The notes beneath the pieces were generated by a model. The model was not told where the DNA came from. It did no database searches and saw only the letters and a list, made by a program, of their open reading frames with translations. A stretch of DNA of 63,844 nucleotides, filler included, from Basidiobolus ranarum (lineage: Eukaryota), in NCBI GenBank assembly GCA_040143965.1. It is 35 parts of 35 records of this genome, joined end to end, with 100 filler letters (N's around TTAATTAATTAA, not from the genome) between each part and the next. Parts side by side here need not be neighbours in the genome. Positions count along the whole stretch, not along the records: positions 43,904 to 45,626 come from JASJQH010004471.1; positions 45,727 to 47,449 come from JASJQH010004472.1; 33 more parts are not named here. One strand, given 5' to 3'. A program made the position numbers and the translations under genes. Each line of letters begins with the position of its first letter. Position 1 is the stretch's first letter. Positions 1 to 63,844 of the stretch are shown piece after piece.

Positions 1-418
1 CTGAGTGAAATCAAAACCAGTTATAACCGGAGTGCCGCTATCGTGACAACATCAAACATCTCATGATAAGCCATTGTCCAGCATTTGAGGTGAGAAGTGG
101 GAGGTAACGCAATCAAGAATACGATCGTAACGGAGTGACCCATTACGTATCTAATACATCAACTAATATACATCTAAGCTTGGTGTAACTAACGCTCAAA
201 CACACTAAATTTGCTACATATCCAACGATTACAGGCGGCATTTGGGGTGCGTTGGTCTTTTATCACCTGTTAGAGGAGCAGTGTAATGAATCCCACGCTG
301 GCATTTACGAGATGTTTTGCTCGGTGTTTCTGTTGAAGATAATGAATAAGTGGATTAAAGGGTGTAAATGCACGGTAGTAACGAAGTTTTTTTATTTTTA
401 ATTGAATTGTCATTCGGA

Positions 419-1109
419 TTAAATCTAAGAAAAAGTATCGATTCGTTAGTGGATGCTGAAACGTAAGGAAGAATATCATCAAGTTCTTTACATCATCAAT
501 CTCAAAGTCGAAGTCAATCTCATCATCTTCAGGACCGAAGGTTTCGGTTTCATTGATTTTAGCTATGAATAGAGTTAGTAAAATGCAGTGTACCGCGTAA
601 AGTAGAATATTAGTATTACCAGATTCAGGAAGTTCACCATAGGATTTCAAGCTTCTAGCCTCATCAGCATTGTACTTGAGGATGACATCTGCCTTGTCAT
701 CTTGGAATTCACGAAGGGAGATTAAGACGATATCACCTTGGTTGATCCAGACCTTCTTTCTCATTTTACCACGAATGTGAGCTAATCTCTTTTCTCCGTC
801 GAAGCATTGAGCTTCTAAACGGCCATTACCGAGCATCTTGACGACTTGTGCGTACTCTTTCAGAATGTGAAGTTTTAGCTTCAGATACCAAATGACGATT
901 TTATAAAACTTCTCCACTCACCTTGACCTTCCTCTTTGAAGACAAGTTCACGCTTATCACCTTCACTCTCATTCTTTCCTCTACGTCTGTTTTTTCCTCC
1001 CTACAATTAACGTGATTCAAAATCCGAGTAAGTATTAACCAATTCTTGACAAAAAAAAAGGCCATTCAAATTGTATTAATTGGCGTACCTTTCCCTTATT
1101 CTTGGGCAT
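419..1109 (-). CDS. eIF1A: Eukaryotic translation initiation factor 1A, 5 exons (1109-1089, 1000-922, 856-620, 562-492, 424-419)
   Basis: Spliced translation [18 protein letters not shown]...[45 protein letters not shown]...FEIDDI*. All four introns are GT..AG. Confidence 0.97.
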
Positions 1110-1628
1110 GGTGAAAGTATTCTACAAAAATGTAGTTAACAAGAAGAAAGTACCCAAATACACAGAAGCACACTACTTGAGTTGAAAATTTTGAGGGTTT
1201 TCCAATTGAATGAATTTTAGATCCCTAAAAATCAACGGTGATTTCGAAAAAATATTGACTTTCCTCCCTCGGCAATGAAAAATAATCACATGATTGGTCA
1301 AATAATGCGCTTAGCAATATCACTGAGATTCTCAGTGTGGACTCATATTGCTGCAGCTACTTCTTGTAAATAATGATTTCACAATGACACCATTGCGGAA
1401 TATGATGTCAGGAATCTGGTTCAATTGATTGTTTAACTGTGCATGATGGTGGATCAGCAGTATAAGTGATCTGAGAATGAAATCGTCAAGTAGCAGAAAA
1501 AAAAGGTGATGAGCTACGTGTGATTGGATATGGGGTACGGACTTTTAGGGGTGGGGGGTAGAATTTAGTTCAGATGATATTACGACAGTGGATTCTTTCT
1601 TTTCAATCCTTTACTTGATTCTGCAAAC

Positions 1629-1734
1629 ATGGTAAGAAAATTCATTCTGTGTCGACGAACCTGTCGGATTGACAATCCTTTTCATCCATCTCTAATCATA
1701 TTGCATAATGTAGGGTAAAGTTCACGGTTCCCTC
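1629..1734 (+). CDS. RPS30: 40S ribosomal protein S30 (eS30), 5' part; exon 1 is the ATG only, intron 1632-1713
   Basis: ATG|GTAAG...TCTAAT...TAG|GGT AAA GTT CAC GGT TCC CTC gives MGKVHGSL, the conserved eS30 N-terminus. Truncated by the contig end. Confidence 0.85.
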
Positions 1735-1834
1735 NNNNNNNNNNNNNNNNNNNNNNNNNNNNNNNNNNNNNNNNNNNNTTAATTAATTAANNNNNNNNNN
1801 NNNNNNNNNNNNNNNNNNNNNNNNNNNNNNNNNN
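1735..1834. other. Artificial contig spacer (44 N + TTAATTAATTAA + 44 N), repeated 34 times through the window
   Basis: The same 100-bp block recurs about every 1.83 kb and has stops in all six frames. Contig lengths never increase along the window. Confidence 0.99.
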
Positions 1835-2182
1835 GTTGGGTATGAGCTAAACCTTGGGTATTAAGAACTCTATAAAAATATTCAGGAGAATATATCAAAG
1901 AGAACAGGGATTTCAAAGGTGACAAATTAGCATTCAAGTGGTAATTGTGCAAAATTTGAGTTATGTTTTTTGCACATGTGTTGATCCATAGCTCTCTGAG
2001 ATTTTAGCCAATCATTTGCAACTATTGTGTGAGATCTTGAAATTTCACTCCTGAAACTGAAAAAATTGATTAAAATCAAATCTAACTTGATAATTTTATG
2101 ACAGTAAGTAAATGGTCAATCCCAAATGGATTAAAATTGTGACAGTTTTCCTACAATAACAATCCTCAAATTTTGGTTAGGG
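1835..2182 (-). mobile_element. Terminal segment (putative left end) of CACTA/CMC-like DNA transposon
   Basis: Matches 41651-41980, 51194-51377, ~34960-35235 and ~35495-35905. Ends in TTAGGG, the reverse complement of the CCCTAAC terminus shared with the transposase 3' end. Confidence 0.7.
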
Positions 2183-2199
2183 GAATGTTAATGCCTTAC

Positions 2200-2700
2200 A
2201 AAGTGAATAGTGGATTGCTAGACTGCTCATCAATTAAGTCCTCTGCTCTATCTGGTTTTTTTCCTTTTGTATCAGCAGGCTTTGGCCTGGAAGCCAATTT
2301 TGATTTCAATTTTGAATGCTTTTTGAATAGCATTAAAATTTTTGGATGGTAAACTTGGTGCAATGAAATTGCTGAGAAACAGCTTATAATAAACCAAAAT
2401 TGCCATCCATTACTGGAAATATCTATAAATCCCCTGATGACTCATCTATGACACCATCCCAGAATCAGCTGATGATATTGATGGGCTATACCTTAAATAC
2501 CACCCTTACATAGGTGGTGTTTTTTTTTCAACAATATCTTTCTCATGCTGCATCACAAACATTTAAGGAAGCCCTGCTATTATTGTCACCAATTCTTTTC
2601 CTATTAAAGCTGGAGGCTTCATGGAAAAAATAATCACAAGAATGGTCACTGTACAAAGCCACCAGCTGCATAAAGCCTGGTGTACTACAACAGTAACATG
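2200..2700 (-). repeat. Unclassified dispersed repeat, possibly the C-terminus of a second CACTA-like transposase
   Basis: Part of it (~2420-2680) recurs at ~26300-26560. CpG-depleted, with stop-ridden frames. Confidence 0.4.
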
Positions 2701-3568
2701 CGCACTAAATTGATTTTAGTTTTGCCCACTGAGTCCACTGATTGTATTTTGCCTCAAAGCTTTGCTAACACTGCCAAAAGTCAAGATACCATGGAGTTAC
2801 AACAATTATATGACCAGAATTAAGTGGGTCAAAGTGCATCTTTGGTCAAACTAGTAAGTCCAGACAACTTTGAGGACTTGCTGCTAGATGTTGACCTTGG
2901 TTATTCCAGTACCAATGGTAGTATATCGGAAGTTGAAGAAGAAGACTATAGTTTTGTTAGGGACTCTGTGTTATTGCACACATTAGTCCACTGGTAACAC
3001 TGACTGTAAAGGAAGCCGCTTTGTAGAGAGTTCAATCCAATCTTAGCAACCAGGTACTTATTGATTTTCTTACACTTTTACCACAGTTGATTGGCAACTG
3101 TTGCTTGCCACAGACCTGGTACAAGTGTAAAACTCTTCTCAAATGTGTGACTTTTATTCCTTCAGTAATTAAACTGCCTTCATGTCCAAATGGTTGTTTG
3201 GCTTTCACTGATGTTCTGAAAAACCTGAAGTCATGTACTGTTGGCACACAATTGGCATTCACTGAATCAGGTAAATATAGTTCATATTTGGCTTACATAC
3301 TGTTGATTCCCCATCTTAAAGTTTTGATGAAATCACTCAAATGTAGATCATTGATCCAAGACCAAAGTACTCACTGTAAAGCTAATGGTATTACCAATAT
3401 ACTTGATGGATATCACTATCAGAATCTGAAAATTCAAGATTTCTTTGGGAACATATCTGATCATGCATTTGCATTGGCTCTGGATGGTTTCTTACTAAAC
3501 AAATATACCATTGGAAAAGCTTGCTGGCCAATAATTTTAATCAACTTAAATCTTCCTCCTTCTGAACA
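2700..3568 (+). mobile_element. CACTA/CMC transposase (Transposase_21-like), decayed N-terminal part
   Basis: FALALDGF...CWPIILINLNLPPSE motif and a CPNGC..CTV Cys cluster. Many copies in the window. Confidence 0.85.
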
Positions 3569-4449
3569 NNNNNNNNNNNNNNNNNNNNNNNNNNNNNNNN
3601 NNNNNNNNNNNNTTAATTAATTAANNNNNNNNNNNNNNNNNNNNNNNNNNNNNNNNNNNNNNNNNNNNTTTTGAGTTACTATTTCTGCTTTTTGTTTTCA
3701 GCAATTGACTTGTTGCAGAGCACAAAGTTAGCCATCTTGGTTAGATGGTATAGTTGTTGTAGGGTGCAAGCAGCAACTTTAACTGAAATGTTTTAAGGGT
3801 TGGGCAAGGTGTCCAAAGGGGCAATGACCATAGTGGATTAACTCTGGGATGTACTTTAATATGGGTCTGTCTCTTGCCTCTTGGATCTTTGTGAAAGAGA
3901 ATCCAGCCTGTTGAAATGTCTAAGGCCTGCTAAATTACAACGCAATATCCAGCTTTCTTTTGAATAATATGATGGCAACTGACAAAAGAATATACTGGCT
4001 TCAATGTCCTTTGAGAATGATCAGAAAAACAATGTATCCAATCAAAAATAACTGTTAACTCAGCTAGCAGGGTCCTGAACAAGGATGCACTAGTAGCAAC
4101 TTATCCAAGGATATGAAAAGTTCCTTGCCTTTGCAGACAAGGATTGTGAAAAAGTATAAAGTATTTGAAATATAACACCTACCTGTCAGGACTTTCCTTT
4201 GAGCCAGTAAAGTCCTTTCTAGTCACACAGTAGCCTGCAACTGTTGCTAGTAGTCTCTCTTGAGTTTCCTCTTCAAAGGTCTTGTAAGCATTGATGAAAA
4301 TAAGGGGTGATTACAAGTAGTATTGTTAGTTGGAAACCAGATTGAAATTTATTTCAGAAGATTTGGCTCCTATTTATTCTTCTCTGAAGGTAGAAATGAT
4401 TAAAAAGTGCATAATATCAATGGTAGTTTTTCCAACTGAGTTCACTAGT

Positions 4450-4975
4450 TGTGCTTTACCTTAAAGTGTTAGGCAACACTGCTAAAAGTCAAAATAATGC
4501 GGAGTTATCACATTTATATGACCAGAATGATGTACATGGAAATGCAACTTTAGTTGGGCCAATATGTCCAGACCACTTCAAGGACATGCTGCAAGATGTT
4601 GAGCTTAGTTATTCCAGTACTAATGGTAGTATATCAGAAGCTGAAGTAGACAAAGGTTTTGTTATAGACTCTTGGTTATTGGCTAGCATTGGTCCACTAA
4701 TAACACTGGCAGTTAAGGAAGCAGCTTTGATTATTGGGGAGTGTAGAGTTCAATTCAATCATGGCAACCAGGTGTTTATTAGTTTTCTTACACTTTTACT
4801 GCAGTTGATTGGCAACTATTGCTTGCCACAGACCTGGTACAAGTGGAAAACACTTGTCAATTGACTGACTTAAAATACTTCTGTAATTGAACTACCTTCA
4901 TGTCCAAATGGTTGTTTGGCTTTCACCTGTGATCTGAAAAACCTGAAGTCATGTACTGTTTGCACATAACTGGAT
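4450..4975 (+). mobile_element. CACTA/CMC transposase fragment
   Basis: Homologous to ~2750-3250 (LIGNYCLPQTWYKWKTLVN). Interrupted by LTR family B. Confidence 0.8.
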
Positions 4976-4977
4976 AT

Positions 4978-5401
4978 TGTTAAAGTATTTGGGAGCCTGT
5001 TGGAAGTGGTTTAGAGTATTAGAGGAATCGGTGGTTTTCACTTGTGGATTTATTGAGCAGAAAGTTGACATTTATAGTTTTGTCAAGATGTAAACAAACT
5101 AACGTTTAGAATATGTTAATAAAGGTCCCAGGAACATGTGTGCAGAGTTTGGGGCTTCTAGCACAAGTTTCAAAAATTTATATATCTGAGAAATTCTAAG
5201 TTGGTAAAAATATTCTAAGTAAATTCCAATTGAGAATAATTGATAATATCTTAGTGAGTTATAAGATAACTAAGTACTAAGCTATATATTACTATATAGG
5301 TGTTTAGGCAATGCTAATTTCAGCACTCTCTCTCAACTAAATAGTCATATAAACTAATCCTAATAAAGGTCTAAATTTCTCAAATTTCTGTCTAGCTAAT
5401 G
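4978..5401 (-). mobile_element. Copia LTR family B (partial)
   Basis: Matches 14852-15181, ~16092-16392, ~22200-22335 and 41461-41640. The same terminus abuts a GGTTATGAGCCC PBS at 14840-14851 and 15202-15213. Confidence 0.8.
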
Positions 5402-5501
5402 NNNNNNNNNNNNNNNNNNNNNNNNNNNNNNNNNNNNNNNNNNNNTTAATTAATTAANNNNNNNNNNNNNNNNNNNNNNNNNNNNNNNNNNNNNNNNNNN
5501 N

Positions 5502-5818
5502 TGTTGGAGGATCTTGACATAATGGGGGTAGACTTTGAGTATTAGAAGCAACTTATGACAGTGTGTTTTAGTTAGTTTATTCTCAAGAGTATATGGTGAC
5601 TTATATAGTAGAAAAGTAAATCAATTGTTTGAGATATTCAGGAGTTTGTGTAATAAGATATAAAAGATAAGTGGGGGTAATAAGATATACTTGTTATATA
5701 GATATAGAGATATTCCTATTTAGAATATAGGGGCTATAGATAAATTGCTTTCTGTTTCTGATATATGTATCATAACTAAAGTTAACTATGATTTTGAATA
5801 AAGATTAATTATCCAACA
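5502..5818 (+). mobile_element. LTR family C (317 bp, TGTTGGA...TCCAACA), inserted in the gag of copia family D
   Basis: Inverted TG..CA termini, AATAAA near the 3' end. Copies at 18013-18223, 48961-49271 and 49372-49631. Confidence 0.85.
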
Positions 5819-6321
5819 GATTGGCATCTTGTACTTCCAGAAATTATAATTTTCTCCATCAAGCTTTTCAACACTTGAGTTAATAAAAGTAGTAGTAGTG
5901 GTTTCTGTCATGCTGTAAAGATTAAAGCATAGGGCTCATAACCTAATGGGAAAATATGGGCTGTTTGGAGGAACTTTAGAAAAGTGGAGTTGTGAATAGC
6001 TTTGTGACATGATTATTTATTGTCCAGAAATAAAGTGTTTATACATTTTGGTGGAAATAGAGAAAAGTAACACTGGGGCTGTGTTCAAAACATCTGTGGG
6101 AGTAAAATAAGCTAACTTTGAGGCAATTTGGATGAGTTTTAAATTTTCAATATAGAATTGCTAATTCTCACATTATTCACATATATATATAATATATGTT
6201 CTGATTTGCAGTTAAGTGATATTTGACTAAGTAATGTTAACTAACTTATATGTGATATATGAAATAGTTAAGTGTATAAAAATAGTGATAACAAATATGA
6301 TAAAGACAATAAACTTCAACA
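5819..6321 (-). mobile_element. Copia family D 5' LTR (5944-6321), PBS (5932-5943) and gag start (ATG at 5911)
   Basis: PBS GGTTATGAGCCC; gag reads MTETTTTTFINSSVE.LDGENYNFWKYKM. Same layout at 19511-20054 and ~36070-36506. Confidence 0.85.
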
Positions 6322-7334
6322 TACACAGTGTCTGGATATGTTTCTAACCATGACCCTATTATTAGTTTATGGTATTTCAGACAAAGGTACAAATACCTAT
6401 GTTCAAACTGATTGACCAACGAGTAAAAACCATACTTTCTTATCACACTCTATTTCACCTCCAATTTCCCTATGAATTCCCAACATTTATCACCTTTCTC
6501 TTTGACACAATAGTTGGTGCAAGCAACAACGATTATATAGATGCCTAAGCTATGTCATTTTAACAGTTGGGAGACCATTAAGGAGTCCTTTACTTTTATT
6601 TTCATGGGCTAATTCATACATCCTAGTAATGATATTACAGAAAGCATCATTAAAGTTTGACCGATATTAGTTAGCTACAATCACATTGGGATAGAGGTAA
6701 ATAAACTTACTCTTTGCGATAGGTGGTCTTCATTTTGCGCACAATAATATATCAATAAACTATACATCAAGTGAAAGTGGTGAATACAAACAAAATGAAA
6801 CTTTCAATACAGTTCAGAAGATAACATATTTGAATTTACCTGAAAAATGCAGTTGAAACGCTTTATTGTCTGATTGAACTTTAAAAATGTGGATTATAGT
6901 TGCTTCTTTGGTAGAATATCAGCAGTTTGAAATAGAAACAAAAGCGACAACATTTTCAATGAATACTTATAGCATTGTTAACTTACAGATAAGTGACGTA
7001 CTGTACGAGGTTTAAGCTTATCTAACTAGGCGATTGTCAATCTACCGCAATTTATATATTAACTGCAAGAGAATGGAATTTCAGCGTTAGCGCATATGTC
7101 TTTTGTAAAATAAATAGACACATTATTAAACCTGCTTTTATAATTAACCTTTAAGGTTTTCCGCTTTATCACTTGAATACATCCTGTTTGAATTGGCTAG
7201 CATGTGCCATTTCTTCGCTGCTGTAAGCTGAACANNNNNNNNNNNNNNNNNNNNNNNNNNNNNNNNNNNNNNNNNNNNTTAATTAATTAANNNNNNNNNN
7301 NNNNNNNNNNNNNNNNNNNNNNNNNNNNNNNNNN

Positions 7335-8240
7335 CATATATTCAGGTATCTCAGAGGAACTGTAGATCTAGTTCTGGAATGGTATGCCACTCCTGATGCA
7401 CATAATTTTGAAGGCTACAGTGATGCAGACTGGGGAAGAAACCTTGATGATATAAGATCAACAACTGGGTACACTTTTCTCCTTGGTAATGGAGCCATAA
7501 CTTGGAATAGTCAGAAGCAACCAACCATAGGACTTTCCACTACAGAAGCAGAGTATATAGCTACCTCAACTGAACACAAGAAGCTATATAGTTAAGGAAT
7601 TTATTTACAGACTTAGGGAACATGCAAAAATGTGCAATTACAGTATTTGAAGGTAAACAAGTTGTATTTCATTAGTTAAAAACCCTACATATCATGCTAG
7701 AACAAAACATATAGATATTAGGCATCATTTTGTTAGAGAAGCAATAGAGAATGATATAATTGAACTTGTCTATTCCCTGCTGAAGAAATGATTGCTGACA
7801 TCTTAAACAAACCTTGAGCCAAAGCACAATGTGACATATTAAAATATAAGTTAGGTTCAAGAGAAATGCATAAGATTTAGTTGAGTGGCAATGTTGAAGT
7901 TAGATAATTAGCAACTCTTTATTCAGTAGTTTGTTTAATCATATTCTGATTGTTTAGTACTCAATTCTGTCATTGAAAAATGTGTGTTTATTGTTCTAAT
8001 TGATAGATATATCAGTCAGATCATTTTACCAATTTTCAATACTTTTCAAAACTTCTCCAAATCACCTCAAATTTTGACCCATGCTTAACAGGCATGTTTG
8101 CTGTGTTCTAAGCATGTCCAATAGTCCTATTTCATGGTAAATATAAATAGGACATATTCAATTCAATAAAACTCAAGTGTCTAATTCATAAGTCTAAAGC
8201 TTGTTCAAAACACTTCCAAATCCCCTATACAGTTTTAGCA
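7335..8240 (+). mobile_element. Copia family E 3' end: RNase H, polypurine tract and 3' LTR (7892-8240)
   Basis: YSDADWGRNLDDIRSTTGYTF..GAITWNSQKQ..STTEAEY. TTGAGTGGCAA precedes TGTTGAAG. LTR copies at 38530-38880, 42081-42260, 43082-43435 and 56730-57081. Confidence 0.9.
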
Positions 8241-8252
8241 ATTACATAGTAA

Positions 8253-9066
8253 ATGAATAGTTGGGCAAAGCTCATCAGAAACATATCAAGACCATTAACA
8301 TCCAAAATGACTACTTTGCCCACTAAAGAACAACTCTCCAGAAAGAATTTGGATATAATTTTTACAACAAGGGAATTGCACGAAGATCACTGTAATGATT
8401 TGTATGCAAAAATAAGTAAAAACTACAAAGTTGCTATACAGGTTATGACAAGCAAAAATGCTGCAATATTGCAACTGATGCAGCTTTAAGAAGCAACTAG
8501 TCAACTATTAGAGAGTCACTCAACAATGATACAAGATCTTCAGAATGCTGTACTTGAGCTACAGTAACATTCTGCTCCCTCCATCCATTCTCATATGGGA
8601 TTTCAATCAATCTGACACCATACATATGAACATCACCGTTACAATCAAACAGAGTAGAATATGTGTTGGACCATTAAGCCTACACAACAACCCAAAATTG
8701 CATGAGCAGAAGAAAGTAGAAATATCATAGGAAAACTGGCAAACCAAAAGACTCTGAATGTCAGAGCTGCCATCACTTGCTCTGATGATGAGTGGTTTAA
8801 CAATTTGGAAATTGTGTGGAATCTTGCCCAAAATTACCTTGATTTGAGTAAATTGTAGAATAACCAAAAACCACATGTTACTCTGAGGGTTCTTGACTTA
8901 TTTCACATGGCTTACCCTAGGTTTTTACAGGCAAGTGGCAATTGGGCTATTATAGGCCTATTCATGAAGCATATCAAAAATGTACACAATTATCGACTTG
9001 GAAAAGAAAGAAAAGCAGCTAAAGAAGTACTGAAGGAGCAGGAAGTTAGTAAACCCAAGGGAAAAG
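8253..9066 (+). repeat. Degenerate repeated ORF of unknown identity, possibly an accessory ORF of a DNA transposon
   Basis: MTTLPTKEQLSRKNL..RELHEDHCNDLYAKISKNY recurs as MATLLTIEQPSIENL..RELQAEHHNDLYAIISKNY at 53076. Contains stops. Confidence 0.45.
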
Positions 9067-9199
9067 NNNNNNNNNNNNNNNNNNNNNNNNNNNNNNNNNN
9101 NNNNNNNNNNTTAATTAATTAANNNNNNNNNNNNNNNNNNNNNNNNNNNNNNNNNNNNNNNNNNNNATAGTTGAGATATTTCCAAGATCCTGCTGTGGC

Positions 9200-10254
9200 T
9201 TAGTTAAAGAACTTAAGTGGATCCTTGAAAAACTCTTTGCTTGCAATTTCAAGCTTTTGGTATGCTTCTGAAGCTCTCCAGGCTGCAATTTCAGGCTGAC
9301 TCTCGACCATTTCCTTGACCTTCCAGATTGGCTCACTTTTTTTGATCAAGTTGATGTATTCTTCACTATCAGGTTGCTGAGAAAAGTGCGCAATGGCGTT
9401 TGCAGTTCTGATATCGGCCAAAGTGATCTAACAAAAGCAGATATGAGCCGAAGAGAATTACTGTTAGACACTATTCGTAAATCAAAAAGATGGAAAGAAA
9501 ATGTGACATCGTTAATATGAGCTTCCTTTTACCTTGTTGCCAACATAGTGTCCATTAGAGCCATTCTCGACCAAGTGTTTCTCATGAGTCTTGATCCAGG
9601 TTGGAAGCATATTCTTCTTGAAGTATTCGAACTGGCCAGCTTGGACAGAAGGATGGGACCAGGTACAAGCAGTGGCGAAACGTTCTTGAAGGTAGTGAGT
9701 GGACATGTAGAATATCTTGATCAATTGTTCGTCATAGTCATTGTCACCCAAGAGGTTGTACTTCTTGGCCAAGAACGAGTCGATGACAACGACTTCAGAG
9801 AGAACCAAATCCTGTTGGAAGAAAGGAGAAATGGGTTATGAAATTTGGAATGGGTTAAATGGTAATAATTCCGACTGAGAGGTGAGTGTCTCTACCTTGC
9901 CGTCCTTGGTTTTAATATAGAGGACAGGGAGGGCCTCGAGAGGAGTGTTAAACTTCTCCTTCTTCCAGTCCTATTCGCAGGTGCAATAGAAAAGACGGGT
10001 GTGAATAAACAATGAAATTGATATATCGAACTGTTTTACTACCAACTGGGAAAAATATTTATAGGGGAATAGAACTATACCTTGGGGTAGATATTTTCAA
10101 AGTTAGCACCACCGTAAGAAAGAATGTCACGACTAGTACTACAGACAGCATTGATGGGGAAATACAACAGTCTGAAGGACTCAGGGTTGGCCAACGACTT
10201 CTCAAGCTCGGTCTTGTCGGCTTTTAGTTGGAAAGAAGTTACATCAAGGACCAT
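9200..10254 (-). CDS. Glutathione S-transferase, 4 exons (10254-10081, 9970-9896, 9811-9533, 9427-9200)
   Basis: Spliced ORF with GST-N features (RLLYF..R.IL.YGG, TP..ALPVL, LSEVVVIDSFLA) and the GST-C N-capping motif (YVGNKITLADI). Three phase-0 GT..AG introns. Confidence 0.9.
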
Positions 10255-11149
10255 GTTGTAAAGTGTGAAGTTATTGAGTCTGGGAAAGAGTGTTAATAGT
10301 TGAGAAATGTATTCAACCATTTATACTTTTCTCCTTCATTAATGGTGGCGCATATCCAGATACTGTTTTCATGGCAAATGCATAAAGCGTATTATCAAGT
10401 AACGAATAATTACATTCGTCACAAATTTCATAGTTAAAATAGGAAAGCAATGTCGGTTTAATGATAGTTGACGATCTCATCTCATTTAATGCCATGGAAT
10501 ACTCAATCTGAGCCGCAGTCTTTATTTACTAGAATGACTGCGGCAATACTAGTATTCAAAGATATTTTTGTTTAGCATAAGCAAAATTCTAATGGCATAT
10601 CTATATTTATTGGATATAACAATTGTGGTTTCGATATGTACTTTTTCATGGTATGTCTATATTTTCCAGATTACTAGGCTGGTTGATTAATTATAACTTT
10701 TATTATTATTATGGCATTACTTTCATTTTCTCTGTATTTTTCGAGATAATTGTTTACTAGGCTAAAGTTGAAGCGTCCCAGACTTGGTATGTAGCTAGCA
10801 AACAACCCACAGTAGCAGTACTTCAAATCATGATAAGAAACCTGATAGCCTCGCCACTCACAATCCTATTCTAAGGCTATCCTCAACAATGTCATTTTNN
10901 NNNNNNNNNNNNNNNNNNNNNNNNNNNNNNNNNNNNNNNNNNTTAATTAATTAANNNNNNNNNNNNNNNNNNNNNNNNNNNNNNNNNNNNNNNNNNNNTC
11001 ATGCCAGAGGGTGATGGATAGTGCCAAATTGTGCCACATAAATTTTAGAATACTTTATCCAATATGATATATACAGCACAATCTGGCACTATCACAGAGA
11101 ACAAGTCCAGTATATCTGCAAGCATGTTTTCAGTATTACAATAAATTAA

Positions 11150-12730
11150 GTTCAATTCTTTGTCTTGAACTTTCTCTTTTATAAAATGATGTCTTATGTC
11201 AACATGTTTCATCATTGAGTGATGCTCAGGATTTTTGGTGATCTGAATACAACTGATATTATCTTGATATATTGGGGTAGGGTTAACTGGATCATGTCCT
11301 AGTTCCTTGAGAAGACTCCTTAGCCATATAGCTTTTGAACAGCCACAGAGCTTGCCATATATTCTGCTTGTGTAGCTGACAATGTGACAGTTTGTTACTT
11401 CTTGCTAATCCAGCTTATTGGCCCACCTGCTAGCTTAAACACATATCCAGTTCTGGACTTATGGTCTTCTGTATTGTTTGACCAGTCTGCATCAGCATAT
11501 CCTTCCAAAATAAGTGACATGTTGTACTGCTTATTAAATTGAATTCCATGATGTATTTTTCCTTTCAGATAGCATGTTTTCTGGTACATATTGATGCATT
11601 TCCAGTGCTGCCTAATGTTTCACTACTTGTATAGCTGCTTGAGTCCAGAATATCATATAATAGTGTGTTTTCCTTGGATTTAGTACTCATAGTGAAGTTT
11701 GAGACAAGATTATTGCTTGTTGTTTTTCTGCCAGGAATATTCATCACAGGGATTAGTAATGATTTGAGCTTTGTCATATATTCATTGGTGGTTGATGTTT
11801 TAGACCTTGTGCCAGATATGAGATTTTCTAAATTTGGATAATGTTGATAGATAGTTTCAGATTCCAAATTTGGCCTAATTCCAGTATCTATTTCCAATGT
11901 ATCATAATCCAAGTTGGTTTCAGTACTTGTTAGCTCAAGATTGGTTTCAGAACTCATTAACTTAGAATTTGAGTTCTTGATAAATTGACTTTCAGCCAAA
12001 AATCAAATTCCCTTGATTACAAGATTTGAGATTTTCTTCAATGAATATAGTATCTCTGGAGTTGATGATTTGATTTGAGCCAGCAATTAGTAGACAATAG
12101 CCTTTGTACTGATATCCTAATAGGATACATTTAATTGCCTTTTTGTCCAATTTTCTATGCTGAGGTTTAGCAATATGAGCATATACTATTGATCCAAAAA
12201 TTCTTAGATAATTCAGATTAGTCTTGTTTCCAGTCCAGATTGCAGTAGGAGTATTAGAGTCATAGTTGTATGTGTTGGACTTCTATTTTGGAGATATGTA
12301 GCTGCTAAAATAGCTTCACCCCAATAGGTCTTAGGCAGATCTGAATCAATCAGCATTGTATGTGCTTTCTCTACTAAAGTCCTATTCATCTTTTCTGCAA
12401 CTCCATTTTGTTCTGCACTCTATGAAACAGAAAGTTGCTGCTGAATTCCCTTTTCTTGACAAAAGCTAGTCATGGCTTCATTGCTAAATTCAGCTCCATT
12501 ATAACTGTGTAGGTATTTGATTTTTCATCCTGTCATGGTTGCAACCATGGCTTTGTATATCTTGAAATATTGAAACACTTCTCCTTTGCTCAATGGAAGG
12601 TATGAAACTGTGAAGTGCGATTTATCATCAATAAAGATGAGTAAATATTGTTGCTTACTTGGTGTTGGAGTTTACTTTGGGCCACATAAGTCTGTAAGAA
12701 TAAGATCCAATAAATCTTTGGCTTTGCTAG
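11150..12730 (-). mobile_element. Copia pol remnant: integrase plus RNase H, with the RT core missing
   Basis: Integrase-like YLLIFIDD and EQNGVAE motifs (~12050-12730); RNase H YADADWS..KSRTGYVFKLAGGPISWISKK. Many stops. Confidence 0.85.
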
Positions 12731-12831
12731 NNNNNNNNNNNNNNNNNNNNNNNNNNNNNNNNNNNNNNNNNNNNTTAATTAATTAANNNNNNNNNNNNNN
12801 NNNNNNNNNNNNNNNNNNNNNNNNNNNNNNG

Positions 12832-13161
12832 TGTGATCCTTACAAGAGCTGGCAAATTGTTTACAACTACGATCTCACTGCCAACATGACCAAGGAAGAA
12901 GGTAAACTTGTCCTTGGTGGTGAAGTCGGACTCTGGGCTGAGCAGATTGATGGTATCAATATTGATAGTGTCTTGTGGCCCCGTGGTTCAGCTGCTGCTG
13001 AAGTGTTGTGGTCGGACATCAAACTTGCTGATGGTACTATTCGCAAGACTGGTGATGTCTTCCCCCGTATTAACGAGCAAAGAGCTCGCTTAGTTGATCG
13101 CGGTATTGGTGCTGTACCTTTACAACCATTGTGGTGTGCTCGTAACCCTCGTAATTGTTAG
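12832..13161 (+). CDS. Beta-N-acetylhexosaminidase (GH20), C-terminal part
   Basis: CDPYKSWQ..Y.YD...VLGGEVGLWAEQID...LWPRGSAAAEVLWS...R.RLVDRGI.A.PLQPLWC is the typical fungal/insect GH20 C-terminus. Confidence 0.93.
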   Translation, partial: CDPYKSWQIVYNYDLTANMTKEEGKLVLGGEVGLWAEQIDGINIDSVLWPRGSAAAEVLWSDIKLADGTIRKTGDVFPRINEQRARLVDRGIGAVPLQPLWCARNPRNC

Positions 13162-13645
13162 AGGTGTCTATTATTTATTATCATTAATTAAGAAATAATT
13201 TTCCAAATGTAGTACTCGTTGTAGAGATACTTAATTAATAAATTGAAAGTTTATACAAGTGAATGGATTTTATTTATATCTAATATTCACTGCTTAACCA
13301 GATAATTCAACGGAATTTCACGAAGATTCGTTTAATATGTTGGAATGTTGACTCTATCTTAGGTGCATGATCTGGGACAACTAACAAATTAAGATGCTAC
13401 GAGGGAAGACAATAAAGTCATGAATATTCGAAATGTACATGTGAAATAAATGGAAGATAAAGCATTGAAGCAATGATTATGGATGAGATCCTTATGAATA
13501 TTATGCCTCATAGTCGTCCCATTGAATTCACGGAGAAAACCTCTGAAACACGAATAGGAGAGTGAATTGAAGGGAGATGGGAATATTCGGAGATTGCTGG
13601 TGGAAAATCTCTTGAATTTTGGCGATTTATTAGTCAGAAAAATTC

Positions 13646-14561
13646 TCATCCACGCGATGTCACCTCGTTTGTCTTCAATATGTATCCTATTCGATTTCGC
13701 TGCAGACTAGATTTAGTCATAGAATATGGACCTCTAGTACCGGTGTATCGACCACCAGTTGAGTCTCGCTCTTCTGCTGCTGTGGCAGATTCCACATCAG
13801 CATCGTTAAGTGTGATTTGAGAAAAACGTCTGTTTATAGATGATGAGTCTCTAGACTGAAGCTGCTCTATACAGTGGCAAATATTAGATGGGATTATTAA
13901 AAGAAACTGATAAGTGGAGATACTCGGTGCGTGAGCTTACCTTCTAAATATTCCCGGATAGACTCGTCTTCTGCTACATCCAGAACTGATTCTTCGTCTT
14001 CATTCACGATATTGACATCAATTCCATCAACATCTAGTAAAAATTGAATGATTTCCATATGGCCCTCGGCAGTTGCACAATGCAAAGGTGTCCAACCCTC
14101 AGCATCTTGGATGTTGACGTCGGCACCAGCTGATATTAGATATTTACATAGTGCTAAATGACTATAACTAGCGGCCAGGTGTAAAGGAGAAAGAAGGCTG
14201 TGTGGTGTTTGGTAATTGGGTGTTAAACAGTCAATATTGCTTTCCTCTATCAATCTCTTAACCTCGTCGAGGTCTCCGAGCCGAGCATTACTGGCCAATA
14301 GAGTACAAGGGTCGAATGATACCTGCTTCTTTTTAAGTGAAGAGCGAAGGGGGATGCTGTGACGCTTTACTTGGCTCTCAGATTCATAAGTTGAACTGTC
14401 AATTGGAGGACAGGATGCAGATGAGCCATTGATCAGGCTGTATTTGAAATTAGGTGAAGTGGCAGCAATGGGTTGATATGCCGATAGTATGTCAACTTCA
14501 AGGCTGCTTTCAGCCTCTCTTGATAATCCGATTTTTTTTCCGCCGGCTGGACCCATTGATG
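13646..14561 (-). CDS. Ankyrin-repeat protein with an RVxF-like motif (putative PP1 regulatory subunit), 5' truncated; probable intron 13940-13867
   Basis: SSLKKKQVSF precedes ankyrin repeats (SPLHLAA, GADVNIQDAEGWTPLHCA). A GTAAGC donor and TATAG acceptor give an in-frame last exon. Confidence 0.8.
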
Positions 14562-14661
14562 NNNNNNNNNNNNNNNNNNNNNNNNNNNNNNNNNNNNNNN
14601 NNNNNTTAATTAATTAANNNNNNNNNNNNNNNNNNNNNNNNNNNNNNNNNNNNNNNNNNNN

Positions 14662-14810
14662 ACACAGCAAGATTCATATATTTTTTGATTCTCATAATGG
14701 CTGGAATACAAAGCCTAAAATATTTAAATAAAGGCATGCATATTAATTTGAATATCTGCAGCAGTAAACCCAGTAATTTGCCATTCAAATATTTTATTTT
14801 TGAAAAATTG
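14662..14810 (+). mobile_element. CACTA/CMC 3' subterminal fragment
   Basis: Matches ~44070-44230 and ~45300-45470. Confidence 0.75.
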
Positions 14811-14839
14811 TAGTAGTCTTTACAGTGAATGCAGGCTTG

Positions 14840-15181
14840 GGGCTCATAACCTGTAAAGTATTTGGGAGGCTGTTGGAAGTGGCTTGGAGAATAAGTGGAA
14901 CTGGTGGTTTTAACTTATTGATATATTGAGTTGAAAGTTAACATATAGAGTTTTGTCAAGATGTAAACAATCTGACAAGTAAAATGTGTTAAGTAAGGGC
15001 CCAGAAGCATTTGTGCAAAGTTTGGGGCTTCTTGCACAGGTTTGAAAAATCTATATCTCTAAGAACTTCTCAGTTGGTAAACATATTCCAATTAAATTCT
15101 GATTCAGAATAATAGATAATAACTTAGTGTATTATATGGTGTTTAGGCAATGCTAATTTTTACATAAACATCTATCCAACA
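14840..15181 (-). mobile_element. Copia LTR family B with PBS (14840-14851)
   Basis: GGGCTCATAACC abuts the LTR terminus; TG..CA ends. Confidence 0.8.
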
Positions 15182-16090
15182 TGCTCCCAAATACTTTAAC
15201 AGGTTATGAGCCCCAAGTTTGCCCTCTCTGTAATGTCTGCTTCACAAATGTATTTAACTTTTCCCTCTTCTGAAAAATTGGATGGACCCAATGATCAAAT
15301 TTGGAAAATAAAATGAAAATGCTGCTGCAATAAAAAGTAACTTGGGACACTGTTGTCAGAGAAGAAAACAATGCAGAACTATCTATGACTACCAATAAGG
15401 ATTCTGAGCCATGGTACATTGATTCTGGAGACTCCCAACATTTCACAAATGAAATGAATTGGTTGGTGGATTATGTAGAAGTCCCTTTTAGAAAGGTTTT
15501 CATGGGAGATGACTACCTATTGGATGCTATTGGAATGGGAACAGTTCACATCAATTTAACTGGAGCTTCTGAGGAGAAAGTGTATACTTTTAAGTATGTG
15601 CTACATGTTCCACATGTTGCCAAGAATTTAATATCTATATGCAAGGCCTTCTCAGAAGGGCTAAAATTCAATTTTGCTAAGTCAGGATGCACTATAACTT
15701 ATCAAAACAGAAATTATTTAGCCATGGGAGAAAAGGATCAGAACTTATAGAAACCTATCAATAATCTAAGAGGTTTATGTGTATATATCAGTCACTCAAA
15801 TCAAGATACTATTCAATTTTGGTATAAGAGATTTGGCCATGTTGATTAGATTATTTGAGCAATATGATCAAAGATTGCCTATTTTCTAGATTTCAAATTA
15901 ACCCCCCAAACAAAATGTAAATTTGTGAGAGTTGTATATATGCAAAACAAGCCATGCAACCATTCAAGAGCTCTGGTATAATCAAATCTGTCAAAAAATG
16001 GCATCTAATTCATTCAGATTGGTATGGACTTGTACAAAATATATCTTTAGGTGGAAGAAGATAATTAATCATATTCATTGATGATTATAC
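15182..16090 (+). mobile_element. Copia family B: LTR end, PBS (15202-15213), deleted gag, protease, pre-integrase and integrase start
   Basis: WYIDSGDSQHFT aspartic protease, VLHVPHVAKNLISI, W..RFGH and IFIDDY motifs. Confidence 0.85.
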
Positions 16091-16091
16091 T

Positions 16092-16392
16092 ACTAAAGTA
16101 TTTGGAAGCATGTTAGAGGTGCTTTGGAGAATTGGAGGAATTGGTAGTTCTCATTTATTGATTTATTGAGCTGAAAGTTGACATTTATAGTTGGGTCAAG
16201 ATGTGAACAAACTAACGTGTTGAATGTATTAAGGAAGGTCCCAGGAATATGTGTGCAGAGTTTGGGGCTTTTAGCACTAGTTTGAAAATCTGTATATCTG
16301 AGAACTTATAAGTTGGTAAAATTTCTTTAAGTAAACTCCAATGGAGAATAATGGATAATAACTTGGTGAAATATAAAAAAACCAAGTACTAA
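16092..16392 (-). mobile_element. Copia LTR family B (partial)
   Basis: Matches ~4980-5280. Confidence 0.8.
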
Positions 16393-18012
16393 NNNNNNNN
16401 NNNNNNNNNNNNNNNNNNNNNNNNNNNNNNNNNNNNTTAATTAATTAANNNNNNNNNNNNNNNNNNNNNNNNNNNNNNNNNNNNNNNNNNNNTGATGATT
16501 GTTCATTAGTTGAGGGAAAAATTAAAGAAGCAAGTAAGTTAAAAAGTAATATGGATTCAAGACGGCCGCTCTTTATTCAACTCTACACAGGTCCAACGCA
16601 AGGATTTTACTTGCGGAAATCAAAGCTAGCCTTGCCAATCAGGGGTAAGGATTTGTAGATCATAATAAGTTTAGTAAAAAGATAACTCTCAAGATAAGAG
16701 ATCTTGATTTGGCAACCCAAAGAAGAAAGCCACTGATGCTGACTACTACTTCTAGATCCATATAGAATTTCTTCGGGGGGTGTCATTACAAATCTTACTT
16801 GCGTATAAATAGAGGAAGCAGAGAAGGCGATTGTAATAATTAGCATGGTATACAGAACAAAATTCAGGAGGAGTGTGCTGCAATAAAGATAATCGACAAG
16901 TCTTACACGACAGTAGACTCCACACAAGTACAGCAATCTTAAATAGAGCTAGCTCACTATTGTAGTGCCAAAGATCTAGGAGCAGGAGTTGCTTCTCTTA
17001 TAAGCCATAATTGTAGAATGGAATGCTCTCAGTAACTATCTGTACGTGACGGTCAGGCTCATCAACAACAGTTCTTATGCAGCAAGATGGACTCGAAGCA
17101 GAAAAATGTTCGTTTCAAATGTAGCCAAGGATGCAGATTTGGGATAATCACCACCCTATATTCCTAGCCTGAAGTGAACCAGCATGTTAAATAATCCTCA
17201 CTAAAAATCCGCCTATTGATGTAATGAATTACTCACATCATGTAATATCATTTTATCTGGCCAGGTTTAGTTCCGATATCTCTTTCCATGTTACTTATTT
17301 TATTAGGCAGATGCCAACCATTAAATTTTCACAAAGCAAATGCACTGGCTCTGGACCTTTACCTAGAACTTAGGTTGATCCATAGCTCTGATGAAATAGT
17401 GATGTTGATTACATAAACAGGTATGGCAAGTTCACGTTTTACTGGCAAAAGAAATATTCATATTTTTGAGGTAAGATGAACCGAGTGCTACGATCACATA
17501 AAAATTTTGCAGAACTATGAATGGTGCTTGAATGGTTAGCACTTTGAACTTGGCAATTTGGTCTTCAGTCAGGTTATATACACTAGCGCTCTAACCGATT
17601 CCATATCTCTGTATTCACTCCATGATTCAACTTGATATTTGTCAAACGGTCTGATTAGAGCCCAAATAATAGTATCTGATATTATGAAGGTAAATTCACT
17701 ACTCATGGCAACTTTACACACTGTTGTAATCACTACAGTTAGTGAATCAGTTTGGAGCTCAACATGTTCTTTGCACCAAAATTATAGATTGTTGGTAATT
17801 TTTCTGCAGGATCCAAATTTTTGACATTATGATTTTAACCATTATTATTGTATGCTTCATATAAATATTATTTGCTAGCACCACTTAGATATCAGAATCA
17901 GTCAAATATGTCGGGGAGTGTGCCAAATTTGCACAATTTCAGTATGGTAAATTTTTTTCATATCAACAATTATTATATACTTTGTATATAAAAGATGTTG
18001 TTTGTCAGGACT

Positions 18013-18223
18013 TGTTGGATAATTAATCTTTATTCAACATCATAGTTAACTTTGGTTATGATAGATATATCAGAAACAGAAAGTAATGTATCTATAGCAC
18101 CTATATTCAAATCAGGAATATCTCTATATCTATATAACAAGTATGTCTTATTACCCCCACTTATCTATTATATCTTATTACACAAACTCCTGAATATCTC
18201 AAACAATTGATTTACTTTTCTAC
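18013..18223 (-). mobile_element. LTR family C (partial)
   Basis: Reverse complement of ~5607-5818. Confidence 0.85.
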
Positions 18224-18323
18224 NNNNNNNNNNNNNNNNNNNNNNNNNNNNNNNNNNNNNNNNNNNNTTAATTAATTAANNNNNNNNNNNNNNNNNNNNN
18301 NNNNNNNNNNNNNNNNNNNNNNN

Positions 18324-18540
18324 TGCAAAAATTGCTGGATATTGAATAACGCATGCCAAATTTGAGGATCAATATTTTAACATGTATGAATACTGCCAAG
18401 ATACCATCAAGAAACCACCATCACATCATCAAAATCCCTGGCAGAATGCAAGCCAATGATATTGTGACGGTTCTCCAATGGTTTTGCTTTATTGCAGGGT
18501 GGATCCGATCCGGATCAAATCAATTTTATCTTTGTTAGGG
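18324..18540 (+). mobile_element. CACTA/CMC right end with TIR (TTTGTTAGGG)
   Basis: Same terminus at 42331, 44430, 45288, 50793 (-) and 57787 (-). Subterminal GGATC repeats. Confidence 0.8.
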
Positions 18541-19510
18541 TATATCAATGTGTCTCAAAATTAGGCCTATGTCTGCACAGCCCAAATACATGAACCCCAG
18601 ACTGTAAAAGGGGCCCTGAATGGCCCTCACACAAAGTTTTGGAGATCTGCAATGGCTGGTAAGTACCAAGCTTTGATTGATAATTAAACTTGGATTTTGC
18701 CTAACTTACCTGATGGTAGAATATCAATTGGCTGCTAATGGGTGTTTAAAGTTAAATACAATTCTGATGGCAATATAGAGTTGTACAAGACTAGGCTAGT
18801 AGCCAAGGGCTATTCCCAAATACCAGGAATAGATTATATAGAGAATTTTGCTCCTGTAGCAAAGTTCAATTCAATCAACTATCAGTTTATTATAAGGCAG
18901 GTGGAAGTCAAACTGCTTTTTTGAATTGTGAGCTTGCTGAGAAGATGTATATGGACTAACCAGACAAATTTGGGGACTCAGAAAACCCTTAAAAAGTTTG
19001 CAGACTCCAGAAAATACTCTATGGCCAAAAACAATCTCCAAGAGATTGGAATAACAAGATAGATGCTTTTTTGGAAATAGTCAAATTCCAAAAGCGTAAT
19101 GCTGACTATAGTTTCTACTTCAGGCCAGATAAGACAAACCCAGTTGTATTAGCCTTGTATGTAGATAACCTTACTTTAGCAACCAATGACCTGAAGACTT
19201 TTGAGAAAACCAAATCAAGCTTATCTGCTGAATTCAAAATGACTGATCTTGGTAAACTGATGTACTATCTTGGAATCCAAATTAAGATAGATCAAACTTC
19301 AAAAACAATAACTTTAAACCAGTCAAGGTATATCCTAGATATACTAAAGAAGTTTTAAATGGAAGAATGTTATCCAGTATCCACTCCCATGGAGACAAAT
19401 CTTAGCTTGACCAAAAATGGCTCAAATCAGATGTTATTGAATTTAAATGAAAGCCAGAAATCTCCTTATCAATCTACAGTTGGTATTGTGCTGTATTTCA
19501 TGGTTGGAAC
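18541..19510 (+). mobile_element. Copia reverse transcriptase (RVT_2), decayed
   Basis: WVFKVK..YKTRLVAKGYSQIPGIDY.ENFAPVA, LALYVDNL and FKMTDLGKLMYYLGIQI motifs. Confidence 0.92.
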
Positions 19511-20054
19511 TGTTGAAATTCATTGTCTTTATCATATTTTTTATCTCTATCATTATACACCTAACTATTTCATATATCATATATAAGTTAGTTAACATTA
19601 CTTAGTCAAATATCACTTAGCTGAAAATTGGAGCATATATTATATATATATGTGAATAATGTGAGAATTAGCATTTCCATATTGAAAATTTCAAACTTGT
19701 CCAAATTGCCTAAAAAATTAGCTCATTTTACTCCCACAGATGTGCTGAGTACAACCCCAGTGTTAGCTTTCTGTATTTCCACCAAAATGTATAAATTCTT
19801 TATTTCTGGACAATAAATAATTATCTCACAAAGCTGCTCACCACTCCACTTTTCTAAAGTTCCTCCAAACAGCCATATTTTCCCAATAAGTTATGAGCCC
19901 CATGCTCTAACCTTTACATCATGACAGAAACCATTACTACCACTTTTATTAACTCAAGTGTTGAAAAGCTTGATGGAGAAAATAACAATTTCTGGAAGTT
20001 CAAGATGCAAGTCATGCTGGAATACAGAGAGCTTTGGAATGTAGTCTCTGGAGA
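19511..20054 (+). mobile_element. Copia family D 5' LTR (19511-19888), PBS (19889-19900) and gag start (19921)
   Basis: TGTTG...CAATA, then AGTTATGAGCCC, then MTE...EKLDGENNNFWKFKMQVMLEYRELWNVVSG (copia gag N-terminus). Confidence 0.9.
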
Positions 20055-21448
20055 NNNNNNNNNNNNNNNNNNNNNNNNNNNNNNNNNNNNNNNNNNNNTT
20101 AATTAATTAANNNNNNNNNNNNNNNNNNNNNNNNNNNNNNNNNNNNNNNNNNNNCACGATCGTTATGCCAGACCCCGACGCAAGAGTAAGTGGTACCCAA
20201 ATCAATTCCGACAGCTTTGGACATTGTATTGTTTCTAAGATTGTCTATAAGAAATTTCTTTTGTGGAGTAAAAGGGGATGTATGACTATTATCAGAAATT
20301 CAAGACTGAGGGAAGGGTGACATCTCTAGTGGATTTATATATGAGGCTTAAACCAATCAGGATTTGGGCAAATATTCTTCAACCTTCCAGTGACTTCTTT
20401 TTCGTCATTAGTATCCTACCTAAACTAAATTCTGTCATCAACAGTCAAAATTATCATCGATCTTTATCAACTAATTAACCATAATGTTGATTATTAGTTT
20501 ATATCATAACATCGAAAAGTGAACCTCTTCTGGACTGCTTTGATTCTTTAGCTGTTCCCGACACTGATGATAAATGTCTCTAGTGAGCATTTCCTGGCAT
20601 AGGCACATACGGATCGATCGGATCAATGAATTCAATTAATTTCAAACTTAACGCCAATTATATAATCTATCACATCGATGACTGCTATATATAGAGTGCA
20701 TATTGTTCAAGATGATGTGTCATCAAAATAAAATTCGGTGAATGACGAGTACACAGCAATACCGGATTAAGTATGATGCACATGTTCCTTTGAGGCTTCA
20801 GCCATAATATGCAGATGGCTCACTTTCCCAGAAATATTTGCCGATGAATCTTTTGGTTATAGTAAATGACAGGCATGATACTTTTGCCGAGGTGATCAAT
20901 TAATATTCAGACTTATGCTGGCATTGTAAGTATTTATTGTAGATTATAACTGGATCACATGATACTAACAATGTTGATCTGTATCTGTAAAGTTACCAGC
21001 ACTGGATATATTAATGGTACGAAATTGATGATGTATCAGAACACTCACTCTCTACTCTAAGCCCAATTAAAATTTTTTCTCCTTGTGATAAATGTCAAGG
21101 TATAAACTCCGTGGGGATTAAGTGTTGTTTGCATTCGGTCTACTGCCACCACATCACTATAATAACTAAACTAGCACTCTCCACAATACAATTACAAACA
21201 TCTGAAGAAATTTCATTGACTGCTTTAATTCTAGTTCTACGATCCAATTCATGGACACAACCAAAAAGCAGTACAAAACATGTAAAATCTACTTGCAGTA
21301 ACGCCAAATGAAAATGTTTTAAATATAATAAAATTCCAATCAAAATAATGTATATATTAATATATTTATTAACTGATAATATTATACAATGTTCTGAGTG
21401 AACCATACATGGTGTGTGAGATGCGATTACGAGGTTAAGTGTAATAAT

Positions 21449-21884
21449 TTAATCGAGTTCCTCAACAGTTGGCTCACTGCTGTCAGCGCCGGGGAAACCA
21501 CCAGGGGCAGCTCCTCCAGCTCCAGGGAAACCACCGGGAGCACCGCCTGGGGCACCTCCAGCAGCTTGGTACATCTTGGTCATGATAGGGTTAGCAACAC
21601 CTTCCAATTCCTTTTGCTTCTCTTCGTACTCTTCCTTGGAAGCCTCTTGGCTCTCATCCAACCAGCTGATAGTGCTGTTGATGGCTTCTTCAAGCTTCTT
21701 CTTGTCATCAGCATCCAATTGTCCAGCAACCTTCTCATCTTGAGTGGTGTTGCGGAGAGAGTAAGCATAGGACTCGAGTCCGTTCTTGGCAGAGATACGG
21801 GAAGCAGCTTCCTCATCCTCAGCCTTGTACTTCTCGGCTTCAGAAACCATACGCTCGATATCTTCCTTGGAAAGACGTCCCTTG
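21449..21884 (-). CDS. HSP70: Cytosolic Hsp70 (Ssa-type), C-terminal part
   Basis: [52 protein letters not shown], a GGAP/GGFP tail, ending EPTVEELD*. Confidence 0.97.
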
Positions 21885-22199
21885 NNNNNNNNNNNNNNNN
21901 NNNNNNNNNNNNNNNNNNNNNNNNNNNNTTAATTAATTAANNNNNNNNNNNNNNNNNNNNNNNNNNNNNNNNNNNNNNNNNNNNTTTGCCATAGGAAATA
22001 GAACCTTTCAGCAAAATCAATATAAAGCATATCGTTACCTGTAGAGATATATATAACACTTTAATGAAAGAGATTACGTAACATTTCAATTTCGCCACTA
22101 AAAGACAGATATAGTGTACATATCACTCATGAACTCATATTCTTAGGCATGGCATCATTATTATGTTGGGTATGCTGAGAAGAGAAAGTCTTAGGGTTA

Positions 22200-22335
22200 G
22201 TTAACACATTCTACACGTTTGTTTGTTTATCTCTTGCTAAAACTATAAATGTCAACTTACTACTCAATAAGTGAAATCCACCAATTCTTCTAGTTCTCCA
22301 AACCACTTTCAACCAACTCCCAAAATACTTTAACA
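22200..22335 (+). mobile_element. Old copia LTR family B remnant (3' end)
   Basis: Ends CCCAAAATACTTTAACA like 15185-15201. Confidence 0.65.
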
Positions 22336-22543
22336 ATCATCTCCCTAACCCTAGCCCAAAAATAAAGCCTTCGAATTATGCAGCTATATTCTCTGACAAG
22401 CAGTATACGATGACACATAATACTTACTCTGGCACCCTGACTGAAAACCCAGTAGGTACAGCTTTTTCAATTCCAACAATACACATTACGTAGTATATAC
22501 ATAATGAATTCCAAATTAGTCAGGCATTTCAAATATGTTAATT

Positions 22544-23182
22544 TTATTCGGAATATATAACTGGCATTTTTTTAACATATTCATTGTTCTCAACTTCGTC
22601 AATACAAAATTTGGCAATGTCTTTTCTAGAGATGAAGAGACCGTGGGTACCAACATGTCCTGCTTTCCAATTTGTGTCAGCCATGCTATTAGTCAATAAA
22701 TAAACTCTGAATATAGTCCAGTTAAGGTTTGAAGTTGTAATAGCCTCTCCAGATCCAACGATCTCTTGATAAGCTTGATTCTGGAAGCATTTGATACCAG
22801 TGATCAATAATGAAGAAATAAAAGAGAATTTGTCGTTTTGTTTATCAGGAAAGCTTGCGGTGGATAAAGCAATAAGACGCTTGACGTCCTTTTGCTCCAT
22901 ACATTTGATAATATTCTTGTATCCATTAAGAATAGGTAGCCCAGGTGGATGTTGAAATATTGGACCCAAGGCAGAGATCACCGCATCAACACCATCCAAA
23001 GCACCCAAAATAGCTTGGTCATCATCCAATTCACCTACAACGATTGTGATCTGCTTTACGATAGCTTTGTCAAATTTCTTGGATGATCGAGCGTAAGCAA
23101 CGATTTGATGTCCTTGTGAAAGAGCCCTGTTGATAATTTCTTGACCAGTAGGTCCTGTAGATCCGAAAATCAAAAGCTTCAT
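22544..23182 (-). CDS. NAD(P)H-binding oxidoreductase (BLVRB/flavin reductase-like), intronless, 212 aa
   Basis: MKLLIFGSTGPTG Rossmann motif, DAVISALG, LNWTIFR and ISRKDIAKF motifs. Confidence 0.9.
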   Translation of the reverse strand: MKLLIFGSTGPTGQEIINRALSQGHQIVAYARSSKKFDKAIVKQITIVVGELDDDQAILGALDGVDAVISALGPIFQHPPGLPILNGYKNIIKCMEQKDVKRLIALSTASFPDKQNDKFSFISSLLITGIKCFQNQAYQEIVGSGEAITTSNLNWTIFRVYLLTNSMADTNWKAGHVGTHGLFISRKDIAKFCIDEVENNEYVKKMPVIYSE

Positions 23183-23814
23183 TGTTATTAAATATTGTTT
23201 AAAGTGTAAATCACAAAGAAAAGTCTGACCATTTTATATAAAACCTAATGCAAAAAGCCGGAAGCAAATAGCTCCGAAACTTCCTATTGGTTTGATTTGC
23301 AATCATTCGAAGTTTCGATATACCTCCCACAACAGAGAATAATTAGTAATACAGCACCAGAGAAAGCATATAAAACTACGCCTTTTAGTATGAATAGTTG
23401 CTTAATGAGACTATATTTGATTGATTTGAAGCGTTGGAGAGAACCTAGCGGTGCTCGCAGTCTCTGTGTTCAAGCATTGCTACTATTTTGCTTTTACTGA
23501 TTGTTTAGAGGTATAGCATGTGCATTCAATTCGATAATACTGAAGTTTTCTAAATTATTAAGATTTATGCATCTAGTCTTCTTGCTAGGTGATGTTTAGA
23601 TTGCCTTCAAAATGACCGTTAAAAACCTGGATCTCCTCTGGCTCCTCATTTGTATATAATATAATCACTAGTGAGACAGACAATTTTTAATATAGCGTCC
23701 ATAGCATGTAAAGCNNNNNNNNNNNNNNNNNNNNNNNNNNNNNNNNNNNNNNNNNNNNTTAATTAATTAANNNNNNNNNNNNNNNNNNNNNNNNNNNNNN
23801 NNNNNNNNNNNNNN

Positions 23815-24147
23815 ACCACCGCCACCGGTTTTATAACCTCCGTTATGAGTTCCTCCAGAGCCATTGCCTCCCTTAGAGCAAAGACCTGCTTTAACTTTGA
23901 TACCCAATGCCTCCACAGCTAGTACCAAACCATTACAATCCATTCTTTCGATAGCCTTCGAGTTATAATTCAAATTCTCGGGTTTTCCGGTACATATCCC
24001 AACGTTCAAATTTGCACCTAATGCATTCAACCTAACGATAAGGCCATTACAATACTTGCTCGATCCGTTGCCATTAGAACCATAGTGTGGCAAAGCAGCG
24101 ATGTTGGTAAGAATAGAGAGCGAGAAAAGAGAAGCTAAAAGTCTCAT
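23815..24147 (-). CDS. Secreted Cys-bracketed hydrophobic-repeat, Gly-rich protein (paralog 1), 3' truncated
   Basis: Signal-peptide-like N-terminus ending A-LPHYG, two C-NGL-x-LG-x-C units, then a Gly-rich tail. Confidence 0.85.
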
Positions 24148-25116
24148 GATATAATGCTATAGAAAGATAATACTTTTGATTAACCTTTTCACTCGACTTA
24201 AGTACTACCCATTCCATTTGATCATTGTATTTCAACAATATATATCTTTCCAAAAAGAAGAATCTTTTGAACTAAATGAGTATGCAAGGTAAATTTAAGT
24301 TCGCACGGAGTACATGATCATAAATTACACTTTAGTTAGGTTGATGAAAAATTGGAAAGATTAGGTTATATTATTCACTCCATTAACTAATATTTGTTAC
24401 TTTGGTTGAAAATTCCCGTCAATGTGTAGTTTCAGATCCCCTTTCTATAAACAAATTTCTGCTAATCATTAATCTAGATTTAATCTGTTGCATGTAAGGC
24501 GATGAAAGTCTTGCAGTTTAAAATTATTGACCTCCAATTCGCTCCTACCCATCGATGGTTTCATGGTATTTTTATCTTCGGAATTTGTCACCTAACCCCC
24601 TATCGTTCCCCCTATTACTACGATCAAATACTTGATTTATGCACTGACTTCTTAGAAAGAGTAAATGTGGATTTGAGTACAACACTTACTTTTATTTGAG
24701 ACTAGAACGCATGAGTTTTGCATTTTCATATTGATGGTTGAATCAATCCTTACTAAGCTAAATAAAATCAGGGAAGAAGCCATAAGGCGTAAGAGTTCTC
24801 ATACTAGTGTAAGAAAACTAACAGTGAAAACTACATTATTTCTCTAGTTAAGTGTATGGATATCGAATGAACTCACAGTGAAATTGAACATCCAAATCAC
24901 TCATTCCCCCTTTTAACATGATTAATTGAATTATTCCTTGGCTAATATGACCACAATTTGGAAAAATATATATCGATGCAGTCATGTATTGGGGTAATGC
25001 AGAGTGCATTTTCCAACGTTCCTGAGAGATGAATGTGTATAAAAGGGTAAGATGATGAAAATCAATATCAGATATTCATTCATATTCCAACTTAATCAAC
25101 ATATTCGTTTAGAAAT

Positions 25117-25543
25117 ATGAAATTCTTTACATCTAGATCTTTGTTTCTGTTGGCTTCTCTACAAGTGATAACTGCACTTCCACATTATGGAACGGGTGGT
25201 GGTAAATCTGGTGACTACTGTAACGGTTTAGTTGCCAGACTAAATGTCCTCGGTGCAAAGCTTAATGCCAACGTTTGTGTTGGGAAATCTCGAAACTCCG
25301 GTTACTCTTCAAGTGATGTCGAGAAATTAAACTGTAATGGTTTAGTACTGGCTGTGGAGGCATTGGGCATCAAAATTAAAGCAGGTCTTTGCTCTAAGGG
25401 AGGCAATGGCTCTGGAGGAACTCATAACGGAGGTTATAAAACCGGTGGCGGTGGTGGTGGCAATTATGATGATGATTACGACCAAGGGTATGGAAACAAC
25501 CATGGGGGATCCGGTGGCAATGGTGGTAGTGGGGGTTGTGGCA
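25117..25543 (+). CDS. Secreted Cys-bracketed hydrophobic-repeat, Gly-rich protein (paralog 2), 3' truncated
   Basis: Same architecture as paralog 1. TATAAAAG at 25038. Transcribed divergently from paralog 1. Confidence 0.87.
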
Positions 25544-25643
25544 NNNNNNNNNNNNNNNNNNNNNNNNNNNNNNNNNNNNNNNNNNNNTTAATTAATTAAN
25601 NNNNNNNNNNNNNNNNNNNNNNNNNNNNNNNNNNNNNNNNNNN

Positions 25644-26291
25644 GAGGCAATAACAAATCTTTCTAATTCCAAGGAACTTTGCCAGGAGTTTTATGGAGCC
25701 TACCCAGAAAAACCTGGCCCTATGCTGTCTAGAAGCCATCACTAATGAAGGGGATACTGTCATGAATCTGATCTTGGCATACTGATCCATTGCAAATAGA
25801 ACTCTTCTATTATTAGATTATGACATCAGTTCTGCTGTGCCATCCCTTCTTGACAATCTTGTACTAGTTCATCCAGATTACCTTATATGTAAGTCATGTT
25901 CTTTGGAACATTCCTTGAAGCTTAACCAATCATGTCATCCCACACTGAGTGTATTTCAGCCAAGACCTTCCATGGAAGGTCACCTGATCATACTTACATC
26001 TTCCCTCTTTGTATTGGTCCTTGTAGTCCCCAACACCCCAACTCTTGAACTTGCCACAGTATATTCCTTATCCAGTATATTATGTTTACCTTGCAATATC
26101 TCTATAAGCCACATGTATTCCTTGATCAGACTAAGGTCTGATCAATGCCAGTTATCAATACAGATTCTTGCCAAAGTATCTTCCCTGTCCAGTCTTGTCT
26201 TGTCTTATCTTGTGGTCTACACCCAAATACTCTCCTGCCTTCTAGCATCTTGTTGTTGTTTCCAGTCCTTGTCCAGTTCCTTATTGTGACA
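25644..26291 (+). mobile_element. Chromodomain Ty3/gypsy 3' end: chromodomain tail, PPT (GAAGGGGATAC) and 3' LTR (25758-26291, TGTCA...TGACA)
   Basis: The tail matches 41401-41460 (NLSNSKELCQEF..AYPEK). LTR copies at 52291-52824 and 43904-44053. Confidence 0.85.
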
Positions 26292-26571
26292 TCCATTGCC
26301 TGAAATATTTTTAAATCCCTTGATGACTGATCTGTGACACTGTCTCAGAATCAACTTATGGTATTGATGGGATATACCTAAAACACCAACCTTACATAGT
26401 AGGTGTTCTTTTTTCTACAACATCCTTCTCATACCATAACACAAATGTTTAAAGAAGCACTACTGTGATTGTCACAAATTGTTCAGCTATGACTGCAAGA
26501 TGCCTCATCAAAAAAATAATTGTAAGCACAGTCACTATATATAGCCATCAGCTGCACAAACCTGGTGAATC

Positions 26572-27372
26572 TCCGCTAACAAAAATAAAATTAAATTGAT
26601 ATGGATTGGATCCACCCTTCTGGATTGCAAAACCATCAAAGAACCATCACAATATGGGTGGCTTGCATTCTGCAAGTGATTTTGATAGTAAGAAGATGGC
26701 TTCTTGACAGTATTTTGACAGTATTTGTACATGCTAAAGTATAGATCCTCATATTTGGCATATGTTATTTAATTTCCAATACTTTTAACCAATAATTTAC
26801 TTTTGAGTGGCAAATTAATGGGTTTATTGCTGTAGGAATTTGGATTAATATGCATGCCTTTATTTTAATATTTTAGGCTTTGTATTCCAGCTATAATGAG
26901 AATTAAAAAATACACAAATCTTGTTGTGGTTAGTCTTGACATATGCAAATACATGACCGATCCAACATAACTCAACAACATTAACATACCACACTAGCAA
27001 ACTAATGTTGGAGAAGTTGCTCAATATTGGTAATTTTGAATAGCACTGACACCTGGCCAATGACTGACTCTTGTTGCCATACACAATGAGAATAAGCTCA
27101 CAGATTTTTGCACATTTTTGTAAAGAATTCAGCCAAAATATCCCCAACTTGCAGTCATCCAATATCCTGCCACAAGTAGCTGTGTCATTGCCTGCATAGA
27201 TTACCCCATGGCTAAATCAATAATACCACATATCTCAATCTATCTCACAAAGAAGTCTGCCTTGCAGCTCTCTTAGAAATATTGTCAGATTAGCAAACAA
27301 ACCAATTAGTCCCTATTATAGAGTTACTACTCTGAGTTCATGGATTGTGGTTTGATGCTGTTATTGTGCTCA
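26572..27372 (-). mobile_element. CACTA/CMC transposase C-terminus and right end
   Basis: Reverse complement of ~44490-45288. Confidence 0.8.
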
Positions 27373-27472
27373 NNNNNNNNNNNNNNNNNNNNNNNNNNNN
27401 NNNNNNNNNNNNNNNNTTAATTAATTAANNNNNNNNNNNNNNNNNNNNNNNNNNNNNNNNNNNNNNNNNNNN

Positions 27473-29167
27473 GCCGTGAAACATTCAGTAATTCAAAGAA
27501 ACCTAACTTGGACCACTACCGCCCGAATTCGCCTGTGATGAATCTGGATATAGCGGGCAGCTTTGGATTTGTCAGGTATGGTGAACTTTCTGATGGATAT
27601 GATATGGCACAAAGGTCGGAGAATGAATATGAGGACTTCTCTGAGGGCTTTGACGACAATTTGAATGAAGCCATGGAGTATGATGAAACAAATGATGCTG
27701 CAGATCGGGATGAATATAATGACGAAGACCAAGAGTATTTGGAGAGCCACATGTTTGAGACCTCATTTAGCGGCTTGAATAGAATGCGTGGTGTCAGTGG
27801 AGGTTAGTCATCAGCTCAACAGTGGGAGATTTAATAATTCAAAACTGAGCACTAACGCCCTTTTTATTGCAATAGTTTCTACCAGATTGAAATCAATCCT
27901 TCGCCATCTGAAATGCTACCAAGAACCCTCTGTCCAACTGGCTGCCTTACAAAAGCTTGCTGAAATATTCTCAATTGCTACAGAGGATACGCTGACAAAG
28001 TATTTTACCTGTGATCCCTTCATCAAAGAACTGGTGAACCTCATGAAGGGAGCTGAACTCAGAAATGAGGAAGAAAATTCCGAAATTATGCTTCTAGCCT
28101 GCCGTTGCCTATCCAACCTCATAGAAGCTTTGCCAAGTGCACTTAGCAATGTTGTATACAATGGCGCAGTTTCTACTCTTTGTTCTAAGCTTATGGAAAT
28201 TCAATACATCGATTTAGCGGAACAAGCACTTAGTGCTCTAGAGAGGATATCTGCTGAGTACCCTACATCAATCCTTCGAGAAGGGGGATTAGTAGCTGTG
28301 CTTTCGTATCTTGACTTTTTTTCGACTAATGTGCAGCGTACAGCGGTAACTACCGTTGCAAACTGCTCTCGAAATGTCCCCAAGGAGTATTTTGGAGCTA
28401 TCAAAGAGGTCATTCCCATCCTTAAACGTCTTCTCTCCTATTCAGATCAGAAAATAGTAGAGCAAGCTTGTTTAGCCTTGGTTCGTCTTGTTGAAAGTTT
28501 CAAATATAATACCAAATATTTGGAATCAATTGTTACAAAGGATCTAACTCAGAATATCCTTGACTTGATATCATCTCCGACTAGCAGTATAGTCAGTCCA
28601 TACATTTATACCAAACTTTTAACGCTTATACGCCATTCTGCTAAGGGATCATCCAATCTCACATCCGAGCTATTGCAAGATAATATTATTGAGGTTCTAT
28701 ACCAAGTGTTGACCGGGAGTGTATTTCGTAACAACGAGCCGAATCATCTCAAGAGTGACTCGGCGGCTCTTACCAAGCTCCTCAATCGGCCAAGTGATCA
28801 GGTTTGTGAGGCTCTTGGTATAGCGATTGAGTTATTACCACATCTACCAAAAGAAGAGATAATTACGACACACCGTAAGGACTCTAATGGCAAAAAAAAG
28901 GTTCTAAAGTCTAACTATAATTCACGTATGAGGCTTTTGGAGAAATATCCGGATACAATGACGAAATTTTCGGAGATTTTACTGCCCACCCTGATTGAAG
29001 TATTTTCTTCTAACGTAGTCATTGCAGTTCGTCTACGTGTAATTACCACTCTACTCAAGATAATTTATTACGCCAAAGAGGAAGTCTTAGTAAGAGTTCT
29101 AAAAGACGTGCCCTTTGCTGGTTTTATCGCAGCCATTCCTTTCGCTTCGTGCATTCGACTTGATTAA
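27473..29167 (+). CDS. UFD4/TRIP12-like HECT E3 ligase, N-terminal ARM-repeat region; intron 27803-27875; ends prematurely
   Basis: EIMLLACRCLSNLIEALP, LCSKLMEIQYIDLAEQALSALERIS and LSYLDFFSTNVQRTAV motifs. Intron reads GTTAGT..ACTAAC..AATAG. Confidence 0.88.
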
Positions 29168-29300
29168 CGAACTCCAGAAGAGTGAAATCGAAGCTGCTAC
29201 NNNNNNNNNNNNNNNNNNNNNNNNNNNNNNNNNNNNNNNNNNNNTTAATTAATTAANNNNNNNNNNNNNNNNNNNNNNNNNNNNNNNNNNNNNNNNNNNN

Positions 29301-29564
29301 AACACCACAGAAGCACCAGCTGATGATACCGATACCGCCTCAGAAGCACCAGCTGACGATACCGCCAGTGCTGACTCTGAGGCACCAGCCAGTGAAACTA
29401 GTGATGCCGGTAGCCCTCAAATCACCCCCGGAATTGAGAATGACGTTCCCAAGCAGGCCGCACAAGCCAAGTCAAACACTAGTGGCGCTGGAAGTACCCT
29501 TTACAATGTCAGCCCAGTTCATGCTTTAGCTCTCGTCGTTCCCATGGTTTACATGCTACTCTAA
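29301..29564 (+). CDS. C-terminus of an acidic Ser/Thr/Ala-rich protein with a GPI-anchor-like signal
   Basis: NTTEAPADDTDTASEAPADD...SNTSGAGSTLYNVSPVHALALVVPMVYMLL*: small-residue omega region, then a hydrophobic tail. Absent from the ORF track. Confidence 0.8.
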   Translation, partial: NTTEAPADDTDTASEAPADDTASADSEAPASETSDAGSPQITPGIENDVPKQAAQAKSNTSGAGSTLYNVSPVHALALVVPMVYMLL

Positions 29565-30357
29565 ATGGAGCAATGAGCTTTTTATATTGAATATTATTAT
29601 ATAGTTGAAACTCTCAATACTAGTACTCTTGCTTTACTTGTAGCTCTTATTCACCGATACCCAACTCGTATTTTATGACCTTTTTAAATAAACACAATAA
29701 CTATAAAGTGGCTCATTAGTGTGACTATTTTAAATCAACCATGAAAACTCTAAGCAAGCAAAATATCTATTTCGCTTCATAGCTGTAAAAATAAACCAGT
29801 TAAATGGCAAATGATGGAACGTAAGTATACCTGCGTACCCAATCATCTTCTTTTTTTCATTCTATGGAGGAGGCAAGCAGATGAAAATCTAACCAACATA
29901 TCCAAAAATGGCTAGTGTTAAGTGCGGGGTATTGCGCATGTATTACGTGAGCTAAAAAAGACTAGTTACCATATATGTATCTGACAACAAACATTTGGGT
30001 GGTTGATCTATGAGCTATTTTCAAATATCAATAATTTTGACGTGGCCAATGAGACAGACATCACCCACATAACCCACATCTCCTATTCTGATGAAATGAA
30101 TTGTTAAGAATAATTCTTGATTTTTCTTAGATTTGTATTTTTACTTTTCAATGTCCAATAGACTGCGTTCTATGCAGAAACTATTCTACATATAGATCTT
30201 ATGCCCTTAGAGACACCGAAATTAATCTTTCGACGGTAAAGAGGGATGTGCTGTTAGGGAATTTAATATATAATCAATTTAGAGAGTTCGCAGCTGCAAG
30301 TATATAAATCCCCAGAGTATACCTTCCCTCTAACATATCCAATTCTATTAATCAATC

Positions 30358-31028
30358 ATGGTTTATAACAAAAACGCTACACTTACCATCCTTGGTTGCT
30401 TTATGGTGGCAACTGCTATGGTGAACAATGTAGAGGCTGGGCCTATGGTTGCACGCGGTGAAGATAACGCTGTAGTGGCTTTCAACCACAAGAGTCATTC
30501 AATGATGGATGACTGCACAACTCCAGTAACTACTGAAGATTGTGAGACTACTACCACCGAGGAAGATTGTGAAACACCTACCACTGAAGACTGTGAAACA
30601 CCAACAACTGACGATTGCGAAACACCAACAACTGACGATTGCGAAACGCCTACAACTGACGATTGCGAAACGCCTACAACTGACGATTGCGAAACACCTA
30701 CCACTGATGATTGTGAGACGATCACTACCGAGGACTGTGAAACTTTCACTACAGAAGACTGCGAAACACCAACAACTGAAGACTGCGAAACACCTACCAC
30801 TGAAGACTGTGAGACACCTACTACTGATGATTGTGAAACTCCTACTGATGATGACTGCGAGACTCCTACCGACGATTGTGAATCTGAAGACCACAAAGAT
30901 GATGAAGATGATGGCGAATCTACTGCTGATGATAAGCCTGACGAATCTTCCGATAACGGCAATGAAGAGCCAACCGATGATACCACCTCTGAAGACCCAG
31001 CTGATGCTACTGCTTCAGAGGATCCCAA
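30358..31028 (+). CDS. Secreted acidic Cys/Thr repeat protein, (TTxDCETP)n, 3' truncated
   Basis: Signal-like N-terminus, TATATAAA at 30301, 16 DC units, then an acidic SEDPADAT linker. Confidence 0.88.
30505..30882 (+). repeat. 24-bp coding minisatellite, about 16 units
   Basis: Repeated ACTGA(A/C/T)GA(C/T)TG(C/T)GA(A/G)AC unit with mostly synonymous variation. Confidence 0.95.
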
Positions 31029-31128
31029 NNNNNNNNNNNNNNNNNNNNNNNNNNNNNNNNNNNNNNNNNNNNTTAATTAATTAANNNNNNNNNNNNNNNN
31101 NNNNNNNNNNNNNNNNNNNNNNNNNNNN

Positions 31129-32855
31129 GACATATATACCACTGATTTCCTGTCTTAAAGCTTTGATGAAGTCACCCCAATATAGACTGTTGATTCAATA
31201 ACAAAATACTCACCATAAAGCTGATGGTATTATCAATATACTTGATGGATATCACTACCAGAATCTGAAATGTCAAGGTTTCCTTGAGAACACATATGAT
31301 CTTGCATTTGCATTGGCTCTGGATGGTTTCTCACAAACCAATACACTGTTGGAAAGGCTTACTAGCCAATAATTTTAATCAACTTAAATCTTCCTCCTTC
31401 TGAATGGTATAGGAGCCGTAATATTGTGATACTATCCATTTTATCAGGACCTAAATCACCAGTGCTTATACACAGCTTCTTGGAGCCTTTGATTGCGGAA
31501 TTTGAATGGTTATCTAGTGGGGTTCAGATGAGTTGATTTCTTATTAAAGCTAATGTCATTGTATGCATTGATGACACTTCTGCCATCAGTAAACTTGGAG
31601 GTTTTCACAGGCACAATGCACTATCTTGCTCTAGATTTTGTCATGTCAATGGAATTTACTCTATCAGGCATATGCATAACTACTATCCAAATACAACACT
31701 AAACTTCATGATTTTACCATCAAGAGCCCAGTCAGATTTCAACATAATCACTGATATCAATTCATCAAATTGTTTGTCTAACATCAAACCTGGTATTGGC
31801 TGTAAGACTGCAATTATATTGCCAAAGGGGATCAGTTGGAGCCAGAGCTTCCAATCAGGCAATTTGCACTTACTATTCAACAACATTTCAATACTACTTA
31901 CTCTGCAATATAGTGGAAAATTCAATATAAATGAGCCATTGAGAGAGGATTAAAGTTTGAATCAATTGGGAAAATGCTTGAAAACATTAAGATACCATCA
32001 TATTTTACCAGGACTCCCATCAATATCCACTCATCTAGCCATTTATTCAAGTGCAAAGACTGGAAGTATTGGATTTATATATATGCAAGTGGAATTTTGA
32101 AAAGATTTCCACCTGATAAGTATTGTCAACATTGGGAGTTGTTTGTTGATATTGTTAATATATTCTTACAGCATCAACTCACATTGGCAGATCTCAGGCA
32201 GATACAGTAACTGTGCAAAGATTTTGTAATTGGATATGAAAAACTTTATTACAGGTGTAAAGAAAATAGACTGAATCAATGACAGTATTGAATACATTCC
32301 CTGCTGCATCTTTCACAATGCTTAGAGACTATAGGCCCTTACTGTACATTCTTGGAGTTCCCAATGGAGTGCACCTGTGGTGAAATGATGCTCCATGTGA
32401 ATTTGTCAGTATTATCATATGCTAATCTGACTAACAATGTGTCAGCAAAAATCAGTGATGGATGTAATGCAATGGGTTAGTGAGACTCCAGAGTATATTA
32501 GCCTTCTAACAAAGGGCTCTTCTCAATGAGCTGATGGGTTTTTGCATTGTTTGAGCAAAATAACAGCAACAAAGCCCAATCCATGGACACAGAGTAAGTA
32601 TCTACATAATTGGGACTAAGTTTGTTTGATTGTGTGATAATCTGATGGTATTTTTAGAAAAGCTGCAAGACAGACTTCTTGGTGAGATACATTGAGACAC
32701 ACAGTATTATTGTTTTAGCCATAGGTTAATTTATTCAAGAAATAACACATCTACTTGTGGCAGGACATTTGTTGACTGCAAGTTGGGAATATATTGGCTG
32801 AATTCTTTATGGAAATTTGCCAAAATCCAAGAGCTTATTCTCATTGTGAACAGTA
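31129..32855 (+). mobile_element. CACTA/CMC transposase, decayed core to C-terminus
   Basis: NLNLPPSE, SGPKSP..SFLEPL, FKCKDWKYW, HSLLHL and EFPMECTCG motifs. Many stops. Confidence 0.9.
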
Positions 32856-32955
32856 NNNNNNNNNNNNNNNNNNNNNNNNNNNNNNNNNNNNNNNNNNNNT
32901 TAATTAATTAANNNNNNNNNNNNNNNNNNNNNNNNNNNNNNNNNNNNNNNNNNNN

Positions 32956-33127
32956 TGGAAGCATCCGAGAGGGCAAGCTTACGACCAATACCGTTAGCGG
33001 CTCCAGTAATGAGAATAGCTTTATATGTACCAGAGTTTGCCTCACCATTGAGCATAATGGACTTTTTCTGGAATACGTGGCTCACTAAGCTAAAACCGAA
33101 GTAAAACAAACTTACAGGCAGGACCAA
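32956..33127 (-). pseudogene. Truncated tandem paralog of the adjacent SDR
   Basis: VLPVSLFYFGFSLVSH..GTYKAILITGAANGIGRKLAL matches ~34250-34425 but lacks the ATG and N-terminus. Confidence 0.75.
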
Positions 33128-33519
33128 AGTGATTAGACTAACGCTTCAAATGTATGTGAATCTGTCACATCGAGTGTTTTAGCTTATTCCATCCTAATGT
33201 TCGCTATAACACTATAAACTTTATATTCGTAGTCTACACACACTTCAGGATTGCCCAATTTTCCATATTCAGGTAGTATCGAAATGTAACTCTATCTGAC
33301 ATCAATCGGAACCGGTATTCGAAATATTCCGACGATTACATTAACTATCGTACTATACACTGATATTCTTCAGCCAGCAGCTTGTGGTCGAAATCCATAA
33401 ATCTCATGGTAATGATGGCTTTGAATACCCGTTACTCCAGTCTTTCTACTCCAGCATGTATACAGCATCAATAGCTCGTTACTTACAACATAGTCAAATT
33501 TATTTAATGGAAAGTTACA

Positions 33520-34494
33520 TCAACTCTCGGGTAAAAATCTCTGTATGCGGTTCATAATAAATGGTGGTGTGCAATGGAGCAACCAACAAAGGGCATGAAC
33601 TGCGAACGGGAAGGCAATCGTTTCGTCTTTGCGAGCAATTCCTTCCACAATAGATTTGGCTGCTTGAGTAGTGGTCATCAGCAAAGGAAGCTTCCTACCC
33701 TTCCTAAGCTGAAAAGTGCTTTGGGTTAAAGTAGTGTCAATAAACCCTGGACACACACAAGTCGTATAGATATTTTCCTTTTTGAGTTGAGATCCCAAGT
33801 CACGAACAAAGCGGAATATCGCCGCTTTAGAAGCACTGTAGCTTGCCAACACTGGTGGACCATAGAGAGCGGAGAGAGAGCTTGTCACCACCACGTGTCC
33901 ACTCTTACGAGTTTTGAACAGGGATATAGCAGGCGCAATGGTATTTATTACTCCTGTATAGTTCACCTCCATAGTCTTTCTCACGTCATCAGCCCACTCT
34001 GAGTAATCTGTCAACTTAGCTGTACCATCACGAGGTGTTATATAGACACCAGCATTGGCAATCACAAGATCCAATCCATGTTTGTCAAAGTCTTTGACAA
34101 GCTGGCTCATCTCTTCAGAATTAGTGACATCAGCGGTGTAAGTCTCCACCTGTACTTTAGGAAAAAGTTCACTTATCTCTTGAGCAGTCTTCTCGAGCAC
34201 TTTCCCACTAACGTCAACAAGCCCTAAACAAGTAGTAGTATCCAGTGAAGCATACGAGAGGGCAAGCTCACGACCAATACCGTTAGCGGCTCCAGTAATG
34301 AGAATAGATTTATATGTACCAGCGTTTGCCTCCCCATTAAGCAAAATGGGTTTTTTCTGGAATAGGTGGCTCCTTAGGTGGCTTACTAACCCAAAGCCGA
34401 AGTAAACTAAGCTTGCGGGTAGGACGAAAAGTGCTAGCCATATTATGGCCAGCAGTGTTATCAAAGGGGTGAGTAAAATACTATCGTCAACCAT
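33520..34494 (-). CDS. Short-chain dehydrogenase/reductase with N-terminal membrane anchor, intronless, 324 aa
   Basis: TGAANGIG, DLVIANAG, catalytic S...YSASK and CPGFIDT motifs. Confidence 0.95.
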   Translation of the reverse strand: MVDDSILLTPLITLLAIIWLALFVLPASLVYFGFGLVSHLRSHLFQKKPILLNGEANAGTYKSILITGAANGIGRELALSYASLDTTTCLGLVDVSGKVLEKTAQEISELFPKVQVETYTADVTNSEEMSQLVKDFDKHGLDLVIANAGVYITPRDGTAKLTDYSEWADDVRKTMEVNYTGVINTIAPAISLFKTRKSGHVVVTSSLSALYGPPVLASYSASKAAIFRFVRDLGSQLKKENIYTTCVCPGFIDTTLTQSTFQLRKGRKLPLLMTTTQAAKSIVEGIARKDETIAFPFAVHALCWLLHCTPPFIMNRIQRFLPES

Positions 34495-34781
34495 AGTAAG
34501 AGAAAAGAAGCGTGGTAGCTTTTCTTCGGTTTAACGAATGAATTTTAGCTACATTTAAAGATTGAATGGTAGTGAAACCTTACCAATATTTTGTAATCTT
34601 AGCGATACACTCAAAACCCCTATCGGTCAGTTCAGGTAAAGTGACGCGAAGCTTAAATCAAGACGCCTCTCGAGATACAAGNNNNNNNNNNNNNNNNNNN
34701 NNNNNNNNNNNNNNNNNNNNNNNNNTTAATTAATTAANNNNNNNNNNNNNNNNNNNNNNNNNNNNNNNNNNNNNNNNNNNN

Positions 34782-35235
34782 AAAAAGCTTAATTTCATCA
34801 TGAAACTGGGTACACCAGTTGGAAGAGTGCTAAATTTGGAAGTTTATCCAACACCTGGCACCTCTCAACAAGCCAAAATACCAGCAAATAAAACTCACGG
34901 CTCTCCAACCTCAATTGGTACTTTTCAAAGTGTTGAAATTAGCCCATATGGCTGGATGAGTTTGGATGCATTAACATTAATACAATGGTGGGCTTTGATG
35001 GAGATATTGATATAAACTTATGTAGTATATGAGCTGAATCTAGGTTATGAAGAACTCTAGAAAATATTCAGCCATACATATCAAAGAAACTAGGAATTTA
35101 AAGATGACAAATTAGCATTCAAGTGGTAATTGTGTAAAATTTGAGTTATGTTTTTTGCACATGTGTTGATCCTGAGTTCTCTGAGATTGTAGCCAATGAT
35201 GTGCAACTATTCTGCAAGATCTTGAAATTTCACTT
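34782..35235 (-). mobile_element. CACTA/CMC left subterminal region
   Basis: Matches ~1835-2050 and is inverted relative to ~35620-35905. Confidence 0.7.
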
Positions 35236-35249
35236 CGATGAAATCAATC

Positions 35250-35490
35250 TCCACTTCATTACAACTTCCTTGCCTTCCTTGCCAAACTGAAGCTACATTT
35301 AGAAATGCAGATAAGGAAAGGACTTAGCTACTAAGCTCTGTGAACTTAAACATGAGTTAAAGCCTGCATCAACATATGCTGCAGAATTTCACCTTCTTGC
35401 CTGTGATCTCCTTTGGGGAGAGTCAGCCCTGAACAACCAGTTTCAATATGGAAGTTGAGAAAATATTAAGGATCTTTTACTCACTATACC
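35250..35490 (+). mobile_element. Ty3/gypsy gag fragment
   Basis: ASTYAAEFHLLACDLLWGESALNNQFQYG..ENIKDLL resembles the Retrotrans_gag capsid motif. Confidence 0.7.
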
Positions 35491-35494
35491 CAAA

Positions 35495-35905
35495 CACAAA
35501 TTTGAGGATTGTTATCATAGGATAATTGTCACAATTTTAATCCATTTGGGATTGATTGTTTACTTACCATCATATATCATCAAATTAGATTTGATTTTAA
35601 TCAATTTTTTCAGTTTCAGGAGTGAAACTTCAAGATCTTGCAAAATAGTTGCACATGTTTGGCTACAATTTCAGGGAACTATGGATCCATGCATTTGCAA
35701 AAATTGTTACTCAAATTTTACACATTTACTACTTAAATGCTGATTTGTCACCTTCAAATTCCTAGTTTCTTTGATATGTTTGGCTGAATATTTTTATAGA
35801 GTTTTCATACCCTAGATTTAGCTCATATTCAACATAAGTTTGTATCAATATCTCCATCAAAGCCCACTATTGTATTAATGTTGATGGATCCAAACTCATC
35901 CAGCT
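35495..35905 (+). mobile_element. CACTA/CMC left end (TIR eroded)
   Basis: Matches ~41656-41980. Confidence 0.75.
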
Positions 35906-36069
35906 ATCTGGCAGATACCCTGCAATATTGAGCAACTCTGTATTGAGTTCTTTGCAGATATCTGCATAGTCAACACCAGACCAAATGTCAAGTTGAATGT
36001 TCTTCTTCTTGCTGAAGTTTATTGTCCTTAACATGTTTGTTCTCTCTTTCTTTAAACACCAGACTATTC

Positions 36070-36506
36070 CATGTATTACATATAAGATAGTTAAGATTAC
36101 TTAATCAAATATCACTTAACTGCAAATCAGAACATATGTTATATATATATATATGTTAATATTATGAGTATTGGCAATTCTATATTGGAAGATTCATACT
36201 TGTTCAAATTGACACCAAGATAGCTCATTTTACTCCCACAGATGTTCAGAACACAACCCCAGTGTTAGTTTACTGTACCTTTATCAAAATATATTAGTGC
36301 TTCATTTCTGGACAATAAAAATTTATCTCACAAAGCTATTCAAAACTCCACTTTTTTAAGGTTCCATCAAACAGCCTATATTTTCCCAATAGGTTATGAG
36401 CCCATGTTATAACCTTTATAGCATGACAGAAAACACTACTACCACTTTCATTAACTCAAGTGTTGAAAAGCTTGATGGAGAAAATCACAATTTCTGGAAG
36501 TTCAAG
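36070..36506 (+). mobile_element. Copia family D LTR, PBS (36392-36403) and gag start
   Basis: Matches ~19570-20005. Confidence 0.85.
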
Positions 36507-36606
36507 NNNNNNNNNNNNNNNNNNNNNNNNNNNNNNNNNNNNNNNNNNNNTTAATTAATTAANNNNNNNNNNNNNNNNNNNNNNNNNNNNNNNNNNNNNN
36601 NNNNNN

Positions 36607-38331
36607 CTGCAAACATTGGTCCACTCATAACACTTACTGCAAAGGAAGCAGCTTTGATTATTGAGGAGTGGAGAGTTCAACCAAATCTTAGCAACCAGGT
36701 GTTTATTGTTTTTTTTACAATTTTACCACAGTTGATTGGCAACTGTTGCTTGCCACAGACCTGGTACAAGTGGAAAGCACTTGTCAATCATATGACTTAT
36801 AATCCTCAGTGGTTAAACTACCTTCATGTCCAAAGAGTTGTATGGCTTTCAGCAGTGAATTGAAAAACCTGAAGTCATGTACTGTTTGCACTAAATTAGC
36901 AATCACTGAATCACATAAATATGTTCTCATTTGGCTTAAATACCATTGATTCCCCATATTAAAGTTTTGATGAAATCACCCAAATATAGATCTTTGATCC
37001 AGTACCAAAGTACTCACCATAAAGCTGATGGTATTACCAATATACTCAATGGATATCACTACCAGAATCTGAAAATTCAAGGTTTCTCTGAGAACACATA
37101 TGATCATGCATTTACATTGGCTCTGGATGGTTTCTCACTGAACAAATATACTGCTGGAAAGGATTGCTGGCCAATAATTTTAATCAATTTAAATCTTCCT
37201 CCTTCTGAATGATATAAGAGTCATAATATTTTGATACTTTCCATCATATCTGGACCTGAATCACCAGTGCTCTTAGATAGCTTCTTGGAGCCTTTGATTG
37301 TGGAATTTGAATGGTTATCTAATGAGGTTCAGATGGATGAATATCTTTATAAATCTAATATCATTGTATGTATTGATGACACTTCTGCCAGTAGTAAACT
37401 TGGAGGTTTTCATGGGCACAATGCACTATCTTGCTGTAGATTTTGTCAAATCAATGGAGTTTACTCTAGTAGGCATACTCATTACTACTGTCCAAACACA
37501 ACACTAAACTCCATGATTTTACTGTCAAGAGCCCAGTCAGATTCCAACATGATCACAGATATTAATTCATCTAATAGTCAGTCTAACATCAAACTTGGTA
37601 TTAGCCATAAGCCCAAGATTATATTGCCTAAGGGGATCAGCAGGAGCCAGAGCTTGCCATTAGGCACTCTGCACTTACTATTCAACAACTTTGCAGTACT
37701 GCTTCCTAAACTATATAGTGGAAGATTCAATATCAATGGGCCATTTGAAAATAGGATCAAAGTTTGAATCAATTGGGAAGATGCTTAATAATATTATATA
37801 CCATTATATTTTACCAGGACTTCCAACAATGTCCACTCATCTAGGCATTTATTTAAATGTGAAGACTGGAAGTATAGGACTTGTATTCATTCAAGTGGAA
37901 TTTTGAAAAGATTTCTGCATCATAAGTATTGGCAACCTTGGGAGTTGTTTGTGGTTATTGTTAATATATTCTAAGGGCATCCACTCACATTGGCAGCTTT
38001 CAGGCAGATGCAGCAACTGTGCAAAGCTTATGTAATTGCATATGAAATACTTTTTGACAGGTGTACAGAAGATAGACTGAATCTATGCCGGTATTCATTA
38101 CATTCCCTAATACATCTTTCACAGTGCTTAGAGATTGTAGGCCCCTGCTATACATTCTGGGAGTTCCCAATGGAGTGCCCCTGTGGTGAAATGATGCTCC
38201 ATGTGAAATTAGCAGTATTACCATATGCTTATCTGATTTACAATGTATCAGCAAAATCACTGATGGAGGTAATGCAATGGGTTAAGGAGAATCCAGAGTA
38301 GATTAACTTTCCAACAGAGGGCTCTTTTCAA
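36607..38331 (+). mobile_element. CACTA/CMC transposase, best-preserved copy in the window
   Basis: LALDGF..CWPIILINLNLPPSE..IISGPESP.LLDSFLEPL..DDTSASSKLGGFHGHNALSCCRFC..HSLIHL..GPCYTFWEFPMECPCG. Confidence 0.92.
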
Positions 38332-38431
38332 NNNNNNNNNNNNNNNNNNNNNNNNNNNNNNNNNNNNNNNNNNNNTTAATTAATTAANNNNNNNNNNNNN
38401 NNNNNNNNNNNNNNNNNNNNNNNNNNNNNNN

Positions 38432-40156
38432 ACTTTCAGATATGTTACAAAAACTTTGAGGCAAAGCTCAGCCAGTGGAGTCAGTGGGCAAAACTAAACT
38501 TAATTTTGTGCACTTATAAGTGTTTATTTTGATAAAAGTGTTCAGGGTGCTCAGAAGTGTTTTAAACAAGATCTAGATTGGGGAATTAGATACTGGAGTT
38601 ATATTCAATTGAAAATGTCCTATTTTTGGTTTACAACAAAACAAGACTATTGGACATGCTTAGATCATAACAAACCTGCCTGTTAAGCATGGGTGAAGAT
38701 TTGAGGTGCTTTGAAGAAGATTTGAGAAAATGGTGAAAATTGGTAAAAGTGATCTATTACTATTTCCATCAATTAAAGCAATAAAGTCATGCTTTTGAAT
38801 TGAAGAACTCAGTGCTAAATACTCAGAATATGAATAAGTTTACTACTAAATAATGGGTGGCTATTTACCTGACTTCAACATTCCCACTTAACTAATTATT
38901 TTGCATTTCTCTTAAACCTAACTTATTCCATAATAATTTAAATTGTTCTTTAGCTAAAGGTTTGATTAAGATGTCAGCAATTGTGTCTTCAGTAGGGAAA
39001 TAGAAATTACATTATATCATTCACTATTGCTTCTCTAACAAAATGAAATCTAATATCAATATGTTTTGTTGTTACATGAAATGTAGGTCTTTACCTAGTG
39101 AAATACAATTTGGATTATCTTGGAATACAGTAATAGCACATTTTTACATGTATCCCAAGTCTGAAAATAACTCCCTTAACCACACAGCTTCTTGTGTAGT
39201 AGCAGAGGCAGCATTATACTCTTTGTCTGTAGTGGAAAGTGCTACAGCTGGTTGCTTCTTACTTTTCAAGTTACAGCCTCATTACCATAGAGGAAAGTAT
39301 ACCCAGTTGTTGTTCTTGTGTCATCAAGGTTTCTTGCCCAGTCTGGATTACTGTAGCCTTCCAAATCTTGTGCATTGGGAGTGCAAATACTTGATTTCTG
39401 AGATATTGGCTGATTTTTCCCACTGCCACAGCAATGTCTTGATGTGCTGCAATCATGGTTCACATAAAACTACCCACCATGGATTGATAAGGGAACTCCT
39501 GGCTGTGATTTGAGTCATATTGGACAAAATCAGATGAAATTTTGATCAATTTCACATTGGGATCCATTGATTTTGATACAGTTTTGCTAATCTCCATGTT
39601 GAAGCATTTGAGGTTGCCTAGGTTATATCTGGACTAATTCACAAGGATATTCAGATTAGATTTATCTCCCTTGATTTGGATTTTGAGGATATAACTAAAC
39701 TCACCCTTATCAGTCATCTGAAATTGATTTAATAAGCTTTTTTACATGTGGTAAAGTGCCTCTAAATTATTTGTGGCTATGATTAAGTCATCCACATATA
39801 GTGCCATGATAAGGTTCCTATTTCCAGTTGCTTTGATGTTAGTAATGTGGACTGCTGCTCATTTTTGGAATTCCATTGATTCCAAATATGTATCTATCCT
39901 GTTGTATCTTGTACTGGATGCTTGCCATATCACAATTTTTGCAGTTCATAGCCTATTTTAGGGTGTTTTGGGTAAACAAATCCTTCTGGTTGCTCCATAT
40001 AGATCTCTTCATCTATTTTCCATTTGGAAAGTCTGTTTTTACATGTATTTAATGTAAATCAAAGGCATGTATATCTTGTTTTACCATGCCCTGGGTGCTT
40101 GCTTGAGTTCATAGAGCCATTTTTGCAGTTTACAGACCATATCAGGATGTTTTGGT
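38432..40156 (-). mobile_element. Copia family E 3' half (RT, RNase H, PPT, LTR 38530-38880) abutting a CACTA fragment (38432-38520)
   Basis: IMALYVDDLII, FQMTDKGE and YSNPDWARNLDDTRTTTGYTF motifs. LTR matches 7892-8240. Confidence 0.88.
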
Positions 40157-40271
40157 NNNNNNNNNNNNNNNNNNNNNNNNNNNNNNNNNNNNNNNNNNNN
40201 TTAATTAATTAANNNNNNNNNNNNNNNNNNNNNNNNNNNNNNNNNNNNNNNNNNNNAGCTCACTAGGAACT

Positions 40272-40365
40272 CTCTACTTTTGGCTCCATCCCTTCTGGAA
40301 AACTCTACTCAGGCCCCATCCCTTCTGGAATACTTCACTCTTGGCTCCATCCTATCTGGAATACT
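40272..40365 (+). repeat. Three imperfect ~30-bp tandem repeats (core GGCTCCATCCCTTCTGGAA), probably inside another LTR ending near 40486
   Basis: Direct repeats are visible, followed by AATAAATAAATATTACA. Confidence 0.65.
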
Positions 40366-40499
40366 CTTAGGCCTAGCTTACTAGGAAACTTAGCTTTGTC
40401 AACATCTTGACTTTAGCTTTGAATATTATATTCTAACTTGGCTTGTTTATTTATTGACTTTGTTTAAATTGATAAATAAATATTACACCTTCTGGTGTT

Positions 40500-41460
40500 T
40501 ATCATCCCCCCTAACCCTAACAAGTTAATTAATGCAAAACAAACAGCAGAATTGGTAACTCAAAACATCTTCTGCCTACATGGACTCCCTGAAACTATCA
40601 TCTCTGACCAGGGACCTCAGTTTGCTTCTAAATTCTGGAAAATTCTTCTCCATACCTTGGGTATCTCTGTCAATCTCTCCACTGCCTTCCATACCCAATC
40701 TGATAGCCAAACAGAAAGAGTCAACCAAGTTTTGGAACAATATTTGTGATGCACAATCAACTATAATCCGGATAATTGGACACAACTCTGGCCTCTTGCT
40801 GAATTTGCTTACAACAACTCTTATCATACCACAACAAAGCAAACTCCTTTCATTGCAAATTATGGATTCCATCCTTGTTTCACAATTCACCCACCTTCCA
40901 ATCTACCTTGCCCTGCTGCCTCAGACCATGTCACTTTCCTTAAGGACATCCATAAACAATTAATATCTGAGTTGAAGCATGCTCAATCCCAATACAAGAA
41001 CTTTGCTGATAAGAAAAGAAAGCCAAGTCCAGATCTCAAGCCAGGAGATTATGTTTGGCTACTCCGGAAAAATGTCAAAACCACTTGACCATGTGATACA
41101 CTTGATCATAAAAGACTAGGGCCTTTTAAGATTATTAAGCAAATCAATTCAGTAGGCTTCCGCCTTGAACTTCCAGCCCATTTCAAAGTCCATAATGTAT
41201 TCCATGTGTCTCTCTTAGTGCCAAATGCAAGAAACATCTTCCAGGGCCAATCCATTGACCCACCCCTAGCAATCTAAGTTGAAGAACACCCTGAAAATGA
41301 AGTTAGTAAAATTCTAGATTGCAGAACTAATAACATAAATTGCAATATTTAGTGGACTGGAAGGGATACTCAACAAATAATCAATCATGGGAGCCAGCAA
41401 CAAATCTTTCAAATTCCAAGGAACTTTGCCAGGAGTTTCATGAAGCCTACCCAGAAAAAC
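40500..41460 (+). mobile_element. Ty3/gypsy integrase with GPF motif and chromodomain (chromovirus)
   Basis: HGLPETIISDQGPQFAS.FW..STAFH.QSDSQTERVNQVLEQYL, LGPFKI, HNVFHVSLL and YLVDWKGY..SWEP motifs. Confidence 0.92.
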
Positions 41461-41640
41461 ATAGTTTTGTCAAGATGTGAGCAAACTATTATGCAGAATA
41501 TGCTAAGGAAGGTCTCAGGAACATGTGTGTAAAGTTTGGGGCTTCTAGTACAAGTTAGAAAAATCCATATATCTGAGAACTTCTAAGTTGGTAATAGTAT
41601 TCTAAGTAAATTCCAATTGAGAGTAATTGATAGTATCTTT
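41461..41640 (-). mobile_element. Copia LTR family B fragment
   Basis: Matches ~5074-5255. Confidence 0.75.
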
Positions 41641-41650
41641 GTATATATAA

Positions 41651-41980
41651 CCCTAACAAATATTTGAGGATTGTTATTGTAGGAAAACCATCACAATTTT
41701 AATCCATTTGGGATTGACCGTTTACTTACTGTCATAAAATCGTCGAGTTAGATTTGATTTTAATCAATTTTTTCAGTTTCAGGAGTGAAATTTCAAGATC
41801 TCACAAAATAGTTGCAAATGATTGGCTAAATTCTCAGAGAACTATGGATCAACACATGTGCAAAAAACGTAACTCAAATTTTACACATTTATCACTTGAA
41901 CGCTAATTTGTCACCTTTGAAATCCCTAGTCTCTTTGATATATTCTCCTGAATATTTTTATAGAGTTCTTCATACCCAAG
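41651..41980 (+). mobile_element. CACTA/CMC left end with TIR CCCTAACAAA
   Basis: The terminus is the inverse of TTTGTTAGGG at the transposase 3' end. Confidence 0.8.
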
Positions 41981-42080
41981 NNNNNNNNNNNNNNNNNNNN
42001 NNNNNNNNNNNNNNNNNNNNNNNNTTAATTAATTAANNNNNNNNNNNNNNNNNNNNNNNNNNNNNNNNNNNNNNNNNNNN

Positions 42081-43803
42081 ATCACCTCAAATTTTCACCC
42101 ATGCTTAACAGGCATGTTTGTTATGATCTAAGCACGTCCAATAGTTCTATTTCATAGTAAACTATAAATAGGACATATTCAATTCAATAAACTTAAGTGT
42201 CTAATTCACAAATCCAAATCTTGTCCAAAGCACTTCCAAATCCCCTAAACACTTTTATCAGGTTCTCTGACAGTTTTGCTCTTTTGTCAGGTGGATTCAA
42301 TCCGGATCAATTCGATTGATTTTTGTTAGGGTATATCAATGAGTCCCAAAATTGAGCCTAAGCCTGCACAGCTCAAATACATGAAGCCCAGACTTTAAAA
42401 GAGGCCCTGAATGACCCTCACACAAAATCTTGGAGATCTGAAATGGCTGATGAGTACCAAGATTTGATTGATAATCAAACTTGGATTTTAGCTAACTTAT
42501 CCAGTGATAAAAATCAATTGGTTGCCAATGGGTGTTTAAAGTTGAATTCAAATCTGATGGTAATCTAGAAGGTACAAGGTTAGATTAGTAGCCAATGGCT
42601 ATTCCTAAACACCGGAAATAGACTATACAGAAACTTTGCTCCTGTAGCAAAGTTTAAGTTAACTAGATTGATTTTTGCTATTTGTGCTAAATATCAGTTG
42701 ATTTTATATCATATGGATGTTAAAACCGCTTTTTTGAATTGTGAGCTTGCTGAGGAGATCTATATATGACCAGCCAGATGGATCAATAAACCCAGAAAAA
42801 CTAAAAAAGTTTGCAGACTCCCAAAAACACCCAATTGCTTGAACAATCTCCAAGAGCTTGGAATAGCAAGATAGACACTTTTTTGAAGACACTCAAATTG
42901 CAAAAAAGTAATGCCAACTATATTATCTACTTCAGGCCAGATAAGACAAACTAGCTTTATTAGTCTTATATGTAAATGACCTTATTATAGCAACCAATGA
43001 ATTGAAGACTTTGGAAAACACCAAATCCAGTATATCTACGCAATTCAAATGACTGGTCTTGTTGAACTGCCATACTAGACTTGTCATAAAAGTGTTTAGG
43101 GGATTTGGAAGTGTTTTGGACAAGATTTGGATATTTGAATTGGACATTTAAGTTTTATTGAATTGAATATGTCCTATTTATAGTTTGCTATGAAATAGGA
43201 CTATTGGATGTGCTTAGATCATAACAAACATGCCTGTTAAGCATGGGTGAAAATTTGAGGTGACTTGGAGAAATTTTGAGAAAAAAGTGAAAATTGGTAA
43301 AAGTGATCTAATTGATATTTCTATCAATTAGAGCAATAAACACACATTTTTGAATGACAGAATTGAATGCTTAATAATCAGAATATGAATAAACTAACTA
43401 CTAAATAATGAGTTGCTATTTATCTTATTTCAACATTCACACTCAACTAATTGTTTTGTATTTCGCTTAAACATAACCTCTATCTTGATAATTCAAATTG
43501 TGCTTTAGCTAAAGGTTTGGTTAAGATATCAGCTATCATTTCTTCAGTAGGGCAATACACAAGTTCAATTACATCATTCTCTATTGCTTCTCTAACAAAA
43601 TGCTGCCTAATAACTGTATGTTTTGTTCTAGCATGAAATGCAAGGTTTTTAGCTAATGAAATACAACTTTGATTATCTTCAAATACAGTAATAGCACATT
43701 TTTGCATGTGTCCTAAGTCTGTAAATAACTTCCTTAACCACATAGCTTCTTGTGTAGTAGCAGAGGCAGCCATATTCTCTGCTTCTGTAGTGTAAAGTGC
43801 TAT
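42081..43803. mobile_element. Nest: LTR E (+, 42081-42260), CACTA right end (42262-42331), copia RT (+, 42332-43075), LTR E (-, 43082-43435), copia RNase H (-, ~43470-43803)
   Basis: Each block matches copies elsewhere in the window. RNase H reads QEAMWLR..VFEDNQSCI..FHARTKH..MIADILTKPL. Confidence 0.88.
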
Positions 43804-43903
43804 NNNNNNNNNNNNNNNNNNNNNNNNNNNNNNNNNNNNNNNNNNNNTTAATTAATTAANNNNNNNNNNNNNNNNNNNNNNNNNNNNNNNNNNNNNNNNN
43901 NNN

Positions 43904-45470
43904 TCCAAAGAATATGACTTCCATATAAGGTAACCTGGATGAACTAACACAAGATTGCCAAGAAAGGATGGCACAGCAGATATGATGTCATAATCTAAAA
44001 GTTGAAGAGTTCTATTTGCAATGGATGAGCATGTCAAGATCAGAATCATGACAGTGTGCATGCATAAAGACTAAACAAAACAAGATTTGAGTATATTTTG
44101 ATTCTCATTATGGCTGAAATACAAAGCCTAAAATGTCTTAATAAAGGCATGCATATTAATTCAAATTCCTACAGCAGTAAACTCAGTAATTTGTCATTCA
44201 AAAATTAAATGTCTGCAAAAATTGCTGCAAACTTAAGAACACATGCCAAATATGAGGATCAATATTTTAACATATGTGAATACCATGAAAATACCATCAA
44301 GAAGCCACCATCTCACCATCAAAATCCCTGGCAGAATGCAAGCAACCAATAAGGTGATTGTTCTCTGACAGTTTTGCGATCCAGAAGGGTGGATACAACC
44401 CAGATCACAGCAATTTTATTTTTGTTAGGGGAGTATATCAACCTTCCCACAAAGGGCTCTTTTCAATATGCTCAGGGCTTTATGCATTGTTTGATCACCA
44501 TAATCAGAGCAAAACCCAATCCATAGATTCAGAGTAAGTACCTCTATATTATGGACTAATTTGTTTGTGTGATAAACTGATGGTTTTTGTAGGGAAGCTA
44601 CAAGACAGACTACTTGGCAAATAGATTGAGACACACTGTATCATTGTTTTAGCCACAGAGTAATTTATTCCAGTAAGGACCTATATACTTGTGGTAAGAC
44701 ATTTGTTGACTGCAAGTTGGGAATATTCTGGCTGATTCCTTTAAGCAAATTTACCAAATCCATGAGCTTATTCTCATTATGAATGGTAACAAGAGTTAGT
44801 GATTTGCCAAGTGTCAGTTTATTTAAAAAATCAGATGTTTAGCAATTTTTCCACCAATAGTTTGCTGGTAAATCATGTTGATATTGTTGAGTTATGTCTG
44901 ATCAGTCAAGTATGTGCATAGGCAGAGACTAAACAAAGCAAAATTATTGTATTTTTCAATTCACAACATGGCTGGAATAAAAACCCTAAAATATCTATAT
45001 AAAGGCTTGCATACTAATTTGAATTCCTACAGCAGTAAACCCAGCAATTTGCCATTTGAAAATTACAGTTTTGCAAAAATTGCCAGATATTGAAAAAAAC
45101 ATGGCAGATTTGAGGATCAACATTTTAACAAGTATCAATACCAGCAAAATACCATCAAGAAACCACCAGCACACCATCAAAATCCCTGGCAGAATGCAAG
45201 CCACCAATATTATAATGGTTCTCTAATGGTTTTGCTCTTTTGGAGGGTGGATCCAATCTGGATCAAATGAACTTTATTTTTATTAGGGGTTTATATATAG
45301 ACTAAACATAACAAGATTTTTGTATTTTTCAATTCTCAATATGGCTGGAACACAAAGCCTAAAATATCTAAATAAAGGCATTCATATCAATTCAAATTCT
45401 TGTAACAGTAAGTGCACTAACTTGCCATTTAAGAATTTTTTTTTGTAAAATAAGTTGGAAATTAAAATAC
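43904..45470. mobile_element. Gypsy LTR fragment (-, 43904-44053) followed by three successive CACTA 3' segments (+; TIRs end at 44430 and 45288)
   Basis: Repeated GGCTGGAATACAAAGCCTAAAA...GGATC...TTAGGG blocks. Confidence 0.8.
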
Positions 45471-45728
45471 GCTGTAGTGTTGGAAATATTCCAATCATAT
45501 CTTGCACATAATAAGCAGGAAAAATATTATCTATTGCTATCTTAAAATATTTTACAGATCAAGAAAAAGAACAAGAAAGATCAATCGCTCATTGTCACTT
45601 CAGTACCTGACTGATTACAGCTATTCNNNNNNNNNNNNNNNNNNNNNNNNNNNNNNNNNNNNNNNNNNNNTTAATTAATTAANNNNNNNNNNNNNNNNNN
45701 NNNNNNNNNNNNNNNNNNNNNNNNNNGT

Positions 45729-45929
45729 GGTCGCGGTGGAAGAGGCCGGGGACGTGGTCGCTTTGGAAGAGGTCGTGGTCGCTTTGGCCGTGGCCGGTTT
45801 GGCGGACGTGGAAGATTTGGTCATTTTGGTGGTCGTGGTTTTGGTAGATTTGGCAGATTCGGGAGATTTGGCTATGGTGGATATGGATGGAATGAAGATT
45901 GTGGTGGAGATGACTGTGGAAGCTGTTAG
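45729..45929 (+). CDS. C-terminus of a Gly/Arg/Phe-rich secreted precursor (upstream tandem copy)
   Basis: GRGGRGRGRGRFGRGRGRFG...GRFGYGGYGWNEDCGGDDCGSC*. Nearly identical in DNA to 47321-47449. Confidence 0.85.
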   Translation, partial: GRGGRGRGRGRFGRGRGRFGRGRFGGRGRFGHFGGRGFGRFGRFGRFGYGGYGWNEDCGGDDCGSC

Positions 45930-46806
45930 CTGATTTGTACCGAAAAACTGGGGACCTTGAACGATCCTCCGGAATCTCTTTATACCTTACTTTCACACCT
46001 GTAGTTTACTATTTCTTTTGGTAAATTGAATAAAATACTTTCATATACGACTAAATACTATCCTAATGAATCGTTTTAGTTTCAACTGATATGTTATTTC
46101 ACTAGTAGAACTCTAACTGAGCGGAATTAATTATTTGCTAAGATCCTGTTATAAATTAGTAGATCCTTCATAGGAGAAATAATGCTTGTCGGTCCCCAAG
46201 TGGTATACCATTTTGAGAAGTCACAAAATATATCTTGTTAATTCACCGCATAGGGCGTAAGTTGCTATGGAGGCAACAGGGATGTATGAACATTCGCTGA
46301 CAAGAGCTGAATTATAAGTAATGTTAGCAAGTATTTGAACTTACTAGTAAAGGTGAAGTCATCTCTTCATTTCGGGTGAGAAATATGTTCCCAATTTAGC
46401 AACGGCACAACTCTCACTAAGTGAATAAACAGGCTAATATTAGTTTTTTACTAGTATTGGCACTTCATCTTATGGAGGCATATTGAGCAAAATTAACCAC
46501 CGCCTATGTTATCATTTATTAACCTTTATAAATATGCTTCAAACTATATGGCCCTGTGGTTTAGGCACACCAACGTACTAGTATGTAAAGATGAATTGAT
46601 GTTTTCTATCCAATGTAGCCCTCCTCCATATTTTAAACTCACATTTATATGAAAAGAGCGAACATTTAACCCTGATAAGTTATTACAAATTAACTGCGTC
46701 TTTTCTATACTAAAATCTAATTTTGAATGTATAAAAGGACCGGATATTATGTTGATTTTACACAGCTTCGATTAGCTTCTCAACAATCCAGCAATCATAT
46801 CAAAAG

Positions 46807-47449
46807 ATGTATCTTAAAACTACTCTTGTCAGCGCTATATTGTTAGCCTCTCTAACTAATGGAGCCGACACTAAGCCAAGCGCTCCTTCTGTCCTTATGG
46901 TTGAATCAGCTGCTTCTACCATTCCAATTGGTGAGGAGATGGTAAATCCAGCTGGCACTGATTTCTTCATTCCCAACTTCATGTTGGATGAGGATATTGA
47001 ACTCACCCCCGAAGAATCCCAAATGCGCCGTATCACCCTAAAGAAAATACTATCTCGCTTGTCCAAGGCCTCTGGAGTGAAGAAGGGAAAACTCAACCCA
47101 CTCAAGGTCAAGAAAGTTGGTAAACTTGTGACAGAGATGAGTCCTGAAACAGGTGACCATGACACTAGTAACTCTGCCTCGTCTGCTGTGGATAGTGCCG
47201 AGGATAACAATATCGACTACAGTGTGGATGGTGAGGGGGACACAGATTTAGATGCTTCACCAGAAGAAACTGAGTTACGACGAGGAGGCCGTGGTGGACG
47301 TGGGCGCGGTCGTGGGGGTCGTGGTCGCGGTAGAAGAGGCCGGGGACGTGGTCGTTTTGGAAGAGGTCGTGGTCGCTTTGGTCGTGGCCGGTTTGGCGGA
47401 CGTGGAAGATTTGGTCGTTTCGGTGGTCGCGGTTGTGGTAGATTCGGCA
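46807..47449 (+). CDS. Secreted precursor with two acidic spacers ending in RR and two cationic segments, 3' truncated
   Basis: Signal-like MYLKTTLVSAILLASLTNGA, TATAAAAG at 46729, then PEESQMRR|ITLKK... and PEETELRR|GGRGG... Confidence 0.88.
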
Positions 47450-47549
47450 NNNNNNNNNNNNNNNNNNNNNNNNNNNNNNNNNNNNNNNNNNNNTTAATTA
47501 ATTAANNNNNNNNNNNNNNNNNNNNNNNNNNNNNNNNNNNNNNNNNNNN

Positions 47550-48961
47550 AATACAGCTTTCATATATAGTAATATCTGAGGGCTTATGATCCATTCCAGT
47601 ACATAGACTATTTTTATATAATTGATTCACATTATTATAGTTTAAATGACCTAAGCACTGATGCCAAGTCATCAAGTTTCCAGATGTAATTGTTGCAAAG
47701 TTATAAACAGTCTCAGTTATCAGTGCATTATCTAGATGATATAGATTCCCAATTCTTGTTCCAGTTGCTACTATCAGGTCCTTTGATTTGTATATGGTTG
47801 CTTTTCCTTGGCTGAATTTGACATCATAATATTTCTTTTCAATGGCTCCAATTGTAAAAGATTTGTTGTAAATGATTGAATATATAAGACATCTTCCAAG
47901 GTTACTGTTACACTTCTGGTTTTATTTATTTGTAAGTCAAGTGTGACCTTTCCCATTCCATATGCAACCAGTTTTTTACTTCCAGCTACAGTGATGTCCA
48001 GAGGTTCTATTTCCTTATAGTCATGCAATATGTTTCTATTGTGACACATATGATTACTTGCACCAGAATCTAGAATCCATACATTGGCAGTGTCATTTCA
48101 TGAATTACAGGTTGCCATAAGTACATAGTGTTCATTTCCTCTTATAGTGGTGTTATAAGCCTCCTTTTTCTTTGAAACCCATTTCTTCTTTGATCTGGAA
48201 TAATGTGCTATAAGTCCCAGTTTTCCACATTTGTAACATTTCACAGTGCTCCTTTGTGCTTGCCTATTTTGAGAATAAAATGCTTGTGTAGTTTTTGTTT
48301 CATCTGCAAGCTGACTTTTGTCTTTTCTTTTAAAATCTTCTTGACATAGATGAGAGATCAGATTATGCTAAGTAAGCTTATCCCCAATTGCTTCCAAAGT
48401 GAGTACAAGGGCTGAATATGTTTCAGGGAGACCATTGACTATGGTAAGAATTATATCCATTTCAGGTACTTCATAATTCATGGATTCCAGCTGTTGGGCA
48501 AGTTTCTTGAAATCATATACACATGTCATAATATCTGAATCCTCAGACATACAAGAGTTTAACAATTTTCTTTGTAGCATCATCAAGTGAGCAAGCCCTT
48601 TTTGCTCATGATGTTCCACTAGGATTTCCCATGCATTCTTGGCAGAGTCAGTATCTCTGACTAGCATAAGTTGTTGTGATCCCAGTCTTAGACATATTTC
48701 CCTAAATGCCAATCTGTCTTTTTCTTTGAAGGTTGCCCTGGCTTCTTTACATGTTAGCTTCTTTGTTTCAGTGTCCAAATCTGTACTTTCTTCTTCAGAA
48801 GTTTCTTCTTCTTCATCTGGTTGAACTACTTCCCAGACATGTTTCCCTTCAAATACAAATTGCATCTTGAATTTCCATTCATGGAAATCTTCCCCATGGA
48901 ATGTTGAAATATTAGTAATCTCCTTTTGGGAAGAAGACTCTAATTCACTTGCTGCTACCAT
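47550..48961 (-). mobile_element. Copia gag, protease and pre-integrase, decayed
   Basis: FHGEDFHEWKFKMQ..WEVV, NGLPETY, zinc knuckle KCYKCGKLG, WILDSGASNHMC and WHQCLGHLN motifs. Confidence 0.92.
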
Positions 48962-49271
48962 GATGGAGGATCTTGACAGAAAGGGGGTAGACTTTGGGTA
49001 TTAGAAGCAACTAATGATAGTATGTTTTAGTTACTTTATTCTTAAGAGTATATAGGGACTTATATAGTAAAAAGTGAATCAATTGTTTGATATCTTCAGA
49101 AGTTTGGGTAATAAGAAATGATAGATAAGTGGGGGTAATAAGACATACTTGTTATATGGCTATAGAGATATTCCTATTTAGAATATAGGGGCTATAGATA
49201 TATTGCTTTCTGTTTCTGATATATGTATCATAACTAAAGTTAACTATGATGTTGAATAAAGATTAATTATC
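48961..49271 (+). mobile_element. LTR family C
   Basis: Matches 5502-5813. Confidence 0.88.
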
Positions 49272-49371
49272 NNNNNNNNNNNNNNNNNNNNNNNNNNNNN
49301 NNNNNNNNNNNNNNNTTAATTAATTAANNNNNNNNNNNNNNNNNNNNNNNNNNNNNNNNNNNNNNNNNNNN

Positions 49372-51093
49372 TCAGAAACAGAAAGCAACGTATCTATAGC
49401 CCCTATATTCTAAATAGGAATATCTCTATATCTATATAACAAGTATGTCTTATTACCCCCACTTATCTATTATATCTTATTAAACAAACTCCTGAATATC
49501 TCAAACAATTGATTTACTCTTCTACTATATGAGTCACCTTATATACTTAAGAATAAAGTAACTAAAACACACTATCATAAGTTGCTTCTAATACCCAAAG
49601 TCTACTCCCATTATGTCAAGATCCTCCAACAGGAACTGAAGAAAAATGGAGTTTTGAATAGCTTTGTGAGCTAATTATTTATTGTCCATACATGAAGCAT
49701 TTATACATTTTGATGGAAATACAGAAAACTAACACTGGGGTTATGTTCAGTACATCTGTGGGAGTAAAATGAGCTATTTGTGGGGCAATTTTGCCAACTT
49801 TGAAATTTTCAATATGGAATTGCCAATTCTCACATTTTTCACATATATTTATAATATATGTTCAGATTTGCAGTTATGTAATATTTGACTAAGTAATCTT
49901 AACTAGCTTATATGTGTTGTAGGAAATAGGTAGGTGTATAAAGATAGAGGTAACAAATATGATAAAGACAACAAACTTTAACAGTTTCCCATATACACAA
50001 CCCTCACAAATTTTCATTTTTGTTTGGGGGGTTAATTTGAATTCCAGCAATTAGGCAGTGTGTGATCTTTTTGCTCATATAAGCAAAAACAATATGGCCA
50101 AATTTTTTATGCCATAATTAAATGGTTTCTGGATAGATGTAACTTATACTTATACATAACCCTCTTAGATTTTATTAAAGTTTGTATAATTACTTATCCT
50201 TTTCTTTCAAAGCTAAATAGCCTCATGATGAACAGTGATGCAGCATCTTGACTCATCTAAATTGAATATTAGTTCTTTGGTGGCAGATTTGCATACCAAT
50301 GTTAAATTCTTTGCAATATCTGGAACATTTGGTATATCCTTAACAGTATATACTCTCTCCTCAGAAGCAGCAGTTGAATTAACTCATATTGTTCTCATTC
50401 CAATGGCATCCAATATACAGTCATCCTACATGAAAACCCATCTAACTGGGATTTCTTCATTAATCATAAACCAATGTTTTTCATTTGTGAGACTTTGGGT
50501 GGCTCCTGTATTAAAATATCAGATCTGAATATCCTAGTTGGTAGTCATAGACAGAGCAGATATTAACAAGTGCTCTTTTGTTGTAAACTCATTTGCAGAT
50601 CAAATATGTTGTTCTTCTTTTACAATTCTTTTAAAGTAATCAAAATACTTATTTCAAGATCAAATTGTCACTTCTTGACTCTATAGCCATGACTAGGCTC
50701 TGAAACCTATGGGGCAGGCTATTTAGAACTGCAACTAAGATATCATGATCAGTTGGAGGTACTCCAGTGCAATACATTCCATCCTCCCAATTCCCTAACA
50801 AAAATAAAATCAATTTGATCAGGATCAGATCCACCCTCCAAAATAGCAAAACCATCAGAGAACCATCACAATATTGCTGGCCGGCATTCTGCCAGGGATT
50901 TTGATGATGTGGAGATGGTTTCTTGACGGTATCTTAATGGTATTTATACATGTTAAAATATTGATCCCCAAATTTGGCATGTGTTATTCAATATCCAGCA
51001 ATTTTTGCAAAAATATAATTTTTGAATGGCAAATTACTGGGTTTACTGCTGTAGGAATTCAAATTAATATGCATGCCTTTATTTAGATATTTT
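49372..51093 (-). mobile_element. Nest: LTR C (49372-49631), LTR D (~49640-49983), copia gag/protease (~49990-50790), CACTA right end (50793-51093)
   Basis: Blocks match other copies. VAVLNSLPHRFQSLVMAIES gag motif; CCCTAACAAAA at 50793. Confidence 0.85.
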
Positions 51094-51193
51094 NNNNNNN
51101 NNNNNNNNNNNNNNNNNNNNNNNNNNNNNNNNNNNNNTTAATTAATTAANNNNNNNNNNNNNNNNNNNNNNNNNNNNNNNNNNNNNNNNNNNN

Positions 51194-51377
51194 AGATTTT
51201 AGCCAATCATTTGCAACTATTTTGCGAGATCTTGAAATTTCACTCCTGAAACTGAAAAAATTGATTAAAATCAAATCTAACTTGACGATTTTATGACGGT
51301 AAGTAAACGGTCAATCCCAAATGGACTAAAATTGTGACGGTTTTCCTACGATAACAATCCTCAAATTTCTGTTAGGG
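51194..51377 (-). mobile_element. CACTA/CMC left end, young copy retaining CpG
   Basis: Matches 1999-2182 but has CG where that copy has TG or CA. Confidence 0.82.
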
Positions 51378-52290
51378 GTCCTAGCCTCTGCTCTTTCTAG
51401 CTTATTTCTTAATCAACAGTGCATCTAGTAGCATCTTGGTTTGCTTCCTCAGTATCTGCAACTTTCTTATTGAGATATTGAATTATTTTGCTGAGCTTCA
51501 ATATGTTTCAAGTCAATGGTGTTCTGGTGAGTGATCTGCTTTTATCTGCTCAAGTTATTGTTAGCTGTTGCAGCACTTGATAACACAATATTGCTCTGCT
51601 TAGTTAAATGCTACTTTTTAGCTTGCAGAAAGGCATGTATGACTGGTTGAAGACCTGCTAAATTTCCCAAATACAGAGTTAACCAGAATTTATTCACTGC
51701 CTATCTTTTAGCCTTCTCTGCATCTGTCATATTTAATATACATACACTTGGTTTGCCATTCTGTTTTGAATATGTAATTCTTTGACTGCTTCATTAATAT
51801 AGATTAAGACATATTACTCAATTACTTTTTTTCCTTCTGCCAAACCTAGTCAGAATTCATCAGACCAAGGAAGTAATACAAATGTAGACATTTTATAAGT
51901 CTTTTGACATGAATAAGTAGTAACTAGATGCTCTGTGACCTCTTGTATTTACACACAGGTCTCACTAACAGTAGCAAAAATACCTCTCCTTGCTTCCTAT
52001 TGGTATAGCAGGATGAAGTAGTTGGTCTTGGTCATAATCTTTGGGCAGTTTACACAGTTTGCACTTGGGCTCACTATATATATTTACAACTGTTCCCTAA
52101 TTTACTACATTAGTGTTTTGATATGCTTTACCTTGCTTAGACCTATGCACTGTTTGGTATTGAATATCTGAAGTCCTTTATAAGTTACATTTGTGAAGTT
52201 CACTATTATATTTGTAATATAATTTGAAAAGTTTCAAAATACATATATTCTACATATACTGAATCAAATACCAAGCCCTAAGCAAAGGGT

Positions 52291-52915
52291 TGTCACAATA
52301 AGGAACTGGATAAGTACTGGAAACAGCATCTTGAGGCTAGGAAGCAGGAGGGAACTTGGGTGTAGATCAAAAGGCAAGACAAGACTAGACTTGACAACTA
52401 AGATACTTGGAAAGATTCTTTATTGATAACTAGCAATAAATGGACTGAGGTCTAATCAAGGAAAACAGGGAGCTTATGTAGATAATGCAGGATGAAATAT
52501 AACATACTGATTAGGTAATATCCTGTGGCTAGTTCAAGTGTTGAGGTGTTGGGGACTACAAGGAATAATACAAAGAGGGATGATGTAAGGATGATCAGGT
52601 GACCTTCCATAGAATGTATTGCTAGAAATATACTGTTTATGGGATGATATCATTAGTTAGGTTTCATGCCATGTTCTAAAGAGTGTGACTTCAATATAAG
52701 GTAGCTTGGATGAACTGGCACAATATTGCCAAGAAAGGATTGCACATCAAGTACAATGCCATTATCTAATAATAGAAGTATTCCATTTGCAGTGCATTAG
52801 TATGCCAAGATCAGAATCATAAAAGTATCCCCTCCTTTAGTGATGGCTTTGAGACATCATAGGGCCAGGTTTTTCTGGGTAGGCTGATCGAAATCCTAGC
52901 CAAATTGCTTAGAGG
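52291..52915 (-). mobile_element. Chromovirus 3' LTR (52291-52824), PPT and chromodomain tail
   Basis: Reverse complement of ~25660-26291. Confidence 0.8.
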
Positions 52916-53015
52916 NNNNNNNNNNNNNNNNNNNNNNNNNNNNNNNNNNNNNNNNNNNNTTAATTAATTAANNNNNNNNNNNNNNNNNNNNNNNNNNNNN
53001 NNNNNNNNNNNNNNN

Positions 53016-53255
53016 AGTAAGTCAATAGTTGAGCAAAGTTCAACCAAAACACCATCAAGACCATCAACTTCCACAATGGCTACTTTGCTCACTATTGAAC
53101 AACCCTCCATAGAAAATTTGGTTAGAGTTATTACAGCAAGGGAATTGCAGGCAGAACACCATAATGATTTGTATGCAATCATAAGTAAGAACTATGAAGT
53201 TGCTATACAGGCCATGACAAGCAAAAACATCAGAATATTGCATTTAATGCAGCAT
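53016..53255 (+). repeat. Second copy of the unknown repeated ORF seen at 8253
   Basis: Protein-level and DNA-level match to ~8250-8485. Confidence 0.55.
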
Positions 53256-53261
53256 TCAGCC

Positions 53262-54737
53262 CAGGCAAAAATAAAATCAATTTGATCCAGATTGGATCTA
53301 CCCTCCAAAATAGCAAAACCATCAGAGAACCATCACAATATTGGTGGCTTGCATTCTGCCAGAGATTTTGATGGTGTGATGGTGGTTTCTGGACAGTATT
53401 CATACTTGTTAGAATACTTATCTTCAAATTTGGCATTCATCATTCAATATCTGGCAACTTTTGCAAAAATATAATTTTCAACTGTTAAATTACTGGGTTT
53501 ACTGATGTAGGAATTTGAATTAATATGCATGCCTTTATTTAAATATTTTAGGCTTTGTATTCCAGCCATAATGAGAATCAAAAAACACAAGAATCTTGTT
53601 CTGTTTAGTCTCTACATATGCACATACTTGACTGATTAGACATATCGCAACAACATCAATATGCTTTACCAGCAAACTAATGGGGGAAAAATTGCCAAAC
53701 ATCTGAAATTTTGAATAGCACTAACACTTGGCAAATAGCTGACTCTTGTTACTGTTCACAATGAGAATAAGCTCTTGGATTTTGACAAATTTCCATAAAG
53801 AATTCAGCCAATATATCCCTGACTTGAAGTCATGAAATGTCCTGCCACAAGTAGATGTGTCATTGCTTGAATAGAATACTTCATGGCTAAAATATTTATA
53901 CAGCATATCTTGATCTATCACACCAAGAAGTCTATCTTGCAGCTTTCCTAAAAATACCATCAGATTATCACACAAACAAATGAGTCCAAGTTATAGAGGT
54001 ACTTACTCTGTGTCCATGGATTGGGCTTTGTTGCTGTCATTGTGCTCAAACAATGGAAAACCTGTGAGCACATTGAAAAGAGTACTTTGTTGGAAGGTTA
54101 ATATGCTTGGGAGTCTCCTTAACCCATTGGATTACATCCATCACCAATTTTGCTGATAAATGGTGAACCAGATTAGCAGATGGTAATATTGACAATTTCA
54201 CATGGAGCATCATTTCACCACAGGTGCGCTCCATTGGGAACTCCCAGATTGTATAGAAAGGGCCTATAATCTCCAAGTATTGTGAAAGATGCAGCAGGGA
54301 ATGTATTGAATACCAGTGTAGATTAAGTCTATCTTCTTTAAACCTGTAATAAAGCTTTTCCTATCAAATTACAAAATCTTCCCACAATTGCTATGTCCGC
54401 TTGAGATCTGCCAATGTGAGTTGAAGCCATAAGAATATATTAACAATATTGACAAACAACACCCAATGTTGCCAATACATATCAGGCAGAAATCTTCATA
54501 AAGTTTCACTTGTATATATACAAATCCAATACTTCCAATCTTTGCACTTGAATAAACACCTAGATGAGTGGATATTGATGAGAGTACTGGTAAAATATGA
54601 TGGTATCTTGACGTTTTCAAGCATTTTCCCAATCGATTCAAACTTTGATCCTATCTTGAATGGCTCATTCATATTGAATTTTCCACTGTATAGCTGAGTA
54701 AGTAGTATTGGAATGTTGTTGAATAGTAAGTGCATGG
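53262..54737 (-). mobile_element. CACTA/CMC transposase C-terminal half and right subterminal region
   Basis: MHLLFNNI..FKCKDWKYW..GPFYTIWEFPMERTCG motifs. Confidence 0.9.
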
Positions 54738-54867
54738 NNNNNNNNNNNNNNNNNNNNNNNNNNNNNNNNNNNNNNNNNNNNTTAATTAATTAANNNNNNN
54801 NNNNNNNNNNNNNNNNNNNNNNNNNNNNNNNNNNNNNGGGTTTACTACTCGATAAACTCAGTGAAAA

Positions 54868-55110
54868 GCCTCAGTAGATTCTAACAATGGGATTGAAGAC
54901 GATTGTTTGACTTTGATCTCCAAGACAAGCAGAGAAACCATGTTTATTGTACATTGTGCCACAGGCGTAGCTAGTTATTTTGAACTTTTGCGTCAATATA
55001 TGCGATGTACTCTTTATTCCATCAATGATCCCACCCTTGGAACCCATAACTCTTTTGACTCTATTGAGACGATTGCTACCAGATATCTAAAGGCCATTCT
55101 TAAGGTTCAG
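54868..55110 (+). pseudogene. Thioesterase-domain fragment (NRPS/PKS type I TE-like)
   Basis: MFIVHCATGVASYF..L..LYSINDP..FDSIETIATRYLKAILKVQ matches the TE N-terminal pattern. Similarity ends before the GPY/GxSxG motifs. Confidence 0.7.
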
Positions 55111-55299
55111 TTAGGTTTAGGGTTACAGTAAGTGTGATTTAAGGGCAGCATTTTCAGAATTAACCACTAATGACTCAGATAAAAGAGTTATGATTTTGGA
55201 AGGTATTTGTACCTTTTCTTTTGCTCCTAAAAGCAAAACACGGTTGAGAGACTCCGTTATATAAAGTCCTTTTAATTCATCAGAGCAACCCAATTCAAC

Positions 55300-55990
55300 G
55301 TGAAATCACCAGAATTCTTCATTTTATCAACACTTATCTCCTTGGCCGTAGCGAGTCAGAGCTTACTAAATCAAACCTGGCAAGGTATTCATCTCATCTC
55401 ACTACGGGGGATACTCTCATGCGAAATCAATGTTTCAGATTGGTCTGCTTTCAAAGAGCGTGGCCATGAGGTTGCCTTTGTAAGCTATGACTTATTCACT
55501 GATCTAGCAAAGCCTTGGGGATTCGAAAAAATATACATAGGCCAGGGAACAGTGACTTTGGCCGAACTCAAAGTATTGGCGAAAGAAGTCGCATTAAAGA
55601 CTTCAACGGATATTCAAGAATCAGTCGATATCATGTGGTCTTTATCATACAAGTGGTCTTATTTGCCACTTCGCGAATTCTTCATCAAAGAAAAGCCAGA
55701 CCTTGTCATGTGTGATATCTATAACTTTGGCTGCATCGATGCTGCTTACCATCTGGACATTCAGTTCACAGTACAGGTTTCTTCACTGGGAATATGCAGG
55801 TCATTCAATATATCAACGTTCTACGCCCAAATACTCATTTCTCTTGGTGTATTCCACATCAGTATATGTCTCTAATTCTCTAGACATTTCGTCTACCCCA
55901 ACAGAAAATATAGGAGTCATAGAACGGTGTAAGAATAGGAGCACACCCACTTCACTGTTAAAGGTAGTTTCTGATAATGGCCATCGAAAT
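55300..55990 (+). pseudogene. UDP-glycosyltransferase (GT1/UGT) N-terminal pseudogene
   Basis: Signal-like start on GTG. KVFISSHYGGYSHAKSMFQIG lies in a shifted frame, then ERGHEVAFVS and EKPDLVMCD. Frameshifted and truncated. Confidence 0.75.
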
Positions 55991-56019
55991 TCTCTCTATG
56001 AATACTATACAGCTTGAGT

Positions 56020-56559
56020 ATTGGTTACAGTTGAAGATTTAAAGATTGGGTGTAGTATTCAGTGATCACATTCTTAGTGGCCTTGAAAATGAGCACAGCG
56101 TATATTTGGGCAGGGGTGCTCACACCATCTTGAGATAGGTACAACGTGGCAACACTAGCAACGTGAGAGCTAGCTATACTGGCACTGGAGATCGCCTTAT
56201 TCGCTGAGATGATGTCTTGACAAGGTGCTGAGAGTTTGTATATTTCCACTGAGCCTTGACATCAATAAGTTTGGCCTTCTTGGTGACACCAGTTCCAGAG
56301 ATCTGAGCTCGGTGGCCATTGATATCTTCAGTGGCCTCACCACTAAGCTGACTGGGGGAGCGGCTTTGCCTTCAAAGTCAGAATGCTTGGCATTGATTAC
56401 GATGTCAATGAGGTATACATCTACTCCTTTACTGACTGAGTCAGGGTAGTAGTATGGGGTATTGACATTCCATGCATTCTGAGGGACTCAAGGAAGACCC
56501 AGCTTGGAGGGATGTTTTGAATACCTGACACAGTGAACACTTACTCAGACCCAACATAC
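56020..56559 (-). pseudogene. Subtilisin (S8, proteinase K-like) pseudogene
   Basis: Across frames: PYYYPDSVSKGVDVYLIDIVINAKHSDFEGKA (Asp motif), EDINGHRAQISGT (His motif), GVTKKAKLIDVK, SSASIASSHVASVATLYLS (Ser motif). Motifs are degenerate, with a large internal deletion. Confidence 0.85.
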
Positions 56560-56659
56560 NNNNNNNNNNNNNNNNNNNNNNNNNNNNNNNNNNNNNNNNN
56601 NNNTTAATTAATTAANNNNNNNNNNNNNNNNNNNNNNNNNNNNNNNNNNNNNNNNNNNN

Positions 56660-57081
56660 TGTGGATGCAAAAACATTGGTAATAGTACTGGTAGACATTC
56701 CTTTAACAGCTAGCTTGGGGCTCATAACCTGATAAAAGTGTTTAGGGGATTTGGAAGTGTTTTGGACAAGATTTGGATTTGTGAATTAGACACTTAAGTT
56801 TTATTGAATTGAATATGTCCTATTTATAGTTTACTATGAAATAGGACTATTGGACGTGCTTAGATCATAACAAACATGCCTGTTAAGCATGGGTGAAAAT
56901 TTGAGGTGATTTGGAGAAGTTTTGAGAAAATAGTGAAAATTGGTAAAAGTGATCTAATTGATATTTCTATATATTAGAGCAATAAACACACATTTGTGAA
57001 TGACAGAGTTGAGTACTACATAATCAGAATATGAATAAAGTAACTACTAAATAATGCGTTGCTATTTACCTAATTTGAACA
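56660..57081 (-). mobile_element. Copia family E 5' LTR (56730-57081), PBS (56718-56729) and gag start
   Basis: GGTTATGAGCCC is followed by ATG TCT ACC AGT ACT on the minus strand. Confidence 0.87.
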
Positions 57082-57116
57082 TGGTTGGCAACTGTTGCTT
57101 GCCACAGACTTGGTAC

Positions 57117-57397
57117 TGTTGAAATTATTTAGGGAGAAATATTTGTCTGGCCAGGATTTGAACCTGGGACCTCCTTCACTCTAGCAAGGTGCTCTAACCA
57201 CCAAGCTACCAGTGCTTGTATGCGATGCCTATATTGCTAGGGAACCTTAACCAGTCTGTCAATGTATGGTACTTTGGTATTTCAGCTATACAAGCAACTG
57301 ATTGGCCGTAGACTTTGTGTTCAGATGCAGTCACCATACTCCATATTTTCTTCTTTGGGAATTACTGCTTGTACCACAAGTCACCAGACTTTCAACA
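57117..57397. mobile_element. 281-bp solo LTR (TGTTGAAA...TTTCAACA) with 5-bp TSD GGTAC
   Basis: TSD at 57112-57116 and 57398-57402. The empty site CCTGGTACAAGTG is seen at 3114-3126, 4833-4845 and 36760-36772. Confidence 0.9.
57143..57215 (-). ncRNA. tRNA-derived sequence inside the LTR (nominal anticodon AGA, short variable loop)
   Basis: GCACTGG TA GCTT GGTGGTTA GAGC A CCTTG CTAGAGT GAAGG AGGTC CCAGG TTCAAAT CCTGG CCAGACA. A and B boxes and the D, anticodon and T arms are present; only 4 of 7 acceptor pairs form. Confidence 0.8.
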
Positions 57398-57786
57398 GGT
57401 ACAAGTGGAAAACACTTGTCAACTCTATAACTTATGATCCTTCAGTAATTAGATCATCTTCATTTACAAATGTTTATTTAGCTTTGACCAATGATCTGAA
57501 AAACCTGAAGTCATGTCCTGTTTGCATGCAATTGGCAATCACTGAATCAGGTAAGTATTGTTCATATTTGGCTTACATACCATTGATTCCCCATCTTAAA
57601 GTTTTGATGAAATCACTCAAATATAGCTCATTGATCCAATACCAAAGTACTCACTGTAAAGCTGACAGAATTACCCATATACTTGATGGATATTCATACA
57701 AGAATCTTAAAAGTTAAAGCATATCTAAGAACATTATGATTATGCTTTTGTATTGGCTCTGGATGGTTTCTTGCTCAACAAATATT

Positions 57787-58381
57787 CCCTGACAAAAATA
57801 AATTTGATTTCATCTGGATTGGATCCACCATCCAAAAGAGCAAAACAATCAGAGAACCATCACAATATTAGTGGCTTGCATTCTGCCAGGGATTTTGATG
57901 GTGTGATGATGGTTTCTTGATGGTGTTCTGATGGTATTCATAAATTTTAAAATAATGATCCTCAAATTTGGCATCTATTATTTAATATCCATCAATATTG
58001 CAAAATATAAATTTCAAATGGCAAATCACTGGGTTTACTGCTGTAAGAAATTGAATCAATATGCAAGCCTTTATTTAGATATTTTAGGCTTTGTATTCCA
58101 GCTGTAATGAGAATCAAAAAATACAAGAATCTCATTGTGTTTAGTCTCTACATATGCACACACTTGACTTTTAGACATAACTCAACAACATCAATATGCT
58201 TTACCAGCAAACTAAAGGTGGAAAAATTGCTAAACTTCTGAAATTTTGAATAGCACTGACACTTGGCAAATAACTGACTCTTGTTACCATTCACATTGAG
58301 AATCAGATCTTGGATTTTGGCAAATTTATGTAAAGAATTTAGCCAATATATCCCCAACTTGCAGTCAACAAATGTCCTGCC
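57787..58381 (-). mobile_element. CACTA/CMC right end inserted in another copy of the same family
   Basis: CCCTGACAAAAATAAA terminus; reverse complement of ~44690-45288. Confidence 0.82.
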
Positions 58382-58481
58382 NNNNNNNNNNNNNNNNNNN
58401 NNNNNNNNNNNNNNNNNNNNNNNNNTTAATTAATTAANNNNNNNNNNNNNNNNNNNNNNNNNNNNNNNNNNNNNNNNNNNN

Positions 58482-60202
58482 TTGTGCAGACTTGCTTGGA
58501 GGTTTGGGTGTAACACTGGCTGTATCCACTGGTCCAAAGGTTACTGGCTGATATGAGTTAGCAGGAAAAGATAGTTGTTGTGTGGTGTCTTAGGTTGTAT
58601 TCTCCAGTACTGTCATATAGTAAAAAGGAGTGTTAGTTTGCCTATTGATAAACAAAACAGTGGCTACTTACTCAACAAAGTTTTATTCCCTTGAGCATTG
58701 ACCAATCAAAAGCAATGATAGTCACAGAGAGCATGGAAAGCAAAGAGTTTGACTGCATAGTGAGTGGAAAGTAGAGATATGGTACTCTTTTTGAAAGATG
58801 GATGTTTCTAGGTAAGCTAATTGCAGCTTTATAGCTGGTTGGGTAATCTCATCAATTTGGCTAGTGCTATTTTATCTGTGGGCTTGGTTCAAGAGTTTTG
58901 CCAGGCTAAATATTTCACATGGTCAAGAATAACTTGTGTAAGAATGATAACATAGTTAGGAAAGGGATTCTTATTCACAATAATTGTATTCTAGGTTAAA
59001 TATACCTGAGAGTTATTGAGTTCAAAGTGTTCTGGGATTTGGTTAGGTATGCTTGAGAGTTACACAATGATGGTTTACCTATGTTAACATATAAAAAAGT
59101 AACTAAATTGGCAACATAACTGAATTGGTAACTGTAGCATAGACACAGCTTTTCCTTGCCAATTCTACAATGTTGTTCTGTAGTTTATCTCTGATAATTC
59201 CTCTTGTTATTCATGCCACTGGATTACTATACACTATGTATTCATTTGAAAATATATGTATCCATCAGGCAAATGAACAGAACCATACTCAAACAGAAGA
59301 GTAAAGCTAGGGTCCATAGTAGCTTATAATCTAGGCTGAGTATTTATAGCTTGATCAAAAGCAAGTATGTATCATACTGAAGGTGAAAACTCCCACTCAA
59401 AAATTGGAAATAACACTAATTAACAGCAATTGGTAATGAAAACTTGCTTGAAAAGAATGCACCCAAATATGGCTATGAGAAATATGAAAACATTCTTGTT
59501 AGATGCTTATAGAGAAATATGAAGGAAATATTGCTTCCACATATTAACTTATCCAGTTCAAAGCTGATTTCTGTGGTTCAGTCAACAGATAATAAGTAAA
59601 TAGACAGATACAGCATATTGTGATGTATTTAAATTTTATGTACCTGTTAATTGTGGATTATGGTCCATGATTTGATACTTTCTAAGCTTAACTGATATTG
59701 AAGTCCAAGTGATAGATATTGAAATAACAAACAAATGGCAGTAAGGATCAGAGTAGGCCTGGCCTAAAAATTTTCTGAGGCAGAAGCTGATTGTCATGTC
59801 CAAAATATCTGAAATAGTGAGCTAGCTGTATTTCTTACTTTTTCAATCCAAAATCCTGGAATCTTATAAAAGTTATTTGTGTTTAAGAACTTTACCTATT
59901 TGCCCCATTTATTGAGCCTTGTTGTGACACCATTGTATCAGGGCTGTCAAAAATTATGTTTAATCAATCTTTGCCACACAGAACTGGCCAGTTTTCACAA
60001 TTGTGTGGTTCTAACCTATGTAGAACATATCCAATATATCTGATCAAAGGTCTTGGGTGTAATTTGGAATATGATTTGAGATTTACTAATTGATTTTCCC
60101 TCATCAAATAATCACCTTGTATTCATTAATTCCAGGCATGAAGCAATAAACCATCTGAAGCTCCAAATCATAAACAATTCTATCGATTTCTTCTACATAG
60201 TA
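58482..60202. repeat. Unclassified, almost CpG-free sequence (probable old transposon)
   Basis: No ORF in the track and the same CpG depletion as the identified TEs. No recognisable motif. Confidence 0.4.
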
Positions 60203-60302
60203 NNNNNNNNNNNNNNNNNNNNNNNNNNNNNNNNNNNNNNNNNNNNTTAATTAATTAANNNNNNNNNNNNNNNNNNNNNNNNNNNNNNNNNNNNNNNNNN
60301 NN

Positions 60303-61405
60303 ATGAGATATCCCTTAAGCAAGGTGTTGTAAGTTATGATGTCAGGAGGAATTCTATGCCTTTTCATTTCGTCCTGAACAAGATCAAGATGTTCTTCGCT
60401 GAATCCATCATCAAAAACCTTTGAGTAGTGTTGAATGTGATGAGGCTAGGCTTTAGTCCTGATCCTGAAGACTGTGTTAAGCATTACTGTATCAACAGCT
60501 ACCCCGTCTCGTTTCATTGAGTCAAAGATTTCCTTTACTTTCTCTGATTGAAGGAACTTCCCGTAGGTTCAATCAGTAGGATGTAACATATGTTATTGGC
60601 TTTCACTCCTAAATTCGTAAAAATATCGTAGATTTTAGAAACCAGCGCTGGATCTTTCTCTTTACGACAATGTTTTAGAAGGGTACTAAAAGTAAAGACA
60701 TCTGGTATAACCTCATTGGAATGGAGATTCTCAAACTCCTTAAATGCCTATTTTCCGGATTTCTTTCCTATTGCATCTAGATAGATATTGCTAACATAGG
60801 TATCTGTTATAAGTCCGAAAGAAGATATCTCGTGATATGTACTTTGAACCTCTTAAAGCGCTCCATATCTACAATAGTAAAGTAATAAAGGTTGTAATTC
60901 CCGAGCAAATTTAAAATGAATGTCAAATGAGTTCATATTAACCACCAGTGATAGAGCATGTTTTTAGTCTCTAATGAATCCTCGAAATTTTTTATCAATA
61001 AACCTAATAGACGAGAGATTTGTACTGTAGAGATATATTTCAACGAGTTCAAAATCAAAATCTCTTTAAAAACATTCCATGCTGCTGAAACGTTTCTCTC
61101 GTTTAAAGCACTCTCCAATCCTACTTTATAGTTGAAACGTAAAGGATCACTTTGGTCAATTGATTCTTGTTTGGTTTTTTTTCGCCGGTAATTCTTCGAC
61201 CTTTTTTACTTGATCCCTACTCGCATCTACCTTGGTTGAGAGAGGGCTCTGTTTTTGAACGGAAGCAACGAAATTTGACGTTAATATGATAAGGTGGTTG
61301 AATTCGAGGGATAATATTATTTTTAAGTAAAGAAATACTAACAGGTATATTATTTAAAGGTTTTATATTATACGAAGGTATAGGAATACAACGTTGCAAT
61401 AGCAT
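60303..61405 (-). pseudogene. Pentatricopeptide-repeat (PPR) protein, disrupted
   Basis: IPPDIITYNTLLKGY, VIPDVFTFSTLLKHC, VAVDTVMLN and ITDTYVSNIYLDA motifs. In-frame stops and frameshifts without clear introns. Basic, presequence-like N-terminus. Confidence 0.72.
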
Positions 61406-62123
61406 GCTATGGTATATTGTCAAAGAAAAAACATCATTTTCTCCTCGAAAAGGAAATTAATTTTGTATTGATATAAATTTTTCTGGAGAAATGAAGCATC
61501 TTTTTTATTTGTTCTTACCATGTTCACTAGGCACTATCCCAATTTTGAGGTAATCACTTATGTATTGATTTTAATCACTGGGGTAACCATATCTTCTATA
61601 GAGTTATCCGTCAATGGTAACCCAATAAATGTTGGTTTTGGTGGTGCAATGCATGAATCCTTTTTACGCTACATTATGTCATTTTTACATGGGTATTTTG
61701 ATTTCTATTCTGAACAATCCATATGTTACTTTTAAGGTAGTAAATTATAAATTCCACTTACAACATTCTTACAACTCAATTCAATCACTCTAAGTCGTAC
61801 TTGGAGTTGAGCAGCTATCGGGTAAGATTCAATAGTTACACATGCAAGTAATACATTCGCTACAATGTAAGATACGATCAAGATGTTGAGGTACAGCTGT
61901 CAAACGAGGAGTTATTTTTGGAAGCCAATGATTTATTCTGATTACATACAATACATAAGACGGAAATAATGATATCTACAAGTGAGTTAACAAGCTTGTA
62001 ACCTGCGGGTGGGAATGTCAATCNNNNNNNNNNNNNNNNNNNNNNNNNNNNNNNNNNNNNNNNNNNNTTAATTAATTAANNNNNNNNNNNNNNNNNNNNN
62101 NNNNNNNNNNNNNNNNNNNNNNN

Positions 62124-62351
62124 AGTGACTAAATCTTGACAGCTCATCTTATCAAGATCTGTGGCGACATATCCAGATTTCTCGGGCTTTCCAACGCAAA
62201 CAGCTACATCTAAACTAGCACCCAGAGTGTTGAGTTTATCTACTAGGCCCGTACAATACTTGCTTGAACTAGGCTTTGTTGTATCGTAGGCTGGTAAGGC
62301 AGTAGTGGCGGAGAGTATGACCCAAAAAGCAACTGCAGAGGTGTATTTCAT
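62124..62351 (-). CDS. Secreted Cys-bracketed hydrophobic-repeat protein (paralog 3), 3' truncated
   Basis: MKYTSAVAFWVILSATTA-LPAY..SSKYCTGLVDKLNTLGASLDVAVCVGKPEKSGY..DKMSCQDLV aligns with the genes at 23815-24147 and 25117-25543. Confidence 0.85.
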
Positions 62352-63728
62352 AATATTTAGATGAGTAGAGGGTATACTGAAGAATGTACTACTGAGCAGT
62401 CCGAGAGAGAAGATTTTAAAACAATGTTTATTCAGGAGTCTTATTATTACACCGGACGATAATTTAACTTCATCAATGCCTGGTTGGTTTATTGCGAGGT
62501 AGTATATCACTTTCATTGCCACTATATTGCTAACCCTGTTGGATGGCGATTTTAATGATGGTTTAATAAATCGATGAAACCTCTGTTAAGTGCTTGTAGG
62601 AGAGCGAAGGGGTATATCTTCCAAATAAACAAATTTAGTTCCCTCAATAAATAAACTTGACTCCCAATCCCTCGCAACAGCCAATGAATCCCTTGTACTA
62701 GACGAAGCAATTAATTGGGTTGAAGCAAATTCTAACTCAAATTCAAAATCGATAACATCGATTCATTCACTCAATTTGAGTACCTGAAATGACTCAGATT
62801 ATCACTCGTTTATACCGTTTGCCAATTGTCACACTGTTAAATCTAACTCCAGGAACTATATATATACATATATATTGTATGGAGGTATACATTCGTGATA
62901 GAAAGCGGTTTCATAAGCAACTTAGAGTGAGGTTTGTTATCTGAGTTTGGAATAATGATAATCTTATTTTCTGCTTTATTTGCACTCCGTTAGCATACGA
63001 CGAGTTCAATGGAGATCACCTGCAGCAGTAAATGGAAAATGATTTATACTGGAATAACATCACAAGAGACGCAGGTTTAGTAATAAATGAGAGATACGAA
63101 GTATTTTAGATATATTCTTATTCTTATGTTTTAGTGAGTCTAAATACATGCTTATGATGGAGGAGGCTCTTTACCTGTCAAATGGCTTCTCCTAGCCTTA
63201 GTTTGTTTTTGCATTAATGATAAAAAATAACAAATTATTCCTCTGTAACAATTGGGATCCTGAATTTTACTTCAGTGACAGCATCATGAAGCCTGGTTCC
63301 TGAGATGAGTGTAATTTCGAGACTTGATTCACTGATAAATTGATTGATTAACTTTATTTCGATTGTGCTATTTTTATAAGGTTGATCAGAGGAAAATCAA
63401 GTGGCATTCCTGCCGGATTTGGGAGTGTGATATTGCGATGTAGGTTTATTTCGAAATTTATACCTATAGTATAATAATAATATTAGGGATATTTCACCTA
63501 GAGTTTAGTAACCTTTAATTCATGGATTTTGAAGATATGTACATTTTTATAACGGTTTCGGTAATTGTGAGGCGTGTAGAAAAGGAACAAATATGAAACT
63601 TAGTGAAGGTTGAGGTTCAGTTATTAGGTATATTTTTACAAAATGTTAAGTTGATTAAGACAGTTTATTGTCTCCGAAATTGCCATCACTTTGTGCTCAG
63701 TAATCCAATTTCTTAACATATTACTAAA

Positions 63729-63800
63729 GCCTACTTAGCGCAGTGGTAGCGCGTCAGTCTCGTAAACTGAAGGTCGCCAGTTCAATCCCGGCAGTAGGCA
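63729..63800 (+). tRNA. tRNA-Thr(CGT): tRNA with CGT anticodon (Thr by anticodon), 72 nt, intronless
   Basis: GCCTACT/AGTAGGC acceptor stem, GCGC/GCGC D stem, TCAGT-CTCGTAA-ACTGA anticodon arm, T arm with one A-C mismatch. Confidence 0.92.
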
Positions 63801-63807
63801 TTTTTTT
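63801..63807 (+). terminator. RNA Pol III oligo-T terminator
   Basis: T7 run immediately after the tRNA discriminator base. Confidence 0.85.
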
Positions 63808-63844
63808 ACAGAAATATTAACTAACAGTTTAGTCAAAGCAAGCA

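What the first reader, a model, noticed from the sequence alone, without database searches (positions are those of the whole stretch)
45727..47449. Tandem-arrayed secreted precursor that looks built to release two different cationic peptides
Seen: after a signal-like N-terminus, two related acidic spacers each end in a dibasic site (LDEDIELTPEESQMRR and DTDLDASPEETELRR). The first is followed at 47032 by ITLKKILSRLSKASGVKKGKLNPLKVKKVGKLVT, with 11 K/R and no D/E in 34 aa. The second is followed at 47284 by a Gly-Arg-Phe repeat. The upstream copy shows this repeat ends ...GRFGYGGYGWNEDCGGDDCGSC*. The contig start (45727) recurs at 47321 with several substitutions, implying a ~1594-bp tandem unit. 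Established: Kex2 cleaves after KR/RR, and an acidic propiece masking a cationic peptide is the layout of many antimicrobial and cytolytic peptide precursors; Candida Ece1/candidalysin is a Kex2-processed fungal example. Inference: an undescribed multi-peptide antimicrobial, toxin or adhesive system. Caveat: no RR/KR site follows peptide 1, so its C-terminal release is unexplained.
Basis: partly seen in the sequence, partly recalled or inferred. Interest (0 to 1): 0.82.

Follow-up and report, generated by a model that had tools for sequence, protein, structure and literature searches.

The report
Basidiobolus secreted cationic-peptide precursor family
This small contig carries two neighbouring copies of a gene family found so far only in the fungus Basidiobolus; each copy encodes a secreted, unstructured protein in which acidic spacers ending in a conserved cleavage-like motif alternate with strongly positive peptide blocks, a layout typical of antimicrobial-peptide precursors but untested here.

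Summary
The finding covers one whole 1,723-bp contig; the window is 35 unrelated contigs joined by N linkers, so the flanks give no context. The contig holds the 3' end of one gene (45729-45929) and, 877 bp downstream, a second copy (46807-47449, open at the contig edge). The only relatives found are 16 unnamed "hypothetical" gene models in Basidiobolus ranarum and B. meristosporus. No Pfam family or fold was found, and the protein is predicted disordered.

The architecture is a signal peptide followed by two homologous acidic spacers, each ending in [ST]PEE-x-x-[LM]-RR and each followed by a cationic block. The two 9-residue motifs are the most conserved parts across subfamilies. The C-terminal payload varies: Gly-Arg-Phe, Gly-Arg-Trp, or RR-separated YDYDRY hexapeptides.

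The best reading is a kexin-processed, charge-neutralised precursor of polycationic, probably antimicrobial, peptides. Weak points:
- RR is missing at site 2 in 6 of 15 members.
- "Peptide 1" is the least conserved part, is not significantly amphipathic, and has no C-terminal release site.
- Cleavage, expression and activity are all untested.
- A tandem pair is shown, but not a longer array.

I rate it a new variant of a known kind, of moderate interest.

The parts
45729..45929 (+). 3' end of the upstream paralogue (copy A): 66 codons of the Gly-Arg-Phe tail, the acidic Cys cap ...GYGGYGWNEDCGGDDCGSC, and the stop codon at 45927-45929. The 5' part lies beyond the contig start.
   Evidence: Translation (P0002). 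tblastn shows 88-89% identity to the C-termini of B. ranarum P0003 and P0004.
45930..46806 (.). 877-bp intergenic spacer between the two head-to-tail copies. It contains AATAAA at 46029 (100 nt after the copy A stop) and TATAAA at 46730 (77 nt before the copy B ATG). GC is 34%, against 50% in the CDS.
   Evidence: No ORF longer than 48 aa lies wholly inside the spacer; one 68-aa off-frame ORF from the copy-A tail ends at 45933. The promoter and poly(A) roles are inferred from consensus only.
46807..47449 (+). Copy B coding sequence, 214 codons with no intron. It is open at the contig end; by comparison with the 223-237-aa homologues, about 15-25 codons of tail plus the Cys cap are missing.
46807..46863 (+). 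Signal peptide, aa 1-19 (MYLKTTLVSAILLASLTNG), with the likely cut after TNG.
   Evidence: Hydrophobic core and small -3/-1 residues; the same layout is seen in 11 of 11 family members examined. Helix at residues 3-17 in the AF2 model of P0004. Heuristic only; SignalP was not run.
46864..47004 (+). Acidic spacer 1, aa 20-66. Residues 1-75 together have net charge -7.
   Evidence: Homologous to spacer 2.
47005..47031 (+). Motif 1, TPEESQMRR (aa 67-75): a candidate kexin site after RR75.
   Evidence: 82% identity among close paralogues and 75% between subfamilies. RR is present in 11 of 14 members.
47032..47133 (+). Basic block 1, aa 76-109 (ITLKKILSRLSKA... then K-rich): 11 K/R and no D/E. The head (aa 76-88) is moderately conserved; the K-rich rest is the least conserved part of the protein.
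   Evidence: The AF2 helix at residues 68-88 of P0004 spans motif 1 and the head.
47134..47256 (+). Acidic spacer 2, aa 110-150.
47257..47283 (+). Motif 2, SPEETELRR (aa 151-159): a candidate kexin site after RR159.
   Evidence: 94% identity among close paralogues and 56% between subfamilies. RR follows directly in 7 of 15 members and within 3 residues in 9 of 15.
47284..47449 (+). Gly-Arg-Phe polycationic tail, aa 160-214: 21 R, no D/E, 49% Gly, 11% Phe. Contains an internal RR at aa 177-178. Truncated by the contig end.
   Evidence: TRF periods of 9-27 nt. 80% identity among close paralogues.
47321..47449 (+). Stretch that repeats the contig start (45727-45855) at an offset of 1594 bp. In the in-frame 126 nt there are 8 differences, 5 synonymous and 3 non-synonymous (pN/pS 0.24).

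Best explanation
The contig carries two head-to-tail paralogues of a family found here only in Basidiobolus. The family encodes secreted, intrinsically disordered pre-pro-proteins.

Each protein has a signal peptide followed by two homologous modules. A module is an acidic spacer of about 45-55 residues ending in [ST]PEE-x-x-[LM]-RR, followed by a cationic block. Block 1 is a short basic helix head plus a variable K/R/H-rich stretch. Block 2 is the main cargo: a 55-78-residue Gly/Arg/aromatic polycation, with an acidic Cys-containing cap in the GRF subfamily.

Proposed mechanism:
1. Signal peptidase cuts after residue 19.
2. A kexin (Kex2-like) protease cuts after RR75 and RR159 in the late Golgi.
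3. Until then the acidic spacers neutralise the polycation, so the precursor is about charge-neutral and harmless to the producer.
4. The released tail acts outside the cell as a polycationic, aromatic-rich peptide, most likely against competing microbes in the gut/dung niche.
5. The middle fragment (basic head plus acidic spacer 2) stays in one piece.

Shown: the sequence architecture, family membership, motif conservation, payload variation, charge blocks and balance, predicted disorder, and gene adjacency. Inferred: secretion, cleavage, and any biological activity.
For: - Family. All six full-length hits (45-59% identity over residues 1-160) are B. ranarum proteins. An exhaustive HMMER scan of 1.84 billion representatives returned 14 proteins at E <= 1e-3. 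Seven of them (P0006, P0009, P0010, P0012, P0013, P0016, P0019) plus the weak hit P0021 are Basidiobolus family members; the rest are repeat or RG-composition matches. Profile and second-seed searches added P0023, P0024 and P0025.
- Motifs. They are the most conserved elements: 75% and 56% identity between subfamilies, against 2-26% elsewhere.
- Spacers. The two are homologous (0 of 1000 shuffles reach the window protein's score).
- Payloads. They vary behind the same motif: GRF (window, P0003-P0009), GRW (P0013, P0019, P0023), and RR-delimited (Y/H)DYDRY hexapeptides in P0012. The last fits the published in-silico KEP criterion of three or more repeats between dibasic sites (criterion read in passages of PMC6339444).
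- Charge. The pattern is -/+/-/+ blocks. Mature full-length members carry 30-37 K+R and 26-35 D+E, net -3 to +8. Charge segregation (SCD) has z from -2.1 to -11.8 against shuffles.
- Literature, charge. Charge-neutralising anionic propieces are described for defensins and frog AMPs (passage of PMC7073735 citing Michaelson 1992).
- Literature, composition. Gly-rich cationic peptides with G/R/F composition are active AMPs in arachnids (serrulin; passages of PMC6784228).
- Literature, KEPs. B. meristosporus had the most Kex2-processed repeat proteins (43) of 1461 fungal strains surveyed (passage of PMC7329392).
- The gene looks functional: CDS GC is 50% against 34% in the intergenic spacer, there are TATAAA and AATAAA signals, and pN/pS is 0.24 between the two copies over 42 codons.
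Against: - RR is not invariant. Site 1 reads HR in P0005 and P0007 and KG in P0019. Site 2 reads RH (P0007), RG (P0009), HQ (P0021) and WG-R (P0013, P0019, P0023). PEE[TA]EL itself is more conserved than the dibasic pair, so the motif may serve something other than, or in addition to, kexin cleavage.
- [ST]PEE is also a common helix N-cap (recalled from general knowledge). AF2 places a helix across site 1 (residues 68-88, pLDDT about 60-72).
- The aliphatic residue sits at P3, whereas yeast Kex2 prefers it at P4 (recalled).
- Presence of a kexin gene in this organism was not tested.
- Basic block 1 is not significantly amphipathic and is poorly conserved.
- Family size and distribution may be underestimated. 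The word-indexed profile search scored only 8000 candidates and missed four known members.
Confidence: 0.45

Rival explanations
1. The protein is an uncleaved, secreted block polyampholyte with a material role. It stays whole, and its alternating acidic and Arg/aromatic blocks drive self-association (complex coacervation, cation-pi contacts). It would serve as an adhesive, a spore or hyphal surface coat, or an extracellular matrix component, for example the sticky tip of Basidiobolus capilliconidia. The [ST]PEE motifs would then be helix caps or interaction sites and not cleavage sites.
For: - Strong charge segregation (SCD z down to -11.8) together with near-zero net charge.
- Predicted disorder: AF2 mean pLDDT 46.6 and ESM Atlas model pLDDT 0.40.
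- 41-49% Gly and 11-16% aromatic residues in the tail.
- RR is absent at site 2 in 6 of 15 members while PEE-x-EL is kept.
- An odd number of Cys (3) in the cap could make intermolecular disulfides (inference).
- A review abstract lists glue-like, nucleic-acid-binding and antimicrobial roles for Gly-rich proteins (PMC11772090; listing and abstract start only).
- The capilliconidium adhesive is recalled from general mycology, not from a call.
Against: - RR is kept at most sites (11 of 14 and 9 of 15).
- P0012 has a tail cut into hexapeptides by RR pairs, which makes sense only with processing.
- A material role does not predict free swapping of payload chemistry (GRF, GRW, YDYDRY) behind a fixed motif.
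Confidence: 0.25
2. The protein is a precursor of signalling peptides, in the manner of pheromone-like or developmental KEPs. The released products would act on the fungus itself or on its host, not as antimicrobials.
For: - KEPs include alpha-type pheromones and developmental peptides (abstracts and passages of PMC6339444 and PMC7329392).
- The family is lineage-specific, multi-copy and tandemly duplicated.
- P0012 yields identical hexapeptides.
Against: - The main product in the window gene is a low-complexity polycation of 55 or more residues and net charge +21, unlike known receptor ligands.
- Charge balancing by the spacers points to a need to mask a harmful cation.
- Payload chemistry changes completely between paralogues.
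Confidence: 0.1
3. The tandem repeat is an assembly artefact, or the gene is a decaying pseudogene copy. The contig would then be a mis-join of paralogous reads within the low-complexity GRF-coding repeat.
For: - Both contig ends fall inside the same repetitive GRF-coding stretch, where short-read assemblers break or mis-join.
- Copy B carries an F-to-C change in the tail.
Against: - The two ends differ at 8 of 126 positions, mostly synonymous, so they are distinct functional-looking copies.
- Head-to-tail neighbours of this family recur independently in B. ranarum (K7432_018647/018648 and 009612/009613) and in B. meristosporus (K493DRAFT_357304/357305). This is judged from consecutive locus tags sharing one contig length.
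- The ORF is intact over all 214 codons.
Confidence: 0.07
4. The protein is an intracellular RGG/RG RNA-binding protein whose N-terminus only resembles a signal peptide.
For: The RG-rich tail gives composition-level matches to SmD1 and other RG tails (E 2e-4 to 1).
Against: - No RRM, KH or other RNA-binding domain, and no Pfam hit in any of the 8 family members scanned that reaches its curated cutoff; the only hits, one to P0001 and one to P0023, are far below it.
- The hydrophobic N-terminus is conserved in 11 of 11 members examined.
- The PDB matches are confined to the repeat.
Confidence: 0.03

Closest known systems
Kex2-processed repeat proteins (KEPs) of fungi (Le Marquer 2019, PMC6339444; Umemura 2020, PMC7329392)
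   Same: - ER signal peptide and dibasic RR sites that delimit peptides.
- Lineage-specific and duplicated in tandem.
- Basidiobolus is reported as the most KEP-rich fungus surveyed.
- The family member P0012 carries RR-separated hexapeptide repeats.
   Different: - The window protein has only two modules with unlike payloads, not three or more near-identical cores.
- What is conserved and repeated is the spacer plus site, not the released peptide.
- The main product is a long low-complexity polycation.
- I could not check whether any family member is in the published KEP lists, because supplements are closed. The Basidiobolus-only type S-3 is described as rich in Y and D, but my search with P0012 found no B. 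meristosporus YD-type homologue.
Charge-neutralised cationic antimicrobial-peptide precursors (alpha-defensin propeptides; frog skin AMP prepropeptides)
   Same: - Signal peptide, anionic propiece, basic processing site and a cationic C-terminal product.
- Propiece and product charges roughly cancel.
- The prepro part is conserved while the mature part is hypervariable.
   Different: - No sequence or fold relationship.
- Fungal origin.
- Two modules in one chain.
- The product is a 55-78-residue Gly/Arg/aromatic repeat, neither a folded defensin nor a short amphipathic helix.
- Activity is untested.
Glycine-rich cationic AMPs of arthropods (serrulin, acanthoscurrins, ctenidins, armadillidins)
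   Same: High Gly content with interspersed Arg and aromatic residues, for example GFGGGRGG repeats in serrulin (PMC6784228); cationic; unstructured.
   Different: - Much higher charge density here: 21 R in 55 residues, against +4 for serrulin.
- No homology was detected.
- Acidic Cys cap in place of C-terminal amidation.
- A different kingdom.
Candida albicans Ece1p / candidalysin
   Same: A fungal secreted pre-pro-protein cut by Kex2 after specific Arg residues and trimmed by Kex1, releasing non-identical peptides from one chain (abstract of PMC5784256).
   Different: - Ece1p has eight KR-bounded peptides, and its active product is a hydrophobic amphipathic helix.
- Here there are two RR sites and acidic spacers, and basic block 1 shows no significant amphipathicity.
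- No homology.

Membership tests
Kex2-processed repeat proteins (KEPs) | N-terminal ER signal peptide | tested here: met
   Heuristic only; SignalP was not available. Lys4, a hydrophobic core (Kyte-Doolittle 10-residue mean 2.59) and T-N-G before the cut. The same layout is seen in 11 of 11 members examined. AF2 helix at residues 3-17.
Kex2-processed repeat proteins (KEPs) | At least three near-identical peptide repeats separated by KR/RR/KK sites (pipeline passage of PMC6339444) | tested here: not met
   The window protein has RR at aa 74-75, 158-159 and 177-178, and the fragments between them are unlike each other. The criterion is met by paralogue P0012, which has four x-DYDRY hexapeptides between RR pairs.
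Kex2-processed repeat proteins (KEPs) | Actual cleavage by a kexin; a kexin gene present in the genome | not testable with these tools
KEX2 is reported as near-universal in fungi (passage of PMC6339444).
Charge-neutralised cationic AMP precursors | Anionic propiece(s) whose charge offsets a cationic C-terminal product, joined by a basic processing site | tested here: met
   Segment net charges in the window protein are -7 / -3 / +21. Full-length relatives have net -3 to +8 with 30-37 K+R and 26-35 D+E. RR is present at the junction in the window protein and in 9 of 15 members.
Charge-neutralised cationic AMP precursors | The released peptide kills or inhibits microbes | not testable with these tools
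   Needs synthetic or recombinant peptide assays.
   The best 11-residue window (LKKILSRLSKA) has muH 0.75, reached by 169 of 2000 shuffles. The 14- and 18-residue windows were reached by 523 and 1422 of 2000. The stretch also contains Gly and Pro.
RGG/RG RNA-binding proteins | A recognised RNA-binding domain (RRM, KH and the like), and no signal peptide | tested here: not met
   No Pfam hit reached its curated cutoff for the window protein or for 7 relatives. The only hits were Pellino_FHA to the window protein (E 0.17, 11.4 bits against a cutoff of 25) and Phosphodiest to P0023 (E 0.0022, 18.1 bits against a cutoff of 23). PDB hits are confined to RG tails. A signal-like N-terminus is present.
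Plant-type glycine-rich protein family (Pfam GRP, PF07172) | Match to the family profile above the curated cutoff | tested here: not met
   No family member matched. Only the unrelated metagenome protein P0017 matched, weakly (23.9 bits against a cutoff of 30).

The most novel reading that the evidence does not exclude
Basidiobolus has evolved a portable "mask-and-release" cassette: an acidic spacer ending in [ST]PEE-x-x-L-RR. Behind this cassette it swaps very different cationic-aromatic payloads, namely (GRF)n, (GRW)n, His/Lys-rich stretches and YDYDRY hexapeptides. Together these would form a tandemly expanding, self-neutralised arsenal of natural Arg/aromatic repeat peptides, akin to synthetic (RW)n antimicrobials, used against gut and dung microbes. 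The extended conservation of the motif beyond RR would mark a dedicated recognition step (a protease, sorting receptor or modifying enzyme) that has not been described in fungi.
Probability: 0.3. Interest if true: 0.7.

Novelty: new variant of a known kind. Interest (0 to 1): 0.5.

Why it matters
If the reading is right, this is an undescribed family of host-defence-like peptide precursors in an early-diverging fungus that lives in amphibian and reptile guts and occasionally infects people.

- It would add natural Gly-Arg-Phe and Gly-Arg-Trp repeat polycations to the known antimicrobial chemistries.
- It would show that the "anionic propiece masks a cationic peptide" design of animal AMPs arose independently in fungi.
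- It would give a short, highly conserved motif that can be used to mine further cargo.
- It is directly testable with peptidomics, kexin digestion and synthetic peptides.

If the protein is instead an uncleaved block polyampholyte, it would be a candidate fungal adhesive or coacervate protein. That would also be new, but is less well supported.

Tried and rejected
- Whole-genome context: no genome is held for this window.
- Metagenome loci: the N-terminal alignment had no usable conserved stretch. The full-length alignment matched 595 pattern sites, but none was confirmed by tblastn.
- Other family copies in the window: none outside this contig.
- Pfam: nothing for the family.
- ESM Atlas: no feature hit, and structure hits all had TM < 0.3 on a model with pLDDT 0.40.
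- AlphaFold2: mean pLDDT 46.6. Only the signal helix and a helix at residues 68-88 appeared, so I ran no fold search.
- PDB sequence search: only RG-tail composition matches.
- Link to the published Basidiobolus-only KEP type S-3 (Y- and D-rich): could not be verified. The figure and supplements were not visible, and a search seeded with the YDYDRY member P0012 found only one further B. ranarum fragment, P0025.
- Profile search with A3: capped at 8000 candidates and failed to return four known members, so it is not a complete census.
- C-terminal CGSC as a CaaX or Rab-type prenylation box: rejected, because the protein has a signal peptide and the middle residues are G/S/D.
- RF-amide-type neuropeptide reading of RFG repeats: rejected for lack of dibasic flanks. 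My recollection that fungi lack an amidating enzyme is recalled only and was not tested.
- The 2242-aa hit P0011 (E 5.8e-18 summed over 18 repeats, matching query residues 21-64): treated as a short-motif repeat artefact and not as a relative.
- Earlier findings of this scan: three look-ups returned nothing.
- Literature: searches found no paper describing this family. The only paper holding both "Basidiobolus" and "Kex2" is PMC7329392.
Full report
**What the window is.** The window is not a continuous locus. It consists of 35 contigs of 1,721-1,734 bp, sorted by size and joined by N...TTAATTAATTAA...N linkers. The finding covers exactly one contig (45727-47449, 1,723 bp, 42.5% GC against 31-42% for the others). 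The flanking sequence is therefore unrelated. The next contig is a copia-type LTR retrotransposon fragment: Retrotran_gag_2 at E 1.3e-30 and the Pol beta-barrel domain at E 6e-13.

**Checking the observation.** All quoted sequences and coordinates are correct.
- An intron-free ORF starts at 46807 and runs off the contig end (214 codons, P0001).
- The contig begins with the last 66 codons and the stop of another copy (45729-45929, P0002), ending ...GYGGYGWNEDCGGDDCGSC.
- The contig start re-occurs from 47321, an offset of 1594 bp. In the in-frame 126 nt there are 8 differences, 5 synonymous and 3 non-synonymous (pN/pS 0.24). These are two distinct copies that look constrained, not one sequence assembled twice.
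- The 877-bp spacer has AATAAA 100 nt after the first stop and TATAAA 77 nt before the second ATG. It is 34% GC against 50% in the CDS.
- The contig therefore shows two head-to-tail genes. A longer array with a fixed period is an inference.

**Relatives.**
- A word-indexed search with residues 1-160 returned six proteins, all "hypothetical protein" of Basidiobolus ranarum, 223-237 aa, 45-59% identical over 98-99% of the query region.
- An exhaustive HMMER scan of 1.84 billion cluster representatives returned 14 proteins at E <= 1e-3.
- Look-ups and sequence reading show that P0006, P0009, P0010, P0012, P0016 and P0021 are from B. ranarum, and P0013 and P0019 from B. meristosporus CBS 931.73.
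- The remaining hits are repeat or RG-composition matches: P0011, P0014, P0015, P0017, P0018 (with its cluster mate P0022) and P0020.
- A profile of N-terminal halves (A3) added P0023 (B. meristosporus) and P0024. A search seeded with P0012 added P0025.
- The profile search scored only 8000 candidates and missed four known members, so the census is incomplete.
- In total there are 16 gene models outside the window, all in Basidiobolus. None was found in the metagenome contigs. The window's organism is therefore a Basidiobolus or a close relative.
- Neighbouring pairs recur: K7432_018647/018648, K7432_009612/009613 and K493DRAFT_357304/357305. I judged this from consecutive locus tags that share one contig length.

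**Architecture.** The alignments and segment statistics give a common plan:
- a signal-like N-terminus;
- acidic spacer 1;
- motif 1, TPEE[SAG]Q[LM]RR;
- a basic block;
- acidic spacer 2;
- motif 2, [SA]PEETELRR;
- an Arg/aromatic-rich tail.

The two spacers are homologous to each other. In the window protein 0 of 1000 shuffles reach the observed local score. In eight relatives the counts are 1, 2, 4, 8, 18, 24, 91 and 159 of 1000, and in three of them the alignment spans about 45 residues. The protein is therefore an internal duplication of a "spacer + motif + cationic block" module.

Mean pairwise identity by region:

| Region | Among seven close paralogues | Close vs distant members |
|---|---|---|
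| Signal peptide | 53% | 20% |
| Spacer 1 | 45% | 17% |
| Motif 1 | 82% | 75% |
| Basic head | 60% | 21% |
| Basic rest | 23% | 9% |
| Spacer 2 | 41% | 19% |
| Motif 2 | 94% | 56% |
| Tail | 80% | 26% |
| C-terminal cap | 53% | 2% |

The two nine-residue motifs are the family signature.

**Payloads vary.**
- Behind motif 2, the window protein and P0003-P0009 carry Gly-Arg-Phe repeats. In the window protein these are 21 R, no D/E and 49% Gly over 55 residues. In most members they end in W-N-D-D-C-G-G-D-D-C-G-x-C; P0009 ends in ...DCGC.
- The B. meristosporus members carry (GRW)n.
- P0012 carries RR-Y/H-DYDRY repeated four times. This meets the published in-silico KEP criterion (three or more repeats between dibasic sites; Methods passage of PMC6339444).
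- Behind motif 1 the block is always basic but differs in sequence. Net charge over 35 residues runs from +3 to +14: K-rich here, R/K-rich in P0012, His/Lys-rich in P0013 and P0023, and R/F/P-rich in P0016.

**Charge design.** Sliding net charge alternates -/+/-/+, and - again at the cap. Mature full-length members carry 30-37 K+R and 26-35 D+E, net -3 to +8. Charge segregation (SCD) is far below shuffles (z from -2.1 to -11.8; at most 24 of 500 shuffles reach the observed value, and 0-6 for eight of the ten proteins). The acidic parts thus roughly cancel the cationic parts. This is the layout described for defensin and frog AMP precursors, where the anionic propiece neutralises the mature peptide (passage of PMC7073735 citing Michaelson et al. 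1992).

**Fold and known families.**
- No Pfam hit reached its curated cutoff for the window protein or for seven relatives. The only hits were Pellino_FHA to the window protein (E 0.17) and Phosphodiest to P0023 (E 0.0022), both well below cutoff.
- The ESM Atlas model of P0004 has pLDDT 0.40, with no feature hit and only TM < 0.3 structure rows.
- AlphaFold2 with a 13-sequence alignment gives mean pLDDT 46.6 and pTM 0.19. It predicts only two helices, residues 3-17 (signal) and 68-88.
- The PDB sequence search finds only RG-tail composition matches such as SmD1 (E 2e-4).
- The protein is therefore intrinsically disordered. It is not a known RGG RNA-binding or wall-protein family.

**Points against the simple "two Kex2-released cationic peptides" reading.**
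- (a) Dibasic conservation is incomplete. Site 1 has RR in 11 of 14 members, HR in 2 and KG in 1. Site 2 has RR directly after EL in 7 of 15 and within three residues in 9 of 15. The exceptions are RH, RG, HQ and, in all three B. meristosporus members, WG-R. PEE-x-EL is kept more strictly than RR.
- (b) The predicted helix at 68-88 runs through site 1, and [ST]PEE is a frequent helix N-cap (recalled).
- (c) Basic block 1 is not significantly amphipathic. The best 11-residue moment of 0.75 is reached by 169 of 2000 shuffles.
- (d) The K-rich half of block 1 is the least conserved region and is partly deleted in P0004 and P0008.
- (e) Block 1 has no downstream cleavage site. After cuts at both RR sites it would remain attached to acidic spacer 2 (fragment 76-159, net -3).

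The tail is therefore the credible free cationic product, and "peptide 1" probably is not one.

**Mechanism I commit to (confidence 0.45).** The protein is a secretory pre-pro-protein. Signal peptidase cuts after residue 19. A kexin cuts after RR75 and RR159, followed by carboxypeptidase trimming as in Ece1p (abstract of PMC5784256). The acidic spacers mask the polycation during transit. The Gly/Arg/aromatic tail is then released and acts on anionic microbial envelopes.

Supporting context from the literature:
- Gly-rich cationic peptides with G/R/F composition are antimicrobial in arachnids (PMC6784228, passages).
- Arg/Trp-rich short peptides are established antimicrobials (PMC11858513, listing and abstract start only).
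- B. meristosporus had the most KEPs (43) of 1461 strains surveyed (PMC7329392, passage).

Secretion, cleavage and activity are all inferred.

**Rivals.**
- An uncleaved block polyampholyte acting as adhesive, coat or coacervate (0.25). It fits the disorder, the charge blocks and the imperfect RR conservation. It does not fit the RR-chopped tail of P0012.
- A signalling-peptide precursor (0.10).
- An assembly artefact or pseudogene (0.07). The mostly synonymous differences between the copies and the recurring tandem pairs elsewhere argue against it.
- An intracellular RGG protein (0.03). The conserved signal-like N-terminus and the lack of any RNA-binding domain argue against it.

**Novelty.** Searches for Basidiobolus with "antimicrobial peptide" and "secreted", with Kex2 and with secretome or Gly/Arg-rich terms found no description of this family. 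The zygomycete secretome paper (PMC9391592, passages) does not mention it. The general kind, a kexin-type precursor with anionic masking of a cationic product, is known. What appears new is the two-module layout with a conserved spacer-plus-motif cassette and swapped Arg/aromatic repeat payloads. My verdict is a new variant of a known kind, with interest 0.5.

Noticed in passing
window 1-63844 (linkers, e.g. 45627-45726 and 47450-47549): The window is a concatenation of 35 separate contigs of 1,721-1,734 bp, sorted by length and joined by N-runs around TTAATTAATTAA. Adjacency between contigs means nothing.
   Followed up: yes
window 47550-49271, minus strand (ORFs 48368-48961 and 47774-48049): The neighbouring contig is a copia-type LTR retrotransposon fragment: Retrotran_gag_2 at E 1.3e-30 and the Pol beta-barrel domain at E 6e-13. 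An ORF at the start of the same contig (47502-47675, minus strand) reads like a gag-pre-integrase motif; that reading was not tested.
   Followed up: partly
P0022 / P0018 (unnamed metagenome proteins, weak hit): An unrelated-looking 306-aa secreted protein has the same design logic in clearer form: five acidic QMPWLEE...LEKR repeats and two Lys-Phe-Gly (KFGKG) polycationic blocks, each followed by an acidic stretch. This may be a convergent Kex2-type masked-polycation precursor in another eukaryote. Its only Pfam hit, to the TRH prohormone family, is below cutoff.
   Followed up: partly
P0012 (B. ranarum K7432_017068), residues 155-204: The tail of this family member is a run of RR-separated hexapeptides (Y/H)DYDRY. 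Umemura 2020 describes a Basidiobolus-only KEP type (S-3) as rich in Y and D. Whether they are the same could not be checked: supplements are closed, and no B. meristosporus YD-type homologue was found.
   Followed up: partly
P0001 residues 21-64 vs P0011 (2242 aa): The start of spacer 1 (TKPSAPS.V..VE.A.ST) resembles the start of an 18-times-repeated unit of about 100 aa in a very long protein of unknown origin (E 5.8e-18 summed over the repeats). I treated it as a short-motif coincidence amplified by repetition.
   Followed up: no
window 46800-47210, minus strand: A 136-aa antisense ORF overlaps the gene. It has no Pfam match and is most likely a by-product of the biased composition of the sense strand.
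   Followed up: partly
family C-termini (e.g. window 45888-45926): The GRF subfamily ends in an acidic cap with three cysteines, C-x4-C-x2-C (WN[DE]DCGGDDCG[SD]C). P0009 ends in DCGC instead, and the GRW and YDYDRY members lack a cap. The odd Cys count suggests intermolecular disulfide or metal binding; the role is unexplained.
   Followed up: no

Follow-up and report, generated by a model that had tools for sequence, protein, structure and literature searches.

The locus considered here raises the question of what kind of element interrupts a degenerate transposase gene copy in Basidiobolus ranarum, and whether the tRNA-like sequence inside that element has a part in its transcription. A reading made from the sequence alone had taken the block for a solo long terminal repeat (LTR) that carries a tRNA-derived Pol III cassette. 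We consider below the evidence for the insertion itself, the nature of the tRNA-like segment, the likeness of the block to retrotransposons of this genome and of other fungi, and the alternatives.

The sequence window

The window is the whole stretch of DNA that was analyzed, 63,844 nucleotides with filler, from assembly GCA_040143965.1. It is made of 35 separate contigs, arranged by decreasing length from 1734 to 1721 bp, with spacers of the form N44-TTAATTAATTAA-N44 between them (for example at 1735-1834, 56560-56659 and 58382-58481). Because adjacency across the spacers is artificial, arguments from neighborhood are limited to about 1.7 kb. The piece that bears the LTR lies at 56660-58381 (1722 bp). 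GC content is 36% overall and similar from piece to piece among the 35, and several pieces have transposable element families in common.

Basidiobolus belongs to the Basidiobolomycota (NCBI taxonomy). A single-exon SDR protein encoded on the piece at 32956-34681 is 69% identical to a protein of Basidiobolus meristosporus and 62% identical to one of B. ranarum, and its matches after the Basidiobolus ones are only 33-38% identical. A plant origin is thereby rejected; the piece with the LTR is tied to Basidiobolus by composition and by repeats that it shares with other pieces, and not by a gene of its own. An ORF at 30352-31080 (+) has a signal-peptide-like start followed by a long acidic tandem repeat (..DCETPTT.. 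units), and its product is possibly a secreted or cell-wall repeat protein. An inverted-repeat pair on one contig (34944-35234 and 35621-35911, about 290 bp each, 88% identity, 390 bp apart) has relatives on three other contigs, at 1835-2182, 41651-41980 and 51194-51378, and probably represents a TIR-type DNA transposon or MITE family.

A 281-bp insertion with a 5-bp target site duplication

The insertion and its empty counterparts have the following coordinates.

57117-57397, minus strand if the tRNA-like part acts as a promoter: 281-bp insertion, read as a solo LTR
57112-57116, no strand: left copy of the target site duplication (TSD), GGTAC
57398-57402, no strand: right copy of the TSD, GGTAC
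57117-57124, plus strand: terminal inverted repeat arm TGTTGAAA, read from the sequence
57390-57397, plus strand: terminal inverted repeat arm TTTCAACA, read from the sequence
3118-3122, no strand: empty site on another contig, flank matches 3088-3122 and 3118-3509
4836-4840, no strand: empty site on another contig, flank matches 4806-4840 and 4836-4964
36763-36767, no strand: empty site on another contig, flank matches 36733-36767 and 36763-37149

The block begins with TG, closes with CA and has perfect 8-bp inverted ends, and GGTAC stands on either side of the 281 bp (...CTTGGTAC/TGTTGAAATT...GACTTTCAACA/GGTACAAGTGG..., slashes marking the junctions). Empty sites were sought by BLAST, with 2 kb of each flank searched against the whole window. 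Three paralogous host copies cross the site, and side-by-side comparison showed that the 281 bp are absent and that GGTAC occurs once in all three. Therefore, the insertion and its 5-bp TSD are real. The sequence-only reading had described the same 281-bp insertion, inverted ends and perfect GGTAC duplication, and had counted the empty site three times in the window; both statements hold, the three sites lying on other contigs and not nearby. The left flank matches the empty sites over 35 bp at 91-94% identity, a match this short because another repeat cuts the host copy at about 57082, and the right flank matches them over 129-394 bp at 81-84% identity.

The interrupted sequence belongs to a transposase family with copies on several contigs, among them those listed here.

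57082-58381, plus strand: host of the insertion, a degenerate Transposase_21 (En/Spm-CACTA type) gene copy, from BLAST and alignment to the database protein P0123
2975-3566, 4687-4965, 31133-32526 and 36608-38331: other copies of the Transposase_21 family

P0123 (698 aa) shares 83% identity with a paralogous ORF at 3027-3566 and itself matches Pfam Transposase_21 with 60.3 bits against a cut-off of 28.6. Transposase_21 is the tnp2 family of En/Spm-CACTA elements. The window ORF at 37213-37767, taken alone, scores 23 bits against the same model and so falls below the cut-off; it is through P0123 that the earlier description of the host as a CACTA copy finds support, at the level of the transposase family. 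The LTR interrupts the host at a point that matches about residue 138 of P0123, and an ORF running from the LTR into the right flank aligns with residues 139-243 at 74% identity, leaving 52 LTR-encoded residues unaligned. The family as a whole is abundant and degenerate (about 80-86% identity), on several of the 35 contigs, with P0123 as its closest database protein.

The combination of TG..CA ends and a 5-bp TSD is characteristic of retroviral-type integrases, and fungal Gypsy elements likewise produce 5-bp TSDs. The stretch at 57117-57397 has the TG..CA termini, the short inverted ends and a TSD within the 4-6 bp range by which solo LTRs are recognized. It is without coding capacity and contains no LTR-like internal direct repeats longer than 16 nt; a complete miniature two-LTR element is thus ruled out, and the lack of internal repeat structure indicates that the 281 bp are one unit. 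Taken together, these sequence features are best read as those of a solo LTR.

A tRNA-derived segment with intact A and B boxes

Four features within the LTR bear on its possible promoter.

57144-57214, minus strand: tRNA-derived segment, a pseudo-tRNA (Rfam tRNA; ARAGORN at 90%)
57198-57208, minus strand: A box TAGCTTGGTGG, intact, fits TRGCY...YGG
57154-57164, minus strand: B box GGTTCAAATCC, intact, GGTTC kept
57117-57143, minus strand: 27 nt from the 3' end of the tRNA-like part to the LTR terminus, with no T4 and no A-rich or simple-repeat tail

The Rfam tRNA model RF00005 (gathering cut-off 29 bits) scored 39.4 bits at 57212-57147 (-), over model positions 4-67 of 71, with an E value of 2e-06 when 1.5 kb was searched and of 8.5e-05 for the whole window. 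At default settings ARAGORN made no tRNA call at 57214-57144; with the threshold at 90% (ps90) it called a 71-nt tRNA-Ser(aga) at that position on the minus strand. In its own sense, the tRNA-like part lies 182 nt into the LTR. These results bear out a minus-strand cloverleaf that had been placed at 57215-57143, with its A and B boxes.

In the cloverleaf drawn by ARAGORN, 5/7 acceptor pairs form and the anticodon stem contains a G.G mismatch. The segment retains its D arm and a perfect 5-bp T stem; its acceptor stem is decayed, and its minimum free energy fold is not a cloverleaf (z -1.36). The anticodon is AGA (Ser) and the variable loop is short, whereas real tRNA-Ser does not have a short variable loop. 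The broken acceptor stem and the Ser anticodon without a long variable arm had both been recognized in the sequence-only reading. A functional tRNA gene is ruled out by the acceptor pairs, the G.G pair in the anticodon stem and the missing T4, and the Ser anticodon on a class-I body and the lack of a default ARAGORN call also stand against it. Rfam reports only a tRNA in the LTR, and 5S rRNA-derived sequence is absent from it.

No TTTT occurs on the tRNA-sense strand anywhere in the LTR, in agreement with the earlier statement that no T4 lies between the tRNA and the LTR end; the first one downstream is 267 nt from the tRNA-like start, beyond the LTR. This absence fits read-through but is not significant, because 40% of shuffled LTR sequences also lack TTTT (P 0.40). 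Rfam matches only one further tRNA in the window, at 63729-63800 (+), where a genuine tRNA-Thr(CGT) gene scores 68.5 bits. A T7 terminator follows that gene directly, in contrast to the 267 nt free of T4 behind the start of the pseudo-tRNA in the LTR. Down to an E value of 1, Rfam found no further decayed tRNA-like segments in the window.

The origin of the segment was approached through a 20-nt word from its D arm, which occurred in only 2 records of a metagenome collection. ARAGORN called a tRNA-Thr gene at both.

L001, 845-919: tRNA-Thr(TGT) call on a metagenome contig, with an aberrant T arm and a T run behind
L002, 400-472: tRNA-Thr(CGT) call on a metagenome contig, with a T run behind

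Over 54 nt, the Thr-CGT metagenome gene and the LTR segment share 79.6% identity, and the tRNA-Thr(CGT) gene of the window is more distant from the segment than this. In both metagenome records, similarity to the LTR stays within the tRNA part (those 54 nt in one, 20 nt in the other). Since the D-arm word lies at two tRNA-Thr calls, one of them with the 79.6% match, the tRNA-like part likely descends from a tRNA-Thr, an ancestry that this sequence similarity suggests and does not prove.

Termini shared with a local Copia family

The window also holds a Copia family, of which four copies comprising the 5' LTR and leader were aligned.

5502-6321, minus strand: Copia copy
19511-20054, plus strand: Copia copy (copy B)
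36010-36506, plus strand: Copia copy
49372-49983, minus strand: Copia copy
48368-49000, minus strand: Copia gag, PF14223 (E 1.6e-30)

The Copia LTR is about 400 bp long, starts with TGTTGAAGTTT or TGTTGAAATTC (TGTTGAAG/ATT) and ends in ..TTTTCCCA. The LTR end is followed by AGGTTATGAGCCC, and the start of gag (..KLDGENYNFWKFKM) comes next. We take AGGTTATGAGCCC to be the PBS, as it appears complementary to the anticodon stem-loop of the initiator tRNA (iMet). Half-tRNA primers are used by Drosophila copia and Ty5.

The first 10 nt of the 281-bp LTR (TGTTGAAATT) are also those with which the Copia LTR at 19511 (copy B) opens. Either end of the 281-bp LTR, each starting with TGTTGAAA, agrees with the Copia 5' terminus at 10/11 bases. 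The two LTRs are thus alike in their first 8-10 terminal bases but have no similarity elsewhere, and the Copia LTR, unlike the 281-bp one, is without a tRNA-like part. The shared TGTTG ends give mild support, from terminal bases, to the use of a Copia-type integrase. Because the two ends mirror each other over 8 nt and agree equally well with Copia (10/11), the tRNA-like part could also be antisense with respect to the element.

Comparison with Helenus and other systems

That LTR elements bearing small-RNA sequences, Helenus among them, had already been described was part of the sequence-only reading, and passages of the paper by Kojima (2024; PMC10886601) confirm it. There, Helenus/TRIMp3 elements are TRIMs with tRNA-derived sequence in their LTRs, a TRIM consisting of two LTRs, a PBS, a PPT and a short internal part. 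Described Helenus families are 311-1263 bp long, under a screening limit of <1000 bp for TRIMs, and the LTR lengths quoted run from 120 to 323 bp. Rust fungi account for 113 families and Agaricomycetes for a few. In these LTRs box A (TRGCY, YGG) and box B (GGTTC) are conserved and the tRNA is mostly non-functional. Fungal Helenus elements generate TSDs of 5 bp and often occur as solo LTRs flanked by a TSD; their tRNA-like parts were aligned to tRNA-Thr-CGT, and tRNA predictors called them Thr-AGT, Ser-AGA, Ser-TGA, Ala, Pro and others. A primer from the initiator-tRNA anticodon loop dominates among them.

According to those passages (PMC10886601), the LTR examined here shares with Helenus a tRNA-derived part in which box A (TRGCY..YGG) and box B (GGTTC) are kept, the lack of a usable encoded tRNA, a 5-bp TSD and occurrence as a solo LTR. 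Its 281 bp lie within the quoted range of LTR lengths. Like the rust elements called Thr-AGT or Ser-AGA, it is Thr-like with an AGA anticodon, and the primer type that dominates in fungal Helenus is apparently used by Copia in the present genome. The fungi in Table 1 of that paper are all Basidiomycota, and Basidiobolus, the host here, is absent from that table. To judge from its sequence, the present LTR shows every feature of Helenus that a solo LTR can show; it is known here from one copy. We therefore regard the block, with moderate confidence and on the one copy examined, as a candidate solo LTR of a Helenus-type (TRIMp3) element.

Two other systems share parts of this arrangement. Cassandra elements, which are plant TRIMs, follow the same principle of a small-RNA gene promoter in the LTR of a non-autonomous LTR element, but theirs is derived from 5S rRNA in the plant lineage and the present one from a tRNA. 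The Cassandra LTR has a conserved terminator and an 18-bp R, as given in passages of PMC10886601, whereas the LTR here is without a terminator. The tRNA-derived SINEs (SINE2) have a tRNA head with A and B boxes, a lost terminator and a decayed acceptor stem, as seen here. However, the tRNA-like part of the present unit is not at its 5' end and no tail is found, and SINE2 insertion is LINE-mediated, whereas the TG..CA ends and 5-bp TSD seen here point to an integrase.

Alternative explanations

The insertion may instead be an LTR of the ordinary, Pol II-driven kind, whether its source was an autonomous Copia or Gypsy element, a LARD or a plain TRIM, and the tRNA or SINE fragment in it a passenger with no role in transcription. 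We consider this rather unlikely; it stays a serious rival because, in the screen reported in passages of PMC10886601, "not a few" ordinary, non-TRIM LTRs also hold tRNA-like pieces. By eye, CCAAT and TATA-like motifs are present upstream of the tRNA-like part in the tRNA sense, as an ordinary LTR might have them. The symmetric ends leave either orientation possible for a passenger fragment, and the missing T4 is compatible with chance at the value given above. The pattern of decay, however, with both boxes, the D arm and the perfect T stem surviving beside a decayed acceptor stem, fits selection for a promoter better than it fits a passenger, as far as one sequence can tell.

The tRNA-like part might also have arrived separately, as a tRNA-derived retroposon or tRNA cDNA that inserted into this LTR copy alone or into one of its recent ancestors. 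A SINE insertion into an LTR is the origin that Kojima proposed for Helenus itself, according to passages of the paper (PMC10886601), and the tRNA-like part lies in a 102-bp block flanked by a 6-bp direct repeat, TCCCTA (57243-57238 and 57135-57130). However, a shared 6-mer is expected about 0.3 times by chance between flanks this short, and the flanked block has its start about 22 nt before the tRNA-like 5' end, where a Pol III retrocopy would not be expected to start. The tRNA-like end is also only 27 nt from the LTR terminus, and there is neither an A-rich or simple-repeat tail nor a SINE body. A TSD or tail belonging to the segment itself had been named beforehand as the sign of a SINE in an ordinary LTR; no tail was found, and the chance-level TCCCTA, with its 22-nt offset, is the only candidate duplication. 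We consider such a late arrival improbable.

A small non-autonomous DNA transposon with 8-bp terminal inverted repeats and 5-bp duplications would account for the perfect inverted repeats, the short length and the lack of coding capacity, but it is very improbable given the integrase-type ends and TSD and the match of the termini to a bona fide Copia LTR terminus of the present assembly, and we know of no fungal cut-and-paste superfamily with 5-bp TSDs.

Proposed history and transcription of the element

If the block is the LTR of a Helenus-type element, its history may be sketched as follows. A retroviral-type integrase would have put an LTR retrotransposon into the CACTA-type transposase gene copy, duplicating GGTAC, and the body of the element would have been lost later by recombination between its two LTRs. 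The element was probably short and non-autonomous, with an LTR that had acquired a sequence derived from a tRNA, probably a tRNA-Thr. Although it would no longer make a tRNA, this sequence would have kept its internal A and B boxes.

In an intact element of this kind, the A and B boxes of the 5' LTR may recruit Pol III, with initiation at the tRNA-like head. Meeting no terminator, the polymerase would transcribe the final ~98 nt of the LTR and carry on into the PBS and internal region. For reverse transcription and integration, this RNA would depend on the proteins of an autonomous element, probably of the Copia type. A pairing of this sort, in which the internal ends next to the PBS and PPT match between a short element and a Copia element, has been shown for LTR-1_PTrit and Copia-9_PGr.

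Further copies and previous reports

The 281-bp sequence is a single copy in the window, where its next best BLAST matches are at most 17 nt. Although the assembly is very fragmented, the sequence came out cleanly within a contig of 1.7 kb, and the other 34 contigs contain nothing like it; nothing therefore points to a large, homogeneous, high-copy family. Beyond the window, three words from the LTR gave 0 matches among viral contigs, and scans of prokaryote genomes likewise gave 0 matches, plus a single match, in a Cyclobacteriaceae MAG, that goes no further than 20 nt. A 52-aa frame of the LTR, searched against 1.84 billion representatives, had only 2 matches, both to unrelated repeat proteins (32% and 43%), and a protein search with a 51-aa frame from the opposite strand gave no candidate. 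Because short non-coding frames are rarely called as genes, the blank protein searches say nothing about copy number; the blank scans as a whole (metagenome, viral, prokaryote and protein) reflect the collections searched and not the number of copies.

A literature search, with Table S1 of PMC10886601 outside it, found no report of tRNA-promoted LTR elements in Basidiobolus or in other early-diverging fungi, and the matching passages of literature citing PMC10886601 named no new Helenus hosts. The principle of a small-RNA Pol III promoter in an LTR and the Helenus/TRIMp3 class are already published, fungi included, as passages of the same paper attest.

Significance for Helenus elements in fungi

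At present the locus provides one well-preserved solo LTR of a kind known from fungi. It is possibly the first Helenus case outside the Basidiomycota. Going further, and only tentatively, we suggest that it may be the first trace of a Helenus-type LTR element outside the Dikarya, in the early-diverging Basidiobolus lineage and with a Thr-like AGA head. In the Pucciniales, an age of about 130 My has been proposed for Helenus. If the suggestion is true, it would imply a far older fungal origin than those ~130 My, repeated convergent capture of one and the same type of tRNA, or horizontal transfer.

LTRs of this type also inflate tRNA gene predictions, as the tRNA-Ser(AGA) call obtained here at relaxed thresholds illustrates. 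If the family is confirmed, it would add a further case to the question of why tRNA-Thr-like heads recur in fungal Helenus, and it would extend the tRNA-promoted LTR elements (TRIMp3) to an early-diverging fungal lineage.
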